Source of the DNA: the human T2T-CHM13v2.0 reference genome, Homo sapiens
Length of the DNA: 64,000 nucleotides
Assembly (NCBI RefSeq): GCF_009914755.1
Contig: NC_060930.1
Strand: one strand, 5' to 3'
The position numbers and the translations under genes are program-made. Below, piece after piece: positions 1 through 64,000 of the stretch; the first letter of the stretch is position 1; every line of letters starts with the position of its first letter. A model generated the notes under the pieces. It ran no database searches and was not told the DNA's origin. It was given only the letters and a program-made list of their open reading frames with translations.

Positions 1-146
1 AAGCAAGAAGCAATCGCACTTTCAGGGGGAAAAGCAGTATACAACTTCCCACTGGAAGATCACAAAATATCAAAACACCAAGTTGAAGGGAAATCAATTC
101 TAAGAAACAGATCAGAAGAAAAAAGCCACAGAAAGGTTGAAATTAC

Positions 147-184
<38 letters not shown>

Positions 185-192
185 CAACAAAC
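147..192 (+). repeat. (AAT)n(AAC)n microsatellite
   Basis: About 12 AAT units followed by 3-4 AAC units. Confidence 0.95.
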
Positions 193-279
193 ATGCCAAC
201 ATAAAACCTTTTATTCTTTTTTGATCTTCTTTTCAGAGTTGTTTCTTTTAAAACAGGAAATTAAAATAGTTCTTCTAGA

Positions 280-1420
280 TTTCCAGTTCTGGGATAAGAT
301 AGAGTAGGCACACTTCTTCCTATTCCATCAAGCATGGCTAAAAACCCTGGACACTACATATAAAATAAACGTAAGAGACTCTGAAAGGTGGAGAGAAGAA
401 GGCAGACCAGCTAGGGCACACCTCGGGATCTGAGGAACGACATGGTGGTGAACTCTTTGTACTCGTATGTTTTTTCAAGCCCGTGCGATGTAGACAAAAA
501 AAGCCCCAAGGAAAGCCTGCTCCCTCCAGCTAAAGGATCAGGGAAGTGGCAGCCTAGCAAGACCGAAAACCTCTAGACAGTAACTGCCCTACACCAACCG
601 AACTCATGGAAAAACTGTGGCCCTACCCCAACCCCCCATCAGCAAAGGTTGGGGTGGGGGGCTGTAATTTCACATCCTCTACCTGCTGGGTGACCGATGT
701 CATAGAAGGCTAAGTGGGGAGCTGGAACCTCCATCATTCTCCAGTGATAATGAGACCACCCTTTTCCTCAACACAATAAAGCACTCCCTCCCCTCCCAGC
801 CAGCACACCATCCTGGAGACCTGGTGGGAAATCTGAACTCCCACCTTTGCACAGCAGTAATGAGACACCCTTCTCCCATCCAGGTGTCACTGGGGGCAGA
901 GTGGGGAACCTGGACTTCTACCCTTACCTGGCAATAATAAGGTGGCATCCCTTGACCCAGTGACACAGTATCAGAGAAAATCTGTTAAAACAAGTTTAAG
1001 TAAGACCTACCGTCTAATAACATAATTCTCCAAATGTCCAAGATACAATTGAAAAATCACTTGACATGCCAAGGACCAGGAAAATCACAACTTGAAAGAG
1101 AAAAAGACAATTTGACACATGCCAACCCTGGGATGACACAGACATGGAAGATATTTAAGAAGAATTTTTAAATGGCCATCATAAAACTCTTTCAATAAGC
1201 AATTATAAACAAACTTGAAACAAATAAAAAAAAAGTCTTCACAAACAAAAAAAGGTTTTCAAAAAAAGAACCAAGTGGAAAAGTAATTGGTCAAAATAAG
1301 ACACTCAATGGATGAGCTCAGCAGAAGAGTGAAGGAGGCAGAGGAAAGAACCAGTGAACTCAAAGGCAGAACAGTAGAAATCAGCTCATCTGGACAACAG
1401 AGAAAATAGGCTGAAAAATA
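280..1420 (+). mobile_element. Old L1M-type LINE fragment (5' region and decayed ORF1 start)
   Basis: A-rich strand with L1M-like text (acactcaatggatgagctcagcagaag, cagtgaactcaaaggcagaacagtagaaatc); no ORF; boundaries approximate. Confidence 0.6.
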
Positions 1421-1924
1421 GTCCTTTCAGTTATCTAATGGAATATTCCATGGACTTCCTGGTTTCCTTGAAAGTATAAAGCTACTGGCTAGGGACTTTT
1501 TCCAATGCAGATAAGAATTTAAGAGTCTTATGTTTCTACCAAATCTTTGTAGACAGTGTTATCTCTCTTTTGCAAAGAAGTGTGGACAATCAATTAGTGA
1601 TTCCAGAAATCCTCTGGAAGTAAAATTGCTAAATGTCTTTAACTGCTTAAAAGTAGTAATGAAATCAGTCATTGAAGATATAAGAGCTCCTCTCGCTCCT
1701 AAATGCTCTTTTTGTATCCCTCTTCTCTCCAGTGAGTACCAGTGCCCTGCCTAACACAAAGACAGGATCCGTGAGAAAACAAAACTCCTGGGTTACGTGA
1801 TCAGTCTCCAGGCTTTTTTGGGTACCAATTACCATGCAGCACGCTGGGCCATGCTGTGAAGATGCTATAAAGCTGGGTGAACACATTTAGTAAGAAGATA
1901 AAACAAGTGTAGTGCAAGGAATTT

Positions 1925-2100
1925 ATGCTTTCAAAAAATATTTATCAGTGCCTGCAAGGTACAAAGCACTGCTCTCTATAGCTGGAGCCCTAGACAGAGA
2001 TCCCTCCAACAAGCTCCACTTCCAGTGAATGGGGACCTGCGGAGGCGGAAAGAGATGACAGTAAACCACCGCCATAAAAAGTAAATGAATTATTATGTTA
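1925..2100 (-). mobile_element. L2 fragment
   Basis: ttcaaaaaatatttatcagtgcctgc...gcactgctct resembles the reversed L2 3' end. Confidence 0.45.
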
Positions 2101-4336
2101 GAAAGCGATATTCCTTTGATAATAGAAGGAAAGGTAGAATAGTAGAGGGGAAATGGGGATGGAGTGGAGGTTGGATATGGGGCAAGGAACATGAATTCAC
2201 TGAGAGCAAGATTCAGTGACCCAGTGTTAGGGAAAGAGAAGTCCTAGGAGGAGGAGTTGCAGGGGAGAGAGGGATTCTGAGCAGCAGGTTGAGTGGGTGG
2301 GGACAGGAGTGTGGCCCCAGCCAGGAGTGGAAAACAGCCTGAAGCTTGAGTAGGAGCCCAAGGCTTAGCAAGACGGATGCAGATCATTCAAGGCATGCCT
2401 TGAAGACCTTTATCTTGGATATTCTTATGAGAGGTAGAACAATGAGAGCTGAGAGAGATGGTAATAACCCTTTCCTAGGCTTCATTATTAATATTTCCTC
2501 CACCTCACAATCCTGTTAGTCTTGTTCAAAACAAGGCTAGGCTGAGTTCCAATTCTAATAAGAAAAAAACTGAACTGTCAGAAAAACAGATTTTCTGAAA
2601 ATCAAGTATATATTTTACATTTCAGTCTCCTTTTTTATATGAACGTTAGCTACCAAGACAAGCACTGTTACTAAAAGTAAGCTACTCAGTATTCAGAGAC
2701 TCTCTCCAGATGCGCCCTCTGTGGAACTTCCCTAACAATGTGCTCTTGTACATTTATCATCTTTCTGGCTTTGGCAAGATCTCCCTTTTGTTCCCACCTT
2801 GAAGGCTTCTTGTTCTTAACAGCTCAATTAAACTCATGTACACACTTATGTATACAAATGCACGCACACACACCCACCCCCAACATCTGCAGGTTTAAGC
2901 ATTTTTTTTTTTCCATAATGTTCACAAAGTTTAAGACAAAACCCAATAACGCATATGATAACCACTGTCTCCTTAGGTCAAATTTGAATTCACTTAAAAC
3001 AACGATAGCAAAAAAATACTTGCAATGAACAACTTGGTTAAAAAAAGGTAACTATCATTCATCACTTAGATCTTCAAGATTCACAGCAACAGAAAAACAA
3101 TTCAGAAAAAAGAAATGCAAAAGAAGTCTATGTGTTCAAAAGAAAACTATTTGGTGCTGATTTATTTAAATAAAAAATTATTTCCCAAGTATTTACATAA
3201 GGCACAATAAAATTTGATTTGAAGTCTATCAATTCATAATTTGTAACAATTCAAGCCGAAGGCCAGGATGAAATGCACAGCTGCCTAACAGGAAAAAAAT
3301 CATTAATAATCAGGTGAAACAATGTAATCAGAACTACCATTGGGGAACACAAGCAAACCCACACCAGAAAGAGTCCCTAAAACGGCAATCATGACCTTGT
3401 GTTAATTACTGGGGAAGAAAACGCACATCGAACAGGAAAGGCTGACTTTCAAGGAAAAAAAAGTGTAAACCAAATGAAAGAAGTTGGGTTGCCCATAAAT
3501 CAGCTTGAAACCTGGTGATAAGTGGGCAGACATCACTTTGGTGCTAGAATGAGGCATTCCTCATCGAAGTGGAACTTTGATGAGTGACATGAGTTCCCCC
3601 ACTCCAGCACCCTCTGGAGAAGAGCTGAGCAGAAAGCCACAATGAGGAATCCCAAAGGCTTGCTTGGAGGTGATGGCTGCTTTCTTCTCTACTGGGCTTG
3701 AATTAATCCATGGGCACCTATCAATTTCACCAACAGCTGTGACACTGTATGAGCCATGGAGCTGGATAAAAGGGCTTCATTACCACTCCTCTATGAGGAA
3801 AGCCTTGCCAAGCTGCTAGAAAATTTTTTGCAAATTTAGCTGTAAAATATGTTGATTGTTCTAACAAAGCCAGAAAGAGAAGGGAACTTTTCTGTTCCCT
3901 TTGTTGCTGATCCTGATACTCTGTTCCACAGCCTTGGGCATAATGAGGAGTTGGGACCAGTAGAACAGGGGGACTCTGAAAGCACAGACCAGGAGAGACC
4001 TGAATTGAGCATGTTCATAGCATGTTCATAGCAAGACTCCATGTCAGACCCGAACAGGCTCCTCGAGGGTCAGACAGGCAAAGCCTTCGATTTTCCCATG
4101 GAGATATAAGCCCCAAAAGAGCACGGAATGGGTCCTCATTTGTCTGTCCAGCTTTCGGAACAGTATGTACCTTAAGCAGGTGTTCAACCGACGTTTGTTG
4201 AATAAATGAATTAAGTCAATCAAGGCATAAATAGATGATTGGTCAGAGACCAGGCAGGATGTGATGAAGAACAGAAATATCAGGAGGTGAAACAGGGCAC
4301 TGGTATGTTCACACCACAGAGACATAGATAGCCAAG

Positions 4337-7300
4337 ACCCCTTTGTTTCGTTTTGTTTTGTTTTGTTTTGACTAAAATAGTTGCAACAGAGGTTATTCTT
4401 GGATTTTTAAGGAAGAGTATGGTTTAGACACTTAGGAACGTCTCTGTTTAAAAAAAATTTTTTTAAGTGCACTGTAAAAGCGTCTAACCTCATAATAATT
4501 CTCCCTTTTTGAAGACCCAGGATTCAGTGTAGGTTTTGCCCAGAGCTCAGAGATCCAGTTAAAAGATAGGAAGTCCCTATCTAAATAAACCTGGTCTCCT
4601 TATACAATCCTATGATAGATTTCTATGATTTTACATTTGATTTGGCATCCATCTTTAATTTCCCTCTAGTACCACCAGACTTTTTCTCTCTGTACTTTAT
4701 AATGTAAATTTTGCTATTTGATTTACACCTTAGTTGTTTCCTTTAATATGCAAATTTAAGGCTATTTAGCTGACAGCTGCCTAGGATTGTGAAACAGATT
4801 ATCAAGAATCTGAAAGTCTGAGACAGGATAAAACAAAAAAGGTTTTTATGAATCTATAAGATGTACTTCTATCGGCATGCCTAATATGTCTATGTATTTA
4901 TGTGTTGTGTACACAATGTTTCACTACTGAAAATATATAAAGAGTTCCAATTAATTAGTTTAAGAAAACTAAAGCACTTGAATCAAATACTTTATCAGGA
5001 AAAAGGAAGAGACTAGTCAAATGCTTTTTCAAGTTTATGTAACTTAACTAATATATTTAATAAATAAGCTAGCTTTAAAATTATTGGTAAAGTAGTATTA
5101 GAAATGTCTTAAAAATTGCCAGCATATATTTTTGTTTGCATTTATTAATCAAGCAATTTCATACTTATCCCTGCCAAATACTATAAGGTGTCAAAAATTT
5201 GGCATAGGGGTTACAAAACTATAAACCCAGCCCAAATCAGAATGATCTTTTCTTGTGTACTCTTTAACAAATAAGACATTAATATTGGTTAAATAAAAAT
5301 AGCTACATCTCAAATTTAGTAAGATTACTGTAACTTCTAATCTTGTGGCTTTAGGCAGTCTAGCCCACAGGCAGTAAAATTTGTTATCATCTTTGTTTCA
5401 AAACTAAACTATAAACTAAGTTCCTCCAAAAGTTAATTTGGCCTATGCCCAGGAATGAGCAAGGACAGCTTGGAGGTAAAAAGCAAGATGGAGTCAGTTA
5501 CGTCAAATCTTTTTCACGGTCTCAGTTATAATTTTCCAACAGTGGTACCATAACTTTAAATGGTGACTATCACAGTTTCCATAAATAATCTAGCTAAACA
5601 AATAAAATACTTAGGTAAATGTTATAGGATAAATACTTGTAGACAAACTCATCATAATTTAGAATCTAAAGTTATATTAAATTAAATAATAGATATTTCA
5701 TTATTTGGGTATTTGCCAATAGAAAACATTCTCTCCAAAAACAAAGTGTGTCCTTTTAAAAAAGAAGATGAACAATTTTTGTCTAATTCAAAGCTTATTT
5801 AAAAGTCATGTATAAAACAAGGTAAAAGGAATGAGGAAATAAAAGAGATGTAAAGAAAGTTATAAAAATACAGAGGTTTCTTTGGCAAGAAAGCTTAAAG
5901 AGAAATAATTTCATATGAGAAAAAAATCTTGTATGGTAAATTTAGTCCTAGAGTAAAATGACTGGTTATTTAAGAAAGAGGGACGTTCAGGACAAACTAG
6001 AAAGTCCAAGCATGTCATGAACAGTCTGTGTAAGTCATAAAAAGAGATTTTTAAAAAAAACGTTTATATGATCAAGTTGTCATATTATTATTAAGTTTGG
6101 TTTACTTAGGAAAAAACTGAAATTAATTTTTTTAATTAAGGTTATTTCATCTGTATATCTCTCTGCATGCACTTTTAAAGTACTTGTGACACTGAGTTAC
6201 AGGATTTTGAGTCCTGGGTCTAAAAATGACACCAAATCCTACTAAATTTTAAACACTGACAGCAATTAAAGCCCCATCTTCAGGTCCTGTAGAAGATGCC
6301 AATCAAAATAAACTACATTCCTGAGACACAGGGCCAGAAATTAAAGCCATTTCAACTCAAGGCCCAGAGAGTATTGTGGAAGAGGTGGGTGCATGAGATT
6401 GTAAAGGTCGATTTTGAAAGATAAAATAAGTTCAGTTTCTCTATAAATTAATCATTAATGTTGAAGGGCACACTGATGCAAGACTAGCATATGGGCCCCT
6501 GTGTCAAATTAACAAAGTTTTCTTGAAGCATTAACTGACTCCTCAGTAAATGTTATAAAGGTTATAAAAGGCTTATGGAAGCTGTATCTTATGGTCAAGA
6601 TTAAAATTTTATAGATTGTTTACAAAATTTTGAAAAACAAATTTAAATGACTTTGTGCTATTTTTATTAGGGCTTATTGTTTGGAACATTAAGTCTCCTC
6701 TCTCAAAGAATGAAGATGTTTGCCTTTTTTGAAATCCTTGAGTTATCACTTTAGTTAAATGAATGACCCTATTTTATGATATCAATAGTATTAAACCTTT
6801 GATATTTGACAAACTTGCCAAAATCAAATTATAAATTATGTCTTTTTCTTACCTAATTAATCCTTTAAGACATTAGATTCCCTAAAGTCCAAAAGTGACA
6901 TAATTTGGCTTATCTGGTATAAAAATTATACAGGAAACATTGTCAAATACGAAATGGTGTTTGGTTTCCTTTAGGTTGTATTTGTATAAATATGTTATTG
7001 GTATGTGTTCCAAAATCAGGGTAAACTCCTGTAATTCTAATATGACTTAATGTACATTTTCAGTGATAATTATAATTTTTATGTTAAATTGTTAGTGTGC
7101 CACAAGGTAACAAATTTCCTTGTCAATTGTGTCTTTCACTATGGCTACCCTAATACATTTTGTCACCCATGGACAATTGTCTTGTTTTGGTCCTCCTTAG
7201 AAGGTGGTTTTATAATCAGCTATAGAACTCTAACAGGTGTTCTTAAATGCAGGTTTCTGATAACTAACTTATAACAATACAGTTATTTGCATAAGTGCAG

Positions 7301-8363
7301 TAAGAATCAATTTTCACTGTAACAGGCCACAATCAGAGAAACTGTTTATTTTACCAAGACTTTGACTGTAATGGTGTGCTTTCCCTTAAGGAATCAAACT
7401 TGACTTATGAAGCCAATAAAAACCCCTTGGAAAAAACTGGCCTCATACCTTTGTCTACACAGCCCCTGCACAGGGTTCCTGACCTGTGGTAGGTAAACAA
7501 TGTCACTTTCTGGCAGGTCCAGGAGCCTCAAGTTTATCTTGGAACCTCAAGAGGAGCTGATCACCCAACTCATAGGTATTTGATGGCACAAATCCATGGC
7601 TGGGCTCGGCTTTAAAAAAGTCTTATCTGAGATTCCTCCTATGGAACACAGTTCCATCAAAGCCAATTTAAAAGCCTTTGTAAAAATAATTATTCTTGCT
7701 GCACTGTATACAAATAATTAGGCCAAGTATAATAAAGCAAACCAGTCCTACCATGATTTGTCTTTAGTAAAAATGGGAAACTGAAGAGAGAATAATTATG
7801 CTTCAAAACTATAGTACACCTGTTGTTAGATTCTAGTTTTATCTTACATTTTTCAATTTTTATTATTTTCTACAGTTTGGACTGAATTCTAAGTTTTCTG
7901 GGCTACAAGTCTTCAAAATAATGTTTTCAATTTTTTGTTCCTTCCTTTTTTTCCCAATTTTTCCTAATTTGGAGTCACTGAAAACTAAGCTGTGCTTTTG
8001 TAAAGCCCTGTGAACTGAAGCCAGACAACTTAAACTTCAAAAGAAAATGACAACAATCTATTTACATACATAAGCCACTTTCATACCTGCCTACTGATGT
8101 ATGGGCTTCAGAGTAATGTGGCCTATATTGATTTTTCCAGGATTGTTCTTTTGCTTGTTGTTGTTTGTCTTCCTTCCTCTATTTTCTCTTCATAGAATAA
8201 CCTTATAAAAATGAGTTTTCCTAATAACTTAGATCCTACCTGTCTAGGAATAAGCCATCCTAGTCATGAGAGATCAGACAAAACCTGGGAACAGAGACTC
8301 ATCTTCTTCTAAAATGCTTTCTCCAAAAAAATTTTTTAAAGTGGGGGTGGGGGTGTTGGGGAA
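4337..8363 (+). mobile_element. MER4-group ERV internal sequence (non-coding, 5'-truncated)
   Basis: About 4 kb of AT-rich MER4-int-like sequence ending in a G-rich polypurine-tract-like run directly before the LTR; left boundary approximate. Confidence 0.75.
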
Positions 8364-8803
8364 TGTGAAAGGAAAATATCTTAGGCCCCCAAAATCACTT
8401 AAAGGGAAAATTCAAGCTGGGAACTGTTTAGGGCAAACGTGCCACCCATTCTATTCAAAGGCATCCCTCTGCTCACTGAGATAAATGCATATCTTACTGC
8501 CTCCTTTGGAGAGGCTCATCAGAAACTCAAAAGAATGCTACCATTTGTCTCTCACCTACCTGTGACCTGGAAGCCCCTCTCCTTCGAGTTGTCCTGCCTT
8601 TCCAGACCAAACCAATGTTCATGTTACATCTGTTGATTGATGTCTCGTGTCTCTCTAAAATGTATAAAACCAAGCTGTGCTTTGACCACCTGGGCACATG
8701 TTGTCAGGACCTCCTGAGGCTGTGTCACAGGCACACATCCTCAACCTTGACAAAATAAACTTTCTAAATTTACTGAGGCCTGTCTCAAATTTTGGGGGTT
8801 TCA
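8364..8803 (+). mobile_element. MER4A1-type LTR (3' LTR of the truncated provirus)
   Basis: Begins TGTGAAAGGAAAATATCTTAGGCCCCCAAAATCACT; contains tataaaa and aataaa; ends ...ggggtttCA. Confidence 0.85.
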
Positions 8804-8805
8804 GA

Positions 8806-9322
<517 letters not shown>

Positions 9323-11003
9323 TATTTCAAAACTATCTACGTTGACCTCCAAACCTGTTCTGCTGGCCTGCCTTAGATAAGACTGAGACAAAGGCAACAG
9401 GCCCATCTGCAGTTTCAAAAAATCAGACCATATCCAGCTTCATACTAACAATTTTTTCTTTGGTAGGACTACAAGCTATGTTTTTTATGTGACATTTTAA
9501 ATACTTATTTAAATACCCCATAGAGACTGTCTAGATGCTTCACATTTCTATAGGCTTGAGTACAATTTTAATACTATTACAAGAGTCTTCACAATTTGGC
9601 AAGCTACATTAATGACCCTATTTAACTTATGATCCTACTCTTCCATAACTCATACACTGCATGTGTTGTAATCTGTTGCCTAGTTAGCAAATGTTTCTGT
9701 AGAATTAAGCTTCCCCGTATCTGTGGGTTGAAAATGTTTACACATCCCAGCGGACATATTTGTGCTGAATCTCAAGGTTTTTGAGGCCATGGCTCATTCC
9801 TTCTCTGCCATTTCCCATACTCTTGGATTTACAAAACATACGCATATACCCAGCAAACACAGACTGACAGTGACTCACCCTGATCTCATGCTCGGTAATC
9901 AGGTTCAGATATCCTGGTCCTTCAGCATGAGTGTGGTTCTCAGGTCTGTCTCTCTGGCACACATTACAGGCAAAACCCATATTTTAAATGTATAACAAGC
10001 TCTTTTTGAACCTAAAACATTCTAGTCTTTATATTCTGAAGCCTAGCACATGCTTGAAACACTGATATCCTTGCAGTGGCTGAGGGGTATATCTGCTTGA
10101 ACCACACAGTAGAATAACCTCCCTTACCATAAAAAAAAAAAAAAGAAAACACAAAAACACAAGATCCAAGTTTCCTGTTGATAGCTCAAACTCTAAAAGT
10201 CCTACCAGCCACCAACCCATTGTAATTTCTCCTTTTTAGGTAGATATACCCATTATTTTATTCGTAATACAGCATTACCTTTCAAACTATACATCAAATT
10301 GAGTAGAGCAGACATAGTCAAGTTTATCTATGCCGGCAAGCAAAACTCTTCACATGCACCCTGCCATGAAGGGCTATCAAACCTCCTCTGCCCCTAGAGC
10401 TGGAAAGCTGTCCAGGCTCACACATACTTGCCTCTCTTAACCGCACCATGTCCAGTTGACGAGGATTAAAGAAAACAAACAAAAAATACCTTTCAGCTAA
10501 AGCCAGATTTGTGAGGCTGCCAAGAGCACTTTTCCCTCCTGCCTTGACAAGGCTTCTTCATAGTCTGACAAAGGAGACTAACACTCTTAGACACAAATAC
10601 AAGTTGGAGATGTCTCTGAAAGGGTTCTGAACCCACGTTGGGGTTGGGTGGGAATAACTCAATGGATGACTGAAGCAAAGGGTCAATGCTTTCAGGGCTC
10701 TCAGAGTAAAGCCATGAAACAGAATAGGCAACAGCAGCCCCAGTCTCTTCTGTCCTCAAGCAAACGTCTGCAACAAGTGCGTCTCTTGTCCAGGATGACA
10801 GACAACCTCTGCAACTGCCTTCTACAATCTTCAGGCTCACTCTCCTCAGGACAGTGAAACGCTTCCGGGCAATCGTTCTTTCCTCATTCTTTCCCAACTT
10901 CCTCCCTGGGCTCCACTGTGGAAACCAAAATGCTGGGGCAGCATCAGCCCCGACGCCCCAGGCCCCACCCCAGCACTCTCTTAATTCAGATGATTTTCCC
11001 CAG

Positions 11004-11353
11004 TGTCCGTTTTCACACTGCTGCTGAAGACATGCCCGAAACGAAACCAAAAAAGGTTTAAAAGGTTTAATTGGACTTACAGTTCCACATGGCTGAGGAG
11101 TTCTCACAATCATGGTGGGAGGCGAAAGGCTCTTCTTAAGCAGCGACAGCAAGAGAAAATGAGAAAGAAGCAAAAGCGGAGACCCCTGATAAACCCATCA
11201 GATCTCGTGAGACTTACTATCACGAGACTAGCACGAGAAAAACTGGCCCTCATGATTCAACTACCTCCTCTTAGGTCCCTCCCACAATACGTGGGAATTC
11301 TGGGAGATACAATTCAAGTTGAGATTTCGGTGGGGACACAGCCAAACCTATCA
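11004..11353 (-). mobile_element. THE1A-type MaLR solo LTR
   Basis: THE1 text with cccctgataaacccatcagatctcgtgagac; TG...CA ends; 5-bp TSD CCCAG at 10999-11003 and 11354-11358. Confidence 0.9.
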
Positions 11354-12593
11354 CCCAGTAATCCCTGCTTCTGTCTTAATTTGACTTTCCCCTCACACGT
11401 GGCTCTGATTCACCTTTGCTCACCTGCTGATGCGGTTCTCATGTTACACGTGTTCTTCACCTTCAGGCTTTCCTGTCCTTGTCAATTTCCGTTTAGGTGT
11501 TTTATCATTAGGGCCTGACTCCGCGTTTCAGCAATGAAAGATGAGCAGACAGTGGAGAAGGCAAGCCAGGGGAGGGGCGGAGTGAGCACAGGCGTGGGGA
11601 CGCGAAAGGACAGGGGAACACCGGAGAACTCGGTCATCCGCTTGGGAGCCAGGGACATGCTGAGCTGGAAAACCTAGCCTTGGGTCAGAACTGGGCTCCC
11701 ATCAATGCCTGGTACATGGTAACAGAAGGTGCTCAATAGATGTCTACCAAGTTGAATGAAAGGGCATCTCACTGTTTGAGCGTGCTTTAAAAAGCCTTAT
11801 GGTGTGTCAGATGGAGGACGCATTGGGAGAGGCTGTGGTGGAGACCTGTGTTAACAGCCTGTCACAACGTTGCAGGCGATATCCAAGCCCAAAAGACATG
11901 CTTCTCCCTGTGTGTCCCTGGGGGAGTCCATCAGGTGCATGGTAATCCAGTATGAAGGCATTGGCGTTATGCCTGCATTTTCTCTCACTAATCATGTTCA
12001 GCTCTAGTTGGAGACATAGGTATATATAATCTGTTCCTTTCCATTTAAAGAAATTGGCTACTGGTGTAGAAATTGTACATGAACAATCTCATTTATGAAC
12101 ATCATAATTACCCTGGTGAAAGGACTGGCTGGGAGAGGCATGGCATATTCAGAAATCCTCAAAGCCCTGGAATTGGATCAGGGAGTCCAGCCAGAAACCT
12201 CCTCCCCTGACCCCGCCTGCCCAGGCCACTGCCCTGGGACAGGACTCACAGGCAGCACAGCTGGTGCCTCTGCTCCCGCGGGGCCCTGCACACACCAGCT
12301 CTGGTGTTTGGATAACATGCAGAACTCACCATCACTAGACTGTGACTGGGTTGAAGGACAAGGTCTCTTCCTCATCTCCCAACTCACCTTGTAGCGTAGA
12401 GCATGTTCTATGTGATGCCTGCAAAGACCAATTGAACACGTATGCATTCACCGGGAATGCCCTGTGATGGCTGGTGTCTGTGTCTGATGAGTTGGTGCCT
12501 TGTTCTTCTGGCAAGAGAACCACATGCCCTGGGGTGGACATACAACCTGCACAAGATGACTGTAGCTCTCTACCCCCGTCCACAGTGACGGTG

Positions 12594-12780
12594 CCAATGG
12601 TGCTGTGCTGGAAAATGGTTAACAACCAGCTCTTGTGTGGCAGGGGAGGCAGTAGGTGGGAGGAAAAAAAGCCCTGATTTATAGTTCTGCCGATTTCTAT
12701 GGTGCAAATATTCCCACAAATGTCAGTGCCAAGCTATCTATATGAAATCAATGAAGAAGAAGTTGGGAAGAGATTACCAA
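12594..12780. mobile_element. MER63-like hAT MITE fragment
   Basis: gtgctgtgctggaaaatggttaacaaccagctct...aaaaaagccctgattt...gttgggaagagat. Confidence 0.6.
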
Positions 12781-13190
12781 ATTACCAGAGCTCCCTTTTA
12801 AAACATGCACGACTCCCTCTGCTGGCATGATGGTCTGACTAAGTGGGGAAATCACAGCAAGAATACCTTTACTTTACGTTTGTCTAGCACCTTACAATTT
12901 ATTTCCCTCATCTTACAATTAAAAAACCAAACCCAGGTAAGTTGACTGTGTCACCAAGGTGGTTAGGCCACTGTTCAGAAGCCAAGACTCCAGGCTCCAA
13001 GTGCGTGTTACCATAACACCGGGGCAGGATCCTCCGCTCCACGGCCCTAGCACAGTGTATCCACATCAAATCTACTCAAAAACAGCCACTTGGAAGCTAT
13101 AAAGGGAGCCATAAGGATGCTAGAAAATAACTGCTGTCCTCAACACTTTCCATATCATGTAACCATATACTCTGAGGTGGCAGAGGTGAA

Positions 13191-13327
13191 AAAACACTGT
13201 TATCTACCAAACAGTATGATAAAACACTGTATCTACCAAACAGTATGATAAAACACTGTATCTACCAAACAGTATGATAAAACACTGTATCTACCAAACA
13301 GTATGATAAAACACTGTATCTACCAAA
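13191..13327 (+). repeat. 29-bp minisatellite, about 4.7 copies (AAAACACTGTATCTACCAAACAGTATGAT)
   Basis: Units start at 13191 (30 bp, one extra T), 13221, 13250, 13279 and 13308 (partial). Confidence 0.97.
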
Positions 13328-14228
13328 GCGTTTCTAGGATTTTTCCTTCAAAACAGACTGTGGAATTGGAGAATACTTTTAATCTAATATTTTCCCTCCT
13401 TTCAGGAGAACCAGAATAGGACCAGAGAAGGGAGTTCTCAAAATGTTTGACAATGCCTCAGATCCCATCTGGGCCCAAGATAAACTGAAATAGAGAAAAA
13501 TACAAAAATATTTTTTGCCATTAGGATTTCCTTGCTTTAGAGCTTGTTTTCATAAAACTATTTCCCCCTTACTTTAAGTGTGCTATATAAATTCTATCTC
13601 CAGTATGGTGAAACCAAAACCCATAGCTAAGGCAGTGGTCTTTCAATGTTTTTGATTCCTTAAAAAAAAAATTAAATATGCACCATTAGCATATACAACT
13701 TTTATATATGTAAAATTTGTATTTTATATAATTTAAAAAATATATAAAATGTCCTATCCAGACATTTATGATATGATAGAATATGATGGCATGATACGAG
13801 ATGAGATAAAAGGAACATAAATAGAAGCTCTCAGGTTTGTTTTTTCTATACCCCAATGGCTTGTCTTGTTTACCTCCTGGAAATATCCACTGCACCATGA
13901 AGACCACACACGATCGCCTTATAACCTTACAAGACACCAAAGTCAAACTCACAACCTAATTTAAAAGCCGTAACTTAAGTCAGAAGTGAAATTTAATGCT
14001 TCCAAAAACAAATGGGCACTTTGCGAATTAATTTATTTATAAACCATATGAATAGCTAAGACAACTTGACTTAAGCCAAGCATCCATTCATACAATTCAG
14101 TATCACATGTGTATTCCTAAACTTGCTGATTCTTTAGGGCCACCTGTTTGAAATTTAGAGTGACTAAATTCCCTATTTAAAACGTAAGGTCATTTCTTGT
14201 ACCAGGGACACAGATTCACAGTAAAAAA

Positions 14229-14237
14229 GATAGACAG

Positions 14238-14328
<91 letters not shown>

Positions 14329-14397
14329 CGGCAGGCAGGCAGGCAGGCAGGCAGACAGACAGACAGACAGACAGACAGACAGGCAGGCAGATAGATA
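14229..14397 (+). repeat. Compound tetranucleotide STR (GATA)14(GGCA)8 GGC (GGCA)6(GACA)7(GGCA)2(GATA)2
   Basis: Counted directly; the GATA block spans 14239-14294. Confidence 0.97.
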
Positions 14398-15010
14398 CAT
14401 TTAAAAAATAAATGGATTATTACTCAAAATACACAAGGCTTGCTATCACAGTTACATTATTCCTGTTAAAAAACTTAGAACTCCAGTGTCCTTGCTTATC
14501 ACTCTCCATTGAATCAGCTTCATGAGACTGATTCATTTGGATATTTAATGTGCTTCCAATCACCAGGTATGTCAGCCACACAGCCTGCGCTATCACCAGA
14601 TGACCTGAGCTAATAACACACTAATGTCATCATCAGACCTCATTCCTAATACCTCCTTCTTTCTCCTAAATAAACAAAAATGTGTTGGCATGAAGGGTTC
14701 ATTTTGGAATAAGCATCATATGGAAAAGTTTAGCCAAGTAAAAGCCCAATTCTAAATAAAATCATTTCACTAGGAATTGGGCCAGAGTGTAACAGTAACT
14801 ATGAAGAGAAAACATTACATCTGAAATGAGCTGGAGAGGCAGATAGACAGCTTCCTCGATGCTTCAGATTAAAAACCCTAGAAGTATATGGAACAACAGA
14901 ACGGATGGCCTTGGTGAGATGACTTCATTTTATAGTTCCTCAAGCAGAGCAAGTAGAGGAACCAAAGACTTGTTGCCCTCTTTTTGGCCAAACAAAGACG
15001 CTGCCAGTAA

Positions 15011-15495
<485 letters not shown>

Positions 15496-16002
15496 CCAGA
15501 CAGCATATTTAAACAGATGACACAAACGCTGGATGAACATGGTGAGCAAGGAACACATGGTGAAGGAAACGTGTGAGGCTTTCCCTCCGGTCAGCAGAAA
15601 ATCCACCCCTCGGGGCTGGGTTTCCAGCATGGCAACCACTGGCTAGATCTGAGTGGGGCAACTGGCCCCAGATGAGGTTCCTACACAGTTTATATACAGT
15701 TTGTCACCTTCCTCCACGTCCAATGTCACCAGCCAGCCGCACTTTACTCCTTTGAGTTCCTGGATTTAAGAGGTGGGAAAAAGGATTTCTTGGCCTCGTC
15801 CATGGATAAAAGCAAGGTATTTTATCGTATAATCTCTCATTTCCTATCTTATCAATAAAATAAAGGTAGGGGTGGGAGAGATAGAAAGGAGAAAAAGGGA
15901 GAGGAGAGAGAAATAGATACCATATTAATGTGTCATTTATCACGAAACTGGACTTCACTTTGGACTTCACCACCACAGTAGAAGAAAAGACTTAGAACGC
16001 AG

Positions 16003-16412
16003 ACTGGATTCATTTCCTGGGGCTGCCAAAGGACCACAGACTGGGGAACTGAAGTAACAGAAATTGATTGTCTGAGTTCTGGATTCCAGGAACCTCAGAT
16101 CGGGGTGTTAGCAGGGTTGGTTCCTTCTGAGCATGTGAGGGAGGATCTGTGTCACAGCTCTCTCCCAGCGGCTGGGAGCCAGGTGTTCCTTGGCTTGCAG
16201 GGGATATTGTCCTCGTATCTTCACATCGTCTTCCTCTCTGCATGTCTTTCTCTGTGTCCACATTTTATAAAGACGCAGTCTTGTGGGATTAGGGCATACC
16301 CTAATGGCCTCATCTTAACTTGATCATCTATGAAGACTCTATTTCCAAACAAGTTCACATTCACAAGCACTGGGCTTTCAACATCTTGGAAGGACATAAT
16401 TCAGGTGTGACA
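16003..16412 (-). mobile_element. MLT1 (B/C-like) MaLR LTR
   Basis: tttcctggggctgcc...cagaaattgattgtct...gcagggttggttccttctgag...ggattagggcataccctaatggcctcatcttaacttg...ggacataattca. Confidence 0.75.
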
Positions 16413-17849
16413 CCAAGCGTCCAGCTCTTTCCTCTCAGTTCCTTTCCACGAATGACTGCAATATTTGGGATGAGGGTTGACTATGCTCTGCTCAGGTCCT
16501 GTAAGGCACAGCCTGAAACACCTTCCTTGTCACCCCTGGTCTCAGGGCCTCTGCCACACCCAGCCTGGAAGATGCAGTCAATCCATCCATCAATCAATAA
16601 AAGGTGCTGATGAATTTCAGCACATTTGATTTCACAATGGGCTCACTTTATATTTTCCTTTTCTACTCATTCCATAAGCTGTTCCTTATTTTGTCCTTTT
16701 TTGGTGTTTGGGTTTTATTTTGTATTTTTTCCAGTTTATAACATACATGATCATTGTGTAAAATATAAGACATCCAGATAATAAGACAATTTTCTAAAAT
16801 CATCTCTAATTCCTAAAAATAGCACTTTGACAACTTTACTTCCAGTCTATATTTATAAAATTGGTATTAGAATGTACCAAGAGTTTTGTATTGTGCTATT
16901 TTTACTTAATAATATTTAGGGTATAACGTGGTTCAAGGAAATAATGACCCAGCTGGGCATCTTTCTATAAAAGATTACGCATGAACAGATTTTTTTTTTT
17001 TTCAAATTCCAATTAACAGTTTCTCAAGGCACATTTTGAACAATGGTTCAGGTCAAGACAAAAATAAATCTTGAAGTAAACCGATGGTCACAATTATTGA
17101 AATTTCTGAGGGATGGATACTTGGAGCCCATCTAGTGAGAGGGTCAATGGCTGCAAGTTGCTGCTAGGCGCTACTGTATGCCTGCCTGCTCTCCTGCAGG
17201 TGTCTGTGGATGCTTCCTCTGGCCTCATTCATTTGCACGGTGGCCTCACGACACAGCAAGGCCATGATGACATTTGATAGGTCCATCTCCTTCGGGTGCC
17301 TGGCTGCCTGAATAAACCCATTTAGCCACTTGGTGATGCCAGCATATGCTCCTGCCACCTACTGAACCACCTCTCCTCTTGCCAACATCTCACAATTCCC
17401 CTCATTCCTCAGCACCTGGCTTGTGATGCTGCTTCACGGGGACGTCGCTGCGCCCTGCACAGGATGGCTGGGCTGTCCCCTTCCCTGCACTCCCTGTGTA
17501 CCTCCAGTCTAATCATCAACTCACTGCTCTACCATGCTGGGTCTATGAGCCTTCTCCACTAGACTGGGTCCCTACCAAGGACAGCAGCTGCACCCCTCTC
17601 ATCTCTGTTCTCCAGGTGCTGACCCCAGTGCCTGGCCCCCTGGACTGAGCTTGGGTGCACGTTTGTTAAAGAATGCCTGCTGGGCGGCGACAGGCATTCT
17701 GCAGCGAATTAGCATGCACAGGTTTGATCCTAGCAGATGTTTGCTTAACATCATCCTTGGGTGTTAAAATAAAAACTTGCATAGCATTTGACATTTGCTT
17801 ATTTCAAAGTGTGGTGGAAAAGGGGATTTTGGAATCTCAGCTCTCCTCC

Positions 17850-18010
17850 TCTCTGTTCGGCCTTAGGCAAGTCATCCAACCTCTCGCCTCATTTAACAGG
17901 TGAATTGCCTGTTCACATAGTGGTGTTATTAAATGAGGTAATGGCTAGGAAAGGTTTAGCACAATGCTTAATACATAATCAACACGTGACAAATGTAGCG
18001 AGTGTAATGA
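17850..18010 (+). mobile_element. MIR fragment (a second one lies at about 18230-18335)
   Basis: ccttaggcaagtca...ttaaatgaggtaat...aaaggtttagcacaatgct; tgtgtgaccctgggcaagtcacttaaactctctgtgcct. Confidence 0.6.
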
Positions 18011-18746
18011 CTGCAGCTGAAAATAGCTGTCCATTAATGAGTATGCTTCTCTTTTTATTCCATAGCCCCGTGGAGTGGCACCTCAGAGGCCACAGGTTTG
18101 AGAACACATCACTTACTACACTGACCAGTTGGACACATGGCCTCACCTCCAGAGCTTGGCTCCTCAAATGCAGGGCAGGGCTGGGTTGTGCCAAAGTGAA
18201 AGGCTCTCCACTCAAAGACCTCCTGGCCCCAATCTCTGCTCCATCACTTCCTGTGTGACCCTGGGCAAGTCACTTAAACTCTCTGTGCCTAACTACTCAA
18301 AACAGTTCCTGGAACAGTAAGTGCTCAGTAAATACTAGCTGGCTAAAAGTTCATAGAATAAAAAGGCAGAATCAGGAAGTGTTGTTCCTCTTAGCCTGCA
18401 CGGATCGTGATTCTTTTATTTTTCTCCCGTCTATCATTCCAGTATCATGTAAATTCAGATACTTAAATTCTTTAACTTGATAAAGAATTTTAAGTGAGAT
18501 CTAAATTAAAGCAATTTCTGGATTGCTTCTGCTACATTCCATTTGGCATGCTGACTTGCTAACCTGATATGGTCTTTTGTTGTTGCTTGTTTGTTTGTTT
18601 GTTGTCCTATACATAAAGCTTTACTAAGAGAGGAGAAAACAGAACAAGGTCCATTTGTGCCCAAACATGGGATGGATGGATGGTTCTGTCCTGTTAATGC
18701 TGATTAGTATAACATGTGGCAAGTAGAACCGTTTTGTAAGAGATTA

Positions 18747-19254
<508 letters not shown>

Positions 19255-19392
19255 TTACTCATTTCATTGGTCCAGTTATAGATTCTGTTAGATATGAGTT
19301 CTAAATTTCTTTTCAAAGAATCAATATGTCAGTATGTTCAATTCTTTGCCTTCTACTTTTAATCTTAACTTCCTCGTAAAGCAACCTGTTTC

Positions 19393-19619
19393 GATTACCT
19401 GCTCCACCCTGACTCATTCCAATTACGTGCTTCACCCTGACTCCTTCCAACTACCTGCTCCACCCTGACTCATTCCGATTACCTGCTTCACCCTGACTCA
19501 TTCGGATTATTACCTGCTCTACCCAGACTCATTCGGATTACCTGCTCCACCCTGACTCCTTCCGATGACCTGCTCCACCCTGACTCATTCCAATTACCTA
19601 CTCTACCCTGACTCATTCT
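19393..19619 (+). repeat. 28-bp VNTR, 8 units (GATTACCTGCTCCACCCTGACTCATTCC)
   Basis: Units start at 19393, 19421, 19449, 19477, 19505 (31 bp), 19536, 19564 and 19592. Confidence 0.95.
19410..19615. promoter_or_regulatory. Clustered AP-1 motifs; candidate enhancer
   Basis: Perfect TGACTCA at 19410, 19466, 19494, 19581 and 19609; one-mismatch copies in the other three units. Activity is inferred, not shown. Confidence 0.65.
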
Positions 19620-22600
19620 GATTCCGTCCCCTGTCATAACCATTTTTCCCGCCAAACCACTCACCCCGTCACTCTCTTTAAATTAGCCAATCAGAATTAG
19701 TTTAACCTGTGCAGTCTAACCCTAGCCAATAGGGGAAGGACACAGCAGCAGGGGCCATGGGCTTCAGGGATAAGAACCCCTTCCCCTCTCTTGTCCAAGT
19801 GTGCACTCACCATTGCTCCATCTGTAAGGGTGCACCCTTCTATAGAAGTAACTTGCCTTGCTGAGAATTAAAAAGAAAATTTTATATTCGAGTGCTATTT
19901 CTTTTGCAGCACCGAAACTTTATTTATAACAATTCCCTGTCACTTCCTGAGGTCTCCCAGGAGATACACCCCTTAGAACTAGAAAAGAAAAGAAGGAAGG
20001 TTGCTTTTCGTCAGTTTCTGGAAGCAACCCCGCTAGCCCATCACTGGTGGAAGCAGAGGGATCTCGTGATGTGGAGCCGTCAGGGTGTGTGACTCCAGGT
20101 GAAGTCAGGCAGTGTTTGCTTGTTTCAGCTGTGCAGCGTGGACACACTTCAGAAGTAAAAGGTACCCGCAGGTGACAGAGGAAAAAGAGGAAAAGGTTGT
20201 CCCAACAGATAAACTCGTGGGCCGCTTGCTCAGTCCAGGAGGCAGGGCTTTGCCTTTGGGTTAGAATCTTAGAGCCACAGGCAGAAGGAGGCCTAGGCGG
20301 GTCTGAGAGGCTTTAAATTCCCTTCATCATGGGTCACGGGTCTTTTAAATTCCTTTCCATCCGACTTGACTCGCCAAAGCCACTGTTGTTCAGCTACTCT
20401 GAAGGGAGAGATGATCAGTTTTAGGATCATGTCCACCTACAGCCGGTTACTGAACCCTCTTCTGGGAAGGCGATCACCATCTGGGAACTGATAAGGATGA
20501 CTCTTTGGACCTTCAAAGAGGGGACCCAAATTTGAGGCTGTGTCCTCCCAGCAGAGGTAGCCAGTAGGTCCTGCCCAACTCCACATTTTGACAGGCTCAA
20601 AGGCAGTGATATGAAGGGTTAGGACAGGGGCCACTCAGGGACACTCCCTTTCTGACATCTTGGAGCTGAGTAACTACCTATCAGGACAAGTGAAGGAGTC
20701 AAAACCTGTTTGGAACTCAAAGAGTGAAAACTCCTGCTTAGATTGAATTGAAATGAGAAAAAGCAGCCCTGTCATTAATCAGGCAGGGAGGAGAAGCATA
20801 GAGGAAGCCGGCTGCAGAGTTAGCAGAACAAACTGCTTCTCTCAAGGTCATGCAGGGGTTGGAAAAGCCACAGCGACACTCTCTTTGGGGGATCAACAGC
20901 TTTCTTATCGAGAACACCACAGACTTCCCTTGTATTTTCATTTGTGGGGTGGGGGGTGGCCCACACCCAGTTGTTGCCTGGTCAAGTTGACAAACATCAG
21001 GAAGCTGCCGCCCTCCATCTTCTCTCACTTCTCAGAGAGTCAGAAAGGCAGCCAGGCAGGGCTGGAGAGCTAGGTTCACTTTGTATAAAATTTTAACACA
21101 TAGAATGAAAGCAGATGATAGCACATTGATGTGGCCAGGATTCCCCACAGAGAGGTTACCATAGAGGAGGCTCCTGAGAGGCCACCTTGCCTTCCCTGTG
21201 CTGCCGGGCAGGAGGGTCTGCAGGCAGAAGGAGTTTCCCCAGCCCAGCAATGACAGCAAAATGAAAGTGCTGGCCCAGCACCCACAGCATCATCCTGAGG
21301 CCATCAGAATGACAGCTGACCTCCCTCGGGGGAGCTCCTAGGCAAAGCAGGGAAGAAGAAGGAAGAAGGAATAGAAGAAGGAAAGATTGTTTTGTTTTAC
21401 AGTTTGAAAATACAATGTGCAAAAAGTACTTTATGCATAAGGAGGGGGAAATTCAAATTCAGGCCTCACCTAGCAGGTCAGCTAGCAGTCACACACCTGG
21501 AGACAGTTTCCAGTGCTGGCAGAAAAGTGAATCAGTCTGCTAGTGTCTGGGATTAGAATGGCATACACAGGAAAGCCCACAAAATCAGCAGGTCGTATAC
21601 CTTTCAGGGTGGAGATTCAGAAACACCGGCCTCTAGTAGGTCTCCTTTTATGACTCATGTGCCAAAGACTGCTCTGTCCCACTAGGTTGTCTTGTTAGGT
21701 TTTCAGACCTACCTGGTGACACCTTGGTCAATAAGCACATGAACAGATTCAAAATTGAGGCACCCTTACCCAGAGGAGGTGCTAAAGCACAAGCCCCCAA
21801 CCCAGATGGAAGACCTGACTGCCTTTTTGCCCCAAGGCTCGGCTGGGTGGAATATCTGCTTCCTCTCGGGAAAGTAGAGTTGAGGACTCCCATTCTCCGT
21901 GGTCGTTAATTTCAGACAGGTTCTAGTAATCACATGACTTGCTCTGCAGTTTCTCCAGCAACTCGGAGCTCCCAACCCTCTTGCACGCACAGCCCTTGCT
22001 GCCGCTGTTCCTGACCTGTTACCAGGCCCTGATCCCATCTTCCAGATAGGAGCAGACCAACTTCTGCCAGGCCTCCTGGCCACTGCCAAATCCCTTCTCG
22101 AGTAGCAAATCTGAAGTGACTTACACATCCTGAAGTATGTTACAAATGTTTATTATTATTCCAGCGAGAAACAGATATCATTTTCACCACTACACGCAGT
22201 AGTGTTGTAAGAGGCAATATAGAGCTCACTCTCCTTTTTTGAGCGTTACACAAATACAGCGGCAAACACTCATCAAGTGTGGGATGCGGTGGGGGTGGTG
22301 AAAAGGAAGTAAACAACTTCCCAAGAGGAAAATAAAAAATTCTAAACCCTTTATTAGAAAACTATTGGAATCTTGGTCAACTCTATTCCATCCCCTTTAC
22401 TTCAAATGTAGCTGAGTGTGTTGAAGTTACCTGTCCAAGTGATGAACCAATGGGAAGAAAGATCAAGACACCCTCGCCACCACCGGTCCCCCTGACTCTT
22501 CCTCCTCCCCTGGACACAAATTCCAATTTCAATCCTAAATTTGATGTGCTTTAAGGAATTTCTAAAGCACTTTCAGACGGAGTATCTCATTCTGCATTTT

Positions 22601-25600
22601 GAAGCAACCATTGTAATTGGCCCTGTTATTTGGACTCAGAGAGTTTCTGTGGCTCGCCAAAGGTGACGCAGCCTGTAGCAGGGGAGGCAGGATGTGTAAT
22701 TTTGCAGGCTGGTGCTCCAAATTCTCACTCCCTTCTTGCCACCATGTGGCCTTCCCCATTCAAGGAAGATGTGTAGCTGTGCATCCAACAGCCGTTTAAA
22801 ACCATAAGCATCACAGTCCAGGAATATTCAGTGGCAGGCTCCAGCTCATAGAGCCTGTTCACAGCAACACTGAATTTGGACGCAGGGCGCCAGGGCTGGG
22901 GGTGTGGGGTGGTGGTGTCCACTGTGTTTCATTTCATTTTACTGGCCCTTTCCAGGACAATTAGGTCACTGGCAATCCTTCCCACCCCCTGCCTTTTTTT
23001 TTTTTTTTAACCCTGACATTAATAGATTCTCCTAATCTTTCTGTTTTGTTTTGAAACCCACAATGTCAGAGAGGTAAAAAAAAAAAAAAAAAGCCAGTCT
23101 TGGCCACCTTTCCCTAGAGATTAAATGGCATATCCTGCTTAGTGGAAAGGCAATGAAATTCTACCCTTCACCCCACTTCTTCCAACTTTCTTCCTTCTTT
23201 TTACCTAACGAAGCCGGCTCCATCCTCCCTTCCTCCTTCAGCATGCCAAGCCAGCCTGACTTGGCCTTTCCTGCCTACAAATCTAGGCAAAAATAAGACA
23301 AAGCAACCCTCTAAAAATCATCCATCGAGATTACATTACTTTCAAGTTGTTATTTATGAGGTTGGTTGCTGCCACTAGAATAAAATTCTCTGCTCAGTGT
23401 CTCGGTGTGTCCTGCTGTTAGCCAAGCTGTCTTTACTGCTTGTTTTGTCTCTATTTGTCTTTTGTATCAGCATGGCCTTTTGCATGAGAGCTTTACCACG
23501 CCAGGGCTGGTAACTGCTTTGAACTTACTTGGTAACACACCAAGCTCTTAACAAATATTTAATGAGAAAAGAGACAAAGCCATAGCTCTGCTAGAGGAAA
23601 GCGAACACAGAGATGGAAGGGCTCCGTGTCTCAAGGAAACATTTTTTTCTGCCGTTTCCTTAGAAAATCAGCTGCAAATCATGAATGCTGATGACTGTCT
23701 AAGCTCAGAGTGACTCATACACCAGAAGACACAATTAAAGCCATGAACAGTTTCTATCTTAACTCAGAGGGAAGCAGAGGAGAGTTACAGCATAGACGCT
23801 GCAGAGTCATCTGCTAGTTAAGCTGCTGAATTCCCCACAAACTGTCTCCTCCTCTGGCTGATCAGTGGCCCAGCAAGGCTTCCTAAACACTCTTTTTACA
23901 TGGCCTTGGTTACTGTGAAATAATTGACAGAGGAAGTCTGTCAATTATTTAGAGCAAGGAAAAGGAACCAGGAAAAGCGAACAGCCCTGCTAACACCTAT
24001 GGGGATACCAGAAACGGAGAATCCTGGCGAGGATTCTCTCAAACCTGGGGATAGTTTGCACTGGCTTATCACCATGAGGTGCCCACGAGCCACCCAGGAT
24101 CATCACCCTCCCTTTCTACTGTATTCTCTTTTTCCAGTAGCCAGGACTCCTCCTCTAGAGGGAGGAATCTTCCCTTCCCGCTTCGGATTGTTTAAAAATG
24201 CTTCCACTATCGCTTGGCCCAAAGCCCTAGGAAGCCTTCCTCCGGGGACATAGGCAAAGGTCATTGCTGGGGTGCATCTGGATGGAGGTGCTTCCTCTGG
24301 GGAAGAAGGCACAGAGCATCACTGGGTATACCTGGATGGAGGTGCTTCTAGGTCCTTCAGTGACATTAGACTACCTACCCTTCATTGCACCCGGCATTGA
24401 GATGCCAGTTGTCTTAGATGGTTAATTCTTGAGTTTCATTTGGAGTTTGTTCTAAATAATTTAATTAATTTGTGATGGATAAAAATCTGCCTTCCTTTCT
24501 GAATTTGTTGCCCATCTTAATTTCCACCAGAAACAAATACACTAATGCATCCTGAGAAAAATATCTCCACAATCCTGCCATAAACTTAGCAAGTCTTTAC
24601 CATCAATCAAAAAAAAAAATAGTACTCTTGTGGACTCCGATTCCAAATCCTGTTTCTTATTTCTTAACTCCAAATGAGAAATCCAATTCGTAACCATCCA
24701 CTTGAAATTTGGGTAGGGGTTATGACAGTAGAAACATACAGGATTTCACATTGCAAACTAACAGATTTTGGAATCTCCATAGGTGTATGCAAGTCACATA
24801 AATGCAGGTTTCAATGAAAAAGCGTAATCAGTATTGCTTTGTTAAATTTAAATTCTGCTTAAATACAGACCAACTGCTAGAGGGTAAAAAGACATTTAAA
24901 ATTATAAACATCTTTTAAATCTCAGTCAACTGTCTCCTTTCCCTTGATTACACAAACTTATCTCTCTTCAAACAGCTACAGTTCCTGTCCAAATCATCTC
25001 CTACTGTCTCTGCCCTGTTTGGACAAGTTTTTCCTTTTTCTATACCACCGTAGAAGGGTACATACTTGGAGACCAATGTTGAGTGAAGTCTATGACAAGG
25101 AAAAGTACATTGTATCATATTGGATTGAATTGGTGGTTGTACCCAACAGGCCAGAGACAAATAGACTAAAGTTGCTGTTTTACAATTATAACTCAATCTT
25201 AGGATCTTATGAACACTTTCAAGACATATTTCTATAAAGCATTGTAATACGAGACATGGAAGCTCTTGCACTCAAACTATATCCAAAATAGTATCAGGCC
25301 TATTTGCAAGTTCTGAGTTGGTGAAAAAAGTCATAAATAAAGATATGTCTATGACTTTTCTTCCTTACAAGTTAGTATTCTGAAGTTTAACAAATAAGAC
25401 TGGATAAGTGGTAATCCATTTGGATAATTATACATAGCTTGAATTGTCTTGATTCAAATTCAAATTTGATCATTTTATTTAAAGGGTATCAAAAATATAT
25501 CAATAATTTTAGACTCTTGGCATAATCTTAGTTGATGTTTTTAATAGACAAATTTTTAAAAAGCACATATTTTGAAATATATTCATACCCACATATATAT

Positions 25601-25809
25601 ATCATTATTAATATCACACTGCGTTCTCTACTTTTAAGAATAGGTATAGGCTTAAGGCTAATCAATATCAATAGCAAAATGCATTTCTGGATGTCCCAAT
25701 ACACTCACTCATCTTTTTAATTGTTGAAACTCAGGCCAGTCAAATTAGTCATGTATGAAATAACCTAGCATAATCAAACATACACGGACACATACACACA
25801 CACAAATGA

Positions 25810-26000
25810 GTGTACTTAAAAGTGGAGAAATAGGAGTAGGGTTGTGGATTGTATCAATGTCAATTTTCTCATTGGAATATGCTATTCCAGTGGTGCAAGA
25901 TGCTACCATAGGGAGAAACTGGCCAAGGAGTGTACAGAATTTCTCAGTATTATTTGTTACAGCTTCATGTGAATCTATTATCTCAAAATAAAAAGCTGAA
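25810..26000 (+). mobile_element. Old L1M 3' end fragment
   Basis: ggattgtatcaatgtcaattttct...gcaagatgctaccatagggagaaactgg...catgtgaatctattatctcaaaataaaaag. Confidence 0.65.
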
Positions 26001-26454
26001 GAAAAAAGGCAAGGAAGAAAACAATATAGTATACTGCCACTTAGTTTTTTAAAAAAAAATACGTATGTATATGTATCTATATAGATATATACACAGAAAG
26101 ACGCACATGCATTTACAAGTATAAGAGCTATATGTATACTATTTCTGTAAGGATAACTAAGAAATCATTAATACTGATTGGTTCTGAGGAGAACTAAAGA
26201 AACTAATGGAATGCGTATTTACTTTTCATAGTATACCTGTCTGTGGCTGTTGAATTTTGAGCTACTGGCATTATTCATTCAAAAAATAATTTTGGGGGAT
26301 TGAGAACAAAATAGCCATTTCAAACCTAAAACAAAAACAAAACAAAAAAACAGCTCGGCACACAACGAAAGCCTAGTGAATCCATATCAAGAGCCATAAT
26401 TCTGATACACACATCCACAATGGAGACGAAAATATAGAATCTTAAGTATCTTAC

Positions 26455-26632
26455 GGCTTGAGATGCAATAGGACAGTCTGCAGTTGATCTTCCGGAAGAG
26501 CTGCTTGTTAATGGGCCAGAGGAGGAGAGTGAAGAGCTGAATGGTGTTGATGATTAGCCCTGAGGCAATAAAGACGTAGCAGAAGACCAGGTGGCACAGG
26601 AACTGAGACTTCAGCAGTCCCGCGAGGTCCAT
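26455..26632 (-). CDS. AGPAT4: First coding exon (CDS part, 178 nt = 59 codons + 1 nt) of 1-acyl-sn-glycerol-3-phosphate acyltransferase delta; downstream exons lie outside the window
   Basis: Translation MDLAGLLKSQFLCHLVFCYVFIASGLIINTIQLFTLLLWPINKQLFRKINCRLSYCISS matches the N-terminus of human AGPAT4 as recalled. Kozak gcatcATGg (A at -3, G at +4); in-frame TAA six codons upstream; donor AGCC|GTAAGA with GT at 26454-26453. Confidence 0.96.
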
Positions 26633-26721
26633 GATGCGTGGACGCTCTTATTCAGAAATAAATAACTACCCACAGTCAAAGATTTCCAGAAGGAAGAAAG
26701 ATCCAGGACTCAGGAAGGCGT
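26633..26721 (-). other. AGPAT4: 5' UTR part (89 nt) of the AGPAT4 first coding exon
   Basis: Acceptor ttcctatttgtttgtgttttAG|ACGCC, with AG at 26723-26722 after a pyrimidine tract; no upstream ATG in the 89 nt. Confidence 0.88.
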
Positions 26722-26854
26722 CTAAAACACAAACAAATAGGAAATGTTAGCAAAAACACGATGTGCTTTTAGAGTCAGAAAAAAAGTGCTCTGAAAAGAA
26801 AAATATACACTTGAGGTTAAACTCATGTGCGTTAGTTGATTTATCTTTATTTTG

Positions 26855-27030
26855 CAAACATTGATGTAGTGCTTACTTCCTGTCGAGCATAGTCTAAGCC
26901 CTTTAACAATAATCCTTCCTTTAATTCTCCCAATATCCTCTGAGGTTGGTACTTTGATTTCAGATGAGGAAACTGAGTCCTGGAAGGTGGAGCCACTCGG
27001 CCAGGGTTCACCGCTCCCCAGCTGGGCAGC
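26855..27030 (-). mobile_element. MIR
   Basis: MIR core tttcagatgaggaaactgag. Confidence 0.65.
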
Positions 27031-27479
27031 AGCTGAGCCAGCCACGGAGCCCTGGGTCCCACTTGAGTGACGGCTGCCCACAGGACAGGCCGCAAATCCG
27101 GCCTCCCCTCCTGCTGCCATCGCGGCCTGAGCCCCATTCTCTCACCCCTAGCCCCACGCCATCTCCCTCCTCTCATTCTCCTCCTCCAGATCCCTGCTCA
27201 CCCCTCGCTTCCAGCAGGACTGCCCTAAAGTCAAGCCTGCCCTGGACAAGGACGAGGACATACCCAGAGTGGGTGCCACCCCTCAAGCAACCGGGACTAG
27301 GGAAGCATTTACTTGAAAACCACCACTGTTTCTCCAGCACATGAGAGCCATCACTGGCACAGGGTGGGAACTTAATTTTAAAAAATATTTGTAGAATGAT
27401 TTAGTGAAGGTACACGAGGGCTCAACTTTGAGGCTATCAGTAAATACAAATAACTAGGAAGGTAAGAAAACTACCCCCA

Positions 27480-27560
27480 CCACACCCTGGTCACACACAC
27501 ACAGACACATAGACACACACACAAACACCACACACACACACACACACAGATACACACATC
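27480..27560 (+). repeat. Imperfect (CA)n
   Basis: Interrupted CA runs. Confidence 0.85.
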
Positions 27561-27886
27561 CTTAAGTGTTCTCAAATCAGAAAGAAACTCAACACATACA
27601 TACAGTTAGACTCACAGTCCTGTAATCAGTCTCCAGCTCAAAACAGAATAATGAAATGACTTTACAGTTTGGGAAATAAAAGCTTTCCTTTGAGGAAAAT
27701 GGCAGGAGTTTCAAATACTCTGATGAAAAGGAAAGCTGTGAGCAGCGGACTCGCTTTTCCTGGAAGCAGAAGAGCCTGGCAGACTACCCCAGGAAGACGT
27801 CTAATGTTACGACAAACTTTCTAACAATAATAGTTGAGAGGCCCTAAAATTGTTACAATCTTTTTTAATAATGAACAATCTGTATA

Positions 27887-28245
27887 CAGATGGTCCTCGA
27901 CTTATGATTCCACTGAAAATTTCCAGCTTTACGATGGTGTAAAAGCAATATCCATTCAGAGAAATTTTAATTCGAGGCCATACAACTCTTCTGTTTTTCA
28001 CTTTCAGTACAGTATTCAATAAATTACAAGGCCTATTCAGCACTTTGTTATAAAATAGGCCTTGTGTAAGATGATTTGGCCTAACTGTAGGCTAACGTAA
28101 ATGTGCTGAACATGTTTAAGGCAGGCGAGGCTAAACGATGATGTTTGGTAGGTGAGGTGCATGCAATGCCTTTTTGACCTACAGTATTTTCAATTCGCAA
28201 TGGGTTTATCGGGATGTAATCCCATCATAAATTGAGGGGCATCTG
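27887..28245 (-). mobile_element. MER47A (Tigger-family MITE), full length; a MIR follows at about 28250-28420
   Basis: TIRs CAGATGGTCCTCGACTTATGAT ... ATCATAAATTGAGGGGCATCTG, flanked by TA at 27885-27886 and 28246-28247. Confidence 0.85.
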
Positions 28246-29918
28246 TAAGAGTTTCACACATGTGATCTCATTTTAAGGCTCCTATGAATCCCACAAGACG
28301 AGTATTCTTATCATCCCACTTTTCAGAATAAGAAACTGAGGCAATGGTGAGGTTGGGCAACTTGCCTAAGCTTGCCACAATTGGTAACTGATCTTGGGGC
28401 TCAGTTTTAACTCCGAGCTCTTTCTCCTGCACGTGTCAGGGGTGTTCTGCTCCTGAGATGTGAGGCGGGAGGTCTCTTGGGCTCACAACTCCCTTTGGCA
28501 GAGCAGCCCAGAAATTCCCCCAAGGGCAGAAGACAGCACAGCTTTGAGTGCAGTCACTCCTGGGTCATGCAGGTTGGCTCTGAGGATGGTTTTGGGCATA
28601 TGGAGAGTCACAGGGAGGCATGTTTGCACTTACTGGGACTATCCAGAAGGCAGGCTGCATTCCTGCAAGATTCCTATACATTTCTGATAGGAGGGAAATG
28701 GGAAGAAGCTTTCGGCCTGATTTCTCTAAAATCATCTTAGCTCCACTGAGACATCCCATTCTCTAGGCCCCAGAAGCTCCACTCTCTGGCACAAATCCAG
28801 GCCCTGCAGGGTCTGAATCATCACATCTCTGGCCTTTCGCAGACGGCATTTCCACAGATATTTCCAGGCTGGAAAACTCCTTACTGAGTTTCAACACTCC
28901 CAGGCTCCCACTGAGGAATAGGCGTTAAGCTGGCAGCCCCCGCTCAGTGCACTTGACTTTGGGAGCCACATAAATAGGAGGGGTTTACATGGGTTTGCAG
29001 CTTGGCAGCAGTAACAGTTTGATGTTGAATATTCATGCAATTTGTTCATTGTCCCCGGATTAGCCACTAATAGCGTCAAGACAATCTGGCCAGGCCAAGC
29101 TCGGTTTTTCACTAGGTTTCTGGGGTCTAGAGTTTGTAAATTACTTGACAAATCCTTTGCTTTGCCAATTCTACACTAAGAAAAGGAAGCCAGCTGACAT
29201 CGGAAATGCAGGGGGTTAAATGCTGCCTTCTTCAGTGTCCAGTTCAATATTAGGGCATTAGGAAGAAAAATTAAGAATTCTTTTTTCCTTATAAAATTTC
29301 AAGGTAAATTGAAATTTTACCGTGCGTAAAACCCTCACTAGCAATGCATGAACCAGGGTCTCAGATGGCATTGGTGAAGTGTAAAGAGGAACCCCAAGCA
29401 GATGAGCCTAAAGAGAAATCAGACAAGGCTTGGTTTGTTTTGGGTCTTGAGTTTCAGCTCCACTTCTGTCCTCAAGGCCCATTTCCTAGCCTGGTGTGGG
29501 GTGGTTGCATGTGGGCTTGAGAGTTCAACTGCCCAAGTTTGCAGCTCTGCCCTGTCTCTTATTAGTTGTGTATTGGTACCCTATTTTGGGCACATTAACT
29601 ATTCTGCACCTCAGTTTTTCTATCAGTAAAAAGGGACAACAGATTCTAATCAAAATCCCAGGGAGGCTATTGCTTTTTAATTTCGTGAAACTTAGGCGGA
29701 TTCTCAAATTTATATGCAAACGCCAAAATAAGAATAGTCAAGGCATCCTCTGAAGAAGAAGGTGAGAAGTGCTCGAGTTGTTAAATAATTTAACTGACTT
29801 TAGAATGAGGGCTGATGATTAAAAGAAACGTGGCTGAATTATGTAGGGGTGTGTCTGGAGGACAAATGTGTGACATACGTCTTAAGTTCATTCCAGATAG
29901 ACGTTTTGGGGACCCATC

Positions 29919-30334
29919 TGGATTAGTCCATTCTCGCACTGCTATAAAGAAATACCTGAGACTGGACAATTTATAAAGAAAAGAGGTTTAATTGGCTCAT
30001 GGTTCTGCAGGCTGTACAGAAAGCACAGTGGCTTCTGATTCTGGGGAGGCCTCAGGAAGCTTTTACTCATGGCGGAAGGCAAAGGGGGAGCGGGCATCTT
30101 ACAAGGCAGGAGGAAGAGCGAGAGAGAGAGAAGGGGGAGGTGCCACACACTTTTAAACAACCAAATCTCAAGAGAACTCACTCATTATACGGTACCAAGG
30201 GGGTACAGTGCTAAACCATTCATGAGAACTCCGCCCCCGTGATCCAATCAGCTCCCACCAGGTCCCACCTCCAGTGCTGGGGATTACAAATTCAACGTGA
30301 GACTTGGGCAGGGACACAGATACAAACCATATCA
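29919..30334 (-). mobile_element. MSTA-type MaLR solo LTR, same orientation as AGPAT4
   Basis: ttagtccattctcgcactgctataaagaaatacctgagactgg...gggacacagatacaaaccatatCA. Confidence 0.88.
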
Positions 30335-31024
30335 GCTTCTTTCCCATCTTGAATAAAACAGCACTTTCTCTTCTAACGTGGCAATTAGCCAATTTCATGT
30401 CATGCCGAGGAAAGATGGTATAAATATCTGGCCAGCGATGAAAATAGCTGGAGAGAAACATTTTAAAAATACTTTGCCTAGTTCCCTTTTAGCTTTGCAA
30501 GTACCTAGAATGTGACGGAAAGAGTCTTTCCAGCAAATCCACTTCAGTGGCTTATTATATGAGGCAAGAATATGACAAAGAACTTATGCTGTTTCTGAGC
30601 ATATCAGAGCGCTACTTACAGAGTTTCTAAATCAACAGAGAACTAGGAAGCTGCTGCTATGCCATATTTCTGCGAAAAAAAAAAAGATGTTTCTTACTAT
30701 CAAGGCCAAAAATGATGAACTCGTGTGCTTGACAAAGTAAAGATGATGTATTGCCTTTTTCTGGGTTTTGGTACTCATGAAATGAAACAGCAGGTGTTTT
30801 CCCATCAGTGAGCTCAGAAGCAGCGTTTAACCTTTACTTTTTCCTGAAATTCACCCCATGACCTTGAGACACCCTAGGGATGGGAGTGCAGGAGGCCAAA
30901 TTCTACTGGGAATTCTCTTTCAACAGGTTCACACAAAGAAATCTGGCCACAGAGGCTGGCACGGTTACCTCTGGGGGCAGACAAGTGACCCGATGAGGGC
31001 TTAAAGCAGTAAAAGGAAAGGGGA

Positions 31025-31427
<403 letters not shown>

Positions 31428-31479
31428 TTAAATCATACAGAATAGGAAAAATGCCAGGAAACCATATCCGGATACATTA

Positions 31480-31830
31480 TTGGAATTTTCCAGAAGGCCG
31501 CATCTGACCCATGAGCTCAATATGCATCACCTGAAAATGACTGCACCAGCGTTTAAAACATAGACAAAAAGCAGTTGTCACTAGGAATCACAACAGGTTC
31601 AAGGAGACATAATCTAATCCAAATTACCTTTATTTCCCAGGCCACTGGTAGATTAGTAGATATTGAATTTAGCCAATCATTTGGCAAAGTCTCTGGCAGT
31701 CCTCAAGGGCACATATTGAAAAAGTGTTGGCTATGAGTCTGTGTGAAAGGAGTTCATGGCTATTTGAGAAAGTAGGTAACCATCATTAACATTAGCAAGG
31801 TTTCTTACTGAATACCAGAAGAAGTCTCCT
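31480..31830 (+). mobile_element. L3/CR1 reverse-transcriptase relic
   Basis: gcagttgtcactaggaatcacaacaggttca...gaatttagccaatcatttggcaaagtctct resembles decayed CR1 RT (QHGF...DFSKAFD region). Confidence 0.5.
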
Positions 31831-32104
31831 TCAGCACCACTTGGATGTAAAAACTGAGTCATTCGTATAAGGATGGGAGAGACAAAGGGGGTTAAATACA
31901 TAGGGGATGTTGACTATAAGCCAACAGTGTACCAAAGGAGTTAAGTCAGCCAGTATAGACCTTTAGAGAATATTAGAATACACTGAGTGGGAAAAGTTCA
32001 CAAAGAAGTATAATTCTTAACTGTAAAATAATAATGTGTGCATATATGTCATTCATACCTAAATCTATTACTATATCTATAACTATCTATTAATAGTGGC
32101 TAAA

Positions 32105-32300
32105 TGTTGGCAGAAGGATTATGGCTGATCTCCTTTTCTTCTCTGTGTTTTATCATCCTTTTTTACGACGAGAATGAAATCCACCCCATTCTGAGCACAG
32201 AACTGGACAGACTCCATTTCCCAGCCCCCGTGAAGGTTAGGTGTGGGCAGATGATGGGCATATGCCACAAAAGTGAGATGCCTGCAAGTCTCTGAGGGAG
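32105..32300 (+). mobile_element. Old MLT1 (J/K-like) LTR fragment
   Basis: gactccatttcccagcccccgtgaaggttaggtgtggg motif. Confidence 0.5.
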
Positions 32301-32457
32301 AAAGTTTACACTGCTTGCTAACTTGAGGAGGGACCACAGGGTTGGCATGCTCTATTAAAGTCAGCAGAAAGGTGATCAACCAAAGCACCAGACAAGAGAA
32401 ATTCTGAAATGTGCAGGCAACGCGAGACCACCTGGAAGCCAAGCACTGCTGTGTGTT

Positions 32458-32501
32458 GGGGGGCTGGGGGTGGGGGGGTAATGGGGGGGTTGGGGGGCGG
32501 G
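32458..32501 (+). other. Potential G-quadruplex
   Basis: G-runs of 6, 5, 7, 7, 6 and 3 with 1-4 nt loops. Confidence 0.75.
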
Positions 32502-33054
32502 AGGCAGAATGCAGCATAGTTGTTGGAGCTTCCGCTGTGGAGAGGGCACTGAGAGTCAGGCAGTCTGGCTACAAATCCAGGCCTGGCCACTTTACAGCTA
32601 TGGAAGTTGATTAACTTACTTGGCCCTCACTTTCCTCGTGTGTAAAATCAGAGCAATAACTTCAGCATGAGGTGGCTGCAAGGAGCAAGTATAGTAAAGC
32701 ATTGGAAACACTTGCCAGGATGCCTGGAACGGGGAAAACCCCAAGTAATGGGGGATTTTTCTATCATTTGCAAGAAGGCAAAGAAGGAGCAGCTAAGACA
32801 GATGACTTCGTCTCTCCTGGGAAAGCCAATGAGATGGTCGTCAACTCAGTTTTCCTTCTCTACCTATCTAGATCAAGACATTGTCTTTAATTTACCTGTA
32901 ATGTGTTAAAGCATCCTCCCCCATATGTTTTCATTCTAACCTATACTTTTCTGCTAGTGACTCAGAAATGGGAAATAATGCAGTCACAAGCACTCACGTG
33001 TACTTTACCTTCCTTAACTATGTAATCTTCCCAAAGCGTGGGATGGAGATGAGG

Positions 33055-33430
33055 TGATAGGGTTTGGCTGTGTCTCCACCCAAATCTTACCTTGAATTGT
33101 AGTTCCCATAATCTCCACATGTCGTGGGAGGGAACCAGTGGGAGGTAACTGAATCATGGGAGTGGTTACCCTGATGCTGTTCTTGTGATCGTGAGTTCTC
33201 ATAAGATCTGATGGTTTCATAAGGGGCTTTTCACCCTTTTGCTTGGTGCTTCTCCTTCCTGTCAGCATGTGAAGAAGGTTGCGTTTGCTTCCCCTTCTGC
33301 CATGATTGTAAGTTTCCTGAGGCCTCTCCAGCCCTGCAGAACTGTGAGTCAATTAAACCTCTTTCCTTTATAAATTACCCAGTCTCGAGTATGTCTTTAT
33401 TAGCTGTGTGAGAATAGACTAATTAATACA
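33055..33430 (+). mobile_element. THE1C-type MaLR solo LTR
   Basis: TGATAGGGTTTGGCTGTGTCTCCACCCAAATC...attaaacctctttcctttataaattacccagtctc...taataCA; no TSD recognisable. Confidence 0.9.
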
Positions 33431-34622
33431 CATAAGAATATGTTAAAGTGCAAGCGAGACAAACGCTCTCACTCTAGCACTGAATTTCTCAGGTACCATT
33501 TCTACCATGAAGTTCTACAGACACAGACAGCCAGGCATACACACTCCAGCACAGCGTTTGGTCGATGGGACTGCTGAAGTGAGTTATGTACGGTGTAAGG
33601 CAGATGGTACCATATGCTGCCCAGCCTATGTTGGTGAAAACATAAGCAAATGAAAGAAAACTCAGAATTTCCCCATGAAAGAATCCAAACCGCATCCTTC
33701 TCTATACAGAGAGCTGTCAGTTTAATGCATTAAATTAGGCAACAAGATATCCTTAGTTAAGACTTCATATTCTGTCTTATTCAAAATTCTGAAACTATTA
33801 AATAAGCATGAACTTCAGTCATACTCAGGAAGACAGGCTAAACCTGAAATGGGATTAACTCCGCCACTAGCTGGATTTAAAAGGTATTTATTTGTTTGTT
33901 TTTAATATAGATTCACATTGCAGCACTCAACCAGGTCAGGGTTGTAGAAAAGGCAAAACTTCCTTTCTTCCAAAGAAATCAGTCCAAGAAGAATTGCTGA
34001 AATAATGCTCCTGCCCACTTTAGCATTGTCATTAAAATCTAAACATCTTATTGAAGCTCTTTTGACCTCAAAATCCAGAACATACAAAAAGAGATCAAAG
34101 AAATGAATGCAAATTATTTTATACTACTTTTTACATTCCAAACTAGGCTTTTTGTTTTTAATGATAATACTCCATTCTACAGAGATGAGGTAGAATGGGA
34201 CCCCTAGCCTCAGTGTGAGTACAAATCCATCTTTTTAGTAAGCAATTTCACACACATATTAGGGCCTTAAACAGCTTCATACCACTTAATAGTAAACCAA
34301 TTTCTGGCTATCTTAAGGACAAAATTAACTTTCAGAAAATTCCCTATGTATAAAGATATTCAACCACTACTGTTTCCAATGCCAAAAATTAGAAACAATT
34401 TGTATTTCTGACATAAGGAAACAAAAAACTGAATTATGGAAGACCCACCAAATGGAATAGGTGAAGTGTCACTAAAATAGGTTTGCAGTAAAATGGATAC
34501 ATTTTCATTATGATATTAAGTGACAGGATACAAAATCATGTGGAGAAAATAATCACAACTCTAAAAAAAAAACCGGAAGAAAAGAAAGCCTTACCAAAAC
34601 ACTAACAGCAGATATCTTTGTG

Positions 34623-34625
<3 letters not shown>

Positions 34626-34661
<36 letters not shown>
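34626..34661 (+). repeat. (AC)18 microsatellite
   Basis: Perfect dinucleotide run. Confidence 0.97.
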
Positions 34662-34663
<2 letters not shown>

Positions 34664-35376
34664 AAACAAGTCTGTCCACCTGGAAGCCTGGGCTGGGTTC
34701 AAGACTACAGCTTCAGCATCTTTATCCTTAGGAAGAAACTGACAAGGTGCACTCCAAGATCCCTTCCAAGTCAAACACACGGCTGCCCTCCCAAGGCAAG
34801 CTTTTTCCTCTATGCCACTGCACTCTTCCTGAACAGTGATTAAGCGATCCAGCTCTGCCACTCTTCCCCAACTCCCATCTACAGAGAAGATTCCCAAGTG
34901 GCCCAGGTTAACCAGACAAATAAAAGAAAATAAAAACTTCAGGGACTGGCAAAGAGAGCAGCACAGCTAAAGTGGGGACAGCTGGCAGATTGTTTCTGAA
35001 CCAATATTTCGGTCTCCAGGACACAGAATCCCCAGGTACTGCGGTGCCCACAGAGGAGAGGGGAGTGGATACAGTCCCAGGAGAAAGGAGGGAGCTGGTG
35101 TCCAGCACACACTACATTCAGATTGCCAGCACTCCTTCAGGTCGGATGAATGTGGCCAAAGTCTCCACCAGGGCGGCAACTAACTTGTACAGGTCTGAGG
35201 AACGTGCTCTGTTCTCACTCCTGGCAGACAAGGCTGGGTTCAGTTTTGGCTCCCTTAGAGTTCAGTTGGCCTAATTCCTACAACCAAACAGGAGAGAAAG
35301 TATTCTAGACTGGATTTAACTGTCTTTGGGACGAGCTCTAAGTAACATAGTCCTCAATTAAAAAATAATCATCATC

Positions 35377-35678
<302 letters not shown>

Positions 35679-36074
35679 ATTATCATCATCTAATGGTATG
35701 GCAGAAGCCTATACAAAATTCATGTATTTTAAAATTTCATAGAACAGTCCTTTGTCCAGTACATGATGTCTGTTAAAACAAACCAAACTCTGAAGAAACC
35801 ATAAATCATACTTAACTTTTTCACTATGTCCTCTAATAACTAACCTTTAGTCCCTCTTCAAAGCCCCACTCTTGCATGATAAAAAGTCAGGTCTATGGAA
35901 AAGTGATGCTTCTAAGTTCATATTTAATAGTTGGTTCTGAGTAGCTTGTGAGAGAAAAACAAATTGGCAAGAGCTTTTATACCTAGTCCACAGAAAGCTA
36001 GACTCAGAAGCAAACACAGATGGAAAACCTTGGTAACTTATTCTGTCATGAGAAGTAAGGCAGAAGGAAATTAA

Positions 36075-36465
<391 letters not shown>

Positions 36466-37181
36466 TAACCAGTGCAGCAGCATCAGTATAAAAAATGTTT
36501 AGCATATATTATCCCATTAGTTCTCACAAAAACCCACTATGAAAGGTATTGCCATTCTCACATTATAGATGCGAAAACCGAGGTTTAGTTAGAGGAGGTG
36601 AAGTGTAAAGGGCTAATGGTGAGTAACTGTGGGGGCCCGGCCTGGGCCAGTCTCACGCTTTTAACCAGTCTCACGCTCTTAATGCTGCCTATAAGACAAG
36701 AAGCCCAACATGATAGACTTCATGAACTTCAGCCTTCCGGGACGCCTGGGATTTCAGTCCATGGTCTTGTTTCTGACTGTTGGGGTGCTCATGAGTATTT
36801 AAGCGACTTCCCTTTCACAGTCAGTCCTGGGGAGCCTCAGTGGCACCTTTTCTCCAAGTAGAAGGCCACATCCTCCAAACCCCATCCAGCTCGCCCGCAG
36901 CCTCATGGGGCTGGAGGGTGCAGACCTCAGAGTAGGTACACATTCTGAGGGTGCCAGCTGGCTAGATGCATTTCCAACAACCGAGGGTGTATGAGCTATT
37001 TTAAACAATGCTCAGCAGAGGCATATTTTAAAATTATGCTCAGTCTGTGAAGTCTCCAAAAAATTTTATCAACTCCTGATGAAAAATCCAATATGATAAA
37101 TCCAAACAGAAATGAAAAAAATTAATCTTCCAAACAGGGGAAACGTCCACAACATTATATTCTGGTTAATAAGGAAACCTA

Positions 37182-37539
<358 letters not shown>

Positions 37540-40500
37540 TCATCATCGTCATTGCTGCTACGTGGCTGTGGCTGTCAGCTCAATACTAAGCCTGTGAGGG
37601 CTGGAACGACATGGGAGCTGGGGACAGTGAAGGGGCAGCTCTCCCCTTGGGGTTACCAAAGTAGGGAAATGGCCCAAGACCCGGCCCTGGGCCGGCAGAA
37701 GCAGGCGTGAGGTGGCTGGCATCCCCAGCCGGCACTAAAAACAAAAAGAGAGAGCTTTATTCAGCACCTAAACCACCTCCCACTCTACCCCCACCGTCAC
37801 CAAGGCAACGTGGTCAGGACTGGCAGCTCACGTCAGAGCCTCGGCCATCCTGCGCACTTGGCCCACCACAAGGCTGTGTGCCCAGAGCCTGCAGGAGAGG
37901 CGCTGTTTCCTAGCTGTGCAATCTTGGGTCAGTAGCTTATGCTCTCTGAGCCTCCGGGTCTGTATCTGCTAATGGAGGTGAAATTCCCTGCCTCCCACCG
38001 TGCTGTAACAATTACACACAGGAAGGCAGAGAAACAGCACAACAGCTGCAGGAAGAACCCTCAGTCGAAGCCCCTGCCTCTCTCCCGGGCTGACCGGTCT
38101 CCTCCTTCCCTTGACCCCTTCTCCCTGGCCCCCAACCATCACCAGCTTTTCTTACTCACTTCTCCACTGTGGCTCTCATTATCTGTTTGTTTATTTCAAT
38201 AAGATTTTCCTCAGGTGGACATTTTTAGCCTGACAACCACTCATCTCCAGGGTGACCCTGAGCTGAAGTGACTCCTAAGATCCTCAAAGCCCACTCACAA
38301 GTTTTAATGAAATGATTATGTCCTTATTCCCAGCCCAGAGGAAGGCAGTTCAAAGTCATTGGTTTTGAGGCTCTCTTCCTAATAACAAGTTAACTGTCAA
38401 TTCCCTACATAAATCTCATTGAAGAAATGAGTTGAATACTCGATGTAGGCCTTGTTTCCACCTTGTGGAAGGGAAATAAAAACTGGTATTGAGAAGACCA
38501 AGACCCTCATCACTTTGGTGCTCTCTGAATGTACCTGTGTTTTCCTGATCTCAAACAGACATACAGCGAGGAGCTGACGACACAATTCTAACAAATACAG
38601 AAGACGCAAAGAACAGGTAGGTCACAGTGCCGTCTGCCTCCCGCAAAGAAGCAGGAAGTCTTCCGGGCAGGGGTGAGGATGGGGCTGACACCAACGCAGA
38701 CAGCACGTTCCTACATCACCAGCAAATCATGGCACCAAAGAAGACTTTTTAATAAAATCTGATCTTTAATATTTCAAAATACGACAAAAACAAATAATAA
38801 AAAGCCTTTAAAGTTAAGGTTTATGGCGAAATTTAAAATGTTGGCAGTTTCCTTAAGCTTATTTCATCATTTAGTATTTTCATGTTTAATAACCATTGGG
38901 GAAAGGGTTACAAGCGTAATCTTTTCAGTATTTCAGCACTCTACAACCTTTAAGCTGGCTCCATTATGGCTAAACAAACTCACATTTTGATGCTGTGTGA
39001 GCAGACAGGCCAGGAAACCATGAGGATAATAATACTGAACCACCAAACAGAGATAGCGAACTGCATTCTCTGACATCTCCGATCCAGTAAAGCCGACAAG
39101 GGTGCACACATCTCTCCCTTTGGTCTGGCCTAGCCCACCTACTCTGCCTGGGTCAACTGATCCAGTAAGAGTGATGCCTTCCACCACTTAGCCTAGGATG
39201 AAACACTGTCTTTGGCCCCCTGAGCAAAGCTCCTAATCAGTGAAGGTCACCAACCACAGACAGATGGGCCAAAACCCCAGGCCTGGGGAGTCCCAGTGTC
39301 AGAGACAGGCTATCTCAGAAAACCAAGGAGATGCGAAGTGATAGCAACCAGAGCCAAAGGCCACGTAGCAAAACACGTGGGCATGAGAACTCTCCTGCAA
39401 ATGCTAACTTAATTTCGCACACATGCCTACTAGCAAGCCGTGCACCAACTGGCAACTTATTTTGCAGTGGCCTATGCCAACCAGGGTAGAAACCTCCTTG
39501 GGAATCGAGAAATTGCGACTCTATTCATGGTGGAATAAATAAATGCAGCAGGGGAGGTAGCCAGTATTTAGAGTCAGGGGACCTGAGTGTGATTCTTGAT
39601 CGTTGATCCTCATCCCTTTGGTCACGTCACCTCTGCCGTGCTCAGCTTCCTCCTTTGTCAACAGGACGTACTGACATACACGCCGGCCCCACAGGGGTGA
39701 TGGGAGACTTCAGGAGGTGATGGATGTGGAAGCCTTCTGCAGGGCAGATGCTTAGGCATTGGATATCAGTCCCAGTTTTATGGTTCTGGAAAATGGGAAA
39801 TGGGGCCACTTGTGCACGTGCCTTTAACCACAGTGCTTCTGATTCATGGAAACTAACGTGGCATTAAGCACCCTAGAGGGATCGCCAGGAGTAGAGCTCA
39901 GAGGAAGCACTCTGCTGCCTCTATAGTGGCCACAGGAGCTTACTTTTTGTGGGGTGGTTCAGCGAGGGGCTGCTCAGGGGAGCAGTTTAGGGGGACACAA
40001 GCAAGTGGCCGTTCATTTTCTTCTGCATCTCAGATACCAGAAACTGGGCTCTTTTCTCTTTGGTAGGCCCCTCCCTCTCCTACTCACTGTCCGTGAAGTG
40101 CCCTCAATCCTTGAGTTCTTGGAGATCCTGTCATTGCCAATCCTAGTTTCTGGTAAGGAGTGCGAGGAAGGCGGGAGAATCAATATGGCTGGATTTTAAA
40201 TCTCTCATTTCTTTGATTTTCATAAAGGATGCCAAATGAACCCAGGCAACTTCCCCAGTTTGATTCATGCATAATGGACCTGAAGAGAGACTTATTAGAA
40301 AACAAATGCACTTAAATGCTTTTCTGACATGAATCATTTATTGAAGACAGAATTGCTGGCTTCGAGTGCCCAAACTAAGTTGACATGCAGTATCCTTGTT
40401 TCTAGATAGCTCTGAAAAATGGCCACAAGAATACTGAAGTACTTGGATATGAAGGATGCCTTTGAGGGCATTACAGACTGGCTATTCCTAGAAAAGTTTC

Positions 40501-40769
40501 ATTAGCAGCAGCAGTGATCAAACATGTGTCAGGGCCTTCTCTCTCTTCTTACTTCAGTCATCAAGCTCAGAGCAAAAGATGCTTGGAGAAGTGATGAGGT
40601 TCTTTCCAACTTTTAAGCAGAATCCAGGACAGAGTTGTTTAATTCACGCATACATTCATTCGTCCACTGAGAAGTATATTCATTCATTAGGTTCCCATCC
40701 AAGGAGCTACCCGTTCATTCATTCAGCTAAAAATTCATTGATTCATATTTAAGTTCTACTATATACTAA

Positions 40770-41057
<288 letters not shown>

Positions 41058-42093
41058 TAGCACAGGGGATTCTTACAGAGCCCCTTGCTAGGTTTTAAGT
41101 GGTAAGTACCATGCCCAATAAACTAAAGCACTTACTGAGTAATATACCCTGGGCCGGGATGACTTCCACCCCTTCCACTTCTTACAGAACAGATGCTCAA
41201 TAAATACTGATTCCATCTGAGTCTCTAGATGACCTAACATAATTTAATTTTCATAGTGGTAACACTGAACTGTCAAAGACAAAGCAAAAGTAAGAGCATA
41301 AACTGATAAAGTCCTGGGCTTCTTTCCCATTAACATTAAACACAGGGCAGATGACACACCAAGTTATTCTCCCTGCAAAATCCACGCAGATGAACCCACA
41401 AGATTGCTCTCCATACCTTTACATGCTGTAAGCAGCCAAGTTGAGTCCTCTTCCTACCAGCACTGAAACTGCATGAGGCTATATGTTAAACTGACATGAA
41501 ATTACTCAAATAAAAGCAAATTACCTGCGGAATCCCCTGTAGAGGAGGAACTCAGATGTCGGTTGAGGAACACAGAGGTGACTTTTTTTAAAACAAAGAA
41601 TCTTCTGTTAAAACACAAATCCAGTGAAACTAAAGGAAATTATACTAGCCGTGTAAATCACTTAGGCAAAGCCAGGAATTTCTTGAAAGGTAAAGTCACT
41701 CCATTATAACAGTAATTCATTATACAAAATGCATACAATTCTAAAATGCAGACATTTTACCACCTAGAACAGCTATTGACAACATTTTGATTTGTTTTCT
41801 TCTATTCTTTGGCGAATGCATAAAGCTTTCCCCTCCCCTTTGCTAGATAAAACCATTTCAGAGGCTTTTTTTATTTTTAAATATATAGTAGTTGAACTCC
41901 TTCATGTTAAAAACTCTCAATAAAGTAAGTATTGAAGGAACGTTCCTTAAAATAATAAGAGCCATCTATGACAAACCCACAGCCAACACATCATACTGAA
42001 TGGGCAAAAGCCGGAAGCATTCCCCCTGAAAACTGGCACAAAACAAGGATGCCCTCTCTCACCACGCCTATTCAACATAGTATTAGAAGTCCT

Positions 42094-42533
<440 letters not shown>

Positions 42534-42684
42534 TCAAGCTGATAAACAACTTCAGCAAAGTCTCAGGACACAAAATCAATGAACAAAATTCAGTAGCATT
42601 CCTATACACCAACAATAGACAAGCCAAGAACAAAATCAGCAACAAACTCCTATTCACAACTGCCACAAAAAAGAATAAAATACT

Positions 42685-43018
<334 letters not shown>

Positions 43019-44769
43019 CTACAAGGAGAACTACAAAACACTGCTCAAAGAAATCAGAGATGACACAACGAATGAAGAAATATTCCATACTCGTGGATAG
43101 GAAGAATCAATATCGTTAAAGTGTGCATACTGCCCAAAGTAATTTACAGATTCAATGCTATTCCTATTAAACTACCAATGACATTCTTCACAGTACTATT
43201 AATAGAAAAAACTATTTTAAAATTCATATGGAACCAAAAAAGAGCCTGAATAGCCTAAGCAAAAAGAACAAAGCTGGAGGCATCACACTATCTGATTTCA
43301 AACTATACTACAGGGCTACAGTAACCAAATGGGCATGGTACTGAACAAAAACAGACACATAGACCAATGGAACAGAATAGAGAGCCCAGAAATAAGGCCA
43401 CACACCTACAACTATCTTATCTTCAACAAAGCTGACAAAAACAAGCAATGGGGAAAGGACTCCCTATTCAATAAACAGTGCTGGGATAACTGGCTAGCTA
43501 TATGCAGAAGATTGAAACTGGACACCTTCCTTATGCCATATACAAAAATTAACCCAAGATGGACTAAAGACTTAAGTGTAAAATCCAAAACTATAAAAAC
43601 CCTGGAAGATGACCTAAGCAATACCATTCTGGACATAGGAATGGGCAAAGATTTCATGACGAACACACCAAAGCAATTGCAACAAAAGCAAAAATTGACA
43701 AATGGGATGTAATTAAACTAAAGAGCTTCTACACAGCAAAGGAAACTATCAACTAAGTGAACAGACAACCTACAGAATGGGATGATATATTTGCAAACTA
43801 TGCATCTGACAAAGGCCTAAAATCCAGCATCCATAAGGAACTTAAATAAATTTACGAGAAAAAACACACAACCCCATTAAAAAGTGGGCAAAGGACATGA
43901 ACAGACACTTTTCAGAAGACATACATGAGGCCAGCAAACACATGAAAAAAAGCTCAACATCATGATCATTAGAGAAATGCAAATCAAAAACACAGTGAGA
44001 TAGCATCTCACACCAGTCAGAATGGCTATTATTTAAAAGTCAAAAAATAACACATGCTGGTGAGGTTGCAGAGAAAAAGGAACACATACACCATTGGTGG
44101 GAGTGTAAGTTAGTTCAACCATTGTGGAAAACAGTGTCGCAATTCCTCAAAGACCTAAAAACAGAAATATCATTCGACCCAGCAATCCCATTACTGGTTA
44201 TACACCCAAAGGAATATAAATCGTTCTATCATAAAGACACATGCACGCTTATGTTCATTGCAGTACTACTGCAGCTATTCACAGCTATTCACTATTGCAG
44301 CTATTCACAATAGCAAAGACATGAAATCAACCTCAATGCCCATCAATAGTAGACTGGATAAAGGAAATGTGGTACATATATACTGTGGAATATTATGCAA
44401 CTATAAAAAATGAGATCATGGCCTTTGCAGCAACATGGATGGAGCTGGGGGCCATTATCCTTAGCAAACTAATGCAGAAACAGAAAACCAAACACCACGT
44501 GTTTTCACTTACAAGTGGGAACTAAATGATGAGAACACATGGACACATTGAGGGGAACAATACACACTGAGGCCTATCAGATGGTGGAGGGTGGGAGTAG
44601 GGAGAGGATCAGGAAAAATAACTAAGAGGTAGTAGCTTTAATACCTGGTGACAAAATAATCTGTACAAGAAGCCCCATGACACAAGTTTACCTATATAAC
44701 AAACCTGCACATGTATCCCTGAACTTAAAATAAAAGTTAAAAATAAATATACAGTAGTTGAGATTTTAT

Positions 44770-45720
44770 TTTAAATCTATTTTATATGCTCTTTTCTAGC
44801 CTTTAATGTGAAATCATATTCAGTTGCCATATTAGAATATAAATATCCTTCTCATAATTATACTAGACATATCATAATTATTACCTAATTGCCTCATTAT
44901 TATATTTAGGCTTCTTTGTGTTTTTTCAAGAATAAATAGTGCAATGTTTAACAATTCTGGGCACAAACCTTTTTTTTTCCTGAATTTTGGGTTATTTCTT
45001 TGCAATATATTCCCAGAAACAACATTTCTGCATTCCAGAAACAAACATTTTAAGGTACCTAGTGAATATTGACAAATTGCTTGTATTGCCAAATATTGCC
45101 AAAATATTTGTAGCTGTTTATATTCTTACTAGCAATATATATAAATACCCATTTCACTACATGTTTGTCAGCAATAAGAATTCTCATTTAAAAACAATGA
45201 AAAGCAAAATTAAATCTTTATACAGTCTTACATTAAACTGCATTTCTGAATGGCCATGAAGCTGCATGTTTTAAAGTATTTATTAAATGCTGTTTCCCCT
45301 CCATGACTTTTTTATTGATTGTGCCTTTATCCCTTGCATATTGCTTTCTTAAATAGAATAACATCTCGCCTATTCCATTTAGAGTGACCAACTTTTTCAG
45401 TTTGTTTATTTTTATTCTTAGCTTATTGGAGGTTTAAATTACGATGAAGTAAGAACTGTAATTTCTTTCATAATGTTTAAACTTAGGGCTTCCTTCTACG
45501 CTTATTTCTTATCCTGCAGAAAACTGATAAATGTTCACTCATTTTATCTAGTTTTTCTATAGTTAATTTTGTTTTTAGCTACTCAATCCATCTTACACTT
45601 ATTTTTGGTTACAGTCCTCTGTGAAGATTTAAATGGATTTCCAAATAGCTAACCAGTTGTATCCAAGGCATTTGTTGAAAGATCCTTCTCTACCTCATTG
45701 ATTCCCATGCAGTCTCTCCT
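44770..45720 (-). mobile_element. Old L1M fragments
   Basis: T-rich L1-like text (ccaaatagctaaccagttgtatccaaggcatttgttgaaagatcc); boundaries approximate. Confidence 0.5.
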
Positions 45721-46322
45721 ACATCGAATACCAATAAACAGACATGAATTGAACTGTAGGGGTCAATTCTCTAACTATTCCTTTGATAGATGAGAAAGCT
45801 GACAGCTAGAGTGTTAAGTGACCTGCCTGTCACTCAGCTGGTCAGAACAAAGGAGGGCTCCACCAAGCTTGTGTGCCCCCAGCTCTTTCCTTGGCCTTGC
45901 TCTCTTGGCCTCTCCACCTGATCTCCTCTTCCTCTCCCAGAGGCTGCACAACGTTACCCTGCATTACAGACCAGCCTGTCCGGCCGCTGGTTAAAGACCC
46001 GCAGGGAGGATGGAAGCTGCGCCTGAGAGCTCCTGCAAGTTCATTTGTGCCAACGTATTCCCAGGTGGGAATGAGGGGAGCCAGGTGGATGCCAAGCCCA
46101 CTTCCCGGGCCTTACGTTTCCCATTCAAACATGGGAGACGTGCTCTTGATACACATAAGGGCATTGATAGTTTACAAATCTACCTATAGGGCAGTTTCTG
46201 CAGGAGGAACAAAAGCAGAGAGGGGGAGCAGCCATTTAGATTCTTCTAAAGGGATACATTACCTGTTACAGATTAGGGAATGGAAGGCCTATGATGGTAG
46301 GGAATTGTAATTATCTTCTTAA

Positions 46323-46464
46323 CCCATTTATGCTGGAGAGTATAATTTTTTGAATTTTGCATGAGTGAAAAATCAGACCTTGGTGATGACCTTGAGCAGG
46401 AGGATATAAATAATTCCCACATGCTTAGCGTTCCAATAATGGAACACTAAGTTCCATAAGTGGG
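46323..46464 (-). mobile_element. MER85 piggyBac (PGBD3-derived) MITE, full length, 142 bp
   Basis: TTAA TSD at 46319-46322 and 46465-46468; TIRs CCCATTTATG...CATAAGTGGG; internal palindrome GTTCCAATAATGGAAC at 46430-46445. Confidence 0.92.
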
Positions 46465-46929
46465 TTAATGGTTATAACTCAAGTGCCAGAACAGGAATGT
46501 GTGCAGCAGTAGAGGGTGTAACGAGGCCTCTAGAGGCCCCGAGACCACCTTCCTTTGACAAAACTACGGCCTCTGACATGGGGTTGTGGGTGGCAGTCAG
46601 TGACTCGTTTCTTGCAGTGGTAATAGGAGAGTCCTCTCTCCAACCCAGACATTTGCTTGATTCATGGTTATTTTGGGTAAAAGTAAATAAAAGTTTCACG
46701 TTGCGAATTCCCAAACTTTGGGGAATTCCTTCATAAACTAGATGAATTCTGTGTGTCTTGAATTCTGCTTTTGCTTTTAGGTTATGAGCTCCTTCAGGGT
46801 CAAATATATTATAAATGAATTAGAAAAAATTGTGAACAATTATAAATGAATAAATAGAAAATAATTATAAAATCTGAAAAGGAAGATTCAGCAACTTTGC
46901 TTCTTCTAGAATTCTTTGAAAATACAATT

Positions 46930-47284
<355 letters not shown>

Positions 47285-47334
47285 TTAGTGACACAAAGAT
47301 GCTTACAATACAGAGTCTACAAAAATGTATATGA

Positions 47335-47955
<621 letters not shown>

Positions 47956-49732
47956 AATATGATCCAACTTTTAAAAGGCAAAAATAATATGTATCTCTCT
48001 ACTTAAATTTTAAAAATTATAAATATTTTATTTGTAATATAAATAAATATATTGCACCCCCCAAGATTGAAATTCATGTTTCCTTCTATGTTTTTATTCT
48101 TTTACTGTATTATTTAACATATGTATTCACAAACAATGTGCAATTTATAATGTCTGAATCCTTTCGTGAGCTCCTTTCTACATTCAACACTGCGATTTTG
48201 AAATGTTACATATCTAGTTTTAGTTATTTTAATTGCAAAGAGTATTGCTTTGGATGACTACCCCAAAATTAATCTATTCCCATACTGGCGGACATTCACA
48301 TTACTCCCAATTTGTTTTCAGTGCTACAGACAATGCAGTAATGAACACTGGACTTGGAACTGCTGCCTCATTCTGACATGCACACCTCTGATTTTACTAT
48401 ATATTAACAAATTGCTTTTTAAAATGGTTGGACAATTCACACTTCAGGTGGATGTTTGGGGTTAGTGAGATAATAGGAAATACTCATTTTCTTCTTTATG
48501 CTTCTCTGTATTTTCTAATTATTCTATCAAAAGTATTAACCACTTGGTCAATATATTTAACTTTTTTTAAAAAAAGAAAAACTTTTCTACTGCATTTTTT
48601 AAGATCACATGAGTATGTTAACATATGTCACTTGATATTGAAAAAGCTCTGTGACTTACTAGTGGACCCATTGTACAGCTAAGAAAATAGAGGCTCAGGG
48701 AAGTCATGACTTATTTTCTTTGGTCACTAACCTGCTCAGGTCCCTACCTTCTCTGATCCTCAGCTTCTTCCTGTCATTCACATCAGCCTAACTGATAACA
48801 CTATTGAGGGCATAAAGTAAGATGAACAATTAGAAATACTAAAACATATTAAGTGATTCACATACATATATACGTTTAGAGGCAACTCGTTCAGCGAATA
48901 TTTATAGAGCCTCTACCGCGTGGCCCTGGTGATCTTTTCTCACGGCCATGTTCTTTATGTCCTTTCACTCCTCTGCTTACAGTAAGAAATAACTAAGTAT
49001 TGGGAAATCGAGGAGAAAATGCCTTCTTACAAACCCTCCAGCTTCCATTCCACTCAGTCCTTCTCATGGAAAGCAGCATGGGTTAGCAAATCCTTAGATT
49101 TACTGAGGCTACTTACAACTTCTTCTGTTAATCCTTGGTTCTAAGCTTTAACATTCATTTAATTCTCAAAGATCTGTAAATACCGACTCAATTTAGAGAA
49201 CAAACATGGATTCAATACTAAAAGCCAGTGTGTTTGGGTTTCACATCATTGTCTTCAAAGGACTTCCTGGTTTCTAAGAAAGCAAATCCTGGCAAGGCTG
49301 GAGAGCTCCAGAAATCCAGTGCCTGGGCTCACAAAAGCCAGCCCTGACTTCGCGAAGAAAAAGCCTCAAACTGCAGAACACACCCGGCAAGCTGTTCTTA
49401 TCGTTCCGAGGCCATTGCAGAGCCAGATACGGTTACACAGCCCTTCTGAAGCAAAGATACACTAAGTCTAGACAGGCCCTGGTTCCCTGTGATAAACTCC
49501 AGATCATCACCACCACAGGGCCCTGCTCCCAGCTACTTCATCTTTCCCTGTAATACCTCACACATCCAGTTCTCCTTCATTAGCTCTATGATAATGGCTT
49601 GACGTAGGTCCAAAGAGCAAAGGAACTTGGATTTGAAAGTCCGAGACCCCTCTGCAAAATACCATTGCTTCTTTCGCTTCAGAAAAGATTTTGGGAAGTG
49701 AATGAAACACATCCAGCTGTAGTTCTTCTGAT

Positions 49733-50320
49733 GTTAGAATTACCATATGACCCAGAAACTCTACTCCTAGGAATCTACTCAGGAGAAATGAAAACACACA
49801 TCCACACAAAATCTTGTACACCCACGTTCACGGCAGCGTTGCTCTCGATAGCCAAAGGCCGAAACAGCCCCAGTGTTCATCAACTGATGCGTGGATAAAT
49901 ACAATACAGTATATCCATAAAATGGAATATTCTCCAGCCACAAGAAAGAATAAATTAATTACTGATACATGCTACAACATGAATGAACCTCAAAAACATG
50001 TTATATGAAAGAAACCCGTCACAAAACACCACATATGGTACGATTCGGTTTATATGAAAGGTTCGGACTAGGCCAATGCATGGAGACAGAAAGTGAACTT
50101 GTGGTTGTCTAGGGCTGGAGGGGGCAGGATGGGGGAGTGACTGCTGATATGTACGGTTTCTCTCTGAGGTGCTAAAAATGCTCTCAAAGTAGATAGTGGT
50201 GATGGTCGCACAACCATGAATATACAAAAAGCCATTGCACTGCACACTTGCAATGGGTGAATTTTATGGTATATAAATTATATCTCAATAAAGCTGTATG
50301 TAAAAACAAAGAAAAAAACA
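49733..50320 (+). mobile_element. L1MB-type 3' end
   Basis: gaattaccatatgacccag...ggagaaatgaaaaca...gggtgaattttatggtatataaattatatctcaataaagctg. Confidence 0.85.
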
Positions 50321-51574
50321 CTGGCCCCACAGAAGACAAAACATAAGCGGAGTCAGCCTTCAGTCCACACAGCCATGTCAACACATAGAGGGACATGCTG
50401 TTTAGATGAAGGAAATGAGCTGCAGAAAGGAGTCAGGGAGTTTCAGCCTGCAGGAAAAAGCCACTCCACCTTCACCCAGGCAGAGCAAGGTGTCCAGGCG
50501 AGGCCGGTTGGCAGGATGTTACTGCCCACCACAGCACTTGCAGGAAGTAAAACAGATCCCCCTCAACTGAAATGATCTCGGAGACTGGTCCTTAAGTAGG
50601 ACTGGCCCTTACCCTGGATCCTGAGTATAGGCAATGGGCAAAGCTGGAAGGATACGAAAACCTGGCTAACACCCTAAGTTTCCCAGGCAAGAGGAAATCA
50701 ACCCCAGGCACGCATGGTGACGGCAGCGACCGCCACCATCTAGAAGAATTAGGCTTTGTGCCTAAGATTGGGGGAAAGTCTTCGGTGGATCAAATATTTT
50801 GTTCTCCTTCCTGTGAGGCTGCTTTGAAAAGCTGAGATTAAACACTCTGCTGATGTTCCTCACCACCAGCGCTGCTCTCTGCCGTGTGTCATGGATGAAC
50901 ACATTTGCTGTGTTCACATGAAATGTGGGGAGAAGTTCCAGGGCTGAAATACGTGACAGACATGACACTCGTGCTATGAAACCAGCTTCCTCTGATAGCC
51001 ACATAGCGGAGCTGACACGTCCTCCCTGAAGCAGGCTCGGGAGGCAGAGACGGCGTCTGATGGCTCCCCCGGTCCCTGCAGCCTGTACACAGTCGACACT
51101 GACAAAGAGCGTTCCCGAAAGAAATCTGGTGGATTGCCAAAAGCTTCATTAATTAATGAAATCAGTGGGGAGATAAATAATTGAAGGGAAAGAAATGGGT
51201 TCATCAGTTTGGCAACACTGAAATTTTCATGCATTCTGCCTAGGAGACGAATAAGCCCACAAGACAGGCATCAAGAATGGATGTGCCTTTTCTCCAGTTT
51301 TAGGTCTGGGAGAGTTTCCACTTTCCCAAAAGTCAGCCTTTGGCATCACGTTGGAGACGCCTGTTGCGAGCTCCCTGCAGACCAGCCACCTTAGCCAGTG
51401 GGCGTGGAGGCAGAGGTCTTCACTTTTCCTCTAAGTCCTTACTAAGAATTTTCCTGTGCCCTAAATGAGATGTTGGAGATGGGGGGAAAGTGGCAATGAA
51501 AACAGCACTTGTTTCTAACATGAACTTTGGATCAGGATAAAAGTAGTAAACTTAAAATTAGATGAATGCTAAAA

Positions 51575-52000
51575 TGTTCCAAATATCCATCACCCGGTGA
51601 ATAAAGAAGCAAGAGATGGTACAGCCACAGGACGGAAGACCACTAACAAGAAGGAACCAGTCCCGGCTCCATGCATGCCACGGGTGGATCTCAAGCATAT
51701 TATGCTAAATGAACAGAGCCAGACACAGAACAATACATAGTGAATTATCCCACTCATAGGCAATACCTATCAAAGGCCAAATTACAGACACAGAAACTGG
51801 ATCACTGATTGTCTGAGCTACAGACACATGTGAGGATGGATCCTGTGGGCATGAGGAGACTTTTGGGATGAGAGAGGCGTTCTAAGCTGGATTTTGGTGA
51901 TGGTTACACAACGCCAAATTTACCAAAACTCATTGAACTATACACTTAAAATGGGTGAATTTATGGTATGTAAATTATATCTTAGTAATGCCATTAAAAA
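51575..52000 (+). mobile_element. L1MB/ME-type 3' end
   Basis: ccaaatatccatca...tacacttaaaatgggtgaatttatggtatgtaaattatatc. Confidence 0.75.
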
Positions 52001-52224
52001 ATTAAATGAAGACAGAAGTTTTTAAAACTGCTGAAATCCAACATCAAAAAAATGATCAAAGGGTTCTTGAAATATGAGAAGTCAATTTAAATTAATTTTC
52101 TTCATGGAAATTAAAAAGGAATGTGGACAAGAAGGAGAAAGAGAAGAAAAAAAAAGGAAAGACAGCGTTAGTCCCACCTTCTATTTCATATGGAAGTGAA
52201 TACAAGCTTATTCTGTTGTTCCAT

Positions 52225-52720
52225 TAGCTATGAACCCATCTGGTCCCAATCCCCAGGTCACCATCATATACACAAGGATGTGGTGACGCAGTCTGTCAAA
52301 TGTTTACTTTACAGGATCACCCTTGCTCTGGCACTTTCTCAACTGACTCACCCAGTAACGGTACCAATGAAATAAGTGAGGTTAACTCAACATGATTTAG
52401 TTTTGGCGCACACATCCTGGCTCCATGGGATCATTTATTACTTCCTACGTTAAAACACTTGGAAGGAAAAAACTCCTGCGTGCCAGAATGAAAGTTCTAG
52501 TATTTACACTTCTCAACTTTTAAAAACAAGGAATTTTACTTATCTCCAGTCTTATGACACTTTTTTTCCTCCATGAGACCTCAAAGACTGAGAGTGGCAG
52601 TTCAGAGATGAAAACTCTACGTCCATTGTCTTCCCTAAAAAGTGACTTCCCTTGGCTGCAATAACGGAAGTAACTCAAAATGACTGCACTCCCATCTTCA
52701 GGCTGTTCTATCCTTTCCCA
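52225..52720 (-). mobile_element. L3/CR1 relic
   Basis: agctatgaacccatct...cacaaggat...gtcaaatgtttact...gtgaggttaactcaacatgatttagttttgg...cctggctcc resembles reversed CR1 RT. Confidence 0.5.
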
Positions 52721-53200
52721 TTTGAAAACAAATTTCCTGCAAACGGGTTGGCAGATTCTCCAAATACCTGAGAGTATCCAACAACCATTTTTAGACTTTT
52801 GTTTTGTACAAAGTTATCTTCTCTGAATCTATAAACTTTTCCACCTCTTGGTGGAAATTTTCAAATGTATATTTATGTTCATGTCTTGAATCATAAGACA
52901 AGCAAAATACAGAAAGAAAAAACACAACTAAAATTGACACAAGAGAGCAATAACCTCTCACAGTCCTAGAAAACAGGAGAGTTCTCTTATCTGGGGCAAC
53001 TTCAGCTTTGGACTTCACCACCTATATATGTTGGGAGATGGTTCTTATTTCTCCTCCCCACCCCACTCCCCGCAAAAAACACAGAAACACCATCCACAGA
53101 GAGTCATTACTCAAGCTAGGTTGTAGCAAGACTTGGTTGAAAGTTTAATCACATGGCTAGATGTGAAAGACTTGGGGACTATTTTACCACAAGCATTTAA

Positions 53201-53499
53201 TTTTTTTTTTTTTTTGGAGAATGAGTCTCACTCTATCGCCCAGGCTGGAAGTGCAGTGGCACAATCTAGGCTCACTGCAACCCCCACTCCCAGGTTCAAG
53301 AGATTCTCATGCCTCAGCCTCCCAAGTAGCTGGGATTACAGGCGCCCGCCACCAGGCCCAGCTAATTTTTTGTATTTTTAGTAGAGACAGGGTTTCATCA
53401 TACAGGCAAGGCTGGTATCAAACTCCTGACCTCAAGTGATCCTCCCGCCTCAGCCTCCCAAAGTGCTGGGATTACAGGTGTGAGCCACGGTACCCGGCC
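53201..53499 (-). mobile_element. AluS, followed by an L1MA-like 3' end on the minus strand (about 53505-53720)
   Basis: Poly(T) plus reverse Alu; then aattgacaaataaaaattgtacatatttatggtgtacaacat. Confidence 0.92.
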
Positions 53500-53881
53500 T
53501 TAAATTCTTTTCAATTGACAAATAAAAATTGTACATATTTATGGTGTACAACATAATGTTATGATATACGTTTACACCGTGAAATGATTAAATGAAGCTC
53601 GCTAACGTATCGATCACTTCCCATACTTATTTTTCTTATGATGAGAAAGTTTAAAATCTATTCTTTTAGTAATGTTTAAATACACATTATTCTTAGTTAT
53701 GGTCACAATGCCATGTAACAGACCTCTGCACCCCTGAAGCTTTAACAGCACCAATCATCCTTTCTATACTGAGATAGTCCTAATATGACCTTGGCTGTCC
53801 GCAGCGCGTATGCTTTGAGTTGCTGGTGATCACGGGCTTTTGTAGAGCCACCCGGTCTTTTGCAGGGCGGTCTGGAGTTGG

Positions 53882-53959
53882 TTGAGTCTAGAGTTAGTGA
53901 GTTTTCACACATGTGCCACACTACCAGCACGTGTGAAAACTCACTAACTCTATACTCAA
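53882..53959. repeat. Near-perfect inverted repeat (29-bp arms, 1 mismatch, 20-nt spacer)
   Basis: TTGAGTCTAGAGTTAGTGAGTTTTCACAC (53882-53910) versus GTGTGAAAACTCACTAACTCTATACTCAA (53931-53959). Confidence 0.97.
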
Positions 53960-53961
53960 TG

Positions 53962-54119
53962 CAGGAAAGGCTACAGCATTTGCCAGGCCTGGTCAAAATG
54001 AGAATGTGGGGTTCCTTCTTCAAAAACTATCAAGAATTTCAACAAGGGAGAGCAGAGCCTTACCCCAACTGTGGGGTCCCAGGTCACCGCACAGTTCACA
54101 TGCCCAGGAGGACTCTCTG
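53962..54119 (-). mobile_element. MER45A hAT MITE
   Basis: caggaaaggctac...caaaatgagaatgtgggg...ttcaaaaactatcaagaatttcaa...gcagagc...gcacag...ctg; degenerate 8-bp TSD. Confidence 0.75.
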
Positions 54120-54775
54120 GCTGAGTGGCACCTTGAGCTTACCAACAGGGCAACTCCTCAAATGTGACCAAGGAAGAGAGTTAAGAACTGCCGAAAGAAA
54201 ATGAAAGTCTTCCGGACAGGGGTCCACTTTTTACAATGTCAGCACCTAGCTCCATGGTATCTATGTGCACGCTGCACCCCCAGGGCCGAGTCGTAAGTTC
54301 ACCATTGAGTCACATCCTGGTTCTTGCTTCCCTTCTCAGACCCATCCAGGAGTTGCACTGGAGGAAACTTCCATTCACCTGGCGCTATACGTGTTTGGGG
54401 CTGGGGAGTCTCTGGAAGTGAACTGCGTGCCACTATAACAAGCCAAGAACAGCATGTGGGGACAGGGCTTTAACAAAAGCACAGTGGGATCCAGCAGCCT
54501 CTCACTGCTTCAGGCTTCAGTGAACTGCTAGGATGACGGAGGGGCCATTACTCCCACCGCACATGGGAGTGTCCTCTTCCTCTTAGCCCTTTCCATAGGC
54601 GATGCCTTTCATTCCTGCAGACAGCGTTTATGAAAGAACCAGCCTGGGGAATGAACACTGACCAGTCCCAAGGAGCTTGTCAAACTGCAGGAAAGCAAGA
54701 TAAGAAATTCAAGTTGTAGAGTCCAAGACTAACTGCTACTCTCTTGGAATGTGCAGCGTGGTTTGAAAATAAAAA

Positions 54776-55082
54776 GCCAGGCCTGGCACAGTGGCTCACA
54801 CCTGTAATCTCAGCACTTTGGGAGGCTGAGGCAGGCGGATCACTTGAGGTCAGATGTTTGAGTTCAGCCTGGCCAACATGGTGAAACCCCATCTCTACTA
54901 AAAATTAACCAGGCGTGGTGGCACACACCTGTAGTCCTAGCTACTCAGGAGGCTGAGGCAGGCAGGAGAATCACTTGAACCTGGGAGGCGGAGGTTGCAG
55001 TGAGCCAAGATTGTGCCACCGCACTCCAGCCTGGGCCACAAAAGGAGACTACGTCTCAAAAAAAAAAAAAAAAAAAAAAAAA
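54776..55082 (+). mobile_element. AluS, immediately followed by a 5'-truncated AluJ-like copy (55089-55310)
   Basis: Two tandem Alu bodies, each with its own A-tail. Confidence 0.92.
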
Positions 55083-56579
55083 CAGGATTCAGCCTGGGCA
55101 ACATGGCAAAACTCCCTCTCTACACAAAATACAAACATTAGCTGGGTGTGGTGGTGTGCACCCATAGTCCCAGCTACTTGGGGAGGGCTGAGGCAGGTGG
55201 CTCACTTGAGCCAGGGAGGTCAAGGTTGAAGTGAGCTGTGTTTGAGCCACTGCATTCCGGCCTGGGTGACAAAGTGAGAGCCTGTCTCAAAAAAAAGAAA
55301 AAATAAATAAACGTCAGGGTTAGGACACCTGATTTCACCAGGCAGGGCCATGAGGAGGTCAGGAAATCTCCTTAGAGGAGTGCACACTGAACCACGTCTT
55401 CGCCTTCTAGAATTTCCTGAGCAGGGCTCACTCTGGTGCTCCGAGCTCGTGTATTCCGTTCCACCTGCCTGATGCCCTTCCCTCCCCCTTTTCTCCCACT
55501 GTTGACTTGCCAAACATGTGTTTATCCTTCCAACCCCTGCTTAAGCCAGCTCCTTCTCCTCCCTGCCTCCCGCTGAACAGTCAGGTGCATCTTTCCCTGT
55601 TTCTCATGGCCCCTTCTCTATTAGCCATGAAGCTCACTGTCACAGAATGTGGCCACTTACTGACTGCACGAGTCCATGAGACAAACAACAGAAAAGACCC
55701 GGCACAGTCCTGGGCCACATGACGTTGACAAGTGCTATTTCCCTTCGTGTGTATATCTGCCATCCCACGAAGCAGGCTTCCTCAGGAGCTGAGTGTCTTT
55801 CACCATCATATCCACAGCTCCCAGCACAGACCTGGCATGAGAGGTGGTTAATAAATATCCATAGAATGAATGAACTGAATGGTCAGTCACATTCACCACA
55901 CTGCTCCAGGGAAACGCCCGGCTCACGGCTGACTCATGATGGGACCTGTCAGAGGGACGTAGCTGCTACCCTGAGACTGGGTAAGGCATCATCATTAACA
56001 AAGCCAACGGAGGGATATTTTACCTTCCACAAATCCAGCTAATCATGTAGTGTTTGTAAGCTACATTTGACATGGGACAAGTCAGTAATTGAGCTCTACC
56101 TCTTTTCTAGGTATACATGTTTGTAAGGGGGTTTCCTCCACCTGGTTTTGCCCTCTTTATTCCTTTTCTCTTTCTTTATGAGTGGACCTTCGGCTTCTGA
56201 CTGCATTTTCCTAGCACAGAGCTGTGAATGCTGCATATCCAAAGAGGCTGGAGAGTGAACAGGCATTGACCTTCACACCTGGGTAGGGGCTCCTGGGCCA
56301 GAGACCCAGTTTGCCTGTATGAGCTGTGCAGCCCTGGGAAGACTGCTGACCCCCAGGCTCCCCATCTGTGAAATGGAGATAAGAAGAGTTCCTAGTCGAG
56401 GGCTGGTGGTGAGGATTATCCGTAGACCTTTGCCTGGTACATCATCTTAAATGTCGCTGTGGTCATCATTATCATCACTGTGCCATCACCACAGCCTGGG
56501 CCCTGGCTCTGGGTTTCTTTTTTTTCAAAGTCACCCTCTTCTGGCTAGCCACCCTCCTTCTATCCTGAGGTTCCAGTCC

Positions 56580-56712
56580 TCTCAGCCCATAATCATTTAT
56601 AGAACTTAAAAAAAAATGAGCCTGAATTGGTTGGTCCAAGGTGGGGCCCAGGAAGTCCTTTTTAAAATGCTTCCTAGGTGATCCTCATGTGCAGGCAATG
56701 TTGAGAACATGG
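56580..56712. mobile_element. MER5-like hAT fragment
   Basis: ggtccaaggtggggcccagga...tttttaaaatgcttcctaggtgatcctcatgtgca...gttgagaac. Confidence 0.6.
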
Positions 56713-57559
56713 GTTAGACTCTGCTGCCAGGACCTGAAAAGCGTGATGGAGCTGCAGCCATGGTGGCCAGCTGCCGCGTCTGTCCCTGCCACACAGGGGC
56801 TACTTCCCACTGCTGTGTGTGAGCTCCCCAAACCCCAAACTCTTCCACAGCTGGCTCTATACTAGCTCATTCCTTTTTTTTTTCCCCCTCCTCATTATTC
56901 TCTCATAGCAAATAAAACTTGGTTTGCTTGTCCCTGGGCAAAGTCCCCAGCCTAGAGTTCCTCCTTCCACATCTTATTGTAAAAACACAGGCTTACTGGG
57001 GCTCTTAGGGGCTGAGTTCTCCCCTTCTGACCCACTGCAAGCTCTACCCCACTTCTTCCTTTGCTCAGAAGGTTTGGGTCCGATTATTCTTCAGTCCCAC
57101 GGGGGAGTGAGACCCTCATAGTGAGGGGCACCCTTTGGGTAGCTTCTTGGGACTTGAACTGGTACATTTCACACACCTCTTTTGTTTTGAGTTCAAAAGA
57201 TAACTCCAGTGAAAAAAACCTCTAGGAGAACATGAGGATAACGTCATAAACAGTGCTGATGAAAGATGCCAGCGAGCCGTGAGAGCTGAGGTGGCCAGTC
57301 CTTGTCTGCAGGGAATGACCGAGGAAGAGAGGCCAGGAGGATCAAAGCAAGCCCTGGGCTATTCCAGAGAAAGCGAGGGAAGGCCCACCAAGGCGAGTGA
57401 CCAGAGGCAGAAGAGACAGACCCAAGCCACCCTCCATCCACCCATCAGACCATCAGAAGAGACAGAGAAGGAAAAAGAGCAAAGGCAGACATATTCTCGG
57501 CGGCGAAAGCTATATAGAAGCTGCTGAAGACCAGGCTCTCTTTAAAAAGACAAACAACA

Positions 57560-57866
<307 letters not shown>

Positions 57867-59370
57867 CTAATGTGGCAAAAATTGGAATGAATATAAATAA
57901 TTAAAAGAATGAGGCACATTTAAAATATCTCTCTGGTCCTCTCCCCCCACCTCCTCTCAAACTTTAACCCTATTATTCCTCTAGAGATGGAGTCCAAATG
58001 AGGATTTCAGTGACCCCCACAACATCTTCATTACATCATCTGGTCTTAAGTAACTTCCAGATTTCCACATGATTTGGGGGGCTGTGATGGGAAGTTTCTG
58101 CACATTTTGAAACAATGGGAAGTCTTTTCACCCTAAAAGAAAATTCAGGAAAATTTCAGGAAAGGCAAGAATATGAAATGCAAGTCCATGTAATTCTGTT
58201 ACAATATTTAGTAAAATCACAGTGTGCTCAGGCATTGCTAGCTCTGTGGCTTTGGGAGGGTTAGTTAACCTCTCTGTGCCTCAGTTTCAAATTAGATTAG
58301 AGAAAATAATTGGCAACCCACAGGGCTGGGGGCAAGCTGAAATGAGGTGTTATACAAAGCAGACAGCTTCTAGTAAGTGCTGCGTAACACATGTTGATTA
58401 CAAAGTACATAAATGATCACCTTATAAGGTGTAATATGATAAGTGACCATTTGGGAAGAATATGATTGGAAAGTGACCTTCTTTCTCCCTATATTTACTA
58501 TCTCAGGGCGTCAAAGACACCCTCCATACAACAAGTTACCAAACCCTCCTGGCTTTCAGACCTGTGCCTCTTCTGGGCCTCCCCTCCCAGAGCTGCAGGA
58601 TGCTCAGCCTCTCTCTGCTTCCTGCCACGCCAGCCCACCTCATTCCTCTGTGGTCTAGGAAAACTCCAGCCTCCCGCCCTGTCCCACCTCACCCACTGGC
58701 CCACTCCTCTGGTCTCTGGCACTCCGTGAGAAGCGTGCACACTGGGACCAATACTCCCCACTTCCAGACCTAACGTGGGGGCTGTTCTTCTCTAGGAAGT
58801 ATTTTAGGAAGCCCAGACTGGGCAGGGGTGGTGAGGTGGTCCCCCTGGTGTGCCCGCGCATCCCTGCCCTGCAAGTCTTATCCACTGCGTGGGAACCCCT
58901 CGCTGAGGCTTCCGTCTTGCCCTCTGGGCAGCAGGCTCCTCAAAGGCACTTGCAGGGTCGGCTCCCTCTTTGTATTCCTGCGGGCTGAATGCACGGGCTC
59001 CCTAAGAAACGCTGAAAGGGGATTCTGGAGTTGGGTGGGGAGTTGGAATAACTGACCCCACTTCTGTTGACCTTTGAGAGCCTGAAAGCGAGAAGGGAGA
59101 AGCGAGATGGGAAGATAAAAGGGAGGGACACAGCAGTTATGGAACCCCTAGGGTCACCCAGGACTAGTTATGGGACCCCTAGAGTCCCCCAGGGCTGGGG
59201 AGCTGAAGCCTAACTTCAGGCAGGGCAGGGTGCTGGTCCTGGGAAGGAAGTAAAGGTGGCCCCTCCTGTAAGTGAGAAGCACCAGGGACGGAAAGGGAAA
59301 GAAAGGCTTGAAATACCAGCAACTGTGGGGATGGATGCTAGGAGGCAAATTAATACTAGTGAGACCTGGT

Positions 59371-59841
59371 TGGTGGACTAGTACCCACTGCTGGACTGGG
59401 TGGTGGATTAGTACCCACTGCTGGACTGGGTGCTGGATTAGTACCCACCGCTGGACTGGGTGCTGATTAGTACCCACCGCTGGACTGGGTGCTGGATTAG
59501 TACCCACCGCTGGACTGGGTGCTGATTAGTACCCACCGCTGGACTGGGTGCTGGATTAGTACCCACCGCTGGACTGGGTGCTGATTAGTACCCACCGCTG
59601 GACTGGGTGCTGGATTAGTACCCACCGCTGGACTGGGTGCTGATTAGTACCCACCGCTGGACTGGGTGCTGACTAGTACCCACCGCTGGACTGGGTGCTG
59701 GATTAGTACCCACCGCTGGACTGGGTGCTGACTAGTACCCACCGCTGGACTGGGTGCTGGATTAGTACCCACCGCTGGACTGGGTGCTGATTAGTACCCA
59801 CTGCTGGACTGGGTGCTGGATTAGTACCCACTGCTGGACTG
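59371..59841 (+). repeat. GC-rich minisatellite, 16 units of 29/30 bp (TAGTACCCACCGCTGGACTGGGTGCTG[G]AT)
   Basis: Units start at 59379, 59409, 59439, 59468, 59498, 59527, 59557, 59586, 59616, 59645, 59674, 59704, 59733, 59763, 59792 and 59822. Confidence 0.98.
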
Positions 59842-60351
59842 CAGGGGCGCAGCACTCACTGTGAAGGTCAAGGAAACAGTAATGAAATCCCCAGGTGGGA
59901 GCAGGTTTGTGAGTGCCTCTCTCAATTTGTTCTTGAGATATGTTAATCTGTTCACTCCAGAGAGGTTTGGAAAAGGAGGCTCCCTTAGCTGGTGGGTGGG
60001 GAGGGGAACGAGGAGGGCCTGTCTGCACAGATCTGGGTGTGGAAGGGGTCCTATCAGGCCACCGAGCCTGGCCCATTTCCTCACTGCACCGGGCTGCCTT
60101 GGTGCCAGCATGACCCCCACGCAGACTTATCAGGGCAGAAAGCACTAAATATTTGAATACTTTACGGCCACGTGTCTACTTTTAAGTTGGTTTACTATTA
60201 TTTTTCAATTCCCATGTAAAGTATTTCTTCATTTAAATTAATGAATTGCCACTTTGGTTAGGACCCTATTAGTCCTCAGAAATGGGTTTGCTTTGATCGG
60301 ACCAACCGGATTCCTGAGTGTACCTGACAGAGCCGGGAATTCCCCCTCAAG

Positions 60352-60552
60352 CAGTGGTTCTCAGCTGTGGGCAAGTTTGTCCCTCTAGGGGATTTTTGGC
60401 TGTCACAAGTAGGAGTGGGGTGACTACTCCTGGCATGTAACAGTTAGAGGCCAGGAATGTGGCTGAGCATCCGATTCTGCACAGGTTGGCCTCTTCCACA
60501 ATAAAGGATTAATGGGCCCAAAATCTCAACATCGAGATTGAGAAACACCTCG
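60352..60552 (+). mobile_element. MER20 hAT MITE
   Basis: CAGTGGTTCTCA...tttttggctgtcacaa...ctggcat...tagaggccagga...gattgagaaac; perfect 8-bp TSD CCCTCAAG at 60344-60351 and 60553-60560. Confidence 0.85.
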
Positions 60553-61656
60553 CCCTCAAGGAATGTCACCCTTGAGGCCCTGGCCAGGAGGCCAGCGATG
60601 AGGCAACCCTGATGACCTGACTTCTTGTGCCCATCTCTTCTCTAGGCCACAACACATATTCAGTGCTGGGTACTCTGCTCTATGCTACAAACGATGCGAT
60701 CATACCTCCATGCCATGAATGAGCACCCAGTGCAGTTATGAAGAGAGGACTGTAATCATTGTCATGGCATGTAATTATGCATCTAGAAAGAGTGACTGTT
60801 TTATGAAGGGTGAATGGGGTGATGGGAGAGCGTCAGGAAAGCAGAGGCTGGAGGCAGATGCTAGAAATGGACTCACAGGCATAGAAATGGTTCCTATGCA
60901 GGCTACCCACACAAAAGGCCGAAGAATCTGCTCACCATCCGCCTTGCAACCTGCCCTTCCCCCAGCAGAAAAGAGACAAGAAAAGAAATGAGCCTGATGA
61001 CTTACTCCTGGGACGCAGGACACAGTCTGAGATGATTGCATTGATTGTCTGCTGATGGCTGCAGTATCCTGGGAAGAAGATGTGCTTGCATAGACAGATA
61101 GTTCTTTAAAATTTCATCCGCCTCGGTTAACCTCTACCCACAGAAGACTGACAGCTCACGAGGAGCCCATGGAGATGGGCAAGAGACCAAATTTCACTCC
61201 AGGATCAATTCAAGTCTCCCATTCTCATTTCAGAGTTGATCTAAGATAAGCACTGGCAGGGTCTTTGCAGATAATAATCTGCCTTTAAACCCCGTGGTGG
61301 ATTTGTGGAAAGTCCACTGAAGAACAGAAAGCCTCTGACTCCATCCACCCACCGCCTTGGGAACTCTGAGAGCAGCCACCACAGGTGTCCTTGAGAGCAG
61401 CTGCTCAGTCAAGTTCAATCCTGGGTTACACATTGGTTTTGAGAAGAGTTCATCTTTAATTTAATGTATGTACTGCATTGTCACTCAGATGGTTTTAATC
61501 ACAAGGCCCTTTCCCTTCTCCCACCATCTCTGGCTAAACCATAATAAAAACAACACTCCCTGAAAACTATAGTAGCTTGTCTTATAAAGTACTGCTGTTA
61601 GTTTTTCTCCAAATTCTAAAATACTACCCTTTCTTGCAGTAATTTTGCTGTTCTTA

Positions 61657-62124
<468 letters not shown>

Positions 62125-62632
62125 TCAAGGCCAGCTTGAGCAACAAAGTGAGACTGGCCTCTTAAAAGAAAGACCAGTCTCACTTTTAACATTTTAAACA
62201 AAACTAAAAAATAAATTTACCACACATCTGTTATGTGCCAGGCTCTGCACTGGGCATGGGAGACAGACTGTGGAATATGCCATGGCAAGGTGTGAAGGTA
62301 CAGGGGAAAGCAGAGCCCAGATGATCTGGGTTAACGTCTCAGCTCTGCTCCTTCTTATGACCTAGCTGAGCTGCTTAATCTCCCTCATCTTTACTTTCTC
62401 TCTCTGTAAAATGGAGCACGATGAGAGTTTTCACACACTAGCTTTGTTATGAGGCTAAAATGAGTTAATAAATGTGAAGTCCATGTACTGGCACATAGGA
62501 GGCCCTCAGTGAAGGCAGGCTGTCATCATTCTTGCATATCCTGTAAGTCAGCCAGTCACCTCAGTGTCTCTAATGACCTCTGCAGGTTACCTGGCATAAA
62601 CTAGACTGAGGCATCATCTCCTACAAGAATTT

Positions 62633-62803
62633 CTTTTCTCTTCTATAAAAAAACAAAACGGGATACATGTGCAGAATGTGCAGGTTTGTTACATAGGTAT
62701 GCGTGTGCCATGATGGTTTGCTGCACCTACTGACCCATCCTCTAAGTTCCCTCCCCTCACCCCACTCTCCAACAGGCCCTGGTGTGTGTTGTTCCCCTCT
62801 CCT
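62633..62803 (-). mobile_element. Short L1PA (about PA8) 3' end
   Basis: gggatacatgtgcagaatgtgcaggtttgttacataggtat...; TSD taca(a/g)gaattt. Confidence 0.85.
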
Positions 62804-63802
62804 TACAGGAATTTTAGTGTCTGGCTTCAAACTAACATAAAATTCAAAATGCACCTCTCGTCTTGGAGGATCCCACACAGAAATGACCATGAAGTAGTTA
62901 TGATGTTTAACCTAAACAGAGCAGAGATGCCCGTGCCAACCAGAGTTATTAGGAACAGCTTCATGCTGATATCATCTGAGTTTAAAATAACCAAGAAAAA
63001 GAAGAACTTGCTAAATGTTTTCTCCCAAGGTCAGCCAAGCAGAGGAGTGTGGTTTTCCAGAGGAACTTTGTCATGTTGTCCATATAATTTCCATATAATT
63101 TCCAGGCTGACGGTGGAACTTAAGTGGGGGAAAATAATTCTACTAAGAAGAGTTTCATGACATCAGAAAACACAGAGAAAGTGCTGCAACGAGGTCTCAA
63201 CACTGTTCGTGTTGGGTCTCTAGAGCCACCACTAGTTTCTGGATGCACTGCTGTTACTATTAAGAAAGCTGTAGGGGGTTGAAACCCACTTGTTTTTATC
63301 AGAACAAGACAGAGACTTGCAGTGTATTATGGGAAATCAGCTCCAAAGGACATGAGGATATTCAGTGAACTAATGGGTATGTAATTGGACGCAGGTAGTT
63401 TTTCTTTTTTAAAATGCTATACTTTGAGTCGATGTGGGGGGAGCTGTTGTCACCTGGAAATCTATGAGTAATTCACTATGAATGGGAACCTTGAGAGATT
63501 CTCTCTCTCAGATTGTTCTTTCAGAAAGAGAATACACAAGCCTTCTCTTCCTCTGTGTCTCCTGCGTTAGAAATTCCACTCTTCCCATTTAGTTAATTAA
63601 CAAATGTTTACCATCCTTATGCTCAACCAGCATGGAAGGTACAAAAAATATATAAAATGGACAACAGTCAACAGCTAACCACTTGATCCCTCCCTGCCCA
63701 GCACAGTTTATGCTGTGTGTGAACAATTTATAAAATTGTTCAATGAAAGAAGTATCCTGTTTCATTGGCCAATAAATGCTTCTATTAGAAGTGATACCGC
63801 CA

Positions 63803-63966
63803 GGGCAGGCGCGGTGGCTCACGCCTGCAGTCCCAGCTGCTGGGGGAGGGGGGCTGAGGCAGGAGGATGCTTGAGCTTAGGAGTTAGAGGTTGCAGTGAG
63901 CCATGATGGCGCCACTGCCCTCCAGCCTGGGTGACAGAGCGAGACCCTGCCCACCCCCCAAAAAAA
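63803..63966 (+). mobile_element. Monomeric Alu (FAM/FRAM-like)
   Basis: Single arm ggcgcggtggctcacgcctg...gacagagcgagaccctg with a short A-tail. Confidence 0.85.
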
Positions 63967-64000
63967 GTCATACCCCCATGGTTTAGAGGCTGTCTCCACA

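What the first reader, a model, noticed from the sequence alone, without database searches (positions are those of the whole stretch)
19286..19931. Intact LTR10 solo LTR with an 8-unit AP-1 VNTR: candidate copy-number-tunable, MAPK-responsive enhancer inside AGPAT4
Seen: complete solo LTR (TGTTA...TAACA, TSD ATTC) about 6.5 kb from the first coding exon, with 8 tandem 28-bp units carrying 5 perfect and 3 one-mismatch TGACTCA motifs. In units 1 and 7 the AP-1 motif overlaps CATTCCA, a TEAD/MCAT core. Established (recalled): LTR10A/F elements carry an AP-1-containing VNTR and act as FOS/JUN-bound enhancers in epithelial tumours such as colorectal cancer. Inference: this copy may link MAPK/AP-1 (possibly YAP-TEAD) signalling to AGPAT4 expression and so to LPA/PA metabolism, with strength depending on repeat number.
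Basis: partly seen in the sequence, partly recalled or inferred. Interest (0 to 1): 0.75.

Follow-up and report, generated by a model that had tools for sequence, protein, structure and literature searches.

The report
Solo LTR10F retroviral remnant in AGPAT4
This is a real, complete, ordinary leftover end-piece of an ancient retrovirus (family LTR10F/HERV-IP) sitting backwards in an AGPAT4 intron; its family is already known to act as growth-signal-responsive switches in some tumours, but nothing yet shows that this copy does.

Summary
Window 19286-19931 (+) is a complete 646-bp solo LTR: TGTTA...TAACA ends, a 4-bp ATTC duplication on both sides, and eight 28-bp units with 5 exact and 3 one-mismatch TGACTCA motifs.

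- **Family:** it is LTR10F, not LTR10A. It carries the published LTR10F motif context. It is 92-94% identical to F-marker copies and about 79% identical to A-marker copies. Proviral relatives have a tRNA-Pro primer site, which fits HERVIP10F.
- **Position:** AGPAT4 intron 2, antisense, 6.5 kb from exon 2.
- **Age:** print gives 30-40 My for the family. This copy's private divergence is 2.8%, half the family median and the lowest of 70 copies. That suggests roughly 10-30 My.
- **Function:** AP-1 enhancer activity and unit-number variation are published for the family, not for this copy. RefSeq enhancer records overlap 3 of 9 chr6 LTR10F copies, including a neighbour 41 kb upstream of AGPAT4, but not this one. 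The array has no two identical units, so recent growth is not evident. The TEAD idea has no support.

Verdict: a known kind of element carrying an untested regulatory hypothesis.

The parts
19282..19285 (.). Left target-site duplication, ATTC
   Evidence: Identical to 19932-19935. A 4-bp duplication is the family rule: 18 of 31 copies with both ends reached have one.
19286..19931 (+). Complete solo LTR of the LTR10F type (HERVIP10F, ERV1/gamma-like), 646 bp, antisense to AGPAT4 in intron 2
   Evidence: TGTTA...TAACA ends. End-to-end matches to other genomic copies. F marker present and A marker absent. 92-94% identical to F-marker copies, about 79% to A-marker copies. The + strand is the proviral sense strand, because relatives oriented the same way have the primer-binding site after TAACA and a polypurine tract before TGTTA. 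The flanks of this copy hold neither.
19286..19393 (+). Unique 5' part of U3, before the array
   Evidence: Its first 100 bp align 1-100 to most copies at a median of 94% identity.
19394..19620 (+). Tandem array of eight units (seven of 28 bp, unit 4 of 31 bp). Each unit has an AP-1-type heptamer (5 exact, 3 with one mismatch). Five units have a TACCTG box and three have CATTCC.
   Evidence: TRF. Motif positions. Unit table and identity matrix. TACCTG at 19396, 19452, 19480, 19511 and 19539. The F-type context CCTGACTCATT is exact in 5 units and has one mismatch in 3.
19621..19931 (+). 3' part of the LTR: the rest of U3 with CCAAT boxes (19687, 19726) and a TATA-like ATAAGA (19770), then the inferred R and U5 with the only ATTAAA signal (19867)
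   Evidence: Motif positions and the share of 49 copies that keep them (GCCAA 33 and 42 of 49, TAAGAA 36, ATTAAA 29). The U3/R/U5 borders are inferred, not tested. 19631-19931 aligns 1-301 to other copies at a median of 91.7%.
19932..19935 (.). Right target-site duplication, ATTC

Best explanation
A gamma-like endogenous retrovirus of the HERVIP10F type integrated antisense into what is now AGPAT4 intron 2 and made a 4-bp ATTC duplication. Recombination between its two LTRs then removed the interior and left one complete LTR10F. These steps are shown by the sequence.

Its U3 holds eight diverged 28-bp units. Each unit pairs an AP-1 site with a TACCTG box, which is a ZEB-type box by recall. Five of each are still exact.

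By analogy with its family, the copy is most likely silent heterochromatin in normal tissues. It keeps a latent, sequence-encoded ability to bind FOS/JUN dimers when AP-1 is high and the repressors are low. This step is inferred.

That it currently drives AGPAT4 is possible but unshown. A richer LTR10F copy 41 kb upstream of the gene is the better-documented candidate.

The insertion is old, roughly 10-30 million years, but it is the least diverged of the 70 family copies I compared.
For: - Structure: ends, duplication and array. No primer-binding site or polypurine tract in the flanks.
- Family: the F marker is taken from print. It is present in all 30 of the best genomic matches, this copy included, while the A marker is present in 0 of 30. 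Identity is 92-94% to 29 F copies and about 79% to 20 A-marker loci.
- Parent virus: in 6 relatives (L002, L003, L006, L013, L026, L030) the 3' flank matches the reverse complement of the tRNA-Pro 3' end at 11-15 of 15 positions. The same flanks match tRNA-Ile at 7-10 of 15. Repbase pairs LTR10F with HERVIP10F (Kojima 2018 Table 4; Vargiu 2016 table).
- Age: the star-tree branch is 0.028 (bootstrap 0.016-0.040) against a family median of 0.056. The star tree fits well (r 0.915). Three provirus LTR pairs differ by 0.054, 0.077 and 0.107. Print gives about 30 My and 30-40 My.
- Default silence and AP-1 response of the family: Ivancevic 2024 passages and Frost 2023 passages.
- Family-level enhancer annotation: 3 of 9 chr6 copies overlap RefSeq enhancer records that cover 0.27% of chr6.
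Against: - No chromatin, binding or expression data for this copy could be read here.
- RefSeq lists no functional element over it. This weakens the idea of latent enhancer strength, although those sets are thresholded and repeats map poorly.
- Three of the eight AP-1 cores are mutated. The relative L002 keeps 7 of 8 and L003 keeps 10 of 11.
- The subfamily name rests on one printed 11-base marker plus similarity. Dfam/RepeatMasker could not be run.
- The low divergence has no settled explanation. Late insertion, a slow local clock and constraint all remain open.
- The conversion of divergence to years uses substitution rates that I recalled (1.0-2.2e-9 per site per year).
Confidence: 0.8

Rival explanations
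1. One reading: this copy is an active MAPK/AP-1-driven enhancer of AGPAT4 in carcinoma or trophoblast cells, and its strength is set by unit number.
For: - Eight units is the third-highest count among 55 sampled copies. Five exact motifs are matched or exceeded by only 7 of the 55, this copy included.
- In print, motif number correlates with H3K27ac and FOSL1 signal.
- 71 distinct LTR10 enhancers were predicted in HCT116, from a merged set of 649 LTR10A/F elements.
- AGPAT4 is reported as aberrantly expressed in colorectal cancer (PMC7099097, abstract).
- The LTR is intragenic, 48.5 kb from the transcription start.
Against: - AGPAT4 is absent from the main text of both LTR10 papers, and no paper pairs the two terms.
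- No RefSeq enhancer lies over this copy, while the neighbour L003 and two other chr6 copies have one.
- LTR10F is reported as more weakly JUN-bound than LTR10A.
- The units are impure, with none identical and 24-25 of 28 positions shared at every lag. Nothing here suggests an unusually unstable array.
Confidence: 0.15
2. The unusually low divergence reflects purifying selection, meaning the copy has been taken over as a host regulatory element.
For: It has the shortest star-tree branch of 70 copies (0.028) and the shortest neighbour-joining terminal branch of 49 (0.017 against a median of 0.045). The ratio to the family median is 0.51 (0.31-0.74). The neighbour L003, 90 kb away, is not similarly low (0.046, rank 18 of 70). 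This argues somewhat against a purely regional slow clock.
Against: - The array, which would be the functional core, is the most decayed part. Three of eight AP-1 cores are lost, and the unit variants are private when compared with L002.
- CpG retention is ordinary: 5 of 11 sites, against a family median of 0.36.
- A late insertion explains the same numbers. The youngest of three dated proviruses has 0.027 per branch.
- The comparison rests on only about 400 sites.
Confidence: 0.05
3. It is an LTR10A, or another LTR10 subfamily, rather than LTR10F.
For: The finding left the subfamily open. No Dfam or RepeatMasker tool was available.
Against: There are no CCTGAGTCACC and no TGAGTCA in the LTR. 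Identity to the 20 loci fetched with the A marker is about 79%, against 92-94% to F copies. Print says only the A and F subfamilies carry the AP-1 array.
Confidence: 0.02

Closest known systems
LTR10F solo LTRs of HERVIP10F (Repbase/Dfam; HERVIP group, HERVIPADP supergroup of Vargiu 2016)
   Same: Same ends (TGTTA...TAACA), a 4-bp duplication, the 28-bp AP-1 array with the F-type context, and 92-94% identity in the non-repeated parts.
   Different: It has eight units where print gives three motifs for the family consensus and where my sample mode is four. It also has the lowest private divergence of the 70 copies compared.
Tested LTR10 enhancers in HCT116, such as LTR10.ATG12 and LTR10.XRCC4 (Ivancevic 2024)
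   Same: Same family and the same AP-1 array architecture. Like several LTR10 enhancers (for example the first-intron LTR10A in ENG), it lies within or close to a candidate target gene.
   Different: Those copies have H3K27ac and FOSL1 signal and were perturbed with an effect on genes. For this copy no such data were seen, and AGPAT4 is not in the main text.
LTR10A enhancer in ENG intron 1 in trophoblast stem cells (Frost 2023)
   Same: An intronic, JUN-bound type of LTR10 element, in a family active in both placenta and cancer.
   Different: That one is subfamily A, whose JUN/JUND enrichment is reported as stronger than that of F. AGPAT4 is not mentioned in that paper.
Neighbouring LTR10F-type copy at chr6:162673599-162674386 (L003), 41 kb upstream of the AGPAT4 start
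   Same: Same subfamily. K2P distance 0.055 to the window copy.
   Different: Opposite strand. It is flanked by a primer-binding site, so it is probably the 5' LTR of a provirus. It has 11 units with 10 exact motifs. It lies under a RefSeq 'P300/CBP strongly-dependent group 1 enhancer' record.

Membership tests
LTR10F (subfamily) | AP-1 motif in the printed F context (CCTGACTCATT), not the A context (CCTGAGTCACC) | tested here: met
   The contexts are from Ivancevic 2024 methods. The window LTR has 5 exact and 3 one-mismatch F contexts and no A context.
LTR10F (subfamily) | Closer in sequence to F copies than to A copies outside the array | tested here: met
   Median 94.0% and 91.7% (5' and 3' segments) to 29 F-marker copies. 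Median 79.0% (18 of 20 loci with a hit) and 79.3% (20 of 20) to A-marker loci. Caveat: the 29 F copies were chosen as the best matches to this copy.
LTR10F (subfamily) | Assignment by the Dfam/RepeatMasker profile | not testable with these tools
   No Dfam or RepeatMasker tool was available. RefSeq soft-masking covers 19631-19792 and 19803-19935 without a family name.
ERV1 (gamma-like) LTR | TG...CA ends with a short inverted repeat, and a 4-bp target duplication | tested here: met
   TGTTA/TAACA ends and ATTC on both sides. 18 of 31 sister copies have identical 4-bp flanks. That 4 bp is typical of this class is recalled knowledge.
HERVIP10F (HERV-IP) as parent virus | Proviruses with this LTR type carry a tRNA-Pro-type primer-binding site | tested here: met
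   In 6 relatives the 3' flank matches tRNA-Pro at 11-15 of 15 positions and tRNA-Ile at 7-10 of 15 (the tRNA genes are from the reference). This is shown in relatives only, because a solo LTR has no such site. The LTR10F-HERVIP10F pairing is in print.
HERVIP10F (HERV-IP) as parent virus | Classification by a core gene (pol) | not tested
   No internal region was fetched. The LTR, print and the primer site were judged sufficient.
Solo LTR | A single LTR bounded by one matching duplication, with host sequence on both sides | tested here: met
   ATTC on both sides. The flanks give only noise-level matches to either tRNA probe (8-9 of 15 at odd offsets).
AP-1-dependent LTR10 enhancer (functional class) | Recorded enhancer activity or AP-1 occupancy at this copy | tested here: not met
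   No RefSeq functional element overlaps it, whereas 3 of 9 chr6 copies overlap one. ChIP, ATAC and H3K27ac tracks and the papers' supplementary tables could not be read, so this is weak negative evidence only.
AP-1/TEAD composite element | TEAD core next to the AP-1 site, and TEAD occupancy | tested here: inconclusive
   CATTCC is present in units 1, 3 and 7 and overlaps TGACTCA by 2 bp. Occupancy is not testable here. The TEAD4-enriched families named in the Frost 2023 passages are LTR3A, LTR7C and MER41C. 'TEAD' occurs 0 times in Ivancevic 2024.

The most novel reading that the evidence does not exclude
This is the least-diverged LTR10F copy of 70 compared and carries one of the longest arrays. 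It could be a late, possibly ape-only insertion, or a copy held under constraint, that serves as a lineage-specific AP-1-responsive enhancer of AGPAT4 or a neighbouring gene in trophoblast or epithelium.
Probability: 0.07. Interest if true: 0.55.

Novelty: already known. Interest (0 to 1): 0.27.

Why it matters
If the copy were shown to be AP-1-bound and linked to AGPAT4, it would add one more gene, and a lipid-signalling one reported as aberrantly expressed in colorectal cancer, to the set rewired by LTR10 elements. As it stands, the value of this check is mainly corrective:
- The subfamily is F, and the parent virus is HERVIP10F.
- The copy is antisense and intronic.
- Its array is old and impure.
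- The TEAD idea lacks support.
- A richer sister copy upstream of the gene already carries an enhancer record.

The one unexpected result is the low private divergence of this copy. It can be settled cheaply by looking at the orthologous site in other primates.

Tried and rejected
- **Four-unit block duplication.** TRF reported period 115, 2.0 copies, score 362. I rejected this reading. Unit-to-unit identity is 24.0-24.7 of 28 at every lag, with no peak at lag 4.
- **First dating attempt.** It used the 30 best matches and was biased towards this copy. I replaced it with a sample drawn by motif pattern alone: 57 places on chr1-chr6, of which 49 were usable. I then added a union of 70 copies.
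- **Regional slow clock.** I tested this only through the neighbour L003 (branch 0.046, rank 18 of 70). The result is not conclusive.
- **Inheritance of the eight-unit array.** I compared this copy with L002, which also has eight units. The variants of the window copy are private to it, so the question stays open.
- **Literature.** (AGPAT4 with VNTR, retrovirus, solo LTR or FOSL1) returned nothing on AGPAT4 among the 15 papers listed. The T2T epigenome preprint mentions only HERVIP10FH-int and has 0 hits for LTR10. Neumayr 2022 (PMC7613064) is not held. The link between RefSeq's cofactor-group enhancer names and that HCT116 STARR-seq study therefore rests on the ChromBERT paper's passages and on my recall.
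- **Not done.** I ran no Rfam, ORF or protein searches, because the feature is a non-coding LTR.
- **Supplements.** They were closed. Tables S14, S24 and S25 of Ivancevic 2024 may list this very copy.
Full report
**1. The observation**

Window 19286-19931 on the + strand is 646 bp. It begins TGTTA and ends TAACA, and ATTC flanks it on both sides. Tandem Repeats Finder reports an array at 19394-19618 with period 28, 7.9 copies and 84% matches. Anchoring on the AP-1-like heptamers gives eight units, seven of 28 bp and one (unit 4) of 31 bp.

- Exact TGACTCA: 19410, 19466, 19494, 19581, 19609.
- One-mismatch forms: TGACTCC at 19438 and 19553, AGACTCA at 19525.
- CATTCC overlaps the heptamer in units 1, 3 and 7.

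Across the whole window the heptamer is not enriched (14 found, 11.9 expected from shuffles). The cluster exists because one unit was copied, not because independent sites accumulated.

The AGPAT4 transcript has 9 exons. Exon 2 (26455-26721) holds the start of the coding region and exon 1 is at 68261-68384. The LTR therefore lies in intron 2, 6,524 bp from exon 2 and about 48.5 kb from the annotated start, and AGPAT4 is on the opposite strand.

**2. Is it a real retroviral LTR, and is it complete?**

A search of the reference genome with the 646 bp found 885 candidates, of which 40 were scored. Many were end-to-end matches at 79-91% identity. Of the 30 saved loci, this copy included, 24 begin TGTTA and 24 end TAACA, and 9 have identical 4-bp flanks.

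In an independent sample, 18 of the 31 copies whose two ends the alignment reached have identical 4-bp flanks. The ends are therefore correct, the copy is full-length, and a 4-bp duplication is the family's integration signature.

Relatives in the same orientation show two kinds of flank:
- a primer-binding site straight after TAACA (L002, L003, L006, L013, L026, L030, and a degraded one in L012);
- a purine-rich tract straight before TGTTA (L005, L008, L009, L018, L021, L023).

This fixes the + strand as the proviral sense strand and places the array in U3. The window copy has neither kind of flank. It is a solo LTR.

**3. Family**

The methods of Ivancevic 2024 print the AP-1 contexts of the two array-bearing subfamilies. 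LTR10F has CCTGACTCATT at all three motifs. LTR10A has CCTGAGTCACC.

- The window LTR has five exact and three one-mismatch F contexts and no A context.
- All 30 best matches carry the F context and none carries the A context.
- Twenty loci fetched with the A context (37 genomic matches, against 5 for the reversed control) are only about 79% identical to the non-repeated parts of this copy. The 29 F copies are 92-94% identical.

The primer site of the proviral relatives matches the reverse complement of the last 15 bases of tRNA-Pro genes from the reference at 11-15 of 15 positions, with L026 at 15 of 15. The same flanks match tRNA-Ile at only 7-10 of 15.

Print agrees. Kojima 2018, Table 4, pairs HERVIP10F/HERVIP10FH with LTR10F and LTR10A, and pairs HERVI with LTR10B/B1. 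Vargiu 2016 lists HERVIP as HERVIP10F/LTR10F.

So the element is LTR10F of HERVIP10F, an ERV1 or gamma-like group. Ivancevic 2024 calls the parent HERV-I, which is a looser use of the name. I could not run Dfam.

**4. Age**

Print gives about 30 My for the group (Ivancevic, passage). Vargiu gives 30-40 My from LTR divergence of 10-19% (passage).

For my own estimate I avoided any consensus. I took every distinct place on chr1-chr6 listed by a pattern of two adjacent F contexts. That pattern has 230 genomic matches and 0 for the reversed control; 100 matches were listed, giving 57 places. I aligned the 5' 100-bp and 3' 301-bp segments separately and added only the counts.

| Measure | This copy | Family |
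|---|---|---|
| Star-tree branch (K2P), 49 usable copies | 0.028, rank 2 of 49 | median 0.056, IQR 0.046-0.063 |
| Neighbour-joining terminal branch | 0.017, shortest of 49 | median 0.045 |
| Bootstrap interval of the star branch | 0.016-0.040 | ratio to median 0.51 (0.31-0.74) |
| Star-tree branch in the union of 70 copies | 0.028, shortest of 70 | median 0.055 |
| CpG sites retained | 5 of 11 | median 0.36 |

The mean pairwise K2P distance among the 49 copies is 0.112. The star tree fits the distances well (r 0.915, with residual spread below sampling error).

Three proviruses with both LTRs in the sample differ by 0.054, 0.077 and 0.107 between their LTRs, which is 0.027-0.053 per branch.

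Using rates that I recalled:
- at 2.2e-9 per site per year, this copy's branch gives about 13 My;
- at 1.3e-9 per site per year, it gives about 22 My;
- scaling the family median to the printed 30-40 My gives about 15-20 My.

With the bootstrap interval, the honest range is roughly 10-30 My. The copy is old and, according to print, fixed like all LTR10 insertions. It sits at the young or slow end of its family. Late insertion, a slow local clock and constraint cannot be told apart here. The neighbour L003, 90 kb away, has a branch of 0.046, which does not point to a regional effect.

**5. The array**

Print gives three AP-1 motifs for the LTR10F consensus. Among 55 sampled copies with both flanks, the unit counts were distributed as follows:

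| Units | 2 | 3 | 4 | 5 | 7 | 8 | 10 | 17 |
|---|---|---|---|---|---|---|---|---|
| Copies | 14 | 12 | 18 | 6 | 2 | 1 | 1 | 1 |

The window copy is the single copy with eight units and ranks third. Seven of the 55, this copy included, have at least its five exact motifs. The sampling pattern required at least two exact motifs.

The array does not look recently grown:
- No two units are identical; the best pair shares 27 of 28 positions.
- Identity is 24.0-24.7 of 28 at every lag, so the period-115 row from TRF does not reflect a block duplication.
- Some variants recur in non-adjacent units, such as TGACTCC in units 2 and 6. This suggests old copying or conversion of units that were already mutated.
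- The relative L002 also has eight units, but they are nearly uniform (7 of 8 exact), and the variants of the window copy are private to it.

By contrast, the chr1 copy L007 has 17 units with runs of identical neighbours. Family-level unit-number polymorphism and somatic change are in print. I found no evidence on this locus.

Each unit also carries TACCTG, intact in 5 of 8 units. From recall, this is a ZEB-type box. Ivancevic 2024 shows ZEB1 and ZEB2 ChIP signal over LTR10A/F and an inverse relation between those repressors and LTR10 activity. So each unit pairs an activator site with a likely repressor site.

**6. Function**

At the family level:
- LTR10A/F are bound by FOSL1 and JUND in HCT116.
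- They lose transcripts and H3K27ac with MEK inhibition and gain them with TNF-alpha.
- They sit in H3K9me3 chromatin in normal adult tissues.
- 71 distinct LTR10 enhancers are predicted to regulate AP-1- or MAPK-dependent genes, and the merged set analysed held 649 LTR10A/F elements.
- Both subfamilies are JUN-bound in trophoblast stem cells, F less strongly than A.

For this copy I could use only RefSeq's functional elements. None overlaps the LTR. 'Silencer' fragments lie at 17549-17791 and 20797-21102.

Of the nine LTR10F-type copies I knew on chr6, three overlap 'cofactor-group' enhancer records:
- chr6:29716786-29717985;
- chr6:85199734-85200933;
- chr6:162673472-162674685.

There are 390 such records on chr6, covering 0.27% of the chromosome. 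Their names match the HCT116 STARR-seq classes of Neumayr 2022, as cited in the ChromBERT paper, which also links the EP300-dependent enhancers in that data set to FOSL1 and JUND. I could not read the original study.

The third record covers L003, an LTR10F-type copy 41 kb upstream of the AGPAT4 start with 11 units and 10 exact motifs. So the family's enhancer potential shows up even in RefSeq. The documented candidate near AGPAT4 is the sister copy, not this one. Absence from a thresholded set in repeat sequence is weak negative evidence.

**7. The TEAD idea**

CATTCC is part of the F-type unit across the family. It is seen in many of the matched strings and occurs 0-9 times per copy. It overlaps the AP-1 heptamer by two bases, so one unit could hardly hold both proteins at once. 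That last point is my inference.

In the passages of Frost 2023 that I read, TEAD4 enrichment is named for LTR3A, LTR7C and MER41C. 'TEAD' occurs 0 times in Ivancevic 2024. In units 1 and 7 the A after CATTCC stands where units 3 and 6 have the G of a CpG, which is consistent with CpG decay.

**8. Verdict**

This is a known kind of element, correctly spotted and now typed more precisely. The regulatory reading is a reasonable hypothesis borrowed from the family. It has a modest prior and one weak piece of evidence against it. AGPAT4 is reported as aberrantly expressed in colorectal cancer (abstract of PMC7099097). No held paper pairs AGPAT4 with LTR10.

Noticed in passing
G000 chr6:162673599-162674386 (L003), minus strand, outside the window: A second LTR10F-type copy lies 41 kb upstream of the AGPAT4 start, between AGPAT4 and PRKN. 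It has 11 units with 10 exact AP-1 motifs and a tRNA-Pro-type primer site in its flank, so it is probably the 5' LTR of a provirus. It lies under a RefSeq 'P300/CBP strongly-dependent group 1 enhancer' record.
   Followed up: partly
G000 chr15:23495462-23499464 (L121), in an ATP10A intron: An LTR10F-like copy whose array holds at least 112 units over about 3.6 kb, mostly at 28-bp spacing, with no exact TGACTCA or TGAGTCA at all. This is far above the 33 AP-1 motifs that print gives as the maximum for annotated reference (hg38) elements. It shows that an array can grow without an intact AP-1 core.
   Followed up: partly
G000 chr1:73025192-73026002 (L007): A copy with 17 units and 14 exact motifs, including runs of identical neighbouring units. 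This looks like recent expansion, in contrast to the window copy.
   Followed up: no
G000 chr5:116441270-116443056 (L110, L011): Two F-type arrays lie only about 1.4 kb apart on the same strand. L110 gave no match to either the 5' or the 3' LTR segment used as probes. The arrangement is unexplained.
   Followed up: no
window 17549-17791 and 20797-21102: RefSeq 'silencer' fragments lie on either side of the LTR, about 1.5 kb and 0.9 kb away. Their origin and cell type were not looked up.
   Followed up: no
window 18772-19092, with an A-run at 19054-19085: A masked repeat ending in a 32-base A-run lies about 200 bp upstream of the LTR. It looks like an Alu-type element and is not nested with the LTR.
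   Followed up: no
window 19396, 19452, 19480, 19511, 19539: Five of the eight units keep a TACCTG box next to the AP-1 site, a ZEB-type box by recall. Print shows ZEB1/ZEB2 ChIP signal over LTR10A/F.
   Followed up: partly
Loci L002, L003, L006, L013, L026, L030 (3' flanks): Proviruses with this LTR type have a tRNA-Pro-type primer site, not a tRNA-Ile one. A key functional paper nevertheless names the parent virus HERV-I. This is a naming mismatch worth flagging.
   Followed up: yes
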